DNA from: an uncultured Alphaproteobacteria bacterium
Lineage (GTDB): Bacteria; Pseudomonadota; Alphaproteobacteria; Methylaequorales; Methylaequoraceae
Reading direction: 5' to 3'
Length of the DNA: 51,020 nucleotides
Assembly (NCBI GenBank): GCA_902567115.1
Contig: CACFLF010000002.1
Span: 1-51,020, forward strand
In this document: positions 1 through 51,020 of the stretch, piece by piece
Layout: each line of letters begins with the position of its first letter
Numbering within the stretch: the stretch's first letter is position 1
The notes under the pieces: generated by a model
Told to the model about the DNA's origin: nothing
The model's database searches: none
Seen by the model: only the letters and a program-made list of their open reading frames with translations
Program-made: the position numbers and the translations under genes

Positions 1-808
1 GTATAAAGTGCATTATAAGAATATTCATTTTACCTTCTTTTAGATCTCTGCCAGGAAGTCCTCTTTCTTTGAGGCCTAAAAAGTCTGAAAGATCATCTTG
101 AATTTGATACGCAACACCTGTTTCGTACAATGACCTAAAATATTTTGTGTCATAATTATTTCCTGATAGAATCAAAACAAGTTTTATGGGAAGAGAGATC
201 AACCCGCCTGTTTTTGCCCTTGCAGTAGATTCATAATCTTCCATTTTCAAATTGAAATCAGACCTACTTAAAATTTCAATTGATTGCCCTTTTAATGTTT
301 GTTTAATCGTTTTACTTAGTTCTTCTATTGCAAGACATTTGAGATCAGGTCGCGTTTTAATCTTGGATATAATTTCGAAAGAAGCTGAAATAAAAAGGTC
401 TCCTAAATTAATGGCTGTGTGGTCTCCAAATCTATTCCAAATTGTAGGTAAACCTCTTCGCAAAAGATCTCTGTCTTGGAGATCGTCATGTATAAGAGAT
501 GCATTATGTATAAATTCACAACATATTGCTATATCATGCGAAACTTGCTTGCTCAGGCCAAAGATTTTTGAAGCAAGAAGCGCCAGTATCGCTCTGAACC
601 TCTTTCCTCCTGAATTCAGCTGATACTTTGCACAATTTCCCATCCATGAATCGTCACAGAGTATGTCAGACATCTTTTTGTCAAGAGATTGTATATCGTT
701 TTTATATTTATCGTGGTTAAAGAAGCTTAAATCAATGTTTTTTTGAAAATTATTGAGATGAATCCAATTTGTATTGATGTTTAAATTCTGTGTAATATTT
801 TTTGTCAT
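1..808 (-). CDS. Polyprenyl diphosphate synthase, CrtE/GGPP-synthase-like (3' end runs off the window)
   Basis: My own minus-strand translation from the ATG at 808-806 gives MTKNITQNLNINTNW... It carries the first Asp-rich motif LIHDDLQDRDLLRRG and the second YQIQDDLSD. It is absent from the ORF track because there is no stop inside the window. It lies directly downstream of proteorhodopsin. Confidence 0.8.
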   Translation of the reverse strand, partial: MTKNITQNLNINTNWIHLNNFQKNIDLSFFNHDKYKNDIQSLDKKMSDILCDDSWMGNCAKYQLNSGGKRFRAILALLASKIFGLSKQVSHDIAICCEFIHNASLIHDDLQDRDLLRRGLPTIWNRFGDHTAINLGDLFISASFEIISKIKTRPDLKCLAIEELSKTIKQTLKGQSIEILSRSDFNLKMEDYESTARAKTGGLISLPIKLVLILSGNNYDTKYFRSLYETGVAYQIQDDLSDFLGLKERGLPGRDLKEGKMNILIMHFI

Positions 809-832
809 CTTAAAGGTTTAAAAGTTAAGTAT

Positions 833-865
833 AAAAAAAAGGGAAACATCTGACAGATGTTTCCC
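833..865 (-). terminator. Rho-independent terminator after the proteorhodopsin gene
   Basis: Read on the minus strand: GGGAAACATC-tgtca-GATGTTTCCC (10-bp stem, 841-850/856-865) followed by T8 (complement of the A-run at 833-840). It lies 29 nt past the PR stop. Confidence 0.75.
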
Positions 866-893
866 TTTAATTAATTTAAAACATTAAGCTTGC

Positions 894-1589
894 TTAAGCT
901 TTTGCTGATTCAGACTTGGCAGCAGCCCAAATTACAAGACCGAAAGCAATTTTGTTAATAATGTCTGCAAGGTTGTAAATCGCATTCAATGCGTTTTCAT
1001 CAGTACCACCTGCTAGGTAACCTAGGAAGTAACCAATCGGGTAAATAGACCAACCAATTGATACAATCCATTTCATTGCGTTATAAGCAGATTGTTGAGC
1101 TTTTGAGTTGCTTGATGCATTAGCTTGCGCTGCTTCACCTGCAAATACTTCATACAGGATGTAGATCCAACCTGCCATGCCCACTATAAAACCAACAGTT
1201 GCATTGATTGAGCCGTTTTCACCGAGGAAACCAGCAATTAACATTACTAATGTACCAATTAAAAGTCTCCAGAACATTCCAGCAGTGGCTGCGCCAACTG
1301 CAGCTAGAATAAGGTAAAATTCAACCATCTGAAGTGGGACTGTTAATAACCAGTCAATATATCTATAGACATTAGGGTTCTCACCAGTCTGGATCCACAC
1401 TGCTCTCATGTAGTAATAGTGAACAGCGGCGATCAAAGTTACAAGACCAGCAACTCTTACAGAAGTTTGCCAGTGTTTCGCAACACTGTTACCCTCTAAA
1501 AAGAAGAAAGCTGTAGATGCAACCATGGCTACCGAAATTATCCAAAAAGAAACCCCAACGAGGTCATCGGCTTTAAGCATATATTCCAT
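894..1589 (-). CDS. Proteorhodopsin (light-driven proton pump), blue-tuned variant
   Basis: Seven hydrophobic segments. RYIDWLLTVPLQMVEFY contains the proton acceptor Asp (D79 here, D97 in standard numbering), the tuning residue Gln (Q87, standard 105) and the donor Glu (E90, standard 108). Also present are the His of AVHYYYM and the Schiff-base Lys in NLADIINKIAFG (K213, standard K231). An AGGA-type SD lies upstream. Confidence 0.95.
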   Translation of the reverse strand: MEYMLKADDLVGVSFWIISVAMVASTAFFFLEGNSVAKHWQTSVRVAGLVTLIAAVHYYYMRAVWIQTGENPNVYRYIDWLLTVPLQMVEFYLILAAVGAATAGMFWRLLIGTLVMLIAGFLGENGSINATVGFIVGMAGWIYILYEVFAGEAAQANASSNSKAQQSAYNAMKWIVSIGWSIYPIGYFLGYLAGGTDENALNAIYNLADIINKIAFGLVIWAAAKSESAKA

Positions 1590-1787
1590 ATGTTTATCCT
1601 TTCGTATATATTATTAAAATTTGAGCATGAGCTCAAAAGTTAAAGTTTTACAAGCAGATTAAATGGGCAGATATGCTTTTGCCCAATAACCTCCCCATAT
1701 TGTAAATACTAGGATGACTAAAAAATTAGTTAATTCAAGAAAAAAAAAGCAAAAAATTCTTAAAGTATTGATTTTATTATAAAAAAA

Positions 1788-2207
1788 TTATATAAAAAAG
1801 GAAATTGAAGCTAAAATTGTTGCATTAATTCTTAATTTTCTAAACCATTTATCTGATTTTTTATTAATTAATTTTAGGTCAATCAAAAGACTCAAAAAAA
1901 GAGATACAACAAGAATAAATGAACTGTAAATTCCATTAACTTTTAAAGCATATGTTGAAACTAATAATAAAGGAATTAAGGGGCTATAGAAGAGGAAACT
2001 TTTAATATTTGCTTCAATTATTTTTTGCCATTGCATGCCCGATAGGAAGCAAACAATTAGTGCAGCATACAGTGAAGAAATCGTATTGATCTCTAAAAAT
2101 TTTACCAAAATTTCATTGATGTCGCAATAACCAATCATAGGGGAAAGGTAAAATGGTAAAACACCAGCGTAAGTTACGAATACAATTCTTTTTCGAGATT
2201 TATTCAT
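1788..2207 (-). CDS. Small integral membrane protein, DUF3429-like
   Basis: 139 aa with four hydrophobic segments. YAALIVCFLSGMQWQ resembles the Y-x-AxILSFLGGxHWG core I recall for DUF3429. Confidence 0.5.
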   Translation of the reverse strand: MNKSRKRIVFVTYAGVLPFYLSPMIGYCDINEILVKFLEINTISSLYAALIVCFLSGMQWQKIIEANIKSFLFYSPLIPLLLVSTYALKVNGIYSSFILVVSLFLSLLIDLKLINKKSDKWFRKLRINATILASISFFI

Positions 2208-2295
2208 AAAAGATCAAGTAGGTGTTAATTTAATGTTTATCAAACTTGCTAGATTCGATTAAATGTTTATCATATACTTTTTGGAGTTTTGCGCA

Positions 2296-2511
2296 ATGAC
2301 AGACCAAGAATTAGAAAAAATAAGAAACTACTTAAACAAAATTTTTAATACCCATGATTTTATTGTAAAAAAAAGAAAATCGATAGAAGACTCGTGTGAA
2401 GTTTATCACAAAGAGGAATTTCTCGGATTAATCTATAAGGAAAACGAAGAAGGTGAAGAAGATTATCAATTTCATATGACCATATTAAAAGACGATTTAA
2501 CAAAGCTGTAA
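2296..2511 (+). CDS. DUF3126-family small protein
   Basis: MTDQELEKIRNYLNKIF...EDSCEVYHKEEFLGLIYKENEEGEEDYQFHMTI matches the DUF3126 pattern (SAEVY-x-GDEFIGVIY...). I chose the internal ATG at 2296, which has a GGAG SD 9 nt upstream, rather than the track start at 2263. Confidence 0.6.
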   Translation: MTDQELEKIRNYLNKIFNTHDFIVKKRKSIEDSCEVYHKEEFLGLIYKENEEGEEDYQFHMTILKDDLTKL

Positions 2512-2516
2512 AAAAA

Positions 2517-3242
2517 ATGTTTAATTTTTTTATTTTTATTACTTTAATTTTTAAATTCATAAATTTGAAAGCACATCATAAAATTTATAGTCCGCGCGTT
2601 GAAGAGGGAAGACAATCCCTAGAGTGGAGGGGACATGTTAATTATGATGACAGATTAGAATTTAACAAATCTCATCATCATGTTTTTGAAACAGAATATT
2701 CTTGGACTGATTTTTGGCAATCAGAGTTGGAATTTCATGTTTCTGACAAAGCAGAAACACCCTTAGATTGGGAAAAAACAGAGTTTCAAAATCAGGTTCA
2801 GTTTTTAGACTATAAAAACTTTGCTGGCGCTGTTTACTTTTCTTATAATTTTGTTTCTGAACAGGATGAACCAGATGAAATTGAATACAAGTATTTAAAT
2901 GAATTTAACAATGAAAATTTAAGTTTCATTTCAAATTTTATATTTGAGAAAGGGGTTGGAAAAGGAGCATCTGGTTCTACGTCTTTTGATATAAGTAATC
3001 AATTAATGTTTAAAAAGTTCTTAGATAAAAATTTCGGTTTTGGCTTTTTAGGTTTTAGTAGCTTTGGTGAGGTATCCAATTTTAATACACTTAGTCTTCA
3101 AAAGCATCTATATGGGATTCAGATAGAGAATGAAATTGATTTAGAATTTTTCGAATACGAAGTATCACTTGCTTATCTCCATGGATTAACTGACGCATCA
3201 ACAAACCATATGTTTTTATGGAATATGGAGTTAGAATTCTAA
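2517..3242 (+). CDS. Putative outer-membrane beta-barrel protein (uncharacterised, His-rich N-terminal region)
   Basis: It has an N-terminal hydrophobic signal-like segment, an alternating amphipathic pattern and many aromatic residues. The C-terminal ...WNMELEF has the terminal Phe typical of OMPs. No named family recognised. Confidence 0.45.
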   Translation: MFNFFIFITLIFKFINLKAHHKIYSPRVEEGRQSLEWRGHVNYDDRLEFNKSHHHVFETEYSWTDFWQSELEFHVSDKAETPLDWEKTEFQNQVQFLDYKNFAGAVYFSYNFVSEQDEPDEIEYKYLNEFNNENLSFISNFIFEKGVGKGASGSTSFDISNQLMFKKFLDKNFGFGFLGFSSFGEVSNFNTLSLQKHLYGIQIENEIDLEFFEYEVSLAYLHGLTDASTNHMFLWNMELEF

Positions 3243-3244
3243 AT

Positions 3245-4261
3245 TTAAAATCCTAATTCCTTTAATTTTTTTAAATAACTTTCTTCGCTAATTAAGCCTC
3301 TTTCTCTCATGCTTTCCAGGGATTTAAGCGTAAGTTGGCTTTCACTAGGCCTTTGACTTTGACTGTCTATATATTGTTGATTATAGTTGGGGTATGGATA
3401 TGGCCGGGAATATCTATTATTATAGTAAGGCTGTTGTTGCGAATTAATATCGTATGGTGTATTGCGGTAATTTGGTGGATAGTAATTACCATATTGTTGT
3501 CGATTTGGGATTCTTATAGATTTTAATTCTTGTCTTAAGCTTTCAACTTCCGCTCTGAGATCTTTTACTTGAATATTTGATTGTAGAGCTGTGGTTTGTT
3601 CTCTTGTACTTAAAAAATCTCTTGCTCGTAGAGCTTTATTAGAAAACACCAACCAGTCACGTCTACCTTTTGCAATAGATGGTCTAAAAACTCCAGAATT
3701 TGGAAGTGCACTTAGTCTAAATTTATTTTTTATTGTTTGAAATCTGGAACCTGGAGCATATCTATTTTTTTCTAAATCTCTGTCTCTGTTAAGACCTGCT
3801 TTAAGCATAGGGTCAGTTTCTTGAATATTTCCTTTTCTGAGAATTGACCCAAAAATAAGGTTTAGTCCAGATTTATTGTAAAAAATCCTTCCTGAGGTGA
3901 CTCTATTGTCTGATAAACCTTTTTGTTTATACCAGCCTTCAATTGTAAAAACTATATCTTGATTATTTTCTGCATCTGCTAAAGCTTCACTTATTGCAAT
4001 TGAATAATCGTAAACTTTTTCGTTAGGAAAAAGCTGTTGAGGTTTTGTCCCAAAACTTGTTAAAACAAGCTTTAAGGCCCCTTCAATTCTCTGCGGGTCT
4101 ATTTTAACTGGATGTATATTGTTTGTTTTTTTATCCTCTATATCAAGCTGAACTCTTTGAAAACCACTTTTGTAATAAAATTTATTGTCATCAAAGACAT
4201 CAAGAACGGTTGAACATCCGGCGAGGAAGAATAGAGTTAACGATGCAATAAAAAAATTCAT
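3245..4261 (-). CDS. Lipoprotein with a Q/N/Y/P-rich low-complexity region and a SHOCT-like C-terminus
   Basis: The lipobox is LTLFFLAGC|S. A coiled-coil-like VKDLRAEVESLRQELKSIR is followed by about 55 aa of NRQQYGNYYPPNYRNTPYDINSQQQPYYNNRYSRPYPYPNYNQQY. The terminal LKSLESMRERGLISEESYLKKLKELGF resembles the SHOCT motif. Confidence 0.6.
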   Translation of the reverse strand: MNFFIASLTLFFLAGCSTVLDVFDDNKFYYKSGFQRVQLDIEDKKTNNIHPVKIDPQRIEGALKLVLTSFGTKPQQLFPNEKVYDYSIAISEALADAENNQDIVFTIEGWYKQKGLSDNRVTSGRIFYNKSGLNLIFGSILRKGNIQETDPMLKAGLNRDRDLEKNRYAPGSRFQTIKNKFRLSALPNSGVFRPSIAKGRRDWLVFSNKALRARDFLSTREQTTALQSNIQVKDLRAEVESLRQELKSIRIPNRQQYGNYYPPNYRNTPYDINSQQQPYYNNRYSRPYPYPNYNQQYIDSQSQRPSESQLTLKSLESMRERGLISEESYLKKLKELGF

Positions 4262-4278
4262 ACGAAGGGTAATTTAGC

Positions 4279-4317
4279 AAAAAAAAAAGGAGAGCTCAAT
4301 ATATACTCTCCTTTTTT
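4279..4317 (-). terminator. Rho-independent terminator after the porin-like gene
   Basis: The GGAGAG (4289-4294) / CTCTCC (4306-4311) stem is flanked by A10 and T6. On the minus strand the hairpin is followed by T10. It lies 37 nt past the stop at 4354. Confidence 0.7.
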
Positions 4318-4353
4318 AATTAAAGAACTAAGCAGTATTAGAATAGTAACATT

Positions 4354-5676
4354 CTACCAGAAGAAGAATGCTCCTACACCACCAAAAGAATCTTCTTGAT
4401 CAGTGTCTGCTAAGTACCACGTCTTTTCAGTGTAACCACCCTCAGCAATAAGCCTAAAGTTGTCAGTTACATTGTGCCAGACCATACCTGAATGCATAGT
4501 TTGACAGTTCATAACACCACGCGTTTGCATGTCATTACCTGTTTTCTTAAGACAGTTACCACCGTATGAGTAACCAACATTTGTACCTTGACCAAAATCA
4601 AATGTACCTTGAAGGTATCCACCGTAGGTTTTTCTTTCTTTACCAACATCATCTAAAGCACCTGTTGATGAAGGTGTATTAGAGTTGTTAGTTTGCATTA
4701 TTGGTAGAACAGAGTGCTGTCCTCTCATACCAAGACCACTTGCGTAGAAACCAGTGGCTACTAGACTAAAGCCTTCGTAAGAAAGTTTCGTACCGAAACC
4801 AACACCTGCTGAATCGACATCTCTATCTTCGTCTTGACCAGCTGGTACTGAATTTGCAACTAAAGTTGCTTCAGCTTCAGATCTATCTGTGTTTTGGTAA
4901 GTACCATCAACCCATAGACTCATGCCAACGCCTGTTGCTAGAAGATCGCCATTCCAAGTTATTTGCGCTTCAACTCTTGGCGAAGATTTATCTGTTGCTG
5001 AAAAAGTAGCAGTATCAGCAGCAACATCCTTGGGATCAAAAATACCAACTTTAGCACCAAATCCATTTCCAAGATCTGGAAGTGTCCAACTTACTTGAGG
5101 TTGAAAATCTGTATACAGATAACCAAGACCAATTCTACCAAGCGTTGTATTACTGTTTCCAGCAGATGCTGCAGCACCAACACCGAACAATAGCATATCG
5201 TTTAAGATTGCATTGCTTTGATGGATACCAAGACTACGACCAACTAAAACCGTTCCGAAAGATCCAGATACTGAACCACTCGTTTCACGAATATTGATTT
5301 GACCGTTACCTAATGCGTTTTCACTACCATTCATGTGGGTGTAAAGACCTAACCTTGCGGATACATCTAAACCGTTAGCAGTTGGAGCTTTTAGAGTCAT
5401 ACCCCAAACATTTGGTAGTAGACCAGTTACTATACTTGTATCGTCGTTACCTGCAGCAACACCAGCATATGTATCGAAAGCTATGTTGGGCGTGCCTCCA
5501 CTGGAATCAGGGACATTAGATACACTATTTTTCATTATGAATGCGTTAGCTGCGCCATCAAAAGACACTTCCCAACCTTCTTGACTCATCAATAAAATTT
5601 TTGAATCAACATTTGTGGAAGCCAAGGCCATGACGGCAGGAATTGCAGCTACTGCAATTTTTTTAGAAATTTTCAT
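4354..5676 (-). CDS. Porin-like outer-membrane protein (440 aa)
   Basis: It has a signal peptide (MKISKKIAVAAIPAVMALA|S), a Gly/Ser/Thr/Asn-rich beta-strand pattern and a C-terminal ...GVGAFFFW aromatic terminus. A strong SD (AAGGAAGGA) precedes the start. The gene is visibly GC-richer with biased codons relative to its neighbours, suggesting high expression. Confidence 0.7.
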   Translation of the reverse strand: MKISKKIAVAAIPAVMALASTNVDSKILLMSQEGWEVSFDGAANAFIMKNSVSNVPDSSGGTPNIAFDTYAGVAAGNDDTSIVTGLLPNVWGMTLKAPTANGLDVSARLGLYTHMNGSENALGNGQINIRETSGSVSGSFGTVLVGRSLGIHQSNAILNDMLLFGVGAAASAGNSNTTLGRIGLGYLYTDFQPQVSWTLPDLGNGFGAKVGIFDPKDVAADTATFSATDKSSPRVEAQITWNGDLLATGVGMSLWVDGTYQNTDRSEAEATLVANSVPAGQDEDRDVDSAGVGFGTKLSYEGFSLVATGFYASGLGMRGQHSVLPIMQTNNSNTPSSTGALDDVGKERKTYGGYLQGTFDFGQGTNVGYSYGGNCLKKTGNDMQTRGVMNCQTMHSGMVWHNVTDNFRLIAEGGYTEKTWYLADTDQEDSFGGVGAFFFW

Positions 5677-5800
5677 ATATTTCCTTCCTTATTAGTTAAT
5701 ATATCATTCAATAATAATACACTTAATACATACTAATTAAACTAATATGTTCTCAATTATACATTTTTCTTGGAAACTGTTGTAATATTACAACACCAAG

Positions 5801-6562
5801 TTATTTGAGGATAAAGTTAACAGGGATCTTAATTCTTAAATACCCTTTATTATCTATTATTTCAACAGGGGGCTTTGGAAATTTGAATGAATTTAGGATT
5901 TTTGTTGTAGCCTTATAAAGTCTTTTTGGAGCTCTATCGTTAATTTCAATATTTATTAACTTCCCATCTTTATTTATTGTTAAAATAGAAACTATAGTTC
6001 CTTGTTCCCTTCTTTTTATTGATTGAATTGGATAAGATTTTGATGCCATTTTATTAATTTCATAGGAGATAAAACTTAAATATTCACTGAGCAACTGGTC
6101 ATTAATAACTGGTTTATTCTTTTTAAGAGAAAATTGTTTTTGAGACTGTATTTGTGGTTTTATTTCTGGAATTTCATTTGAATTATTTAATTTTTTTACT
6201 TCCTCTTTCTGAATATTTTTTTTATTTGGCTCGATAACTTTCTCAACTTTTTCTATTCTTTCTGTGGTTTCTTTTTTTTTTAAAGACACAAAATCTTTCT
6301 TTTCTATTATCTCTTTTTTCTTATTTTCAAAAATCTTATTTTGTTCAATAGGTTTGTCTTCAATTTTTTTTATAGTTTTTTCTTTAACTATTTCTTTTGG
6401 TTTAGGTGGTGTCGGTTGAACAAATGAAAATTCTCTAAATTCGCTTAGGTTGACAACATAAATTTCTTTATCATTACTTTTTGATGTAAAAAAAAAAACG
6501 ATTGTAAAATGAAATAGCAAAGAAAATGTAATCGAAAAATATATAAACTTATTATTTATCAT
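5801..6562 (-). CDS. tonB: TonB-family energy transducer
   Basis: An N-terminal TM anchor contains His (LLFHFTIVFFF). A long Lys/Glu/Pro-rich spacer follows (PTPPKPKEIVKEK...). The C-terminal domain YPIQSIKRREQGTIVSILTINKDGKLINIEI...FKFPKPP is like TonB_C. It overlaps exbD2 by 11 nt. Confidence 0.7.
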   Translation of the reverse strand: MINNKFIYFSITFSLLFHFTIVFFFTSKSNDKEIYVVNLSEFREFSFVQPTPPKPKEIVKEKTIKKIEDKPIEQNKIFENKKKEIIEKKDFVSLKKKETTERIEKVEKVIEPNKKNIQKEEVKKLNNSNEIPEIKPQIQSQKQFSLKKNKPVINDQLLSEYLSFISYEINKMASKSYPIQSIKRREQGTIVSILTINKDGKLINIEINDRAPKRLYKATTKILNSFKFPKPPVEIIDNKGYLRIKIPVNFILK

Positions 6563-6962
6563 TTTCTTTTTGTATTACCTTTACAAACACTTTTTTTATG
6601 TCCTTTTCTCTGAATTCTCTCATTATTTTATTAAAGAAATGAATAGATGATTCTTTGTCTAAATCTAAAATATACTTTTTATTTTTTGACTGAATAAAAT
6701 TTGATAATTCTTTAATGTTTAAACTTTTATTTTCATACAAAATTTCATTGTTTTTATTGATTGTAAATACAATACTTTGATTATCAATTTCCACTTCCTT
6801 TCCAAACTCTGATACTGGCCTACTGATTTCATTAGTGTCTTTTTTGCTAACAACCCCGGTTAACAAAAAAAAAATTAATAACAAAAATATCAAATTTATC
6901 ATTGGTATAAGATTTACCATTTCTAGAGTTTTATTAGGTCTTTTGAATTTTTTAAGGTGCAT
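6552..6962 (-). CDS. exbD: ExbD/TolR-family protein, paralog 2 (TM Asp replaced by Asn)
   Basis: 136 aa with a single N-terminal TM segment VNLIPMINLIFLLLIFFLL, homologous to the INIIPLIDIIFLMLVFFML of the upstream paralog. The periplasmic domain is of ExbD size. Confidence 0.75.
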   Translation of the reverse strand: MHLKKFKRPNKTLEMVNLIPMINLIFLLLIFFLLTGVVSKKDTNEISRPVSEFGKEVEIDNQSIVFTINKNNEILYENKSLNIKELSNFIQSKNKKYILDLDKESSIHFFNKIMREFREKDIKKVFVKVIQKENDK

Positions 6963-7350
6963 CCGAGAAATTCACACTTTTTATTTTATGTTTTTTTATT
7001 AGATCTATCAGGTTTAATAAAACCTGAACCGAGGATTTTTTATCATTCAAAATCACAATTTTGTCGAAACTTTGAGCATTCCAATCGTCAAAATATTTAT
7101 TGTCTAAATCTTTTAATTTAATGATTTTGTCTTCAAAAAAAATTTTATCTTTTTTAAGATATAAAATCATAAGTTGACCTTTATTTTGCTGGTTTGAAAT
7201 TTGTTTTTGATTATTTACCGAGAAACTTACTTCATTATTTCTTGTAAAGTTTGTAGCTAACATAAAAAAAACTAGCATTAAAAAAATGATATCAATAAGA
7301 GGAATAATATTAATCTTTAACTTTTTTTTTGAAATTTTATTCAAAGTCAT
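6952..7350 (-). CDS. exbD: ExbD/TolR-family biopolymer transport protein, paralog 1
   Basis: 132 aa with the canonical IPLIDIIFLMLVFFM TM segment and conserved Asp. It has a 4-nt overlap with exbB. Confidence 0.8.
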   Translation of the reverse strand: MTLNKISKKKLKINIIPLIDIIFLMLVFFMLATNFTRNNEVSFSVNNQKQISNQQNKGQLMILYLKKDKIFFEDKIIKLKDLDNKYFDDWNAQSFDKIVILNDKKSSVQVLLNLIDLIKKHKIKSVNFSDAP

Positions 7351-7961
7351 TTTAGCGTTGATAATTTAGAAATTAAAGTTTCAAAGTCATCCATCAGATC
7401 GTTGATTTTTTTTTCTAGGAAATAGTGACTTACCAAAGCTGGTATAGCTACTATCAGTCCCATCGCAGTGGTCAATAAAGCTGTCCAAATGCCACCTGCA
7501 AGAATTGCAGGATCAACCAAACTACCACCAAGTTCAAGTTCATTAAATGAGTCAATCATTCCTATAACAGTTCCAAGAAGTCCAACTAATGGACTAACTT
7601 GTGAAATAACTTCTAATGAAGGAAGGAAAGAGTAAATTTGTTTAAATTCTTTATTTTTAAATGAGTCAATTTCCTTTTCAATCTCAATTTTTGAAATTTT
7701 AGAAGATATAAGGTCAACTAAACTTAAAATAATTTTTTGTTTTGATTTTGGGAGTGTGTCAATAAAACCTTCCCTAACGTTATTCATATTATTATTTTTG
7801 TCAGCAATTAGCAAACTGTAGAATTTAGAAAAATCGAGTTTTCTCAAAAAGTATATTTCAATAATTTTTAGGGTGACAATTGCAATTGTGATTATCGACA
7901 AAGCAAATAACGATGTGAATATTATTCCACCTTTGTCTATATAAATAAAGAACGATTCCAT
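7347..7961 (-). CDS. exbB: ExbB/TolQ/MotA-family proton channel
   Basis: 204 aa with three TM segments and the SPLVGLLGTVIGMIDSF signature of the MotA/TolQ/ExbB family. Confidence 0.8.
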   Translation of the reverse strand: MESFFIYIDKGGIIFTSLFALSIITIAIVTLKIIEIYFLRKLDFSKFYSLLIADKNNNMNNVREGFIDTLPKSKQKIILSLVDLISSKISKIEIEKEIDSFKNKEFKQIYSFLPSLEVISQVSPLVGLLGTVIGMIDSFNELELGGSLVDPAILAGGIWTALLTTAMGLIVAIPALVSHYFLEKKINDLMDDFETLISKLSTLK

Positions 7962-7975
7962 TTTGTTTTCCTAAA

Positions 7976-8728
7976 TTAAATTAAACCTTTCAATAGAGAG
8001 GGGAACTTTTTTCTTAACTGATCATATTCTTTTTGAATTTCAGTGTTGTCAGTTGAAATTCCTTTTGATTTAGATTTAATCTTATGATCGTAAACAACTG
8101 AAGCTGGTCTTTTGGAAAAAAAAATTATTCTGTCTCCTAAAAGAATAGCTTCTTTAAGATTATGCGTAATAAGTATGATTGTGATTGGGTTTTTTTTCCA
8201 ATAATTAATTAGCACGGAGTAAAGGTTTTCTGCTGTCGGTTGGTCTAATGACACAAAAGGCTCATCCATTAATAAAATTTGTGGTTTTTTAATTAATGCT
8301 CTAGCTAAAGAAACTTTTCGTCTCATACCACCAGATATAGATTTTGGATAATAATTCTTAAATTCGTGTAAATCAAAATCTGAAAGAAGAGATTCTATTC
8401 TTTCAATATATTCTTCGTTTTCCTCGCAAACTAATTCAATATTTTCTTTGACTGTTAACCATGGAAGGAGTCTTGAGGTTTGAAAGACATAACCATAATC
8501 ACCATTAGCCATTAAATCACCTTGTTCTTTATTGAATTTATTATCTTCGGCGTCTATTAGACCACCTATTATGTTCATTAGAGTGGTTTTACCACATCCA
8601 GATGGACCAACAATGCAAACAAATTCTTTATACTTGATTTTAATATTAATGTTTTTAAGAACATCAATGGATGTTTTATCGTGGGGGCTTACAAACGACT
8701 TTTTTTTTATGTTAATGTGAAAATCCAA
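7976..8728 (-). CDS. ABC transporter ATP-binding protein (NitT/TauT nitrate/sulfonate/taurine-type)
   Basis: Walker A GPSGCGKTT, Q-loop YVFQ, signature ISGGMRRKV, Walker B LLMDEPF and H-loop ITHNL. A single NBD of 250 aa. Confidence 0.9.
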   Translation of the reverse strand: MDFHINIKKKSFVSPHDKTSIDVLKNINIKIKYKEFVCIVGPSGCGKTTLMNIIGGLIDAEDNKFNKEQGDLMANGDYGYVFQTSRLLPWLTVKENIELVCEENEEYIERIESLLSDFDLHEFKNYYPKSISGGMRRKVSLARALIKKPQILLMDEPFVSLDQPTAENLYSVLINYWKKNPITIILITHNLKEAILLGDRIIFFSKRPASVVYDHKIKSKSKGISTDNTEIQKEYDQLRKKFPSLLKGLI

Positions 8729-8731
8729 TTT

Positions 8732-9481
8732 TTACCTCCAAATGGATATTTTTTTTTCAAATGGCCTAACTAAAATAAATTCTACAAAAATTATTAGAAG
8801 AACAAACACTAATGTATATGCCAAAATACCTGAAATATCAAAAAATTGGAAGAATCCAAATAATTTAAATCCTACACCATTGCTTCTACCCAAGAGCTCC
8901 ACCACGAGGACAATTTTCCAAATCAATGATAGACCTGATCTTGCAGATGATAACAAGTATGGATAGAGTTGAGGGAGTATTACTTTAAAAAAAAATTTGC
9001 TTCCTGAAATTTTATAAAATTTGGCTACATCTACATAATCCTTTTCAATTGATCTTGCTCCTTCTCGCATTATAACAGCAACCATTGGTATTTTATTTAA
9101 AGATACTGCAACAATTGCTGCGACTTCGTTTAAACCAAACCACACATAGCATAAAATTATAATTACTAGTGCTGGTACATTTAATCCCATAATTAGCCAG
9201 TCATCTAAAAAATTATTTAATGATGAATTTCTTCCCATATAAATTCCAAAAAAAGTTCCAATAAACATGGCTATAATAAATGACAAAAATACCCTTTTTA
9301 GAGTTATTGCTGTGTGATAGAAGATTTCGTTATCTTCTGCTTCTAAAATTATCTTATCGAAAACTTCGCTAGGTCCCGGTAAAAGGTCAACCTCAACATA
9401 GAGACTGGAAATCTGCCATAAACTGAAGAAAATTAGAATAGAAGCAATTCTAATAACTGCATTGGGGTTGTTTTTTTCCAT
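8732..9481 (-). CDS. ABC transporter permease (NitT/TauT-type, BPD inner-membrane component)
   Basis: 249 aa with about six TM segments and an EAA-like loop (MREGARSIEKDYVDVAKFYKISG). It sits 3 nt upstream of the ATPase gene. Confidence 0.85.
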   Translation of the reverse strand: MEKNNPNAVIRIASILIFFSLWQISSLYVEVDLLPGPSEVFDKIILEAEDNEIFYHTAITLKRVFLSFIIAMFIGTFFGIYMGRNSSLNNFLDDWLIMGLNVPALVIIILCYVWFGLNEVAAIVAVSLNKIPMVAVIMREGARSIEKDYVDVAKFYKISGSKFFFKVILPQLYPYLLSSARSGLSLIWKIVLVVELLGRSNGVGFKLFGFFQFFDISGILAYTLVFVLLIIFVEFILVRPFEKKISIWR

Positions 9482-9483
9482 TA

Positions 9484-10479
9484 TTATTCTACCCAGAATG
9501 TTCCAGGGGATAGTTCTTTTGCTTTGCCAACAAGTTCTCTTCCTCCAACTTCTGAAAGTATAGAGTAAAGTTTTTTAGAACCATTAATTTGGTCCAATGA
9601 AAAATCTTTTGAAGGAATACCTTCTCTGTATATATCTCTTAGATTTTTAAAGAGTTGATCATTTTCTGCATTCATAAATGGTCTAACTTTTTCCCATATC
9701 TCATCCGATTCGAGCATCAATTTTTTTGCATCTTTTGATGTTTTAAAGAAATTTTTTAGTAATTCTTTGTTTTGCTTTGCCCATTGCTCTTTGAAGACCC
9801 ATCCGATTACAGGAATACCTTTAGGAAGATTTAACTTATTCAATATATCAGTGATATTTATTACTTTAGTAAATTTTTCATTTGTTAACAGCTTTGCTTG
9901 GTAAGGCCAATAAGTAAGAATTGCATCAAAACTATCTTGTTCAATCTTTTTGTTTAATAAAGGTGGAGCACCAAATATTTGTCTACTCACATCTTTAAGT
10001 TCTTTTCCGTATTCTTTTTTGAAGTATGCTCTAAATATCAACCAGCCTTTGTCAACTTGACCACCAGCAATACCTATTTTTTTTCCTTCCAAATCTGCTT
10101 CATTTTTGATGTTTGAATCTTTTGACACTATTAGACCACCAGCTGACATCGAATGTGGAACGAATGCGAATTCTCTTCCTTCATTTCTTTGCCTTGAGAC
10201 CCAAAACCAATCAGTTACTATAAGATCAACTGCTCCGCCTTGAAGCGCAACAGCTGCCGCATTTTTACTTGCTAATTCAACTATCTCTATATTTAGATCA
10301 TTATTTTTGTCCATCTTGAGTTCTTTTATTAATTTAAGCTCCCAATTAACACTGCCATATTGTAGAGATCCAATTTTTAAAGTGCTGGCATAGAGATGAG
10401 AGAAACTAATGTTTAAGATCAAAGCAAGAAAAAAAACATTGGTTATAAAGAGTGATTTGTGTAAAATATTTTTAATCAT
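9484..10479 (-). CDS. Periplasmic substrate-binding protein of the NitT/TauT (NMT1/THI5-like fold) ABC family
   Basis: It has a signal peptide (..FSHLYA|S) and a size and pattern (LKIGSLQYGSVNWEL..., GGAVDLIVTDWFW, KKIGIAGG) typical of SsuA/TauA/ThiY-type binding proteins. It sits 2 nt upstream of the permease. The substrate is unknown. Confidence 0.75.
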   Translation of the reverse strand: MIKNILHKSLFITNVFFLALILNISFSHLYASTLKIGSLQYGSVNWELKLIKELKMDKNNDLNIEIVELASKNAAAVALQGGAVDLIVTDWFWVSRQRNEGREFAFVPHSMSAGGLIVSKDSNIKNEADLEGKKIGIAGGQVDKGWLIFRAYFKKEYGKELKDVSRQIFGAPPLLNKKIEQDSFDAILTYWPYQAKLLTNEKFTKVINITDILNKLNLPKGIPVIGWVFKEQWAKQNKELLKNFFKTSKDAKKLMLESDEIWEKVRPFMNAENDQLFKNLRDIYREGIPSKDFSLDQINGSKKLYSILSEVGGRELVGKAKELSPGTFWVE

Positions 10480-10575
10480 AATTCTAAATAATATTTCCTT
10501 CTTAATAAATATATTGTATTTTCTATACTTTATATCAAACGTCTGTCAATGCTAGTTTTTTTTGATGAATGCAAT

Positions 10576-10809
10576 ATGAAAAAAAAAGTTTATTTTTTAA
10601 ATCTTAAAGGTTATAAATGCCCAATACCGGTATTGAAAATTTCCAAAAAATTTAAGGAAATTAATAAAGGTGATATTCTTGAGGTAAATACAGATGACCC
10701 AAAAGCTGACAAAGATATACAAGAACTTTGTAACAATATAAAAATAAAAGTATTAGAAATGAATTCTACAGAAGAAAAAAATATGTTCTTTAAACTCCAA
10801 AAATATTGA
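10576..10809 (+). CDS. TusA/SirA-like sulfur-carrier protein
   Basis: LNLKGYKCPIPVLKISKKFKEINKGDILEVNTDDPKADKDI contains the CPxP active-site motif and the DDP motif. I chose the ATG at 10576 instead of the track start at 10549. Confidence 0.7.
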   Translation: MKKKVYFLNLKGYKCPIPVLKISKKFKEINKGDILEVNTDDPKADKDIQELCNNIKIKVLEMNSTEEKNMFFKLQKY

Positions 10810-10826
10810 TTTTTGATTTACTTCGA

Positions 10827-11051
10827 ATGAAAGATTTACTTGACAAAAAAATAGACGATTTAACCTACGAGGATGCCTTTGATAGACTTCAAAAGATCAC
10901 AGAATTACTTGAAAATGGCGACGTTTCGCTTGACGATTCTATAAAATATTATGAACAAGGAATTTTACTAAAAAACTTTTGTGAAAAAAAACTTAAAGAT
11001 GCAGAGATGAAAATCAAAAATGTATTAGATAAGTCAAAAAATAGTGAATAA
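10827..11051 (+). CDS. xseB: Exodeoxyribonuclease VII small subunit
   Basis: LTYEDAFDRLQKITELLENGDVSLDDSIKYYEQGILLKNFCEKKL is the typical XseB helix-turn-helix pattern. It sits upstream of ispA, as in many proteobacteria. I prefer the ATG at 10827 over the TTG at 10806. Confidence 0.8.
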   Translation: MKDLLDKKIDDLTYEDAFDRLQKITELLENGDVSLDDSIKYYEQGILLKNFCEKKLKDAEMKIKNVLDKSKNSE

Positions 11052-11053
11052 TA

Positions 11054-11932
11054 ATGTCTAAGATAGAAAAATTTATCTCTGAATTTGCAATTGAATTTGA
11101 TGATTTTTTTTTAAAACTTCTTCCCAAAAAAAAATATTCCCAAAAACTTCATGATGCTATGAAATATTCAATTAAGGTAGGAGGTAAAAGGCTTAGGCCT
11201 TTATTTTTGATTGAAATATCCAAAATATTTAACGTTAACAAAATCATGGCATTAAGAGCCGCCGCCGCAATTGAATTAATTCATTGTTATTCCTTAGTTC
11301 ATGATGATCTCCCTGCCATGGATGATGATGATTTAAGAAGAGGGCATATGACTTGTCATAAAAAATTTAACGATGCTACAGCGATACTGGTTGGAGACGC
11401 TTTCCAATCTTTGGCTTTTGAAATCTTATCTGATAAAAAAACGCATCCAAATGCCAGTGTAAGGTGTAATTTGATTAATGAACTTTCAAAAGCCTCTGGG
11501 GCAACTGGGATGGTAGGTGGACAAATGTTGGATTTAGATGCTGAAAAGAAAAAGTTGAGTTTGAGCGAAATTTTGATGCTTCAAAAACTTAAAACTGGAG
11601 AACTTTTTAGATTTTCTTGTATAGCAGGTCCAATTCTTTCTGAACAAGAAGATCTTAAGCATTTTGAAGAATTTGCAAATAATCTAGGTTTAGCATTTCA
11701 AATTAAAGATGATTTGCTAGATGTTGAAGGTGATGAAAAACGAATGGGTAAAAAGACAAAAAAGGATTCCACAAGAGGTAAGGAAACTTTGATTTCTTAT
11801 TTAGGAAAAGAAGACGCAAAAAAAAAGTCAGAAGATTTGATAAATGATTCAAAACAAATTTTAAAATTTTATGGAAAAAGAGCAAATAGAATTATAGATT
11901 TAACTAACTTTGTAATTTCAAGAAATAATTGA
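11054..11932 (+). CDS. ispA: Farnesyl diphosphate synthase (short-chain polyprenyl synthase)
   Basis: GGKRLRP, first Asp-rich motif LVHDDLPAMDDDDLRRG, second FQIKDDLLD, and the KT/GK motifs. The xseB-ispA synteny supports the call. Confidence 0.85.
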   Translation: MSKIEKFISEFAIEFDDFFLKLLPKKKYSQKLHDAMKYSIKVGGKRLRPLFLIEISKIFNVNKIMALRAAAAIELIHCYSLVHDDLPAMDDDDLRRGHMTCHKKFNDATAILVGDAFQSLAFEILSDKKTHPNASVRCNLINELSKASGATGMVGGQMLDLDAEKKKLSLSEILMLQKLKTGELFRFSCIAGPILSEQEDLKHFEEFANNLGLAFQIKDDLLDVEGDEKRMGKKTKKDSTRGKETLISYLGKEDAKKKSEDLINDSKQILKFYGKRANRIIDLTNFVISRNN

Positions 11933-12697
11933 ATGTTCATTCGTAAAGTTGTCCCGGTAAATTTAGACAAAGAAAGAATTGACTATATTCTTAAAGAGTT
12001 AGACTTAGTTGAATCTAGGAACCAAGCTTTAGCTTTAATACTCTCGGGAAAAGTGTTTGTTGATAATGAAAAAGTATTAAAACCCGGAAAAATTTTACGC
12101 TGCAATAAAACAATTGAACTAAAAAAGGACAAAAATCGTTGGGTTTCTAGAGGTGGAATTAAACTAAGTCACGCACTAGAAAAATTTGACGTTAATGCAA
12201 GTAAAAAAATTTCTCTTGATATTGGTTGTTCAACAGGTGGGTTTACAGATGTTCTAATAAAAATGGGAGCAAAAAAAGTGTATGCAATTGATGTCGGTTA
12301 TGGCCAACTAGATTGGCGTTTAAGAAATTCTGAAAAGGTTATTTTATTTGAAAGAACTAATGCAAGAGAGCTTGATACTAATATTATTCCAGAATTACTG
12401 GATTTAGTTGTATGCGATGTGAGTTTTATTTCTTTGAAAAAAGTACTTTTACCTGTGAAGAAGTTGTTGAATAGCAAATATGAAGTATTAAGCTTAGTAA
12501 AACCTCAGTTTGAAGCAAAAAAAAATGAAGTAGGTCGAGGTGGTATAATCAAAGATTCAAGAATTCATAACAGGATTTGCGAAGAATTAATGCTTTGGTT
12601 TAAACAAAACTTTGATTACGAATATTTAGATATCATTGATAGTCCAATTACAGGTCAAAAGGGTAATAAAGAATTTTTCATATATATAAAAAATTAA
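11933..12697 (+). CDS. tlyA: TlyA-family rRNA (cytidine-2'-O)-methyltransferase
   Basis: An N-terminal S4-like domain ([19 protein letters not shown]) is followed by an FtsJ-type SAM site ([14 protein letters not shown]) and DVSFISL. Confidence 0.85.
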
Positions 12698-13764
12698 ATT
12701 TTATTTTTTTGATTCAATAGAAATAAATCTGCTAATACAATTGCTACCATGGCTTCTCCAACTGGAACTGCTCTAATACCAACACATGGGTCATGTCTTC
12801 CTTTAGTTTTAATAATTGTATTTTTATTAACAAGATTCACTGTTTTTCTCTCTTTCAGAATTGAACTTGTGGGTTTTACAGCAAATTTGACAACAATGTC
12901 CTGACCAGAAGAAATTCCTCCAAGTGTTCCACCAGAGTTGTTAGATTCAAATATAACTTTATTGTTTTGATATCTCATTTCATCAGCATTTTGTTCTCCT
13001 CTTAATGCTGCGCTTTTAAAACCATTTCCGATTTCGACACCTTTCACTGCTGGAATACTCATTATGCCTTGTGCTAGAAGGGCATCAATTTTTGAAAAGA
13101 CTGGTTCTCCTAAACCTGCAGGGACTCCAGATGCAGTTATTTGAATGACAGCTCCTATAGAGGATCCTTCTTTCCTTATTTTTAAAACATAATCTTCCCA
13201 TGTTTTTAAAATATTCTTGTCTGGGCAAAAGAAGTTGTTTTTTTCTATTTCTTTCCAGTTCCAATTATTATTATTTATTTTTTTTTCACCTATTTGGATT
13301 AAAGCACCTCTAATCTTAATTTTATTTCCTAAAATTTTTTGTGCTACTGCCCCTGCGGCAACACGCATAGCTGTTTCTCTAGCGGATGCTCTTCCACCTC
13401 CACGATAATCTCTGATACCGTATTTCATATGATAAGTGTAATCTGCATGACCAGGTCTAAATTTATTTTTTATGTCGCTGTAATCTTTTGATTTTTGATC
13501 AGAGTTGTAAATAATCATTGATAAAGGTGTTCCAGTAGTCTTTTTATTAAATAAACCAGATAATATTTTCACTTTGTCATCTTCTTTTCGTTGTGTTGTA
13601 AATTTTGATTGACCAGGTTTTCTTCTGTCTAAAAAACTTTGTATGTAATCATCATCAATTTTTAAGTTTGGTGGCACGCCCTCTATAACACATCCTAAGG
13701 CTTCACCATGACTTTCACCCCATGTAGTTACTTTAAAAAGTTGTCCAATTGAACTCCCAGTCAT
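12694..13764 (-). CDS. aroC: Chorismate synthase
   Basis: [20 protein letters not shown]..., RPGHADYTY and [11 protein letters not shown] are hallmark AroC motifs. Confidence 0.95.
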
Positions 13765-13766
13765 GC

Positions 13767-14579
13767 TTAGCGTTCTACAGTTATATCTGGTGCATCTACA
13801 GATTTCATGCCAACTACATGGTATCCACAGTCTACATGAACAACTTCTCCTGTCACTCCTGATGACAAGTCTGATAAAAGATACACAGAATTTTTACCAA
13901 CCTCATCTATTGAAGTAACTCTTTTTAATGGTGAATTGTACTCGTTCCATTTCAAAATATATCTGAAATCAGAAATTCCTGAAGCGGCTAAAGTTTTTAT
14001 AGGTCCAGCTGATATTGCGTTAACTCTTATATTTTTTTTCCCGAGATCGACCGCCATGTATTTTACACTAGTTTCTAACGCTGCCTTTGCAATACCCATT
14101 ACATTATAATGTGGCATTACTCTTTCAGCTCCAAGATATGAAAGTGTTAATATTTGACCTCCTGACTTCATAAAATGCTGAGCTCTTTGACAAAGAGCGG
14201 TAAATGAGTAACATGACACGTCAAGTGTATTAATAAAATTATCCCTAGACGTGTTTACATAGTCACCTTTTAATTGATTTTTGTCTGAAAATGCAATTGA
14301 GTGAACAAGAAAATCAAACGATTCCCATATCTTTGATAATTCCTTAAAAAAATTATCAATGCTTGGATCAGAGGTTACATCGCATTCAAGAATTATTTGT
14401 GATTTACATTTTTCTGCAAGTGGAAGCACTCTTTTTTTTATAGAATCATTAACATAAGAAAATGCCAGATCAGCACCGCATTGACTTAACTTTTCTGCAA
14501 TTCCCCATGCTATTGATTTTTCATTAGCTATTCCAAGAATTATGCCTTTTTTACCATTTAACTTTATTAGTGATTCCAT
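13767..14579 (-). CDS. fabI: Enoyl-[acyl-carrier-protein] reductase (NADH)
   Basis: [13 protein letters not shown] and [24 protein letters not shown] (Tyr/Lys catalytic pair). 270 aa, SDR fold. Confidence 0.9.
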
Positions 14580-14651
14580 CTTCGATCCTTAGCAAACTTA
14601 TTGATTAACAGTTACTTATTCTTATATAATATTTCTAACATAAAATATATA

Positions 14652-15221
14652 ATGAATCCTTTTAAAAAATTTAAAATGTGGTTTAACCTTGCAAAAAAAA
14701 ACCATCCATTCGATCACACCGCTTTTGCTCTTGGAACTGAAAATAAAGGCGAACCGCACGTCCGTATGGTTCTATTAAAATTAATTTTGGAAGATGGTTT
14801 TGTTTTCTTTACCAACCTAAATAGTAATAAAGGTGGTCATTTTAAAAGAAACAAGAATCTTTCTATGTGCTTTTACTGGGAATCCATTCATAAACAGATT
14901 AGAATTGTTGGTAAAGGTAGCATTGTTAACGATGAAATATCTGATAAATATTTTAGCTCAAGGCCACGAGGTAGCCAAATTGGCGCATGGGTGTCTGATC
15001 AGTCGTCTCTAATCAAATCATTTAGCTACCTAAAACAAAAAGAGAAAAAATTTGAAAAAAAGTTTGAAGGCTTCGCTGTTCCAAGACCAGATTATTGGGC
15101 TGGAATAAAAATAGAACCAAAACAGTTTGAATTTTGGCAACAAGGTGATTTTAGGTTACATAGTCGTGAAGTTTATTTTCGCAAAAAAAACGTTTGGCAA
15201 AGAAAATTGCTCTCACCATAG
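14652..15221 (+). CDS. pdxH: Pyridoxamine 5'-phosphate oxidase
   Basis: PHVRMVLLK, FFTNLNSNKG and the C-terminal EFWQQGDFRLHSREVY motif. I chose the ATG at 14652 over the upstream TTG at 14601. Confidence 0.85.
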   Translation: MNPFKKFKMWFNLAKKNHPFDHTAFALGTENKGEPHVRMVLLKLILEDGFVFFTNLNSNKGGHFKRNKNLSMCFYWESIHKQIRIVGKGSIVNDEISDKYFSSRPRGSQIGAWVSDQSSLIKSFSYLKQKEKKFEKKFEGFAVPRPDYWAGIKIEPKQFEFWQQGDFRLHSREVYFRKKNVWQRKLLSP

Positions 15222-15222
15222 A

Positions 15223-16521
15223 CTAGGGGGCTGGTAGAGGAGCAGGAACATCGCTTGGTGCAAGATTAGGTGTGCTTGGAGCTACCGTTTCTTTATCTGG
15301 AGGAACGGATGTTAATTTATTAATTCCGAGATTTTTATATACAGCACACAAGGCCGTTACGAGTTTTTTAACCATTTTTGGAGTATGTTGGGGAGAAGCA
15401 GTAATTCTTAACCTTTCTTCCCCTCTAGGGACTGTCGGATAGTTGATTGGCTGAACATATACTTGGAAATCATCAAGTAACACTTGACTTGCCTTTTTAC
15501 AAAGTATGGGGTCGCCTATAATAACTGGAATAATGTGACTTTTGTTGTCTATAAACGGTATGTTATTTTTTTTTAGTGAGTTTTTAAGATCACTTACGAC
15601 TTTAAACAATTTTTCTCTTTCTGATGAAGAAAACTTTAAATGTCTTATAGACGCATAAGCACCGGCAGCAATACATGGAGGTAATGATGTTGTAAAAATG
15701 AATCCCGATGAAAAACTTCTTACGAAATCAATAGTTTCTTTTTTTGCAGTGATGTAACCGCCGATGACTCCAAAAGCCTTAGCTAATGTTCCCTGTATTA
15801 TATCTACTTGATCCATGACTTTGTCTCGCTCAGCTACTCCTGCGCCTCGTTCTCCATAGATTCCAACAGCGTGAACTTCATCCAAAAAAGTTAAGGCATT
15901 ATATTTTTTAGCTAGATTACAAATACCATTTATTGGTGAAAAATCACCGTCCATAGAATAAACGGATTCAAAAGCTATTATTTTAGGCTGCGAGTTAGGG
16001 AATTTTTTTAGATTTTTTTCTAAATCATCTAAGTTGTTATGTTTGAAAATCACCTTTTTTGCACCTGAGTTTCTAATGCCCTGAATCATAGATGCGTGAT
16101 TTTTTTCATCTGAAAAAAAAACGCAATTGGGAATTTTTTTCCCTAACGTTGATAAAGTTGCTTGGTTAGCTAAATATCCAGAATTAAATAATAGTGCAGA
16201 TTCTTTTTGATGCAGATAACAAAGTTCTCTCTCTAGGAGAACATGATAATGATTGGTCCCAGAGATGTTTCTTGTGCCGCCTGAACCAGCCCCTACTTTT
16301 TTCAAAGCATTTATCATACTATCTAGAACATCTCGATTTTGGCTCATTCCCAAATAATCGTTGCTGCACCAAACAGTAACTTCTGCTACGGAATTGTCTT
16401 TATAGTTCAAAGCTTGAGGAAAGTTTCCAGCTAACTTTTCAAGATCAGCAAAAACTCTATAGTTGCCTTCGGATTTAAGTTTATCTAAACTTTTTTTAAA
16501 AATTTCTGAATAATTAAACAT
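15223..16521 (-). CDS. hemA: 5-aminolevulinate synthase with a Pro-rich C-terminal extension
   Basis: SEGNYRVFADLEK..., the TVWCSNDYLGM motif and the PLP-lysine region GTLAKAFG. This is the alpha-oxoamine synthase family, with the alphaproteobacterial C4 heme route. The first ATG is at 16521; the track start at 16530 is a TTG. Confidence 0.9.
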   Translation of the reverse strand: MFNYSEIFKKSLDKLKSEGNYRVFADLEKLAGNFPQALNYKDNSVAEVTVWCSNDYLGMSQNRDVLDSMINALKKVGAGSGGTRNISGTNHYHVLLERELCYLHQKESALLFNSGYLANQATLSTLGKKIPNCVFFSDEKNHASMIQGIRNSGAKKVIFKHNNLDDLEKNLKKFPNSQPKIIAFESVYSMDGDFSPINGICNLAKKYNALTFLDEVHAVGIYGERGAGVAERDKVMDQVDIIQGTLAKAFGVIGGYITAKKETIDFVRSFSSGFIFTTSLPPCIAAGAYASIRHLKFSSSEREKLFKVVSDLKNSLKKNNIPFIDNKSHIIPVIIGDPILCKKASQVLLDDFQVYVQPINYPTVPRGEERLRITASPQHTPKMVKKLVTALCAVYKNLGINKLTSVPPDKETVAPSTPNLAPSDVPAPLPAP

Positions 16522-16894
16522 TTTTAACAAAGCTCAATGCAACTGAGTTTATACAATATCTTTTAAAAGTTGGTTCAGGTCCGTCCTCAAACACATGCCC
16601 TAGATGTGCTTTACAATTAGAACAAACAACTTCAACTCTTCTCATCCCAAATGTGTTGTCTTCAATCTCATCAATAACCTTCTCATTAATGCAAGAATGA
16701 AAACTTGGCCAGCCAGTTGAGGAGTTAAATTTATGCTTTGAACTAAATAGTTTGGTGTCACAACAAATACATTTATAAACTCCATCTTCAAAAAAATCGA
16801 AAAACTCTCCTGTAAAGGGTGGTTCCGTTGCAGCATTTTGAGTAACCTGAAATGCAAGTTCGGATAACTTAAATTTTAATTCTGATTTCCTCAT
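16514..16894 (-). CDS. msrB: Peptide-methionine (R)-S-oxide reductase
   Basis: Two CxxC pairs (CICC..., CSNC), GWPSF, and the GHVFEDGP...RYCINS catalytic motif. Confidence 0.95.
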   Translation of the reverse strand: MRKSELKFKLSELAFQVTQNAATEPPFTGEFFDFFEDGVYKCICCDTKLFSSKHKFNSSTGWPSFHSCINEKVIDEIEDNTFGMRRVEVVCSNCKAHLGHVFEDGPEPTFKRYCINSVALSFVKNV

Positions 16895-16959
16895 ACTAAT
16901 TCACATATAATAAAGTTATTATAAATTAAAATAAAAATATTTACAGTTATTGTTTTTTT

Positions 16960-18054
16960 ATGATCATAATTCTAGGTGCAGGCATAATTGGACTCTCTAT
17001 AGGGTACGATTTATTGAAAAAAGGAAAAAAAGTTAAAATTTTTGACTCAAGTGCTATTCAAGCTAAGTCCACTAACGCTTCAATTGGAATGTTAGCACCA
17101 CTAATAGAGGCAAAGCCTTTAGAAAAAGAACTTTTTAAACTAATGACAGCATCAAAATTAATTTGGGAGAAACTCCAACAGAATAAGAATTTTTCTCAAA
17201 CTATTGGATTGAAAAACAATTCTTCACTAATGGTAGCGCTTAATAAAGACGATGAAGAAAAACTAAAGTTTAAAAAAAATTTTTTTGAAACATTAGGCTA
17301 TAAATCTTTATTTCTATCAAAACATGAGACTCTTAGAAGAGAGCCGTTGCTAAACTCTAACGTTACCTCCTCTTTGTTTTGTAATAAACAAGATCAAGTA
17401 AACCCAATACTTTATAGAGATTTTTTAATTAAAGAAATCTTAAGAATGAAAGGAAAAATCGTAAACGAAAAAATAATAAAAAAAATAACTTTAAAGAAAA
17501 ACAAAATTTTTTTTAATGATAAAAGTCTAAACTTTGAAAAAGTCGTAATTTCATGTGGTGCGTGGAGTAATGAAATAATTTACAACTCTTTCGGAATTAA
17601 ATTTCCTACAAGACCACTGAAGGGGATTTCATTGACTCTTAAGGCACCGCTAATAAAATTTAATCATAATCTTTGGTTTAGAAATATTTACATTGCTCAA
17701 AGGGACAATGGAATCTTAGCTGTTGGGGCAACTGAAGAGGAAAAGGGTTTTGATAATTCAGTAAGAATGGACGAATTGTTTTTTTTAATTAATTCACTGT
17801 GGGAATCTTTACCAAAACTCGAAGATATTAGTTTAAATGAAATAAAAGTAGGTTTGCGACCAGCAGTTTTTGATGGGAATCCAATTATTGGTCCATTAGA
17901 AGAAGTTTCACGAGATATTATTTGTAGTTTTGGTCACTACAGGAATGGAATTTTATTAGCTCCGATTACTTCACAAATTATTTCACAATACATCCTTGAG
18001 GAAAACATAACGAAAGAATACAAATTTTTTTCCCCTAAAAGATTTTATTTATAA
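16960..18054 (+). CDS. thiO: FAD-dependent glycine oxidase
   Basis: An N-terminal Rossmann MIIILGAGIIGLSIGYDL, DAO-family length, and a position immediately upstream of thiS-thiG. Confidence 0.75.
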   Translation: MIIILGAGIIGLSIGYDLLKKGKKVKIFDSSAIQAKSTNASIGMLAPLIEAKPLEKELFKLMTASKLIWEKLQQNKNFSQTIGLKNNSSLMVALNKDDEEKLKFKKNFFETLGYKSLFLSKHETLRREPLLNSNVTSSLFCNKQDQVNPILYRDFLIKEILRMKGKIVNEKIIKKITLKKNKIFFNDKSLNFEKVVISCGAWSNEIIYNSFGIKFPTRPLKGISLTLKAPLIKFNHNLWFRNIYIAQRDNGILAVGATEEEKGFDNSVRMDELFFLINSLWESLPKLEDISLNEIKVGLRPAVFDGNPIIGPLEEVSRDIICSFGHYRNGILLAPITSQIISQYILEENITKEYKFFSPKRFYL

Positions 18055-18076
18055 TTTTTTAGTTTATCATTTAACA

Positions 18077-18307
18077 ATGAAGAATTTAAAAAATAAATAC
18101 TTTATTAATGGAAAGAATTTTAGTTGTGAACTCAAAGAACCTTATTTGGAGGATTTAATTGAAATTTTTCTTAATAAATCTATCCTGAAGGAATCTAAAA
18201 TTGCTGTTGCGGTAAACAATCAAATGATTGAAAGATATAAATGGAAAAAAAAAAAAATAAACTTTCAAGATAAAATTGAAATTGTTGCTCCATTTTTTGG
18301 GGGATGA
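18077..18307 (+). CDS. thiS: Thiamine-biosynthesis sulfur carrier protein
   Basis: 76 aa, ubiquitin-like size, C-terminal ...EIVAPFFGG (Gly-Gly terminus). It ends 3 nt before thiG. Confidence 0.75.
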   Translation: MKNLKNKYFINGKNFSCELKEPYLEDLIEIFLNKSILKESKIAVAVNNQMIERYKWKKKKINFQDKIEIVAPFFGG

Positions 18308-18310
18308 TTT

Positions 18311-19084
18311 ATGAAATCAGATTATTTAGTAATTGATGGAAAAAAATTTAATTCTCGTTTGATTATGGGTACATCTCTTTATCCAAATCTAGATGTTATG
18401 AATAAGTCTTTGGAAATTTCTGAAACACAAATAATCACAGTTGCAATAAGACGACTTAACTTATCTTCGAAAGGTTTTTTTCTTGATCAACTAAACAAAG
18501 ACTATTATTTCTTACCAAATACTGCAGGTTGTTTTACGCAAAAAGAAGCAATTTTAACGGCGGAATTAGCTCGAGAAACTCTTCAAACTAATTGGATAAA
18601 GCTTGAATTAATTAGTGATAAAGAAATGTTATTACCTGACCCAATTGAGTTGTTTGATACCTGTAAGAGCCTAGTAAAAAAGAATTTTAGAGTTTTTGTA
18701 TATTGCTCTGATGACCCAATTCTTTGCAAAAGATTAGAGGATTTAGGTTCTGAAATAGTTATGCCTCTGGTATCTCCAATCGGCTCAGGACTAGGAGTAA
18801 GAAATGAACATAATCTTGAGATTATAAGAAGAATATGTTCTGGAAAAATATTTGTTGATGCTGGTATTGGCAAACCAAGTGATGCCTCTAGAATAATGGA
18901 AATGGGATTTGATGGAGTTTTATTGAATTCTTCTGTTGCAAGATCATTAGACCCTATAAATATGGCTAATGCTATGAAACTAGCCGTTATATCAGGAAGA
19001 CTAGGATATAAATCTGGAATTATAGAAAGAAGAAACATGGCTTCTGAAAGCACATCTTTCAAAGGCAAAATTTCTAACTTTTAA
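18311..19084 (+). CDS. thiG: Thiazole synthase
   Basis: LPNTAGC motif, ...PIGSGLGV..., and the DAGIGKPSDA motif. 257 aa. Confidence 0.95.
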   Translation: MKSDYLVIDGKKFNSRLIMGTSLYPNLDVMNKSLEISETQIITVAIRRLNLSSKGFFLDQLNKDYYFLPNTAGCFTQKEAILTAELARETLQTNWIKLELISDKEMLLPDPIELFDTCKSLVKKNFRVFVYCSDDPILCKRLEDLGSEIVMPLVSPIGSGLGVRNEHNLEIIRRICSGKIFVDAGIGKPSDASRIMEMGFDGVLLNSSVARSLDPINMANAMKLAVISGRLGYKSGIIERRNMASESTSFKGKISNF

Positions 19085-19712
19085 CTTTCATTTTTTCAAG
19101 AAATGATTCGACAATTTTAACTTCATCATTTTTAAGAATTTTTTTTCTAGATGCTACGTTAAGAACATGACTCCAATTGGTAAGAGAGATTACATCAATT
19201 TTTTTTTTTTTAAATAAATAATAATCTTTGATTATTCCGTAATTGAAAATGACAAATATACCACTAACATTAGCTCCTAATTTCTCAATTGCATCTAAAA
19301 ATTTCAACTTACTTCCACCATCAGTCATTAAATCCTCAGCCAAGAGAACATTATCTTTTTGGTTCAATAAACCTTCGATCTGCGAATTTTTACCAAATTT
19401 TTTTTTTTCCTTTCTTATGTAAGTCATCGGCAAATTAAGTTTTTGTGCGATGAATGCAGCAAACGGAATGCCAGCAGATTCACCACCTGCAATATTTGAA
19501 ATTTTTTTGAATTGTGGTTTATCTTTTAATTTTGATATGCCAAAATCAATCAATTTTTCTCTTTCTTCTGGAAATGAAATTATACGTCTACAGTCACAAT
19601 AAACAGGACTTTTTTTACCAGACGTCAATTTAAATTGTTTTTTTGGACTGAAGTTAATACATTTTAAATTAATTAGTATTTCAGCAGCTTCTTCGGATAT
19701 ATTTCTAACCAT
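19074..19712 (-). CDS. pyrE: Orotate phosphoribosyltransferase
   Basis: FKLTSGKKSPVYCDCR and the PRPP-binding loop VLLAEDLMTDGGS. Confidence 0.9.
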   Translation of the reverse strand: MVRNISEEAAEILINLKCINFSPKKQFKLTSGKKSPVYCDCRRIISFPEEREKLIDFGISKLKDKPQFKKISNIAGGESAGIPFAAFIAQKLNLPMTYIRKEKKKFGKNSQIEGLLNQKDNVLLAEDLMTDGGSKLKFLDAIEKLGANVSGIFVIFNYGIIKDYYLFKKKKIDVISLTNWSHVLNVASRKKILKNDEVKIVESFLEKMKVKS

Positions 19713-19723
19713 AATTAAAGATT

Positions 19724-20113
19724 ATGACACTTTCAAATTTAATTTACATTTTATTACAATGGATTTCAATTAACACAAATTATGATACTAGTAAATTTGA
19801 TTTTCCAATCAATGTTGTGGAACCAAAAGTCATCCAGGAAATGGTTTGTGGAGGTAAATGTCCAGTAATTGCATTTTTCTCAGATGAACACGGAATATTT
19901 ATTTCAAACAGTGATTATGATGACCCTTGCAATCAATCAATTTTACTTCATGAAATTATTCATTCTTTTCAGTCTGATCTAAAAATTGAAAATGCTTTTA
20001 AAGAAAAAGAAGCATATGAACTACAAAATAAATTTTTAGAGGAATTATCAATAAAAAATGATATGATAGATATTTTGAATATTAAAAAATGTAGATCAAA
20101 ACAATCTAATTGA
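19724..20113 (+). CDS. Hypothetical small protein with an HExxH motif
   Basis: 129 aa with a hydrophobic N-terminus, Cys pairs (CGGKC, ...PCNQ) and [10 protein letters not shown] (HExxH). The coding call rests on ORF length, tight packing and the motif only. Confidence 0.4.
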
Positions 20114-20133
20114 TTATTTGTAGGGTGAAAATT

Positions 20134-21816
20134 GTGAGCGATTATAAAACAGATCTTGAGATTGCGAGAGAAGCAAAAAAACTAAAAATCTCTGAGGTTG
20201 CTTTAAATAGACTATCTATCGATGAAAAAAACTTAGTCCCATACGGACATTTCAAAGCAAAACTTGATTCAGGCTTTATTAGTGAACTTAGTAAAAAAGA
20301 TGACGGAAAATTAATCTTAGTTACTGCGATGACTCCCACAACTGCTGGAGAAGGTAAGACTACAACTTCAGTTGGACTTACTGATGGTCTTAATTTTATT
20401 GGTAAAAATGCCATGGTTGCATTAAGAGAACCTAGCCTAGGGCCATGTTTCGGCATGAAAGGTGGTGCAGCAGGTGGAGGATATGCACAAGTTGTTCCTA
20501 TGGAGGATATTAATTTACACTTTACTGGTGATTTTCATGCAATTACATCTGCGCATATGCTTCTTTCTGCAATGATTGATAATCATATATATTGGAATTT
20601 AGAGCCTAAAATTGACAGCAGGAGGGTTGCTTGGAGAAGAGTTGTAGACATGAATGACAGAGCACTGAGGTCAATTACAAACTCTTTGGGTGGAATTTCG
20701 AACGGATTCTCAAGGGAAGATGGTTTTGATATAACAGTCGCATCCGAAGTCATGGCAATACTCTGTTTGGCAACAGATTTTGAGGACTTGAAGGAGAGAC
20801 TAGGAAAGATTATTATAGGGTACACAAGAGATCTGGATCCAATTTTTTGCAGAGATATAAAAGCTGATGGCGCTATGTCAGTTCTGCTCAAGGATGCGCT
20901 TCAACCAAATTTAGTACAAACACTCGAGAATAATCCTGCTTTTATTCATGGGGGACCATTTGCTAATATTGCACATGGATGCAACACCGTTATTGCAACT
21001 AAGACTGCTTTGAAACTCTCTGATTATGTCGTGACAGAGGCAGGTTTTGGAGCCGATTTAGGTGCTGAAAAATTTTTAAATATTAAATGCAGAAAAACCG
21101 GTTTGAGACCTTCATGTGCTGTTGTGGTTGCTACAGTAAGGGCTCTTAAACTTCATGGAGAAGTTGACCCTAAAAATCTTGGTGAAGAAAACCTTAAAGC
21201 TGTTGAGAAGGGACTACCAAATCTATTAAGACACATAGAAAATCTCTCAAAATTTGGAATACCTACCGTAGTAGCTTTAAATAGATTTCCAACAGATACC
21301 AAAAACGAAATAACAAAAGTTCAAAAAGTGTGTGAAGAACTTGGAGTTAATGCAATACTAGCTGAACATTGGAAAGACGGTGGAAAAGGAGCTTCAAAAT
21401 TAGCAGAAACTGTTATTTCAACCATCCAAAATAAAAAGGCAGAACTAAAATTTACCTATGATGATAAAGACGACGTAAAAGAAAAAATAAAGAAAATATC
21501 AAAAGAAATTTACAGGGCATCAGATGTTACCTTTTCGCAACCTGCACTAAAAAAATTAGACGAAATATCAAAGTTAGGTTATAACCATTTTCCAGTCTGC
21601 ATGGCAAAAACTCAATATAGCTTTAGTACCGATCCAAAAAATAAATGTGCCCCTGAAAATCATGATATCCATATTAGAGAGATCAGGTTATCTGCTGGAG
21701 CCGAATTCATCGTCGCAATAGCTGGAGACATAATGACCATGCCTGGTTTACCGAAGAAACCTGCGGCTTACGAAGTAAAAATAGGATCTGATGGAAACAT
21801 TCAAGGTTTATTCTAA
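20134..21816 (+). CDS. fhs: Formate--tetrahydrofolate ligase
   Basis: [14 protein letters not shown]..., the P-loop [16 protein letters not shown], and GGGYAQV. I chose the GTG at 20134 (GGGTGA 5 nt upstream), giving about 560 aa, over the TTG at 20110. Confidence 0.95.
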
Positions 21817-22932
21817 TAAAAACTCATTATAAACTTCGAGGAATTTTTTTATAATTATTTTGGTTGAAAATTTTTCAATAACTAACCTTCTACCATTTTT
21901 ACCGTAAAAATTTAAAAGTTTAGGGTTGTTGAGAATTTTTTCGATAGCTTTAGATAAGTGAATATAATTTTGTGCAGGAACCAATTGTCCATTAAAATTA
22001 TTATGGCATATTTCTTTGCAACCAACTACATCTGTTGTTATGATGGGAAGCTCACAGCTGGCAGCTTCGAGAAGATTTTTTGGGAGTCCTTCTCTGTAAG
22101 AGGGTAAAACAGCAATTTTTGATTTTTGAAGATATGGTAGAACATTCTTTTTTTTCCCTTTCCATATAATTAATTTTTCACTCTGCCACTGCTCTAACTG
22201 ACTTACTTTAACTGATGCTCGATTTTGTATGTCTGGATTGCCAAGAATTAAAACAGAAATTTTTTTTTTTTTTCTTATTTCTTTAACTGCATTTATTAAT
22301 TCTAAAATACCTTTGTCATATAATATTCTTGAATGGAATATGATATCATATATTTTTTTTGTTTTTTTACTTTTAAATAAATCTGTATCTACTCCAGAAC
22401 CATAAATAATAGTTGTTTTGGCAAACTTAGTAATTTTGTTGTTTTTAAAAATCAATTTATCTTCTTTATTCTGAAAAATAAAAAGAACCTTCATTTTTTT
22501 CAAAAAAATATTTATTAAACTTACATATGAAAATTTTAAAATTTTTGATGATAATTTTTTACTTATAAAAACATAACCTAGCCCAACAACGCAGAATATC
22601 ATTTTTTGTTTTCTGAATATTTTTGATATAATCGAGGTATACAAAATAGGTTTTAGAGCAACACTTTGAATGAAATCTGGCTTAAACTTTATTATAATCA
22701 AAAATAACTTTATGATACAAAATAATTCTCTTAGAGGATTTATTGATCCTCTATTTATTTCAATGTGCTTTGTTTTAAAGCCATAAGATTGTATTATTTT
22801 CTCCTTGTCTGTAAAATTACAAACAACAAGTACCTCAAAGTTATTTTTTAAAGCTGAGCATGCTTGATCGATTTTATGGGACAAAAAATATTCATCTTCA
22901 CTTACGAAATATAAAAGTTTATATTTTCTCAT
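21808..22932 (-). CDS. Glycosyltransferase family 4 (group 1)
   Basis: GT-B architecture with the C-terminal E-x7-E-type motif region [25 protein letters not shown]. The sequence is very AT-rich. Confidence 0.8.
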
Positions 22933-22946
22933 AGTTAGGTAATAAA

Positions 22947-23390
22947 ATGTTATATTACATTATTTTTGGAATAATTTTAGCAACAATTTTACTTTCATTG
23001 TTTTTAGAATTTATTCATGAATCCCATGAAAAATTCAAAAAGAAAATAAAATTCATCTTATCTATGATTTTGCTCATTATAATTTTTTTAATAATGACAA
23101 GATTTCCTAATGTTATATCGGTAATTCCTGCTGTTTTTTTAATTCTATATAGATGGCGTGTTTTTATAAACTTTTTGTTGCAAACATTTTTCTTCAAGAA
23201 AAGAAATAACTTTTCGGAGTCATTAAAAAAGGAAGATGCTTATGAAATTCTTGGCTTAAAACAGAATGCTTCAAAAAATGAGATTTTGAAAAGGTATCAA
23301 GAATTAATAAAAAAAAATCATCCTGATAAAGGTGGGTCAGAATGGATTACAAAACAAATTAATAAAGCCAGAGATACTCTTTTAGGTTGA
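22947..23390 (+). CDS. Membrane-anchored J-domain protein (Tim14/Pam18-like)
   Basis: About three N-terminal TM segments are followed by a short J domain, [51 protein letters not shown], with the HPD motif. Confidence 0.75.
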   Translation: [147 protein letters not shown]

Positions 23391-23423
23391 GATTTTTTTT
23401 TTTTACTTTAACCTTCAATTTTT

Positions 23424-24293
23424 ATGCAAAGTAAAATAAAAAAAGCTATTTTTCCAATTGCAGGTTTGGGAAGTCGATTTCTTCCTGCAACTAAAATACT
23501 AGCAAAGGAAATGTTAATTGTCTTAGATAGACCTATTTTAGAATGGGCTGTAATCGAGGCATCAAGGTCTGGGATTGAAGAAATGATTTTTGTTACTTCT
23601 TCGAAGAAAAATTCAATAATTGAACATTTTAATAAATCATTAGAACTTGAAAATTTGTTAAAAAAAAAAAAAAAGAATAATCAGATCTATTCGATTCAAA
23701 GCCAAAGTGGGCTCGGAAACTTCACTTACGTTATTCAAGATGAGCCCAAAGGGCTTGGACATGCTGTATGGTGTGCAAAAAGATTCATTGAGAAAAATGA
23801 AAATTTTGTTGTGATGTTACCTGATGACATAATTCTCTCAAAAAAGCCTGTTATAGCACAAATGCTAAAAATTCATGAAAAAACCTCAGGAGGTTCAGTT
23901 TTAGCTTTAGAGAAAGTTCCGAAAAAAGAAGTATTTAAATACGGTGTAATTGACTTCCGAAAAAAAAAAGATAACTATTATCAAATAAAAAACCTTATCG
24001 AAAAACCACATCCATCAAAAGCACCTTCAAATCTTACTGTTGTTGGAAGATATATTTTGAACTACAAAGTTTTTGACCTTCTTGAAAAACAGAAAAAAGG
24101 TCATGGAAATGAAATTCAACTTACCGATAGTTTGATTTCTTTGATTGAGAAACCGGGTTTATATGGTTTGGAATTTGATGGAAATAGGTATGATTGTGGG
24201 AACAAGTTAGGTTTTATTGAAGCTAATGTTAATTTTGGGTTGAAAGATAAAAATATTAGTAAAAATCTAAGAAATTTATTGAGAAAAATATGA
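23424..24293 (+). CDS. galU: UTP--glucose-1-phosphate uridylyltransferase
   Basis: KAIFPIAGLGSRFLPATK, EPKGLGHAV and VVGRYIL motifs. Confidence 0.9.
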   Translation: MQSKIKKAIFPIAGLGSRFLPATKILAKEMLIVLDRPILEWAVIEASRSGIEEMIFVTSSKKNSIIEHFNKSLELENLLKKKKKNNQIYSIQSQSGLGNFTYVIQDEPKGLGHAVWCAKRFIEKNENFVVMLPDDIILSKKPVIAQMLKIHEKTSGGSVLALEKVPKKEVFKYGVIDFRKKKDNYYQIKNLIEKPHPSKAPSNLTVVGRYILNYKVFDLLEKQKKGHGNEIQLTDSLISLIEKPGLYGLEFDGNRYDCGNKLGFIEANVNFGLKDKNISKNLRNLLRKI

Positions 24294-25612
24294 AAATAAC
24301 AGTAGTTGGTGCAGGTTATGTTGGCTTAGTCTCTGGAACTTGTTTTGCTGAGTTTGGAGTCACTGTTGTTTGCGTCGATAATAACAAAGAAAAAATTAAA
24401 AAGTTAAAGAAAGGGATCATTCCAATATTTGAACCAGGGTTAAAAGATCTGGTTAAAAAAAATTTAAAGGAGAAAAGGTTATTTTTTCAGACAAGCTTGT
24501 CTGAATCGTTGAGAGATTCTGAGGCTGTTTTTATTGCTGTCGGAACTCCATCAAGAAGAGGTGATGGACATGCAGATTTAAGTTATGTTTATTCTGCTGC
24601 GAAGGATATTGCAAAAAATTTGAATAAATATGCAGTAATTGTAAATAAATCAACTGTGCCGATTGGAACCGGAAAAAAAGTTTTTGATATAATAAAAAAA
24701 ATTAAACCTAAGCTAGAATTTGATGTGGCATCAAACCCAGAATTTTTAAGAGAGGGATCTGCAATTAATGATTTTATGCGCCCCGATAGAGTCGTCATAG
24801 GTTGCGAAACCAAAAGAGCAAAAGATATCCTTAAGGAACTTTATAGACCTTTATATCTTTTAGAAACACCTATTTTGTTTACAAAAAGAGAAACAGCTGA
24901 ACTAATTAAATATGCAGCGAACTCTTTTTTGGCTACTAAAATTACTTTTATTAATGAAATTGCTGATTTGTGTGAAAAAGTAGGAGCCAATGTAAGTGAT
25001 GTTTCCACAGGTATTGGATTAGACGGGAGAATAGGCAAAAAATTTCTTCATCCTGGCCCAGGTTATGGTGGCTCTTGTTTTCCTAAAGATACCCTTGCAT
25101 TAGTTAAAACTGCGCAAGACTACAAATCGCCATTATCATTAATTGAACATGTTGTTGAAAGTAATAAAAAAAGAAAAAGATCAATGTTCAAAAGGATTAC
25201 TAAAATACTCCCTCAAGATAAAAAAAAAAAAACTATCTCAGTACTTGGTTTAACTTTTAAACCCAATACAGATGATATGAGAGATAGCCCAAGTTTGGAT
25301 ATTATACCTGCATTAATAAAACAAAACTATGAGGTAAGAGTTTTTGATCCAGAGGGTATGGAGGAAGCAAAAAAGAGTTTAATTAAATATAAGTCTAAAA
25401 TTATTTGGTGTAAGAATGCGTATGAAGCAGCGTTAAATGCTGACGTATTAGTAATTCTTACAGAGTGGAACGAATTCAGAGCTTTGGATCTCAAAAAACT
25501 TAAAAAACTTTTGAAAAGAAATGTAATAGTTGACTTAAGGAATATTTATAATCCAATAGAGATCAGGGAAAATGGTTTTGAATATTACTCAGTTGGAAGA
25601 GTTTCATTGTGA
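24290..25612 (+). CDS. ugd: UDP-glucose 6-dehydrogenase
   Basis: MKITVVGAGYVGLV Rossmann fold, the catalytic GGSCFPKD, and the DDMRDSP motif. Confidence 0.9.
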   Translation: MKITVVGAGYVGLVSGTCFAEFGVTVVCVDNNKEKIKKLKKGIIPIFEPGLKDLVKKNLKEKRLFFQTSLSESLRDSEAVFIAVGTPSRRGDGHADLSYVYSAAKDIAKNLNKYAVIVNKSTVPIGTGKKVFDIIKKIKPKLEFDVASNPEFLREGSAINDFMRPDRVVIGCETKRAKDILKELYRPLYLLETPILFTKRETAELIKYAANSFLATKITFINEIADLCEKVGANVSDVSTGIGLDGRIGKKFLHPGPGYGGSCFPKDTLALVKTAQDYKSPLSLIEHVVESNKKRKRSMFKRITKILPQDKKKKTISVLGLTFKPNTDDMRDSPSLDIIPALIKQNYEVRVFDPEGMEEAKKSLIKYKSKIIWCKNAYEAALNADVLVILTEWNEFRALDLKKLKKLLKRNVIVDLRNIYNPIEIRENGFEYYSVGRVSL

Positions 25613-26994
25613 AAACTATTAACCATATTTTTGATGATTCGATTATTCGCTCATACGATATCAGAGGTATTTTCAACAAAACACTTTTCGAAAAAGATGC
25701 AAAGGTAATTGGACAATTATTTGGTTTGGAGGTAGGAAAGAACAAAAAAATCAATGTGGGATACGATGGAAGAAAATCCTCAGAACCACTAAAGGATTCT
25801 TTAATTGAGGGAATACTGGAGTCTGGAGCAGATGTTTGTGAAATAGGTTTAGTTCCAACTCCATTATTATATTTTTCTACCATTTCAAATAATTCGAGGG
25901 GTGGTGTAATGGTTACTGGCTCTCATAATCCAAAAAATTATAATGGTTTTAAATTAATCTTGGATGGTCTTCCATTTTACGGTGAGGATTTGATAAATTT
26001 GAAGAAAAAGGCCCAAAACTTTTTACTTGAAAAGACTATAGGGAGCAGAGAGAAGGTTAATTTTGAATCAGAATATTTAAAAAATATTTTTAATAATTTT
26101 TCTCAAGACAGAAAACTTAATATAGTTTGGGATTCTGGTAATGGTTCAGCCGGCAAAGTTATGGAAGAAATTTCAAGAAAAATTAGAGGGCAACAGAAAC
26201 TTTTATTCAAAGAAATTGATGGGAACTTTCCAAATCATCACCCAGATCCATCTGATCCAGAAAACCTTGTACAATGTATCGCAGAAATAAAAAAAAACAA
26301 TTTTGACTTAGGGATAGCTTTTGACGGTGATGGAGATAGAATCGGAGTAATTGATGATAAAGGAAGAATTATTGCAGGTGACATACTACTTTTAATTCTT
26401 TCCAAAAGTTTGGTTAAAAAAAATTCTACAATTATTGGAGATGTAAAATGCAGTCAGGTTCTATTTGACGAAATAGAAAATTTAGGTGGAAAACCTGTTA
26501 TTTCTCAGACAGGCCATAGTCATGTAAAAATAAATATGAAAAAATATGATGCTGATTTGGCAGGAGAAATGAGCGGTCACATTTTTTTTAAATCAAATTA
26601 TGGGTTCGATGACGCGTTATATGCTGCCGTTCAACTTATTAAAATTCTTTCAAATTCTGATAAAAATCTCTCCGAACATATAGATAAAATTCCAAAGGTA
26701 TTTAACACGCCTGAAATTAGAATAGATTGTGAAGATGATAAGAAGTTCATACTAATAAATAATATTTCTAAAAGTCAAAAAAAATTAAATAAAAAAATAG
26801 TTGATATTGATGGATTAAGAGTACAGTCAGAAGATGGTTGGTGGTTGCTTAGAGCGTCTAATACTCAGCCATGTATTGTCTTGAGATGCGAATCAATCAG
26901 TCAAGTTGGATTAAAAAATCAGTTGTTAAAGGTAAAAGAAGCTGTAAAAGAATTTGACACAAAAATTTCTCAAAAAATAGTAGTTGAAAATTAA
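25609..26994 (+). CDS. Phosphomannomutase/phosphoglucomutase
   Basis: Active-site TGSHNP, metal loop FDGDGDR, and sugar loop GEMSGH. 461 aa. Confidence 0.9.
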   Translation: MKTINHIFDDSIIRSYDIRGIFNKTLFEKDAKVIGQLFGLEVGKNKKINVGYDGRKSSEPLKDSLIEGILESGADVCEIGLVPTPLLYFSTISNNSRGGVMVTGSHNPKNYNGFKLILDGLPFYGEDLINLKKKAQNFLLEKTIGSREKVNFESEYLKNIFNNFSQDRKLNIVWDSGNGSAGKVMEEISRKIRGQQKLLFKEIDGNFPNHHPDPSDPENLVQCIAEIKKNNFDLGIAFDGDGDRIGVIDDKGRIIAGDILLLILSKSLVKKNSTIIGDVKCSQVLFDEIENLGGKPVISQTGHSHVKINMKKYDADLAGEMSGHIFFKSNYGFDDALYAAVQLIKILSNSDKNLSEHIDKIPKVFNTPEIRIDCEDDKKFILINNISKSQKKLNKKIVDIDGLRVQSEDGWWLLRASNTQPCIVLRCESISQVGLKNQLLKVKEAVKEFDTKISQKIVVEN

Positions 26995-27039
26995 AAAGTA
27001 TTTTTCTAATTTAATAATATCACTAATATTTTTTTAATT

Positions 27040-27354
27040 ATGTCTGACGAAAATAAATCAATTTCTACCGATATAGCAACAAAAGAAAAAATTGAGGTTC
27101 AAAAACCAAAATTGTATAAAGTAATTTTGTTAAATGATGATTATACTCCAATGGAATATGTGGTAAAGTTATTGAGAATAATCTTCAAGAAAAGCGAAGA
27201 TGAAGCTGTAAATATTATGCTTATGGTTCACAAAAAAGGTTCTGGTGTATGTGGAATATTTACTAAAGAAGTAGCTGAAACAAAAGTAGAGACAGTTTTA
27301 AAAATGGCACAGAGTGATCAACATCCTCTTAAATGTATTATGGAGCTAGATTAA
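27040..27354 (+). CDS. clpS: ATP-dependent Clp protease adaptor
   Basis: LYKVILLNDDYTPMEYVVKLL...EDEAVNIMLMVHKKGSGVCG is the canonical ClpS core. Confidence 0.95.
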   Translation: MSDENKSISTDIATKEKIEVQKPKLYKVILLNDDYTPMEYVVKLLRIIFKKSEDEAVNIMLMVHKKGSGVCGIFTKEVAETKVETVLKMAQSDQHPLKCIMELD

Positions 27355-29636
27355 TGATTTCTGATGAATTAGAAAAAACCCTTCAAAGAACTCAAAAGTT
27401 CGCCAAATCCTTCAAACATCAGTACATGACGCTCGAACATCTACTTTTCTCTATGCTCGACGATAGCGATGTAATAAAAGTATTGGATGCATGTGTAATC
27501 GATAAAGAAAAATTAAAAAAAAATTTAGAAAAATTTGTAGAACGTAATCTTAGAGATTTAGTAAATGAGTCTTCAGAAAATGAGGTCAAACCTACATTAG
27601 GTTTTCAAAGAGTAATTCAAAGGGCAGTTATTCACGTTCAGTCCTCAGGGAAGGAAGAAGCTAACGCAGCAAATGTTTTGGTGGCAATATTTAGTGAAAG
27701 AGAATCTCATGCAGTTTATTTTCTTCAACAAGAAAATCTTAATCGTTTAGATGTAGTTAATTATTTGTCGCATGGTATTGAAAAAGAAAATGAGAGGGAT
27801 GATTTTGATCAGGTCCTGAATGATTATTCAGAAGACAACCAACAAAAAAAATCTAACGAAATTATTGAAAAGTTTTGCGTGGATTTAAACAAAAAGGCTG
27901 CGTCCGGTAAGATCGACCCAATCATTGGGAGAGAAAAAGAAATTAATAGAACAATCCATGTTCTTGCGAGAAGAAATAAAAATAATCCTATATTTGTTGG
28001 AGATCCAGGTGTAGGTAAAACAGCGCTAGCGGAGGGCTTGGCTTTGAAGATTATAAAAAAAGAAGTACCAAGCTCACTATTAGATTCAAAAATCTTTTCT
28101 CTTGATCTAGGTGCCCTGTTAGCGGGCACGAAGTTTAGAGGGGATTTTGAGGAACGTCTCAAAAAAGTCATTGATTTTTTTCATAAATTTGAAAACAACA
28201 TTTTATTTATTGACGAAATTCATACGCTCATTGGTGCAGGTGGAACTAGTTCAGGCTCAATGGATGCCTCCAATATTTTAAAGCCAGCACTTACAAAGGG
28301 TAATTTCAAGTGTATTGGTTCAACTACTTACAGTGAATACAGAAACTATTTCGAAAAAGACAGAGCTCTATGTAGAAGATTTCAAAAAATAGATGTTGAC
28401 GAACCTTCAGTTGAGGATTCTATACAGATTCTTGATGGATTAAAATCATATTATGAAAATTATCACGGTGTGAAATTTGACGAAGATTGCTCTAAAGAAG
28501 CTGTTAATCTATCCAAAAAATATTTGATTAATCTCAAACTTCCAGATAATGCATTAGATGTTTTAGACGAAACTGCCGCTGCTGTAAAAATAAACGATTC
28601 GCGGGCATCTAAAAATATATGCAAACTAGACATTCAGAAAACTATATCTAAAATAGCTAATATTCCTGAAAATAGCATAAAATCCGATGATAAAGTCAAA
28701 CTTAAAAGTTTAGAAAGAGATCTGAAGACTTTGATATTCGGTCAGGATAAAGCTATTAAAGTAGTCTCCTCATGTATAAAACTCTCAAAAGTTGGTTTAA
28801 GAAACAATGAAAAACCAATTGGCTCTTTTTTATTTGCGGGTCCAACAGGTGTAGGCAAAACCGAGCTCACTAAACAGTTAGCAAACACCATGAAGATGAA
28901 TTTTATCAGATTTGATATGTCTGAATACATGGAAAGACACAGTGTGTCCAAGCTTATTGGGGCCCCTCCTGGATATGTTGGATTCGATCAAGGTGGACTT
29001 TTAACTGATGCAGTAGACAAAAACCCATATTCTGTTGTTCTGCTTGACGAAATAGAAAAAGCACACCCTGATCTTTTCAATATTTTACTTCAGGTCATGG
29101 ACTATGGTAAACTTACCGACCATCTTGGAAAAAAAGTAGATTTTACAAATGCTATTCTCATTATGACTAGTAATATTGGTGCAGAGGACATTGTAAAAGA
29201 GAAAGTTGGGTTTTTGGGGGAAAATGTAAAAGATGATAACCAGAAAGCTATTTCGAAATTTTTCAGTCCCGAGTTTAGAAATAGGCTTGATTCAATTGTG
29301 AATTTCGAAATGTTGAATAAACATAATGCCATTAAAGTAGTTGATAAGTTTTTAATGGAGTTAGAATCAATTCTAATAAATAAAAATATTACTTTAAACA
29401 TAAGCGAAGAAGCTAAATCGAAGATTTTAGAACTAGGGTTTAATAATATTAATGGAGCTAGACCGATGGCCAGAGTGATCGAAGAAAAAATAAAACTTCC
29501 ACTCGCGAACATAATGTTAAAGAAAAATGATAAATTAAACAATATTAAGGTAGACTTTTGTACTGAAGTCAAAACCTTTAAATTTTCTTTTACTGATCAA
29601 AAAAAGAAATTAATTACCGTTTTCGCTGAAAGGTGA
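27354..29636 (+). CDS. clpA: ATP-dependent Clp protease ATP-binding subunit
   Basis: Clp_N repeat and two AAA modules (GDPGVGKTA, GPTGVGKTE). The ATG at 27354 overlaps the clpS stop (TAATG), and I prefer it to the track start at 27333. Confidence 0.95.
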   Translation: MISDELEKTLQRTQKFAKSFKHQYMTLEHLLFSMLDDSDVIKVLDACVIDKEKLKKNLEKFVERNLRDLVNESSENEVKPTLGFQRVIQRAVIHVQSSGKEEANAANVLVAIFSERESHAVYFLQQENLNRLDVVNYLSHGIEKENERDDFDQVLNDYSEDNQQKKSNEIIEKFCVDLNKKAASGKIDPIIGREKEINRTIHVLARRNKNNPIFVGDPGVGKTALAEGLALKIIKKEVPSSLLDSKIFSLDLGALLAGTKFRGDFEERLKKVIDFFHKFENNILFIDEIHTLIGAGGTSSGSMDASNILKPALTKGNFKCIGSTTYSEYRNYFEKDRALCRRFQKIDVDEPSVEDSIQILDGLKSYYENYHGVKFDEDCSKEAVNLSKKYLINLKLPDNALDVLDETAAAVKINDSRASKNICKLDIQKTISKIANIPENSIKSDDKVKLKSLERDLKTLIFGQDKAIKVVSSCIKLSKVGLRNNEKPIGSFLFAGPTGVGKTELTKQLANTMKMNFIRFDMSEYMERHSVSKLIGAPPGYVGFDQGGLLTDAVDKNPYSVVLLDEIEKAHPDLFNILLQVMDYGKLTDHLGKKVDFTNAILIMTSNIGAEDIVKEKVGFLGENVKDDNQKAISKFFSPEFRNRLDSIVNFEMLNKHNAIKVVDKFLMELESILINKNITLNISEEAKSKILELGFNNINGARPMARVIEEKIKLPLANIMLKKNDKLNNIKVDFCTEVKTFKFSFTDQKKKLITVFAER

Positions 29637-30740
29637 AAACTTTGATAGATAATCTGCTACTTCAATAGTTTTTTTATTTTCCTTTGCAAGAAAATCTTGG
29701 ATAGGTTTGCTCAATACCTCGTTGTTAAACCAGTGGTTGCTATAAGTCAGATTAGGCAAATATCCTCTAGAAATTTTGTGTTCACCTTGAGCACCAGCTT
29801 CTACTTTTTTTAATTTATTTTTTATTGCATACTCAATTGCCTGATAATAGCACAGCTCAAAATGTAAATAAGGTACATTTTCAGTGCATCCCCAATATCT
29901 TCCATAAAGTATCTCATTGCCAACAAAATGGACAGAACAACCTAATAATTTTTTATTTTTATATGCCGAAATTAATAGGATTTTTTTTTCATTTTTTGTA
30001 CTAATAAGACCTTTGAAAAAATCAAAATTTAGATATGGTCTGGACCACTTCTTTTCTATTGTATTAAGATAACAGGAATATAGGTTTTTGATGTCTTTTT
30101 GATCAATCTTGTCTCCTTCTTTGGTTAAAAATGAAACACCATGATCTTTAAGGAATCTTCTTTCTTTAATAATTGCTTTTTTCTTTCTACTTTTCATTGA
30201 ATTAAGGAAATCATCAAAATCGGAAAAAGAATTGTTTACCCAATGATATTGAATACCAATTCTTTTAAAAAATTTATATTCTTCCAGTTTTTTTGAAGTT
30301 ATAGAATCAATAAAATTTGCGTGAAAAGATGATATATTTTGCTCTTTCACAACTTTAAGAATAAGACCAATGATTTTATCTTGATCAACAGAATTTTTTG
30401 AATAAATAAATTTAAGCCTTGTAACTGGAGTAAATGGAATTCCGGACAGATATTTTGGAAAATAGTTTGAACCAATTTGATAATAAGCATTTTCAAACAT
30501 GTGGTCAAAGATGTATTCACCATTGGAATTTAATTTTTTAAAATTTGGAACAAATGCAACTATCTCATTATCCTCTTTAAAAATAAAGTGCTGCGGAATC
30601 CAACCTGAATTTTCATTTGTGCATTTAGAATCTTCTAGTAACTTAAAAAAGCTGTACCTCAAGAAGGGTGAATTGTCAGAAAAGTTATTTTTACAGAAGT
30701 ATTCTGCATTTTTAATAGAAGAAATTAATTCAATTTTCAT
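29610..30740 (-). CDS. DUF482 / FemAB-like GNAT-fold protein (the family Pfam labels peptidoglycan biosynthesis/recognition)
   Basis: SPFLRYSFFKLLEDSKC...GWIPQHFIF...NGEYIFDHMFENAYYQIGSNYFPKYL matches the N-terminal pattern I recall for DUF482 (NPFLSHAFL..LE.S...GW.P.H...YGEYVFDW.WA.AY...YYPKL). Confidence 0.7.
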   Translation of the reverse strand: MKIELISSIKNAEYFCKNNFSDNSPFLRYSFFKLLEDSKCTNENSGWIPQHFIFKEDNEIVAFVPNFKKLNSNGEYIFDHMFENAYYQIGSNYFPKYLSGIPFTPVTRLKFIYSKNSVDQDKIIGLILKVVKEQNISSFHANFIDSITSKKLEEYKFFKRIGIQYHWVNNSFSDFDDFLNSMKSRKKKAIIKERRFLKDHGVSFLTKEGDKIDQKDIKNLYSCYLNTIEKKWSRPYLNFDFFKGLISTKNEKKILLISAYKNKKLLGCSVHFVGNEILYGRYWGCTENVPYLHFELCYYQAIEYAIKNKLKKVEAGAQGEHKISRGYLPNLTYSNHWFNNEVLSKPIQDFLAKENKKTIEVADYLSKFSPFSENGN

Positions 30741-31236
30741 TTTGATTTATATATGAAATAGAAAATATTCCTTCAATTTCAACTGGAGAGTTTTTTGGCA
30801 AACTCGAAACACCTATAGCAACTCTACTATGTTTTCCGTTTATTCCTAATACTTTAATAATATAATCTGATGTAAAATTTAATAAAGATGAATGATTATC
30901 AAACTCTTGATCGCAATTAAAATAGCCCTTGATACAACAACACCTAACATCGGTTATTTTGTTTTTAGAATCTTTTATACAATCATTTAGATTCCACAAA
31001 AGATTTGAAGTCGTAATTTCCATTACTTTTTTATAATCACTTAAAGGTATTTCTTTTTTAATTTTTCCTGGAGACTCGATCCCGTTTTTAGTGATTGGAA
31101 GTTGACCTGATATAAATACAAAATTATTACTTAATACGAATGGAAGGTAATTTGCAAGTGAGCTATTTCTTGGAAGATATCTTGTAATATTACATTCATT
31201 TAATTTATTTTCCAAAAAATCATTCATCAATTTCAT
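30730..31236 (-). CDS. RidA/YjgF/UK114-family protein
   Basis: FVFISGQLP... and the C-terminal [21 protein letters not shown] are typical of the family. It overlaps both flanking genes. Confidence 0.7.
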
Positions 31237-32056
31237 GATTGCAAGTTAAGCATTTATATTTTTTTGATTCTTTATACATTGTAAAATTTCCACATTTGTC
31301 GCATGGATCACCTTCAAATGTGTAATTATTTTGAATCTTCTTAGCCTTAGATTTTTCGCTTTGATTAGTTATTAAAGTGAGGTTGTTGTCGAACACTTTT
31401 TTCCTTATATATCCTTTACTTGTAAATTCTTTTAAGACAATTTCAGCGTCTTTCTTTTTACTTTTTATATTTTCTCCTGGAAAAAGTTCCGTGGTTTGAT
31501 TTTGATCGTGATTACTAAAATCGTCTCTTCCTAAATATGATATAGCTAATTCTTTGAAAATATAATCTAGCACTGAGGTCGAAAACTTTATTTCTGTATT
31601 GCCATAAACTGGACCGCTTGGTTCAAATCGTGTAAAAGTGAATGCTTCAACAAATTCTTCTAACGGTACCCCGTATTGTAGTGCAATTGAAACTGCTATT
31701 GCAAAATTGTTCATTAAACTCCTAAATGCCGCACCCTCTTTATGCATATCAATAAATATTTCACCTATTGACCCATCCATATATTCTCCAGTTCTTAAGT
31801 ATACCTTGTGTTTGTTAATAGAAGCCTTCTGAGTGTAACCTTTTCTTCTGTGCGGTAATTTTCTTCTATAGGCTGAATTGCTTTTATCGGTATCTTTTCC
31901 TAAGATATCTTTTATTTGATCCATTAAAATTTTCTTATCATTGTCTATTTTTTTCAATGCGGACTTTACATTTTTATCATTTCCATCAACAAAATGATGG
32001 ATATTTTTTTCAACAAAGTTGTCGATAAAGTTTTTTAATTCGTTATATTTATTCAT
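31220..32056 (-). CDS. Stand-alone protein homologous to the C-terminal module of class II (B12-dependent) ribonucleotide reductase NrdJ (TSCPD-like domain plus Cys4 ribbon)
   Basis: [87 protein letters not shown]...[19 protein letters not shown] closely matches what I recall of the alphaproteobacterial NrdJ C-terminus. The protein ends with CDKCGN...CLTCNH. No catalytic barrel is encoded nearby. Confidence 0.7.
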
Positions 32057-32082
32057 AAGATAATTTAATAATAATTAATAAG

Positions 32083-32451
32083 ATGAGCTTATCATACAAT
32101 TCTTGGTTTTTTAAAATATATTGTAACTTTTTCGCAAAAAAAATTGGTGTAGACAACTACGGAAACCAATATTTCCAAAAAAAAAAACGTTCTCAAAAAA
32201 ATAATTTTAGGAAAAGAAGGTTCGTAATTTACAATGGAAATGTTGAGGCGAGTAAAATCCCTCAAGAATGGAATGCATGGCTTCATCATATTACTGATGA
32301 AATACCAGACATGAAAGCCAACAAGCCATTCTGGATTAAAGAGCACATCCCAAATCTTACCGGAACACCTTTTGCATATGAGCATAAAGATAAAAAAGAT
32401 TCGTCAAAAATTAAAAATGTATATTCAATATGGAAACCGAAAAAAAAATAA
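32083..32451 (+). CDS. NDUFA12-family protein (complex I 17.2-kDa subunit-like)
   Basis: IGVDNYGNQYFQKK...RRFVIYNGNVEASKIPQEWNAWLHHITDEIP matches the NDUFA12 signature (GN.YY...RW V.Y...EAS.IP.EWH.WLH). Confidence 0.8.
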   Translation: MSLSYNSWFFKIYCNFFAKKIGVDNYGNQYFQKKKRSQKNNFRKRRFVIYNGNVEASKIPQEWNAWLHHITDEIPDMKANKPFWIKEHIPNLTGTPFAYEHKDKKDSSKIKNVYSIWKPKKK

Positions 32452-32882
32452 GAATAAAAAAGTTTTTTTACGGAGTCGCAGTATTTATAATCCTGCTTAA
32501 TCTTGTTTTTACGAAAAGAAATATAGTGGGAAAGGATGTAAATAACTATTTAGCAACGTTTAACAAAATTGACGGGGTTTCAGTTGGTACAGATGTTGTC
32601 ATCTCCGGGATCAAAGTAGGTGAAGTAAAAGAAATTTTTATTAAAGAAAATTATCCCCAAATATCAATTAACGTAAGTAAAAATATAGAAATTTCTGATG
32701 ATTCGTCTGTTTCAATTCAAACCGATGGACTTTTTGGAAAAAAATTTCTTTTAATTGAGATTGGAGGTAATAACGTGTACTTGAAAAACGGTGAAAAATT
32801 TTCTTTTTCTGAGGATTCAATTGTTATAGAAGAACTTCTAGGAAAAATTATATTAATTGGTGAAAAAAATAAAGGATTATGA
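32430..32882 (+). CDS. MlaD/MCE-domain protein, paralog 1
   Basis: An N-terminal TM segment is followed by an MCE core, FNKIDGVSVGTDVVISGIKVGEVKEI...DGLFGKKFLLIEIGG. It overlaps the NDUFA12-like gene by 22 nt. Confidence 0.75.
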   Translation: METEKKIRIKKFFYGVAVFIILLNLVFTKRNIVGKDVNNYLATFNKIDGVSVGTDVVISGIKVGEVKEIFIKENYPQISINVSKNIEISDDSSVSIQTDGLFGKKFLLIEIGGNNVYLKNGEKFSFSEDSIVIEELLGKIILIGEKNKGL

Positions 32883-33328
32883 AACAAAATTACATTGAAA
32901 CAATTTTAGGTGGAATAACATTCTTAATTGCTATTTCTTTTTTATTTAAATTTATGGAAGTTAACTCAGATAAAAAATCTGAAGATTCGTATCTCCTAAA
33001 AGCTAGATTTATGAAGGTAGGGGGGATAATGATTGGTAATGATGTAAAGATGAGTGGTGTAAAGATTGGAGTTGTAAGTAGTGTTATGCTTGATGAAGAA
33101 TATTTTGCAGAAGTAACTTTTAAGGTTTATTCAACAATTAATATACCCGAGGAAGTGAGTATTGAGGTTTCTAGTGATGGTATTCTCGGTAATAAATATT
33201 TATCAATTACACCAATTAACAGAGATAACAAAAATTTTTTAAAAGCTAACAGTGAAATTAAAAATGTAAAAGATTTTGAATCTATTGAGGATCAGGTAAG
33301 TAGAATAATTTTTTTAGCAACTCAATAA
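32879..33328 (+). CDS. MlaD/MCE-domain protein, paralog 2
   Basis: Same architecture: TM segment, FMKVGGIMIGNDVKMSGVKIGVVSSV...DGILGNKYLSITP. It has a 4-nt overlap with paralog 1. Confidence 0.75.
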   Translation: MKQNYIETILGGITFLIAISFLFKFMEVNSDKKSEDSYLLKARFMKVGGIMIGNDVKMSGVKIGVVSSVMLDEEYFAEVTFKVYSTINIPEEVSIEVSSDGILGNKYLSITPINRDNKNFLKANSEIKNVKDFESIEDQVSRIIFLATQ

Positions 33329-33330
33329 AT

Positions 33331-33555
33331 ATGAATAAAGCAAATGAAAAAGAATTTTTATGGATTGACAAAAATCATAAAATTATTTCGTGCGAAGAAA
33401 CCAATAAAGTTCTAAACGAAAATTTTATTGAGATCTCATCAGTTCTTCAAAGTGCGTTTGACGATGCAATTTTGATAGGCTGTGACGAAGATGATTTTAA
33501 AAAGAAAATTATAAAACTTATGAATAGTTTAGAGTTTTCAATCGGTAAAGAATGA
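33331..33555 (+). CDS. Hypothetical small acidic protein
   Basis: 74 aa, tightly packed (2-nt gap upstream, 4-nt overlap downstream). No recognisable motif, so the coding call comes from context only. Confidence 0.35.
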   Translation: MNKANEKEFLWIDKNHKIISCEETNKVLNENFIEISSVLQSAFDDAILIGCDEDDFKKKIIKLMNSLEFSIGKE

Positions 33556-33950
33556 GATTTCTTTTTTGTTTAACAACTTATTTTTTAGTAAATTGTAGCT
33601 TATTAGTTGCACAAGAGCTTGAATGTCAAGGGGCAATTTTAAGGGTTTTAAATAAAACAACAAATGAAAAAAATTATTTTACTACTCCGCTTTCTCAAAC
33701 AATAGAACTTTTCAATACGAATATTGTTATTCACAGATGTTTGAAATTAGAAAATGAAGGAAAAAATGATGAGGTAGCACTAATGACTCATAAACTTAAA
33801 AATAAATCTAACAAAGAGGAGGTTTTTTTGGGATGGATTTTCAAATCAACTCAATATTTAAACTCTCCCAACAATCCAATTTATGATATCAAATTAGAAG
33901 AATGTCTAATTGAGGATCCAATCTTTTTAAAAAAAAAGGAATCTATTTAA
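33552..33950 (+). CDS. DUF2155-family periplasmic protein
   Basis: It has a signal peptide. AILRVLNKTTNEK..., IHRCLK... and VFLGWIFKSTQYLNSPNNPIYDIKLEEC match the DUF2155 pattern (LDK.TG...C....FSGWMFASSP....HPVYDVWL..C). Confidence 0.65.
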   Translation: MRFLFCLTTYFLVNCSLLVAQELECQGAILRVLNKTTNEKNYFTTPLSQTIELFNTNIVIHRCLKLENEGKNDEVALMTHKLKNKSNKEEVFLGWIFKSTQYLNSPNNPIYDIKLEECLIEDPIFLKKKESI

Positions 33951-34569
33951 AGTAATCTAATACATTTTTCTCAAGTCTTTCAGGAAATATCGGATTTTCT
34001 AAAAGTTTATTGTCTTTGAGTAATTTTAAATATTTATTTTTAGAAATCTTTTTTGTACCAAATTGCTTTAAATGGTCAGAATAAAATTGTGTGTCTATAA
34101 ATTTAAACCCCCCTTGTTTCAATAATGCTGCTAAATATGTTAATGCAATTTTACTAGCGTTTTCTCTAATGCTAAACATACTCTCTCCACAAAATATTCC
34201 TCCTACAATAATACCATATAAACCTCCAACTAGCGATTTATCAAAATAACATTCAATTGATTTGGCGAATCCTAATTTGTGAAGCTTTGTGTAATTTTCA
34301 ATAATTTGTTTATTAATCCATGAATTTTTTCTTTTTTTATTTTTTGCACAAAGGTTTATTACTTTTTCAAAATTTGAATTTATTTCTATGGTATGAGTGT
34401 CTTTTCTTATTAGCTTTGTTAAACTTTTGGAAACTTTAAATTCTTTTAAATCTATTACACCTCGCTCTTTTGGTTCGACCCAATATATGTAAGGGTCGTA
34501 ATTTGAATCAGACATAGGGAATATACCTTTTTCATAGGCTTTGAGAACAAGATCAGTTGATAAAAACAT
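33943..34569 (-). CDS. aat: Leucyl/phenylalanyl-tRNA--protein transferase
   Basis: AYEKGIFPM and SLVGGLYGIIVGGIFCGESMFS..ENASKIAL are canonical Aat motifs. Confidence 0.9.
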   Translation of the reverse strand: MFLSTDLVLKAYEKGIFPMSDSNYDPYIYWVEPKERGVIDLKEFKVSKSLTKLIRKDTHTIEINSNFEKVINLCAKNKKRKNSWINKQIIENYTKLHKLGFAKSIECYFDKSLVGGLYGIIVGGIFCGESMFSIRENASKIALTYLAALLKQGGFKFIDTQFYSDHLKQFGTKKISKNKYLKLLKDNKLLENPIFPERLEKNVLDYFK

Positions 34570-34572
34570 AAT

Positions 34573-35907
34573 TTATGAGTTTAATCTATCATACCAGCTA
34601 ATATCAAATTTTGCTTTCACAAAATCTTGATGACTTAAAATTGTTTTTAAAACCTGAATATTAGTGTCTATGCCTTCTATAACATATTCATCTAGCGCCC
34701 TTTTAAGTCTCATAATGCATTCTTGTCGATTTTTTCCTTTTGAAATTATTTTTGCAACCAAGCCATCATAAAAGGAGGTCACACTGCAACCTGAATAAAG
34801 AAGTGAATCAATCCTTATCCCCGGCCCACCTGGTGGATGATAGGTTTTTACTAAACCAGTAGAAGGAAACATTGTAATTGGATTCTCTGCATTAATCCTA
34901 CATTCAATAGAGTGACAAGTTTTTTTTATTTGATCCTGATTTATTGTTAGTTTACCGGTAGATGCAACATTTATTTGTTCTTTTACAATATCAATATTAA
35001 ATACTTCTTCAGTTATTGTATGTTCTACTTGAAGTCTTGTGTTCATTTCAATGAAAAAAAAATTTCCGTTACTGTAAAGATATTCTACGGTTCCTAAATT
35101 TTGATATCCTACCTTTTCAAATGCATTTAAGGTAATATCACAAACTTTTTGTCTCTCATTTTCACTTATTGCAGGGCTAGGACATTCCTCAATAATTTTT
35201 TGATTTCTCCTTTGAATGGAACACTCTCTTTCTCCAACATGAATCAAATTTCCGTTATGATCTCCAATAATTTGTACTTCTATGTGTCTTGGATTCTCAA
35301 TAAATTTTTCGATATAAACATTATCATTTCCAAAACTTTGTATTGTTTCTTTTTTTGCTAATAAAAAATTATCCTTCAATTCACTTTCATTATAAACTTT
35401 TTTTATTCCTCTTCCACCGCCACCATTGCTTGCTTTGACTAAAACTGGATATCCAATTTCCTTTGAGATAGTTTTTGCTTCGGATAAATTTTTAACGTTT
35501 TTTTTACTTCCTGGAATAACTGGGAGCCCTAATTCTTTGGCAAAATTTTTTGCTTTTACTTTGTCCGACATTTTTTCAATGTGATCATATTTTGGACCAA
35601 TAAATTTAAACCCGTGATCATTTACAATTTTCGCAAAACTAGAATTTTCAGATAACATTCCAATTCCAGGATGGATTGCATCGACGTTAGCAATTGTAGC
35701 TGCTGAAATTATTGAAGGAATATTTAAATAAGAATTTTTGACTTGTGGGGGGCCAATACAAACACTTTCATCGGCTAATCTTACAAACATTTCTTTTTCA
35801 TCTGCAGTAGAATGAACAACGACAGTTTTAATATCAAGTTCTTTACACGCTCTTAGGATCCTTAAGGCAATTTCACCTCTGTTTGCAACTAGAATTTTTT
35901 TTAGCAT
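34573..35907 (-). CDS. accC: Acetyl-CoA carboxylase biotin carboxylase subunit
   Basis: MLKKILVANRGEIALRILRAC, the ATP-grasp GGGGRGI, and EMNTRLQVEH. Confidence 0.95.
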   Translation of the reverse strand: MLKKILVANRGEIALRILRACKELDIKTVVVHSTADEKEMFVRLADESVCIGPPQVKNSYLNIPSIISAATIANVDAIHPGIGMLSENSSFAKIVNDHGFKFIGPKYDHIEKMSDKVKAKNFAKELGLPVIPGSKKNVKNLSEAKTISKEIGYPVLVKASNGGGGRGIKKVYNESELKDNFLLAKKETIQSFGNDNVYIEKFIENPRHIEVQIIGDHNGNLIHVGERECSIQRRNQKIIEECPSPAISENERQKVCDITLNAFEKVGYQNLGTVEYLYSNGNFFFIEMNTRLQVEHTITEEVFNIDIVKEQINVASTGKLTINQDQIKKTCHSIECRINAENPITMFPSTGLVKTYHPPGGPGIRIDSLLYSGCSVTSFYDGLVAKIISKGKNRQECIMRLKRALDEYVIEGIDTNIQVLKTILSHQDFVKAKFDISWYDRLNS

Positions 35908-36341
35908 TATTCAATTAAGACAAGAGGTTCGCCGAATTCGACTGGAGTTTCGTTTTTAACATATATTTTTTTTACCGTACCATTTCTATCTGCAACAATT
36001 TCATTCATTGTTTTCATAGCCTCAATTATCAGGAGAACTTGACCAATTTTTACATTTTGACCTATCTCAATGAATTGTTTCGATCCAGGCTCCGGGCTTA
36101 GGTAGGCTGTTCCCACCAATGGTGATTTAAGTGATATTTCTGATTTTTGATCTACAGGTATTTTATTAGAAGAATCTGTTACTTTTTTAATATTTGTATT
36201 TTTTTTACTTTCATTTTGATTCTTTTTTAACTTATAGGATAATTTTCCGTCAGAAATCTCTAATTCTTGAAGATTATTCTTTTCCATTAATTGCGATAAA
36301 AACTCTATATCATCAATTATTTTTTTATCTTGTTTCTTCAT
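35907..36341 (-). CDS. accB: Biotin carboxyl carrier protein
   Basis: The C-terminal biotinyl domain has the IIEAMKTMNEI (AMK) motif. It is adjacent to accC. Confidence 0.9.
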   Translation of the reverse strand: MKKQDKKIIDDIEFLSQLMEKNNLQELEISDGKLSYKLKKNQNESKKNTNIKKVTDSSNKIPVDQKSEISLKSPLVGTAYLSPEPGSKQFIEIGQNVKIGQVLLIIEAMKTMNEIVADRNGTVKKIYVKNETPVEFGEPLVLIE

Positions 36342-36342
36342 C

Positions 36343-36768
36343 CTATAAATATTTTAATGAATTAATTGCTACTTGATAAACTTGAGTACCAAATCCTGCT
36401 ATGATACCATTAACTACAGGACTAATAAAAGAATTTTTTCTAAACTCCTCTCTGTTGTAAATATTTGAAATATGTACTTCTATTTTTGGAATCTTAACGA
36501 TCTTGAGTGCATCATGAATGGCAATTGAGGTGTGTGTAAATGCTCCAGCATTTATTATCATTCCATCATAATTCTTACAATTTTGAATTTTATCAATGAT
36601 TTCACTTTCTGAGTTGCTTTGGAAAAAGTTTAAACTTAATTTCTCATTTTTAAATATTTCGCAGCACTCATCCTCAATGTCTTTTAGAGTTTTTGTCCCA
36701 TACAATTCTACTTCTCTTTCTCCAAGTAAATTTAGGTTAGGACCATTAATAATTATAATCTTTTTCAT
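36343..36768 (-). CDS. aroQ: Type II 3-dehydroquinate dehydratase
   Basis: IIIINGPNLNLLGEREVELYG and INAGAFTHTSIAIHDA. The aroQ-accB-accC synteny is conserved. Confidence 0.95.
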   Translation of the reverse strand: MKKIIIINGPNLNLLGEREVELYGTKTLKDIEDECCEIFKNEKLSLNFFQSNSESEIIDKIQNCKNYDGMIINAGAFTHTSIAIHDALKIVKIPKIEVHISNIYNREEFRKNSFISPVVNGIIAGFGTQVYQVAINSLKYL

Positions 36769-38063
36769 TTTTTCTTTTTTTTCATTTCATACTTGAGATC
36801 TGATAATTTCTTTTTAAGGACAGGATCTTTTGTTATTTTTGTAGCTCTATCAATGTGAATTTTAGCATTTTCAATCTTTCCGGTTAACATATATTTCTCC
36901 GCAAAAGCGTATGAAGAATAATCTAATTTTTTTAATTTTCCGTAGTTTAATCCTAAATAATGCCACGCATCAATAGGAAATTCATCTTTTTTTACATATT
37001 CCAATAAAAGTTGTATTGATTTTTCTTGGTTATCCCTAATATTACTGTGATACAATGATTTGGCTAAAAATAATGCAAAACCTTTTTCATTAGGTAATAT
37101 AGATTTTGAAATGAAAAATGATTTAATTGCACTTTGGAAATTTCCACTTTCATAATACATCTGACCTTTCAGTTCATGAAAATATGGATTTTTGTTATCT
37201 TTTTTTATACATTGTTCAATGTATTTCATTGCCACTTCAATTTTTCCAACTCTATAATTATGGAGAGCATGTGCATATGAACTCTCTAAATTTTTTGATT
37301 CTGGGTACAGGTAATCCAACTGTTCTTTTTTTAGAAAAAAACCATTTAGTTTTGCTTTAGCTAATTTAAATCTATAATTAAGTTTCTTGTATTTTTTAAT
37401 ATTTTGATTTTCAAGGTTAATTTTTATATTTCTTATTCTTTCTGTTGAAAGTGGATGAGTAAGAAAATAAGGGTTTATTTTTCTTAATTTTTCATTTCTC
37501 TGAATTTCACTAAAAATATTAATCAACCCTTGAAGTGAGAAACCATTTCTTTTAAGCAGTCTTATTGCAGTTTGATCTGCGAGAGATTCTTGAGAACGAG
37601 AGAAGGATAACATTCTCGATGTTCCAAGATGTTGTCCACCCATTAAAATTGCTGTTCCAGCATTATAAGCACCACCAGCTATGGCTCCAACTGCGAGAAT
37701 AGAAGATAAAACATTTATAACGGAATTTTTTTCCATTTTTTTTTGTCTTTTTTGAAAATGTCCTCCTATAACATGTCCAATTTCATGAGAAATTACTCCT
37801 GCCACATCTTCAACGTTTTTACTTTTTAATAACAATTCAGTCGTAAAAAAAAACTTTTTATCAGGTGTCACTAAAGCGTTGATATATTTTTGGTTATCTA
37901 GATAAAAAGTCAAAACATCATTCTCTAGTTGAGTTCCTCTTACAAGTATTTTGCTTATATCTTTTAGGAGATTTTCAATTTCAGCGTCTCTAATAACATT
38001 AATAGAGTTTGCTTTAATAGAACTATAAAAAAAAATTATTAAAAAAGTTATTAGTATTCTCAT
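36765..38063 (-). CDS. M48-family Zn metalloprotease with C-terminal TPR repeats (BepA-like)
   Basis: It has a signal peptide, the HEIGHVIGGH (HExxH) motif, a downstream E...DQ region and TPR-like repeats in the C-terminal half. Confidence 0.8.
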   Translation of the reverse strand: MRILITFLIIFFYSSIKANSINVIRDAEIENLLKDISKILVRGTQLENDVLTFYLDNQKYINALVTPDKKFFFTTELLLKSKNVEDVAGVISHEIGHVIGGHFQKRQKKMEKNSVINVLSSILAVGAIAGGAYNAGTAILMGGQHLGTSRMLSFSRSQESLADQTAIRLLKRNGFSLQGLINIFSEIQRNEKLRKINPYFLTHPLSTERIRNIKINLENQNIKKYKKLNYRFKLAKAKLNGFFLKKEQLDYLYPESKNLESSYAHALHNYRVGKIEVAMKYIEQCIKKDNKNPYFHELKGQMYYESGNFQSAIKSFFISKSILPNEKGFALFLAKSLYHSNIRDNQEKSIQLLLEYVKKDEFPIDAWHYLGLNYGKLKKLDYSSYAFAEKYMLTGKIENAKIHIDRATKITKDPVLKKKLSDLKYEMKKKKK

Positions 38064-38096
38064 ATAAATTAGTTTAATTTAACTTAGTATTTTCCA

Positions 38097-39257
38097 ATGA
38101 CAAACAGAATATATCTTCCAGCTAATAGATCTAATATTGATTCATTTTATGTAATGGAATTATTATACAATGCGAATAAACTTCAAGCGAATGGAAAAAA
38201 AATCTTTCATCTTGAGTTAGGTGAACCAATTCCAAAAACTCCAAAAGCGGTTTTGAACGAAGCTTCTAGATTGTCTCGACTTTCTCTTCCAGGTTATACA
38301 CCATCAAATGGTATAGAAGAACTGAGAGATAGAATTTCAGAATTTTACAAATCTAGATACAATTTAAAAATAAACCCTGATCAAATTTTTGTTACAACAG
38401 GTTCTTCTGGAGCATTTTTACTAACATTCTTATCATGTTTCGATAAAGGTTCTAAGGTAGCAATATTTAATCCAGTATATCCTGCTTACAGAAATATACT
38501 GAAGTCGTTAAACATTGATGTGATAGAAATTTTTCCAGATAAAAACAAAATTGATAAAATCGATCCCTTTTCAATTTCTAAGAAAAAGATTGACGGACTC
38601 ATTATATCAAACCCTAATAATCCCAACGGTCAGACTTTTACTAATAGTGAATTAAAGTTTATTTACGAATATTGTAAAAAAAATAAAGTGATATTGATAT
38701 CAGATGAAATCTATCACGGAATAGAATATGGAAAACGGATAAAGTCGATGCTTAATTACGGTAATAAAGCAATAGTAATTAATAGCTTTTCAAAATTTTT
38801 TTGTATGCCTGGATGGAGACTTGGTTGGGCAATAATTCCAAAAGAGTTGAAAGGAAATTTTTTAAAATTATCGCAAAATCTTTTTATTTCATCAGGAAAT
38901 ATTGCGCAATATTCAGCTTTGAAAGTTTTTGATTCGCTTAATGAATTAAATGAAATTGTCAAAGTTTATCATTCTACAAGAAATAAAATTTTAAAAATTT
39001 TAAAAAATATACCTTTAATAAAATTTAGTGAACCGCAGGGTTCATTCTATATTTATATCGACATACAAAATACAAAACTAGACTCATTCAAATTTGTAAA
39101 TAAGCTTATGCTCGAGACTGGGGTGGTTTTAACACCAGGTATAGATTTTGATAAAAAATTTGGTTCTAAAACCGTTAGATTATCCTTTTCATCAAAACAA
39201 GATTTGGTTGTAGAAGCTGTCGAGAGAATTCACAGTTGGTTCAGAAAAAACTATTGA
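38097..39257 (+). CDS. Class I/II PLP-dependent aminotransferase (aspartate/aromatic type)
   Basis: LELGEP..., NPNNPNG, and the PLP-lysine motif NSFSKFFCMPGWRLGW. Confidence 0.85.
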   Translation: MTNRIYLPANRSNIDSFYVMELLYNANKLQANGKKIFHLELGEPIPKTPKAVLNEASRLSRLSLPGYTPSNGIEELRDRISEFYKSRYNLKINPDQIFVTTGSSGAFLLTFLSCFDKGSKVAIFNPVYPAYRNILKSLNIDVIEIFPDKNKIDKIDPFSISKKKIDGLIISNPNNPNGQTFTNSELKFIYEYCKKNKVILISDEIYHGIEYGKRIKSMLNYGNKAIVINSFSKFFCMPGWRLGWAIIPKELKGNFLKLSQNLFISSGNIAQYSALKVFDSLNELNEIVKVYHSTRNKILKILKNIPLIKFSEPQGSFYIYIDIQNTKLDSFKFVNKLMLETGVVLTPGIDFDKKFGSKTVRLSFSSKQDLVVEAVERIHSWFRKNY

Positions 39258-41284
39258 CTCCACCAACCTTGTCTTTTTTCTATTTTCTTATCATTATTTT
39301 CTGGCAAAACCTTGATTTTTTTTAAATTATCAGTTTGAGACCTACTTTTACTATTAGTTGATTCAGTTTTTGTAATATTTTTTTTCTTCTCAAAGTCATT
39401 TGCTTTTGCTCTGTAGCTTACTCTTTTCTTTTTTATATCTAAATTATTGTCTTTTTCCTGAAAATCTTTTTTCTCGTTGTCATCAACTGAGTTTATCAAA
39501 TAATCAGAGAAATTTTCAATATTATTGCTTTCATGACAATTTTTATATAAAACTTCTGTTGCAGAACAAATCAAAAATTCATTATTTTTCAAATTAGGAT
39601 AGTGACTGACTATAACTTTTTTTGAGAGTAAAGAATGATTCTTGTCTTTGCCTTTTTTTAAAATTAGGTCATACAATTCTTTGCCTGCAAGAAGAAAAAT
39701 ATTTTTGTAAACGGCATTTAAAGAATACTCATTACAAACTTTTATAAGTTGCTCATACAGAAAATCTATAGACGTTATGCTACCATAACCATTACAAGTA
39801 TGGCATCTTTTGGACAAGACTGTGTCGGTAGTCACTTTTAACCTTTGTCTAGAAAGTTCTAATAATCCAAAGTTACTTATCCTTCCTACTTGAATTCTTG
39901 CTCGATCTTCTCTGAGACATTCTTTAAGCCTTCTTTCAACTTTGATATTATGACCTCTATCAAGCATATCTATAAAATCTATAACAATTAATCCTGCTAA
40001 ATCGCGAATTCGCAATTGTTTGCTAATTTCCTCAGAAGCTTCTAAATTCGTCTTAAAAGCGGTATCTTCAATGTTTCGTTGTTTTGTATATTTGCCTGAA
40101 TTAATATCAATTGCAACAAGGGCCTCGGTTTGATTTATAACAAGATATCCTCCAGATTTCAAATTAACAGTTGGATTGTTTATACCTATAATTTTCTTTT
40201 CAAGTCCAAAGGAAGAAAAAAGCGGTTTTTTATCAGTATAGTTTTTTACCGACTTTAAAGAACTTGGCATAAATTGTTTAACAATTTCTCTAGATTTTTT
40301 CAGTGTTTCCTTATCATTAATTAGGATCTGATCAAAGGAGGAATCAAAATAATCTCTTATACATCTTTTTATAATGTTATCTTCTTCGTGAATAAGACAT
40401 GGAGCATTAGATTTGATTGTTTTGGAAGTGATTTCATTCCAAAGTTTTATCAAAGAATTATAATCTCTTTTAATTTCTTTTATCCCCATAATTTGTCCAG
40501 CTGTTCTGATTATAACGCCCATACCTTTTTTAATATTTAATTTACTTAAAAGATCTTTTAATTTTTTTCTTAATTTTGTGTCTTCAATTTTTCTAGATAT
40601 ACCACCGCCTTTGTTTGTATTGGGCATTAAAACACAGTATTTTCCAGCCAATGATAATCTTGTTGTAACTGCTGCACCTTTATTACCTCTCTCTTCTTTT
40701 ACTACTTGAATTAATATTACTTGATTACTTTTGATTACCTCTTGAATGCTGTACTTCCTGTGAAAAATAATTTGCGACCTCTTTGGGGAATTATTTTTAA
40801 ATTTTTTTCTTTTTCTGATTCTTTGCACAGGGAGTTCTTCTATTGGTTTATAATTAAAAAAATCAAATACTTTCGTCAGAAAACCTTTTTGTTGATTGCT
40901 TTCATTTGAGTTGGTATCTTGATTTATGATCTTCTCATTGTTGATCTGTTGATCCTCAAAGTCGTCATCTTCTTCATCAAGAGGAACAATATTGGAAGCT
41001 TCTAATTCTTGTTGAAGTAATTTTTTTTTATCAGAAGTAGGGATCTTGAAATAATCGGGGTGTATTTCATTATATGCAAGAAATCCGTGTTTATTTCCTC
41101 CATAATCAACAAATGCAGCTTGTAGTGATGGTTCGACCCGAACAATTTTTGCAAGATAAATATTTCCCTTGATTCTTTCATTTTTAATTTTTTCAGACTC
41201 GTAATCTATTAAGTTATTCTTTTCAATTATTGCAACTCTTATAATTTCTTTTTGAGATGCATCAATTAACATTTTCTTCTTCAT
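39251..41284 (-). CDS. rne: Ribonuclease E/G family endoribonuclease
   Basis: An S1 domain (GNIYLAKIVRVEPSLQAAFVDYGGNKHGFL), a DNase-I-like and Zn-link core (TEALVAIDINSG, CxxCxG), an acidic insert and a basic C-terminal tail. Confidence 0.85.
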   Translation of the reverse strand: MKKKMLIDASQKEIIRVAIIEKNNLIDYESEKIKNERIKGNIYLAKIVRVEPSLQAAFVDYGGNKHGFLAYNEIHPDYFKIPTSDKKKLLQQELEASNIVPLDEEDDDFEDQQINNEKIINQDTNSNESNQQKGFLTKVFDFFNYKPIEELPVQRIRKRKKFKNNSPKRSQIIFHRKYSIQEVIKSNQVILIQVVKEERGNKGAAVTTRLSLAGKYCVLMPNTNKGGGISRKIEDTKLRKKLKDLLSKLNIKKGMGVIIRTAGQIMGIKEIKRDYNSLIKLWNEITSKTIKSNAPCLIHEEDNIIKRCIRDYFDSSFDQILINDKETLKKSREIVKQFMPSSLKSVKNYTDKKPLFSSFGLEKKIIGINNPTVNLKSGGYLVINQTEALVAIDINSGKYTKQRNIEDTAFKTNLEASEEISKQLRIRDLAGLIVIDFIDMLDRGHNIKVERRLKECLREDRARIQVGRISNFGLLELSRQRLKVTTDTVLSKRCHTCNGYGSITSIDFLYEQLIKVCNEYSLNAVYKNIFLLAGKELYDLILKKGKDKNHSLLSKKVIVSHYPNLKNNEFLICSATEVLYKNCHESNNIENFSDYLINSVDDNEKKDFQEKDNNLDIKKKRVSYRAKANDFEKKKNITKTESTNSKSRSQTDNLKKIKVLPENNDKKIEKRQGWWSQ

Positions 41285-41421
41285 TTTTTATCCTTATAAA
41301 ATCTTTAATCTAATCTGTATTATTATGACATTATGACACATAAATTTAAAAAAATCATGGAAGATATTGATTTTTTTTAAAAAAAAAACACTATATCTAG
41401 TATAACTTTTTTTTTTTTAAA

Positions 41422-42483
41422 TTGATTCATTTTTTTAAATTCATTTTCTTGTTTATTATTTATGTTAATCAAGCATATTCTATTGAATTAGTAAATTTAA
41501 GATTTGGTTCTAATGGGGAAATAAAAAGAATAGTACTCGATCTTACTCAAGATACTTCTTTTAATTCAAAGGTTTTCGATAAGAGGATTGAGATTTTTTT
41601 TAAAGATGAAATAGAAGTGAATAAAAGATTTACAACAAAAAATGATTTAAGTGAAGTTGCTTATAACAAGAAATTAAAGAAATTATCGTTAAATTTTAAT
41701 AAAAATATTTTTTCTACAAATATTTACTTACTAAAAAAAAAAAAAGAATTTCACTCAAGAATCGTCATTGATTATTCCTCTAAGAAAAAAAAAAGAAAAA
41801 CAATTATTATTGACCCTGGGCATGGAGGTCGGGATTCTGGTGCAGTTGGTATTTTTAAAAATCTTGAGAAAAATATAACCTTAAAAGTAGGTTTACTTCT
41901 AAAAAAAAGTTTTGAACAAAAAACTAATTACAAGGTAATTCTGACTCGAGATAAAGATGTTTTTTTAAAACTTAGAAGTAGAACAAGAATAGCAAAAAAA
42001 AATAATGCTGATATTTTTATTTCTTTACATGCTGATTTTAATAGAAACTCAAGAGCTAGGGGTATTTCACTTTATACTCTTTCTGAGAGAGCATCTGATA
42101 AAGAGGCAGCGGCTTTAGCAAGAAGGGAAAATAAATCAGACTTAATTGATGGTGTAGATTTGTCGGAAGAAACCTCTGAAGTTACATCAATACTTTTAGA
42201 TCTAACAAAAAGAGATACATTGAATCAGTCGAGTTTACTTGTTAAATTTTTGATTAAATCCTTCAAAAATGACTTTAGTCTTCTCCAAAGAACTCATCGT
42301 TCAGCTGGTTTTGCGGTTTTAAAATCCTTAGATATACCCTCTGTACTCCTAGAAATGGGTTACTTATCCAATAAAAATGATTCTAAATTATTAATATCTG
42401 AGGATTATCAAAGAAAATTATCTGATAAAATTGTAAAAGCTGTTATAAATTATTTTAATTGGAAAGAAAAAAATGATATTTAG
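41422..42483 (+). CDS. N-acetylmuramoyl-L-alanine amidase (AmiC-like, with N-terminal AMIN-type domain)
   Basis: It has a signal peptide and Amidase_3 motifs IIIDPGHGGRDSGA, ISLHAD and LLEMGYLSN. The start is a TTG; no in-frame ATG lies nearby. Confidence 0.85.
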   Translation: MIHFFKFIFLFIIYVNQAYSIELVNLRFGSNGEIKRIVLDLTQDTSFNSKVFDKRIEIFFKDEIEVNKRFTTKNDLSEVAYNKKLKKLSLNFNKNIFSTNIYLLKKKKEFHSRIVIDYSSKKKKRKTIIIDPGHGGRDSGAVGIFKNLEKNITLKVGLLLKKSFEQKTNYKVILTRDKDVFLKLRSRTRIAKKNNADIFISLHADFNRNSRARGISLYTLSERASDKEAAALARRENKSDLIDGVDLSEETSEVTSILLDLTKRDTLNQSSLLVKFLIKSFKNDFSLLQRTHRSAGFAVLKSLDIPSVLLEMGYLSNKNDSKLLISEDYQRKLSDKIVKAVINYFNWKEKNDI

Positions 42484-42492
42484 GGTTTTGAT

Positions 42493-44850
42493 ATGAGAAG
42501 ATATTTAAAAAATTTTTTTATGCTATTTTCAATTGGTATAATATCGTCCTTCTTGTTTTTAATCTTTATCGCTTATTTGTTTGGAAAAGATCTTCCAAAT
42601 TTTGATAAACTCTCTTACTATCAACCAAGGTTAGTATCTAAAATTTTCACATCTAATGGCAATTTTCTGGAGGACTATTCGAATGAAAATCGTATCTTTG
42701 CGAAATATGAAGAAATTCCAACTGAATTAATCAACTGCTTTTTGGTTTCAGAGGACGTAAACTTTTACAATCATATTGGCATTGACGTAAAATCAATCTT
42801 TAGAGCTTTTTTAAAAAACGTTATGAAAACATTTAGCAATAAAAGACCAGAGGGTGCTTCAACGATTACACAACAAGTCGCAAAAAACTTTTTGTTAACA
42901 AATGAGATTTCTTACAGCAGAAAAATAAAAGAGATCATTCTAGCATTAAGAATGGAAAAGATACTTGAAAAAGAGAATATTATGGAACTTTATTTGAATG
43001 AAATATATTTGGGTGGTGGGTCATATGGAATTAGATCAGCTTCACTCAATTATTTTAATAAGGCTTTATCTGATCTTGAGTTAGACGAAATGGCAATGTT
43101 AGCAGCTCTTCCAAAGGCACCTTCAACATATAATCCATATAAAAACCCTATAAAAGCGTTGAAAAGAAGAAATTGGGTTCTTAAGAGACTGCTAGATGAA
43201 AATTTTATTAAAGTGGCTGAGTATGATCAAATGATTAGCAAACCTATAAAGCTTTCCAAAAGCAAAAAAATACTGAATAACAAGGCCTCATTCTTTAAAG
43301 AAGAGGTAAGAAGAGAAATTATTTCCATGTTTAATGAAAGTAAACTTTATGATGGTGGAATGACAATTATGACAAGTTTAGACGAAAGCATCCAACTTCA
43401 AGCTGAAGAATCCTTTAGAAAAGGCATAAATGAATTTTCAAATAGAAAAGGATGGCTTGGACCAATAGAAAATTTCAAAGAAAAAAAGAATTTTGAAAGA
43501 TTTATTGCTGAATTTAAGAAGCCGGAAGGTTTGTTTGACAAACAAGTGGGGGTTGTTACAAGAGTTAATAAAGAATTCATCAAAATTCTATTAAGTGATA
43601 AAAAAAAAGTAAGTCTCAGTTTTGAAAATATGAAACTTATCAAAGATAAAAAATTTGAAATGCAGGACAAATTTAAAATAGGTGATGTTATCGTTTTAGA
43701 ATTCGATAAAACAGCTAAAACTTATAAATTAAGTCAAATCCCTAAAGTAAATGGAGGACTTGTCGTGTTAGAAAATAATACTGGGAGAATCTTAGCTATG
43801 GTAGGTGGTTACGATTCAAGCTCTTCTTTTAATAGATCAACACAGGCAAAAAGACAACTTGGTTCCTCTTTCAAACCTATAGTTTATCTTGCAGCACTTG
43901 AAAATGGATATTCTCCAGTTACAAAAGTGCTTGATGCTCCTTTTGTAATCGATGATTATTCTAAAGATGGTATTTGGCGACCGACAAATTACGGTGATAA
44001 ATTTTATGGATTAAGTACATTAAGACTTGGCATTGAAAAGTCTAGAAATTTAATGACAGTCAGACTCTCAGACAGAATCGGTCTTGATAAAATTGCAAAG
44101 ATCTCAACAGACCTTGGAATTTATGAAAAATTCCCATATTTGATATCCAGTTCATTGGGCTCTCTTGAAAGTTCATTAATTAAAATTACATCAGCTTATG
44201 CAACTTTAGCGAATGAAGGCATAAGAGTAGATCCTGTTATAATAGATGCGATATATGATAATAATGGAAAATTTTTATTTAAAGGCGATAAGAGAAAGTG
44301 TTTAAATTGTAATATTTCAATTAAATCAGATTTAGAGTCCTCAACACTAAACAATTTTGAAGTACCCAAAATCAAAAATAATAAAAAAAATGTTTTTTCA
44401 AGTGAATCAGCATATCAAATGACATCTTTTTTAATGGGAGTTATTCAGAGAGGAACTGCAAAAAATATTAACGACTTCGACTTTCAAGTCGCAGGTAAAA
44501 CAGGAACAACAAATGATAATCAGGATGCTTGGTTTGTTGGGTACAATTCAGAAATTACTATAGGTGTATTTGTTGGTTATGACGTTCCCAAGTCTCTTGG
44601 AAGATTTGAAACTGGTTCAAAAGTTGCAGCTCCAATCTTTCATGATTTAATGAAAAAAATTTATAATAATAAAAAGCCTAAACCATTTGTTATTCCAGAA
44701 AATATAAAGTTTATCAATGTCGATTTAGTTTCGGGGAAACCAAGTACTGAGAATTCTATTACAGAAGCATTTAAAAATAACTTTGATTTTGATTTTGACC
44801 AAAAGAATGATAACAAGAATAATAATTTTGATTTGAGAGGTTTTTATTGA
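42493..44850 (+). CDS. mrcA: Penicillin-binding protein 1A (bifunctional transglycosylase/transpeptidase)
   Basis: GT51 motifs SEDVNFYNHIGID, GASTITQQ and RKIKE. Transpeptidase motifs SSFKP (SxxK) and KTGTTND. Confidence 0.9.
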   Translation: MRRYLKNFFMLFSIGIISSFLFLIFIAYLFGKDLPNFDKLSYYQPRLVSKIFTSNGNFLEDYSNENRIFAKYEEIPTELINCFLVSEDVNFYNHIGIDVKSIFRAFLKNVMKTFSNKRPEGASTITQQVAKNFLLTNEISYSRKIKEIILALRMEKILEKENIMELYLNEIYLGGGSYGIRSASLNYFNKALSDLELDEMAMLAALPKAPSTYNPYKNPIKALKRRNWVLKRLLDENFIKVAEYDQMISKPIKLSKSKKILNNKASFFKEEVRREIISMFNESKLYDGGMTIMTSLDESIQLQAEESFRKGINEFSNRKGWLGPIENFKEKKNFERFIAEFKKPEGLFDKQVGVVTRVNKEFIKILLSDKKKVSLSFENMKLIKDKKFEMQDKFKIGDVIVLEFDKTAKTYKLSQIPKVNGGLVVLENNTGRILAMVGGYDSSSSFNRSTQAKRQLGSSFKPIVYLAALENGYSPVTKVLDAPFVIDDYSKDGIWRPTNYGDKFYGLSTLRLGIEKSRNLMTVRLSDRIGLDKIAKISTDLGIYEKFPYLISSSLGSLESSLIKITSAYATLANEGIRVDPVIIDAIYDNNGKFLFKGDKRKCLNCNISIKSDLESSTLNNFEVPKIKNNKKNVFSSESAYQMTSFLMGVIQRGTAKNINDFDFQVAGKTGTTNDNQDAWFVGYNSEITIGVFVGYDVPKSLGRFETGSKVAAPIFHDLMKKIYNNKKPKPFVIPENIKFINVDLVSGKPSTENSITEAFKNNFDFDFDQKNDNKNNNFDLRGFY

Positions 44851-45945
44851 TGAGTAACGAAAGTACAGATATAATTGTAAAGTTGCAAGGTTTGATAGAG
44901 AACCTGAGGGGGTTCGTTTGAAAAAAAAGGTTTAAATGATGAGCTCAGATTAATTGACTCAAGGCTTCAAGATCAAAAAAATTGGAAAAATCACGATCTT
45001 CTAAATAAAGATATGAAAAGAAAAAATTTTTTAATAAATTTTTTAAGCTCAATTGAAAATAATGAAGAAAGTTTCAAAGATACAAGAGAGTTATTAATTA
45101 TTTCGGATAACAGCAACGATAAAGAACTTCTAAATGATTTAAAAAGTGAATTTATTTCAATTGAAAAAAATTTAACAAAACTTTATCTGGAAACTCTTTT
45201 GACTGGAAAGGCCGATTCTAATAATTCTTTAGTGGAAATTCATTCTGGAGCAGGTGGAGTTGAGTCTCAGGATTGGGTAGCAATTTTGTTTAGAATGTAT
45301 AAAAGATGGTGTGATTCAAAAGGTTTTAATACAGAGTTGGTGGATCAGAATATTGGTGACGAAGCCGGATACAAATCTTTAACATTTAAAGTAAAAGGAG
45401 AAAATTCATATGGATGGCTAAAGTATGAAAACGGCGTTCACCGGCTTGTAAGGATTTCCCCATTCGACTCTCAGTCGAGAAGACACACTAGTTTTGCTTC
45501 CGTTTATTGTTATCCTGAAATAGATAGTAGCGTTGAAATTATAATATCTGACAAAGATATTAAAATAGATACATTTCGAGCATCGGGAGCTGGCGGTCAA
45601 CATGTGAACAAAACAGACAGTGCAATTAGAATTACACATCTACCCACAAAAATTTCCGTTCAATGTCAAAGTAGTAGGTCTCAGCATAGAAATAAGTCAT
45701 TAGCAATAGAAATGCTTAAATCCAAATTATATGAAAAACAAATAATTAAAGAGGAAGAAGAAAATAAAAAAAATAGAGATGAAAGAGGTGAGATTGGTTG
45801 GGGTAATCAAATAAGGTCATATATTCTTCAACCCTACACAATGGTGAAAGACCATCGTACAAATAAGCAAACCTCTGACACGAGTGGTGTACTTGATGGA
45901 AAGATCGATTTTTTCTTAGAAAATCAGTTAATAAAATTTAATTAG
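44850..45945 (+). CDS. prfB: Peptide chain release factor 2, requiring a +1 programmed ribosomal frameshift: join(44850..44918,44920..45945)
   Basis: Frame 0 reads MSNESTDIIVKLQGLIENLRGFV then UGA (44919-44921). The +1 frame continues EKKGLNDELRLIDSRLQ... into the track ORF at 45013, giving 364 aa in total. SPF (RISPFDS) and GGQ (SGAGGQHVN) motifs are present. The +1 frame is closed upstream by the TGA at 44905-44907. Confidence 0.85.
44907..44922 (+). promoter_or_regulatory. RF2 autoregulatory recoding signal (internal SD-like AGGGGG, 3-nt spacer, slippery codon plus UGA)
   Basis: AGGGGG TTC GTT TGA A has the same geometry as the classical AGGGGG NNN CTT TGA C cassette, but with GTT in place of CTT and A in place of C after the stop. 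Confidence 0.7.
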
Positions 45946-46394
45946 TCAATGGAGTTTAAGACTTCTTCTGCATGCCCGTTGACTTTCACTTTTCTCCAAG
46001 ATTGAATTAAGTGAAGATTTTCATCAAACAAAAATGTAGATCTTTCAATACCCATATATTTTTTTCCATACATTGACTTTTCAACCCAAACTTTAAAGCT
46101 TTCGCATATTTTAAGATCTTCATCTGAAGCCAACTTAAGACTTAGGTTATATTTTGAAATAAATTTTTGATGTTTCTCAATTGAGTCTTTAGACACACCT
46201 ATTATATTAACTTTTTTTTTATCGAAATCGTTTTTGAGATTTGAAAATTCTAATGCTTCTTTTGTACACCCCGGGGTATCGTCTTTCGGATAAAAATAGA
46301 TAACTAGTTTTTTACCAGCAAGGTCGGATGAAGAAATTACGGTATCTTTATCAATGATAAAGTTTAAATTTGCTAGTTTTTGTCCAATTTTCAT
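45942..46394 (-). CDS. bcp: Thioredoxin-dependent thiol peroxidase (peroxiredoxin Bcp)
   Basis: YFYPKDDTPGCTKE peroxidatic-Cys motif. 150 aa. Confidence 0.9.
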   Translation of the reverse strand: MKIGQKLANLNFIIDKDTVISSSDLAGKKLVIYFYPKDDTPGCTKEALEFSNLKNDFDKKKVNIIGVSKDSIEKHQKFISKYNLSLKLASDEDLKICESFKVWVEKSMYGKKYMGIERSTFLFDENLHLIQSWRKVKVNGHAEEVLNSID

Positions 46395-46452
46395 AATTAA
46401 TTACAATTTATTAACAGTTTTTTATCATGTAAGTTATATTAGTAAAGATATT

Positions 46453-49338
46453 ATGAAATCCAAAAGAAAAATTAGATTATCATTTTTTATTTCAATAATC
46501 TTTTTGTTTCTCTTTACAGTGATTACATCTTTCATTTTTATAATATCTCTTAAGCCAGTAAAAATAAACTTTTTAGATTTTTTTGATAGAGAAAGTAAAA
46601 TTTTTGAAAAAATTAAAGTTGAAGAGATTGGGGATGTGTTTTTAAGTTTCAACAAAGTTACCAAAAACTTTGAACTGCTTGTGGAAGACCTCGTCTATGA
46701 AGACTCTTATTTCCCAAATGTTTTAATTACACTTGATCTTACATTTGAAAAAAACCTTTTTACTACATCATTAAAAATTTTTGATGGAGATATTGATATT
46801 TCTCTTTTAAGTAAATCTGAAAGTGAAGGTGATACTTTTACAACGTTTGAAAAGTTAAAAAATAATTTTGATTTTTTTAAAAATTTTTCAAACATTCAAA
46901 TTGCAAATACTAAAGTTAAACTTAAAATTAATAAAGAAGATATAAAAAAATACTTAATTGACTTTAATTTAAATAGCGAAGAATTATATTTTTCAGTTTC
47001 TGAAATCAATTCATTTGAAAATTTTTTCTTATTAAATGTATTAAATAAAAATTACGTAAATGAGGTAAGTCTTGAGTTAAATAAATTTAATTTCGATTTT
47101 GTCAGGCACATTTTTGACTTTCATTCTATATCATTTAATAACTTCAATTTGTCTGGATCTTCAAAATTTTTAATTAATAAAGATAAACATATCGATGAAG
47201 TAATTTTTAATTTAAATCTTTTCGGTAATTTAAAATATCCGACCTATAATGGTTTTGAGACAATAAATTTTAATAATTCCAAAATCTTTGGAGAGAAGAA
47301 TCAAGATTTTATTGATATAATATTAGATTTTAAACATCTAGATTCTCAAATTAAATTTGTTCTAAGAATTGATCCTCAACTAAAGAGTCCTGCAACGTTT
47401 TTAGTGGATGTAGGAAAGATTAATGTAAAAGAATTATTAAATTTGTGGCCGATTGATTTCAAAGAGTCAGTTTATGTGTGGATGAAGAATAATTCAGAAG
47501 GTAAGATATTTGATGTTTTGCTAAGTTTGAATATTTTCAAAAAAGATGACGAGTTTTTATTTGAAAATCTTAAAGGAAGGTTTGATTTTAACAATACAAA
47601 AATTAGATACATGGAATCAATGCCTTTAATCGAAGATATTTACGGGTTTGCAAAAATTAAAAATGAAGAAATCATATTCACAATTAATTCAGGACAATCT
47701 CAAGGTCTTAATATAAAAAATGGTATGGTAAAATTGAAAGATTTAGACAGTGATTTTGAAAATGCTGATGTTTTTTTGGAAATATTTTCGGCTAATCAAG
47801 ATGTAATAAACTATCTAGATATTTCTCCTATAAATAAAAAAAATTTTTCAAAATTAAGGAACATAAGAGGTGATACTAAAATAGATCTTGACTTAAAATT
47901 TCCTCTTTTAGTTGATTTGCCGACAGAAAGGATCATTTATGATTCAAAGGTAGCTATAGAAGATTCTATATTCCAAGATATTTTTAAAAATCATGATTTA
48001 AATGATTTTTATTTAAATATTGAAATTAACAATTCAAAAGTTTTATACAACGGTGGAGGTAGGATATTTAATTCTTACACTGAGTTTAGTGGTGAGCAAT
48101 CAAATATTAAAGAAGGATTTACAGATGAAATAAAAGGTAAATATACTCTTAAACCATCTTTCACAGAATATTTTTTTCCTGAAGGTGATTTTATAATACA
48201 GGGAGAGGCTGAAATCTTATATACCATAATTGAGGATAATAGTGGATTTTCAAAAATTGAAGGGTTAGGGGATCTTGAGAATTTGAATTTAAAATCAGAT
48301 TTTCTTGGTCCAAATTTAGATTTTAATAATGGTAAATTAAGATTTCTAATTAGACCTTATGATAATTCCTTTTCTGGATTTGCAGACATTAAAACTAACA
48401 ACTTAAATGTGGAAGTTAATTCAATTTTTAATTTAACTGAATTAATTGAGCTTGATGTTCAGACTTTTAAATCTCCTAACCAGGATTTTAATTTAAAATA
48501 TGAGAACGGAAATAATAAATTTTTAATAAACGCAAACAAATTATCATTAGATTCAATTGATATTTTTGAAGAAGATAACTTAAAAATAGAGAACTTTGAA
48601 TTAGATTTAAAAATAAATGATCTCAAAATCGGGAATATGAACTTTTCAAATTCAATCGTATACGCTAAAAAGTTGAATAATTCTTTTCAAAAAATTAGTG
48701 TTAGTTTAGTCGGTGATAATGATTTCCATAATCTTTCAATCAGCGATGAGGAGGAGAATAAAGAATTTATTCTAGAGTCAAATTATATTCCAGGTTTACT
48801 AAATATTTTAGACTTAGATTTTAATATTAATCAAGGAAGTATAAAAATTGAAGGTTTAAAAAAACAAAATTCTGAGAATTATGAAGGTGCTATAGCTGGA
48901 AAAAACATTGTTTTTTTTGACGCACCTTTTCTTGCAAATTTTTTTAGCATTTTTTCTTTAGACGGTTTTGCACAGAAATTAAAAGATGGTGGAATTATTT
49001 TCAATAACTTTAATGCTAAATATAAATTAGAAAACGATAAATTTAAAGTTGTTGATAGTCTTTTAAAGGGAAGTGAGCTTGGTATTCAGTTTGATAGTGT
49101 GATTGGTTTAAATGACGACTATTTTCTTATGAATGGATCTATTATTCCAGCCTATACGATTAATACCCTTATAACAAAATTCCCGATTGTCGGAGATATT
49201 GTAACTGCTGGCTCTCCAGAAGATGGTTTGATAGGGGCTAAATTTAAGGTTGAAAAGATTGATGGTGAATACGAAGTCTTCTACAATCCAATTTCTGTTT
49301 TTGTTCCAAATATTATTAAAAACTTTCTAGGAGACTAA
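46453..49338 (+). CDS. Large envelope protein, AsmA/YhdP-like (DUF3971-type)
   Basis: A single N-terminal TM segment (LSFFISIIFLFLFTVITSFIFII) is followed by about 900 aa of beta-rich repetitive sequence. The C-terminal region GGIIFNNFNAKYKLENDKFKVVDSLLKGSELGIQFDSVIGL...LIGAKFKVEKIDGE resembles AsmA-family C-termini. I chose the ATG at 46453, because the track start at 46354 would overlap bcp. Confidence 0.55.
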   Translation: MKSKRKIRLSFFISIIFLFLFTVITSFIFIISLKPVKINFLDFFDRESKIFEKIKVEEIGDVFLSFNKVTKNFELLVEDLVYEDSYFPNVLITLDLTFEKNLFTTSLKIFDGDIDISLLSKSESEGDTFTTFEKLKNNFDFFKNFSNIQIANTKVKLKINKEDIKKYLIDFNLNSEELYFSVSEINSFENFFLLNVLNKNYVNEVSLELNKFNFDFVRHIFDFHSISFNNFNLSGSSKFLINKDKHIDEVIFNLNLFGNLKYPTYNGFETINFNNSKIFGEKNQDFIDIILDFKHLDSQIKFVLRIDPQLKSPATFLVDVGKINVKELLNLWPIDFKESVYVWMKNNSEGKIFDVLLSLNIFKKDDEFLFENLKGRFDFNNTKIRYMESMPLIEDIYGFAKIKNEEIIFTINSGQSQGLNIKNGMVKLKDLDSDFENADVFLEIFSANQDVINYLDISPINKKNFSKLRNIRGDTKIDLDLKFPLLVDLPTERIIYDSKVAIEDSIFQDIFKNHDLNDFYLNIEINNSKVLYNGGGRIFNSYTEFSGEQSNIKEGFTDEIKGKYTLKPSFTEYFFPEGDFIIQGEAEILYTIIEDNSGFSKIEGLGDLENLNLKSDFLGPNLDFNNGKLRFLIRPYDNSFSGFADIKTNNLNVEVNSIFNLTELIELDVQTFKSPNQDFNLKYENGNNKFLINANKLSLDSIDIFEEDNLKIENFELDLKINDLKIGNMNFSNSIVYAKKLNNSFQKISVSLVGDNDFHNLSISDEEENKEFILESNYIPGLLNILDLDFNINQGSIKIEGLKKQNSENYEGAIAGKNIVFFDAPFLANFFSIFSLDGFAQKLKDGGIIFNNFNAKYKLENDKFKVVDSLLKGSELGIQFDSVIGLNDDYFLMNGSIIPAYTINTLITKFPIVGDIVTAGSPEDGLIGAKFKVEKIDGEYEVFYNPISVFVPNIIKNFLGD

Positions 49339-50607
49339 CTCTATAAGTCCGTACCTCTTTTTCCCTACAAATACAATTAAATAAAAAAACTCTTTTTTGT
49401 TGGGGTGCGCAATAAAGTTTTCTTTAGTTATAAAAATATCTTTGTCTTCCACTACAATTTTGTTGATCTTAACAGCACCTTGTTCAATAAGTCTTTTAGA
49501 TTCACCATTTGAATTTGAAAGATCAAGATCAATCAAGATTTGTTTAAGACTTATACCTTTGTTTAAAGCTTCTTTTTTAATAGATATTTTTTTTTTGCAC
49601 TCCTCAATAATATCAGAATCAATATCTACAGAATCTCTAATATTTTTTGATTCAACTTCCACATTTTTTGCTTTATCCTTACTATGGCAGAGGGAAGTAA
49701 CCTCATTTGCTAAAAGAACTTTTAGTTTATTTAATTCTGCACCTTTGAAATTCTTGTAACTTTCAATTTCACGAATTTCAATTTCAGTAAAAAGTTTTAA
49801 AAATTTAATAACATCTTTATCGTCAGTATTTCTCCAATATTGCCAGAAATCCATAACCGAAAATTTCGATTCAGAGAGCCAAACAGCTCCCATATTTGTT
49901 TTACCCATTTTTTTTCCTGTTGCACTGGTTATTAGTGGAGCGGTTAATCCGTATACTTGCTTATTCTTTTCTTTTTTTATTAGATCTATTCCTGAAACAA
50001 TATTTCCCCATTGGTCGGATCCCCCAAATTGTATTTTGCAGTCATATTTTTGATTAAGAACCATAAAATCGTAGGCTTGAAAAATTGAATAGTTAAACTC
50101 TAAAAAACTTAAATGTTGTTCTCTTCTCAGTCTTTGTTTTATAGATTCCAAGCCTAGCATTCTATTAATTGAAAATTTACTGCCAATGTCCCTAAGAAAT
50201 GAAATTAAATTTAATTTGCACAACCATTCGTAATTATCAACTATTATAGCACAATTAGATTTGGATTCGTCGAAGGATAAAAATTTTTTAAAAATAGCCG
50301 TAAGTTTTTTTTTATTTAAATCAATGTCATTTTTATTAAGAATTTTTCTTGTTTCGTCTTTTCCTGATGGATCACCAATTAGTGTTGTTCCGCCTCCAAC
50401 TAAGATAATCGGTTTGTGTCCAGACTTTTGGAAAAGCCTCAAGAGCATTAAAGGTAAAAGTGAGCCGACATGCAAGCTATCAGCTGTGCAATCAAAACCA
50501 ATGTAACCTGTTGTTTCTTTTGATAGAGTTTTCTTTATTCCCTTTTCATCAGTGGATTGATGCAGAAAGCCTCTTTCTATAACCAAATTGTAAAAATCTT
50601 TTAACAT
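49327..50607 (-). CDS. tyrS: Tyrosine--tRNA ligase
   Basis: A HIGH-type motif (DSLHVGSL), a KMSKS-type motif (KKMGKT) and a C-terminal S4-like domain. Confidence 0.95.
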   Translation of the reverse strand: MLKDFYNLVIERGFLHQSTDEKGIKKTLSKETTGYIGFDCTADSLHVGSLLPLMLLRLFQKSGHKPIILVGGGTTLIGDPSGKDETRKILNKNDIDLNKKKLTAIFKKFLSFDESKSNCAIIVDNYEWLCKLNLISFLRDIGSKFSINRMLGLESIKQRLRREQHLSFLEFNYSIFQAYDFMVLNQKYDCKIQFGGSDQWGNIVSGIDLIKKEKNKQVYGLTAPLITSATGKKMGKTNMGAVWLSESKFSVMDFWQYWRNTDDKDVIKFLKLFTEIEIREIESYKNFKGAELNKLKVLLANEVTSLCHSKDKAKNVEVESKNIRDSVDIDSDIIEECKKKISIKKEALNKGISLKQILIDLDLSNSNGESKRLIEQGAVKINKIVVEDKDIFITKENFIAHPNKKEFFYLIVFVGKKRYGLIELVS

Positions 50608-50637
50608 ACTATTTGTGAATAGGTTATAGTAATAAAG

Positions 50638-51020
50638 ATGAAAAAAAAAGAATATTGTTCCTTAGGTATTATGAGTGGAACATCATTAGATGGCTTGGAT
50701 TTTTCTTTGATTAAAACTGATGGCAAATTTTACATAAAAACCTTAGTAAATGAATATTATGAATTTAATAGCAATTTTAAAAAAAGCGTTAAAAAATTAA
50801 TTAAAAAAACAGGAAAGATTGAAAGTAAATCAGTTAGAAATTCGGATGAATTCCGGCATATAAACCAAGAGTTTAGTGAGCTAGTTTTAAAACTTATTAA
50901 AGACTTTAAGTTAAAATATGGTTCAAAAATGAAAGATCTTGATGTAATAGGTGTTCACGGTAATACAATTATTCACCAACCTAAATATGGAGTTTCAATT
51001 CAACTTGGAAAGCCAAATTT
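50638..51020 (+). CDS. anmK: Anhydro-N-acetylmuramic acid kinase (5' part; runs off the window)
   Basis: My own translation from the ATG at 50638 gives MKKKEYCSLGIMSGTSLDGLDFSLIKTDG...DVIGVHGNTIIHQP, the AnmK N-terminal signature. It is divergent from tyrS, as in many alphaproteobacteria. Confidence 0.9.
   Translation, partial: MKKKEYCSLGIMSGTSLDGLDFSLIKTDGKFYIKTLVNEYYEFNSNFKKSVKKLIKKTGKIESKSVRNSDEFRHINQEFSELVLKLIKDFKLKYGSKMKDLDVIGVHGNTIIHQPKYGVSIQLGKPN

Follow-up and report, generated by a model that had tools for sequence, protein, structure and literature searches.

A predicted PqqT-family ABC importer shares a conserved gene string with a Ton motor in SAR11

Fhu, Btu, Fec and Lut use type II (FecCD/BtuC) importers with cluster A binding proteins. 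To our knowledge, Escherichia coli carries the receptor PqqU and lacks a PqqT-type importer. The lut cluster of Methylorubrum extorquens is an example of a system made up of a receptor, a binding protein (SBP), an ABC importer and TonB (PMC7391723), and PqqT binds PQQ with a Kd of ~50–60 nM through contact residues that have been listed (PMC11331073). SAR11 is usually pictured as relying on passive entry through porins and on very-high-affinity SBPs, with no TonB-dependent receptors. We analyzed a stretch of 51,020 nucleotides (hereafter the window, or the 51 kb) in which a conserved Ton motor under selection lies in one importer operon, an arrangement at odds with this picture and a concrete place to seek a role for the motor.

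Seven minus-strand genes encode an SBP, a permease, an ATPase, ExbB, two ExbD proteins and TonB, and are followed by genes for a porin and a lipoprotein (Table 1). Along the string, the Pfam domains are an NMT1-type SBP, BPD_transp_1, ABC_tran, MotA_ExbB, ExbD (twice) and TonB_C. A previous reading made from the DNA letters only (the sequence-only reading) had given this order together with the gaps, overlaps and spacer, and the ORF coordinates match it exactly. It had also seen no hairpin or T-tract between the seven genes; consistent with this, our scan returned 6 terminator-like sites in the region (3.2 ± 2.0 expected) and none at any of the string's gene junctions. The TTGACA/TATAGA pair upstream of the SBP gene is a candidate operon promoter, and was missed by a consensus scan, the final base of its −10 hexamer being A. 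The seven genes are tightly packed and, as previously proposed, probably co-transcribed; the string was kept in every SAR11-type locus examined. Tight packing is the norm in this genome and is by itself no evidence of functional coupling, as ~95.5% of the window is coding and same-strand neighbors have a median gap of 1 nt, with 76% of them ≤14 nt apart. Because a 17-kb block is wholly syntenic in SAR11 and nearly all neighbors are equally packed, spacing and kept order carry little weight.

Table 1. Positions of the genes and sequence elements of the locus, numbered along the window.
Feature	Position	Strand	Remarks
SBP gene	9484-10479	minus	ORF coordinates
Permease gene	8732-9481	minus	2-nt gap from SBP gene
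ATPase gene	7976-8728	minus	3-nt gap from permease gene
exbB	7347-7961	minus	14-nt gap from ATPase gene stop
exbD1	6952-7350	minus	4-nt overlap with exbB
exbD2	6552-6962	minus	11-nt overlap with exbD1
tonB	5801-6562	minus	11-nt overlap with exbD2
Porin (440-aa OMP) gene	4354-5676	minus	124-nt spacer after tonB
Lipoprotein gene	3245-4261	minus	LAGC lipobox; C-terminal SHOCT-like motif
Candidate sigma-70 promoter of operon	10522-10549	minus	TTGACA 10549-10544, 16-nt spacer, TATAGA 10527-10522; read from sequence
Inverted repeat TGTTGTA-N4-TACAACA just after tonB stop	5778-5795	minus	Conserved; assigned to porin unit
Intrinsic terminator after porin gene	~4279-4318	minus	Stem AAAGGAGAG...CTCTCCTTT then T-run; read from sequence

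The SBP has a signal peptide and an NMT1/SsuA-like fold (Pfam NMT1, E = 2e-11), and its residues 32–327 align with residues 3–296 of the chain of PqqT in complex with PQQ (PDB 9b1u/9b1v; E = 2.9e-57) at 34% identity. The permease (Pfam BPD_transp_1, E = 1.5e-26) is of the NitT/TauT type, with sub-threshold matches to SsuC, TauC and SaoP, and the ATPase matches ABC_tran (E = 2e-29). Both genes adjoin the SBP gene in the same orientation, an order found in all homologous loci. We rejected a sulfonate or taurine importer (SsuA_fam, 43 bits, cut-off 163.5; TauA, 25 bits, cut-off 304) as well as a thiamine-pyrimidine importer (ThiY): there was no equivalog-level match and no THI-box, and Rfam matched nothing in the window. 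By homology, SBP, permease and ATPase are a PqqT-family ABC importer. The sequence-only reading had left its type unnamed; the assignment to the PQQ-binding PqqT family comes from the SBP match and is, as far as we found, new for SAR11.

The SBP equivalents of the PQQ-contacting residues L37, G112, D141, K142, Y188, W189 and I222 are kept in all SAR11 SBPs, and three further contacts are changed (T41 to S, N143 to G and E111 to A). Judging from this relationship, the substrate is most likely PQQ or a closely related anionic quinone or cofactor taken up from the periplasm. The true ligand may nevertheless differ from PQQ, because PQQ enzymes are periplasmic and import into the cytoplasm by a non-producer would be puzzling. 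Neither the window nor any of the SAR11 loci contains a gene for a PQQ-dependent enzyme or a pqq gene, and the alcohol dehydrogenase described for SAR11 is iron-type, not PQQ-type (PMC3160333). Among the listed publications that name both, going by titles and abstract openings, none has PQQ use or uptake by SAR11 as its topic, and a systematic survey of SAR11 binding proteins makes no mention of PQQ. Were PQQ the ligand, SAR11 would be consuming a cofactor that it is not known to use, and this would matter for how cofactors are exchanged in surface waters of the ocean.

Outside SAR11, this three-gene importer adjoins PQQ-dependent dehydrogenases. All five plasmid loci examined carry the SBP-permease-ATPase set within ~3 kb of PQQ-dependent methanol/ethanol dehydrogenases, with PedF in 4/5 and pqq biosynthesis genes in 2/5, and their SBPs are 38–42% identical to that of SAR11; homologs of PQQ dehydrogenases also lie near the importer in further metagenomic loci. 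The gene order in loci L093 and L068 is a PqqU-like receptor, a second receptor, SBP-permease-ATPase and a porin (with FecI/FecR upstream in L093), and the only strong PDB matches of the first receptor are YncD (6v81) and a 'pyrroloquinoline quinone transporter' (9c4o), at E ~1e-18. A PqqU-like receptor is found immediately upstream of the SBP gene in L107, and one occurs in L066 too. Together, these loci outline an apparently complete PQQ uptake locus (PqqU-like receptor, PqqT importer and porin) in other marine bacteria. By analogy, a tie between the SAR11 importer and TonB-dependent uptake is plausible, because the same importer sits right behind PqqU-type receptors in these lineages.

The Ton module is complete and selectively maintained, and looks functional. 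Its genes are under purifying selection (dN/dS of 0.08–0.38 overall; 0.08–0.19 for exbB), and ExbB matches Pfam MotA_ExbB (E = 1.4e-26). The transmembrane Asp of ExbD1 (IPLIDIIF; Pfam ExbD, E = 1e-18) is invariant among 36 aligned orthologs, and Asn takes its place in ExbD2 (IPMINLIF; E = 2.3e-14) in all 33 aligned. The N-terminal anchor of TonB has an SxxxH motif (kept in 31 orthologs) and is followed by a spacer rich in Lys and Glu; the TonB_C domain at the C-terminus (Pfam E = 1.2e-9) has a conserved YP motif, and the best PDB match is the C-terminal domain of Vibrio TonB2 (E = 9.5e-4), with YP aligned. Identification of these genes as Tol-Pal was rejected, given two ExbD proteins rather than a single TolR, a TonB_C rather than a TolA C-terminal domain, and no adjoining TolB/Pal. 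The nearest plasmid-borne relatives of ExbB belong to ExbB-ExbD-ExbD-DUF4384 modules that are not uptake-related.

The junction between the ATPase gene and exbB, to which the sequence-only reading had drawn attention, was kept in all SAR11-type loci examined: exbB followed the ATPase gene in 26/26 loci selected by ExbB and in 13/13 SAR11-type loci with enough sequence that were picked by SBP, without reference to Ton, against 0/26 importer loci of other lineages. The two genes are 4–26 nt apart in 30 loci and overlap by 4 nt in L112. In L060, L061 and L064, from an AT-rich lineage (27–28% GC) with partial synteny, Ton genes are absent, and a gap of ~300–400 nt separates the ATPase gene from the porin and lipoprotein genes that follow it; tusA adjoins the SBP gene in these loci, and xseB-ispA lies ~6 kb further upstream in L060 and L061. 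Because this Ton-less lineage has the importer and then porin and lipoprotein, and the exbB linkage is SAR11-only, the Ton module looks like a SAR11-lineage insertion between the ATPase gene and the porin-lipoprotein pair. The position of the porin, also singled out previously, is conserved beside importer and Ton genes in SAR11, but the same adjacency exists in the three Ton-less loci and in the receptor-bearing L093 and L068. Ton genes lie beside the importer in no other lineage, so the case for a coupling of the two draws on the parallel with loci that join receptor and importer.

An AlphaFold2 model of the 440-residue protein has ~16 strands (pLDDT 84.6), and its top Foldseek matches are DcaP, Omp32, PorB and OmpF (E of 1e-15 to 1e-11; TM-score 0.65–0.80 relative to targets). 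Pfam gave no match for the SAR11 protein, Plug and TonB_dep_Rec included; Porin_4 is matched by 15/43 family members and by the homologs in L060, L093 and L068 (E down to ~1e-26). As modeled, the protein is a general porin of a divergent Porin_4-type family. Its mature N-terminus, KILLMSQEGW, is an N-terminal strand common to the whole family, including relatives from more distant clusters, and was rejected as a TonB box on this ground; a TonB-dependent transporter was likewise rejected, there being no plug and ~16 rather than 22 strands. The gene has the SD (AAGGAAGG) and terminator of its own that had been ascribed to it, but a conserved hairpin or palindrome just after tonB had been overlooked. 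This inverted repeat occurs once in the window (0.01 expected), lies in the tonB-porin spacer of 27/27 aligned SAR11-type sequences, also precedes the porin gene in L064, where Ton genes are lacking, and folds as RNA with −11.1 kcal/mol (z = −2.5). The lipoprotein has a weak SHOCT match and no PDB relative that we found; its L060 homolog matches SHOCT (E = 2.5e-6), and homologs adjoin the porin homolog in L060, L061, L064 and L087.

Plug and TonB_dep_Rec domains were found in no ORF ≥426 aa of the 51 kb, in line with the previous claim, and the large ORFs encode FTHFS, a Clp-family AAA+ ATPase, RNase E/G, a class A penicillin-binding protein and a YhdP-like protein. A TonB-dependent receptor was likewise absent from ~40 SAR11 loci (up to 21 kb). 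The lack of receptors that the sequence-only reading gave as reported for SAR11-type genomes agrees with a count of 0 TonB-dependent transporters for strains HTCC1062 and HTCC1002 (PMC3400609), and two further papers describe Ca. P. ubique as having no TonB-dependent iron/siderophore uptake genes. The outer-membrane component on which TonB would act is absent from the locus, and the gene inventories published for SAR11 show none that is recognizable. Should SAR11 really be devoid of such a receptor, a canonical TonB-dependent step would be impossible, and the motor would have to act otherwise or on another partner.

Tentatively, and with confidence just short of even, we favor a reading in which one operon joins two modules, a PqqT-type importer and a Ton motor, in a TonB-linked cofactor-scavenging route. 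The first module (SBP, permease and ATPase) would import PQQ or a related anionic quinone or cofactor from the periplasm, and the second (exbB, exbD1, exbD2 and tonB) would have been inserted in the SAR11 lineage ahead of an older porin-lipoprotein pair. Elsewhere, the importer would form the inner-membrane leg of the route and a PqqU/YncD-type TonB-dependent receptor its outer-membrane leg; given this pairing, the placement of the Ton genes in SAR11 is most simply read as a route that is TonB-energized now or was so recently, and we infer by analogy that the motor is functionally coupled to the importer. The porin would be transcribed separately and passive, probably a diffusive entry for small anionic solutes and not a TonB-gated channel. 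It is unlikely, although a serious contender, that the adjacency is instead incidental, with the motor a general envelope energizer (outer-membrane homeostasis, division, secretion/uptake) unrelated to the importer and new genes in a 95%-coding genome surviving best on a borrowed promoter. Packing at the genomic norm, the synteny of the whole block, importer homologs elsewhere without neighboring Ton genes (0/26), roseobacter ExbB-ExbD-ExbD modules with non-TonB partners and the lack of reported SAR11 receptors all agree with this, as does the slightly better fit of ExbB to the TolQ model than to the ExbB model (83.6 vs 58.7 bits, both far under cut-off). However, the periplasm-spanning protein is TonB-type (TonB_C, YP) and not TolA-type, there are two ExbD proteins and no adjoining TolB/Pal, and the insertion fell exactly within the operon of an importer family that is paired elsewhere with TonB-dependent receptors. 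Envelope maintenance, the other role that the sequence-only reading had offered for the motor, may also hold.

Alternatively, the system could be fully canonical, with the operon supplying energizer and inner-membrane leg and a PqqU-like or other receptor encoded elsewhere in these genomes, or in some strains, and missed by older inventories. Other bacteria often encode their receptors away from tonB-exbBD, PqqU-like receptors adjoin the importer in other AT-rich marine lineages, and the published zero counts cover two strains only and date from 2012; set against those counts, the two papers on Ca. P. ubique and the absence of a receptor from the window and the ~40 SAR11 loci, we consider this improbable. 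Lower still we place a non-canonical partner for TonB, either the porin-lipoprotein pair or the SBP itself in place of a plug-containing 22-strand receptor. TonB is reported to contact the SBPs FhuD and BtuF in E. coli, TonB-like proteins act with non-receptor barrels in Myxococcus gliding, the SAR11 lineage, described as having no receptors, retains its motor under selection, and porin and lipoprotein form a conserved pair directly downstream. The suggestion of the sequence-only reading that the porin could be the Ton partner nevertheless fares poorly: the protein has a plain, plug-less 16-strand fold and no TonB box, its N-terminus being a family-wide strand; its gene has its own upstream regulatory element, SD and terminator; and its linkage to the importer is older than the Ton insertion, occurring without Ton genes and, in L093 and L068, alongside real receptors. 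Aligned with homologs from Ton-less loci, the SAR11 SBPs in turn contain no lineage-specific insertion. The chance is slim that SAR11 has TonB-energized uptake of a PQQ-type cofactor without a plug-containing 22-strand receptor, TonB acting on the porin-lipoprotein pair, an unrecognized barrel or the SBP; if true, Ton-dependent transport in the most abundant ocean bacterium would follow a new mode.

Among described systems, Tol-Pal resembles the SAR11 motor in its MotA/ExbB-type stator, ExbD/TolR-type subunits and SxxxH-anchored periplasm-spanning protein, whereas the SAR11 locus differs in its TonB_C domain with YP motif, two ExbD proteins, lack of TolB/Pal and downstream porin and SHOCT lipoprotein. 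The 440-residue protein shares the fold of DcaP, Omp32, PorB and OmpF, 16-strand general or anion-preferring porins, but is ~100 residues longer, lacks a Pfam match and is paired with a SHOCT-tailed lipoprotein. Fhu, Btu, Fec and Lut likewise combine an outer step energized by ExbB-ExbD-TonB with an SBP and an ABC importer; the SAR11 locus differs from them in its type I NitT/TauT-type permease, NMT1-like SBP, two ExbD paralogs (one without the Asp) and lack of a receptor gene. PqqT and its ABC transporter from M. extorquens AM1 (9B1U/9B1V) are alike in full-length SBP homology, in the SBP-permease-ATPase order of relatives and in the kept Lys that corresponds to K142, the stacking Tyr, and a Gly and a Leu in backbone contact. 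The SAR11 locus departs from PqqT in the T-to-S, N-to-G and E-to-A changes at three contacts, in a neighborhood that lacks PQQ-dependent dehydrogenases, the PedF cytochrome and pqq biosynthesis genes, and in the Ton genes downstream, found in SAR11 only. PqqU (YncD) of E. coli (6V81, 9C4O; PMC12124388) differs from the SAR11 case, where motor and importer are present and no receptor is recognizable, but offers the parallel of TonB-ExbBD-dependent PQQ scavenging by a non-producer, and PqqU-like receptors are linked to the same importer family in the marine loci L093, L068 and L107.

An ORF list reproduced exactly the coordinates, gaps and overlaps that the sequence-only reading had given for the seven-gene string, the 440-aa outer-membrane protein (OMP) and the lipoprotein. 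A site scan found no terminator-like sites at the junctions between the string genes, and promoter-like sites were not enriched in the region (37, versus 42.7 in shuffled sequence). Inspection of the sequence placed a near-consensus candidate promoter (TTGACA, 16 nt, TATAGA) 5′ of the gene for the substrate-binding protein (SBP). The TusA-like ORF at 10549-10809 (plus strand) probably starts at an internal ATG at 10576 (MKKKVYFL...) and not at 10549. The divergent intergenic region would then span 96 nt, with this candidate promoter for the importer genes inside it. In more distant comparison loci (L055 and those of L060 type), too, tusA adjoins the SBP gene on its upstream side. The seven genes are probably co-transcribed, as proposed, but their spacing does not by itself signal shared function, since such packing is the norm here. 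By simple gene calls the window is ~95.5% coding, with a median same-strand gap of 1 nt and a separation of ≤14 nt for 76% of same-strand neighbors, and the tight packing of the seven genes is not special within it.

Genes of the importer-Ton region in the window, and two comparison loci with receptor genes
Feature	Position	Strand	Description
SBP	9484-10479	minus	From ORF list; Pfam NMT1
Permease	8732-9481	minus	2-nt gap after SBP; Pfam BPD_transp_1
ATPase	7976-8728	minus	3-nt gap after permease; Pfam ABC_tran
exbB	7347-7961	minus	14-nt gap after ATPase; Pfam MotA_ExbB
exbD1	6952-7350	minus	4-nt overlap with exbB; Pfam ExbD
exbD2	6552-6962	minus	11-nt overlap with exbD1; Pfam ExbD
tonB	5801-6562	minus	11-nt overlap with exbD2; Pfam TonB_C
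OMP, 440 aa	4354-5676	minus	124-nt spacer after tonB; no Pfam match
Lipoprotein	3245-4261	minus	LAGC lipobox; weak SHOCT match (Pfam)
Locus L093	3170-11976		813-aa receptor, second receptor, SBP-permease-ATPase, Porin_4 porin, LuxR-type regulator
Locus L068	3117-11911		Same genes as L093

Across its entire mature length the SBP matched PqqT, a periplasmic protein from Methylorubrum extorquens AM1 that binds PQQ (PDB 9b1u/9b1v; E 2.9e-57). PqqT binds PQQ with a Kd of ~50-60 nM and contacts it through L37, T41, A42, G112, K142, N143, Y188 and I222 (PMC11331073). When SAR11 SBPs were aligned with PqqT and three plasmid homologues, equivalents of L37, G112, D141-K142, W189 and I222 (or Leu) were retained across the whole alignment. 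The equivalent of Y188 was Tyr in the SAR11 SBPs and Phe in two plasmid homologues, and the SAR11 proteins carried T41->S, N143->G and E111->A relative to PqqT. Sulfonate, taurine, nitrate and phosphonate importer readings were rejected, every equivalog score lying far under its cut-off, and no riboswitch (a THI-box, for example) preceded the importer, with no Rfam match anywhere in the window. We found no literature that discusses SAR11 Ton genes or links SAR11 with PQQ uptake, and neither PQQ nor TonB is mentioned in a survey that covered 18 binding proteins of SAR11 systematically and includes two unexpressed proteins (PMC11485210). Two things weaken a role in PQQ uptake: SAR11 has no known PQQ enzyme, being described as using an alcohol dehydrogenase of the iron type and as lacking the classical PQQ enzyme (PMC3160333), and import of PQQ into the cytoplasm would have no evident purpose.

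The Ton genes are under purifying selection, with pairwise dN/dS against seven close relatives of 0.08-0.19 for exbB, 0.16-0.38 for exbD1 and exbD2, and 0.14-0.20 for tonB. A transmembrane Asp is the essential residue of ExbD/TolR proteins. ExbD1 retained it in all orthologues (36/36), and ExbD2 carried Asn at that position (residue ~23) in all of its own (33/33), which suggests that the two form an obligate heterodimer with a single protonatable site. The orthologue alignment further showed that SxxxH is kept in the TonB anchor, and the TonB C-terminal domain aligned with that of Vibrio TonB2, including the YP motif.

We found 26 Pelagibacterales-type genome loci through ExbB, a set biased by that choice, and all of them (26/26) were colinear with the window as far as each contig reaches, with ExbB identity falling to 51%; looking up the exact ExbB sequence of the window gave no contig. 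Most held the full block of aroC ... tusA, SBP-permease-ATPase-exbB-exbD-exbD-tonB-porin-lipoprotein, ... proteorhodopsin. The ATPase-exbB junction, whose conservation had been raised as a check on the linkage, was then assessed in loci chosen by SBP only: exbB directly followed the ATPase gene in all 13 SAR11-type loci with sufficient downstream sequence and in none of 26 loci from other lineages. The junction measured 4-26 nt in 30 loci, with a 4-nt overlap in L112. Three loci of an AT-rich marine lineage (L060, L061 and L064; 27-28% GC) have tusA beside the SBP gene, with xseB-ispA ~6 kb further upstream in L060 and L061. There SBP-permease-ATPase is followed by ~300-400 nt of non-coding sequence, a porin homologue (~33% identity; Porin_4, E 1e-23) and a lipoprotein homologue (25-27% identity; SHOCT, E 2.5e-6), with no Ton genes at the importer-porin locus. 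A porin also directly follows the ATPase gene in L093, L068 and L080, and in L087 the SBP gene has a porin-lipoprotein pair ~2 kb upstream. A porin beside the importer is therefore seen outside SAR11 too and is not specific to Ton-bearing loci; its presence in Ton-less loci makes the porin (and lipoprotein) linkage the wider one, and probably the older. By parsimony, the Ton module would have been inserted in the SAR11 lineage, the alternative being a deletion in the sister lineage.

An inverted repeat (TGTTGTA-N4-TACAACA; 5778-5795, minus strand) directly follows the tonB stop, in a single copy per locus, and is present in L001-L027, L043, L046-L049, L054, L064 and L112-L114. Its GTTG/CAAC core is invariant, and one stem position appears as T-A, T.G or C-G, plus two C.A mismatches; folded as RNA, the repeat reaches -11.1 kcal/mol (z -2.5). 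Since the same repeat also precedes the porin in the Ton-less L064, it belongs to the porin unit, perhaps as an RNA hairpin, perhaps as a porin-gene operator. Porin and lipoprotein (3245-5676) appear, from their divergence, to be swapped as a unit, an allelic cassette: in comparisons with seven close relatives (L002-L007, L014), their dS was 1.0-2.2 for six and low for both against L005, versus 0.1-0.9 for neighboring genes (1.2 at most, against L014). Allelic exchange is common in surface-exposed proteins such as phage receptors. A profile search of the PDB found no relatives of the lipoprotein. Convergent with its gene at a 2-nt gap lies that of a 241-aa protein (2517-3242, plus strand), which has no family match, a C-terminal Phe and a beta-rich, OMP-like sequence, is kept at the same position in every SAR11 locus reaching that far (51-93% identity) and may be a small outer-membrane barrel. 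Elsewhere in the window, a 994-aa protein (46354-49338, plus strand) has a marginal YhdP/AsmA-like match (47 bits, cut-off 46), which makes it a candidate bridge for envelope lipid transport; the genome's set of envelope genes is minimal.

The sequence-only reading had put the OMP forward as a non-canonical partner of the Ton motor. Modeling of the OMP from 18 near-identical sequences gave a pLDDT of 35.7, and from 43 diverse family members 84.6; the latter model has ~16 strands and an inward loop bearing a helix, and its Foldseek matches were the 16-strand porins DcaP, Omp32, PorB and OmpF (E 1e-15 to 1e-11). Pfam Porin_4 was matched by 15 of the 43 family members, and a sequence search of the PDB gave no match. 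A TonB box at the mature N-terminus (STNVDSKILLMS) was rejected, since the motif there, K-[IV]-x-[LIV] ... GW-x-[VFI]-[ST]-[FL]-D-G, is common to the whole porin family, which makes the flagged segment a structural strand. The OMP also has signals of its own, as first described: a Shine-Dalgarno sequence (AAGGAAGG) and a strong stem/T-run terminator. It is an ordinary, independently expressed porin neighbor of the Ton genes and, linked as its family is to importers without Ton genes, is not supported as their partner; that the motor has some truly non-canonical TonB partner seems quite improbable. A canonical receptor encoded elsewhere in the genome is also improbable. The window, with its proteorhodopsin gene and 30% GC, is consistent with a SAR11-type genome, and a published inventory lists 0 TonB-dependent transporters for the SAR11 strains HTCC1062 and HTCC1002 (PMC3400609), with the same absence stated for TonB-dependent iron-uptake genes (PMC1698941, PMC3475125). 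Nor is there a receptor in the window itself: among its other ORFs, the 20 largest (212-994 aa, all of ≥426 aa included) carry no Plug or receptor domains.

Alternatively, the Ton genes may adjoin the importer incidentally and their motor may have a general envelope role, which we consider rather unlikely. Two points that weaken any coupling of motor and importer speak for it, namely that synteny has little weight in SAR11 and that the nearest plasmid-borne ExbB relatives, on two roseobacter plasmids (L118, 6278-9699; L119, 6284-9549), sit in modules unrelated to uptake. Each module comprises a small hypothetical protein, ExbB, two ExbD and a DUF4384 protein. Genes for type VI secretion and for a caspase-family protein lie next door, TonB and a receptor are absent, and the modules resemble a Ton-like motor that has some other partner. 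The TolQ model gave ExbB of the window a marginally higher score than the ExbB model did, both scores being far under cut-off. The Tol-Pal reading was nevertheless rejected, given a TonB-type and not TolA-type protein, two ExbD genes and the lack of adjacent TolB/Pal. A separate Tol-Pal system may exist in SAR11; TolQ, TolB and Tol-Pal are named in a 2026 preprint about Pelagibacter genomes.

Outside SAR11, 175 alphaproteobacterial plasmids or chromids carry homologues of the SBP (37-44% identity). In the five plasmid loci inspected (Phaeobacter, Azospirillum, Phyllobacterium, Pseudosulfitobacter and Rhizobium), a PQQ-dependent methanol/ethanol dehydrogenase always lay within ~3 kb of the SBP (5/5), and most also held PedF, PedA1A2BC-type, quinoprotein-relay or pqq biosynthesis genes. 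Permease and ATPase followed the SBP in three, the two roseobacter records annotating the ATPase only, and exbBD-tonB adjoined the importer in none of the five. Scanning metagenomes with the SBP alignment yielded 80 loci, with PQQ-dehydrogenase homologues near the SBP in L056, L062, L066, L067, L092, L095 and L098. The close relatives L093 and L068 (marine; 36-37% GC) carry an apparently complete locus for PQQ uptake. Their 813-aa receptor had strong PDB matches only to YncD (6v81) and a 'pyrroloquinoline quinone transporter' (9c4o), at E ~1e-18, and is preceded by FecI and FecR in L093 and by PedA2BC-like genes in L068; YncD is PqqU, the TonB-dependent PQQ importer of E. coli (PMC12124388). 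A PqqU-like receptor also lies directly 5′ of the SBP in L107 and nearby in L066. Together, these neighbors tie the importer family to both PQQ enzymes and TonB-dependent PQQ receptors.

The best-supported reading, which we put forward tentatively, is that the window encodes a PqqT-family cofactor importer whose operon gained a complete Ton motor. A PqqT-family importer operon would have acquired exbB-exbD-exbD-tonB, placed there because the uptake route is, or was, TonB-energized. The outer-membrane component of this route would lie outside the locus, unrecognized in SAR11, and passive entry would probably be through the neighboring porin. A TonB-energized route would explain where the motor sits, by analogy with loci that pair PqqU with PqqT.
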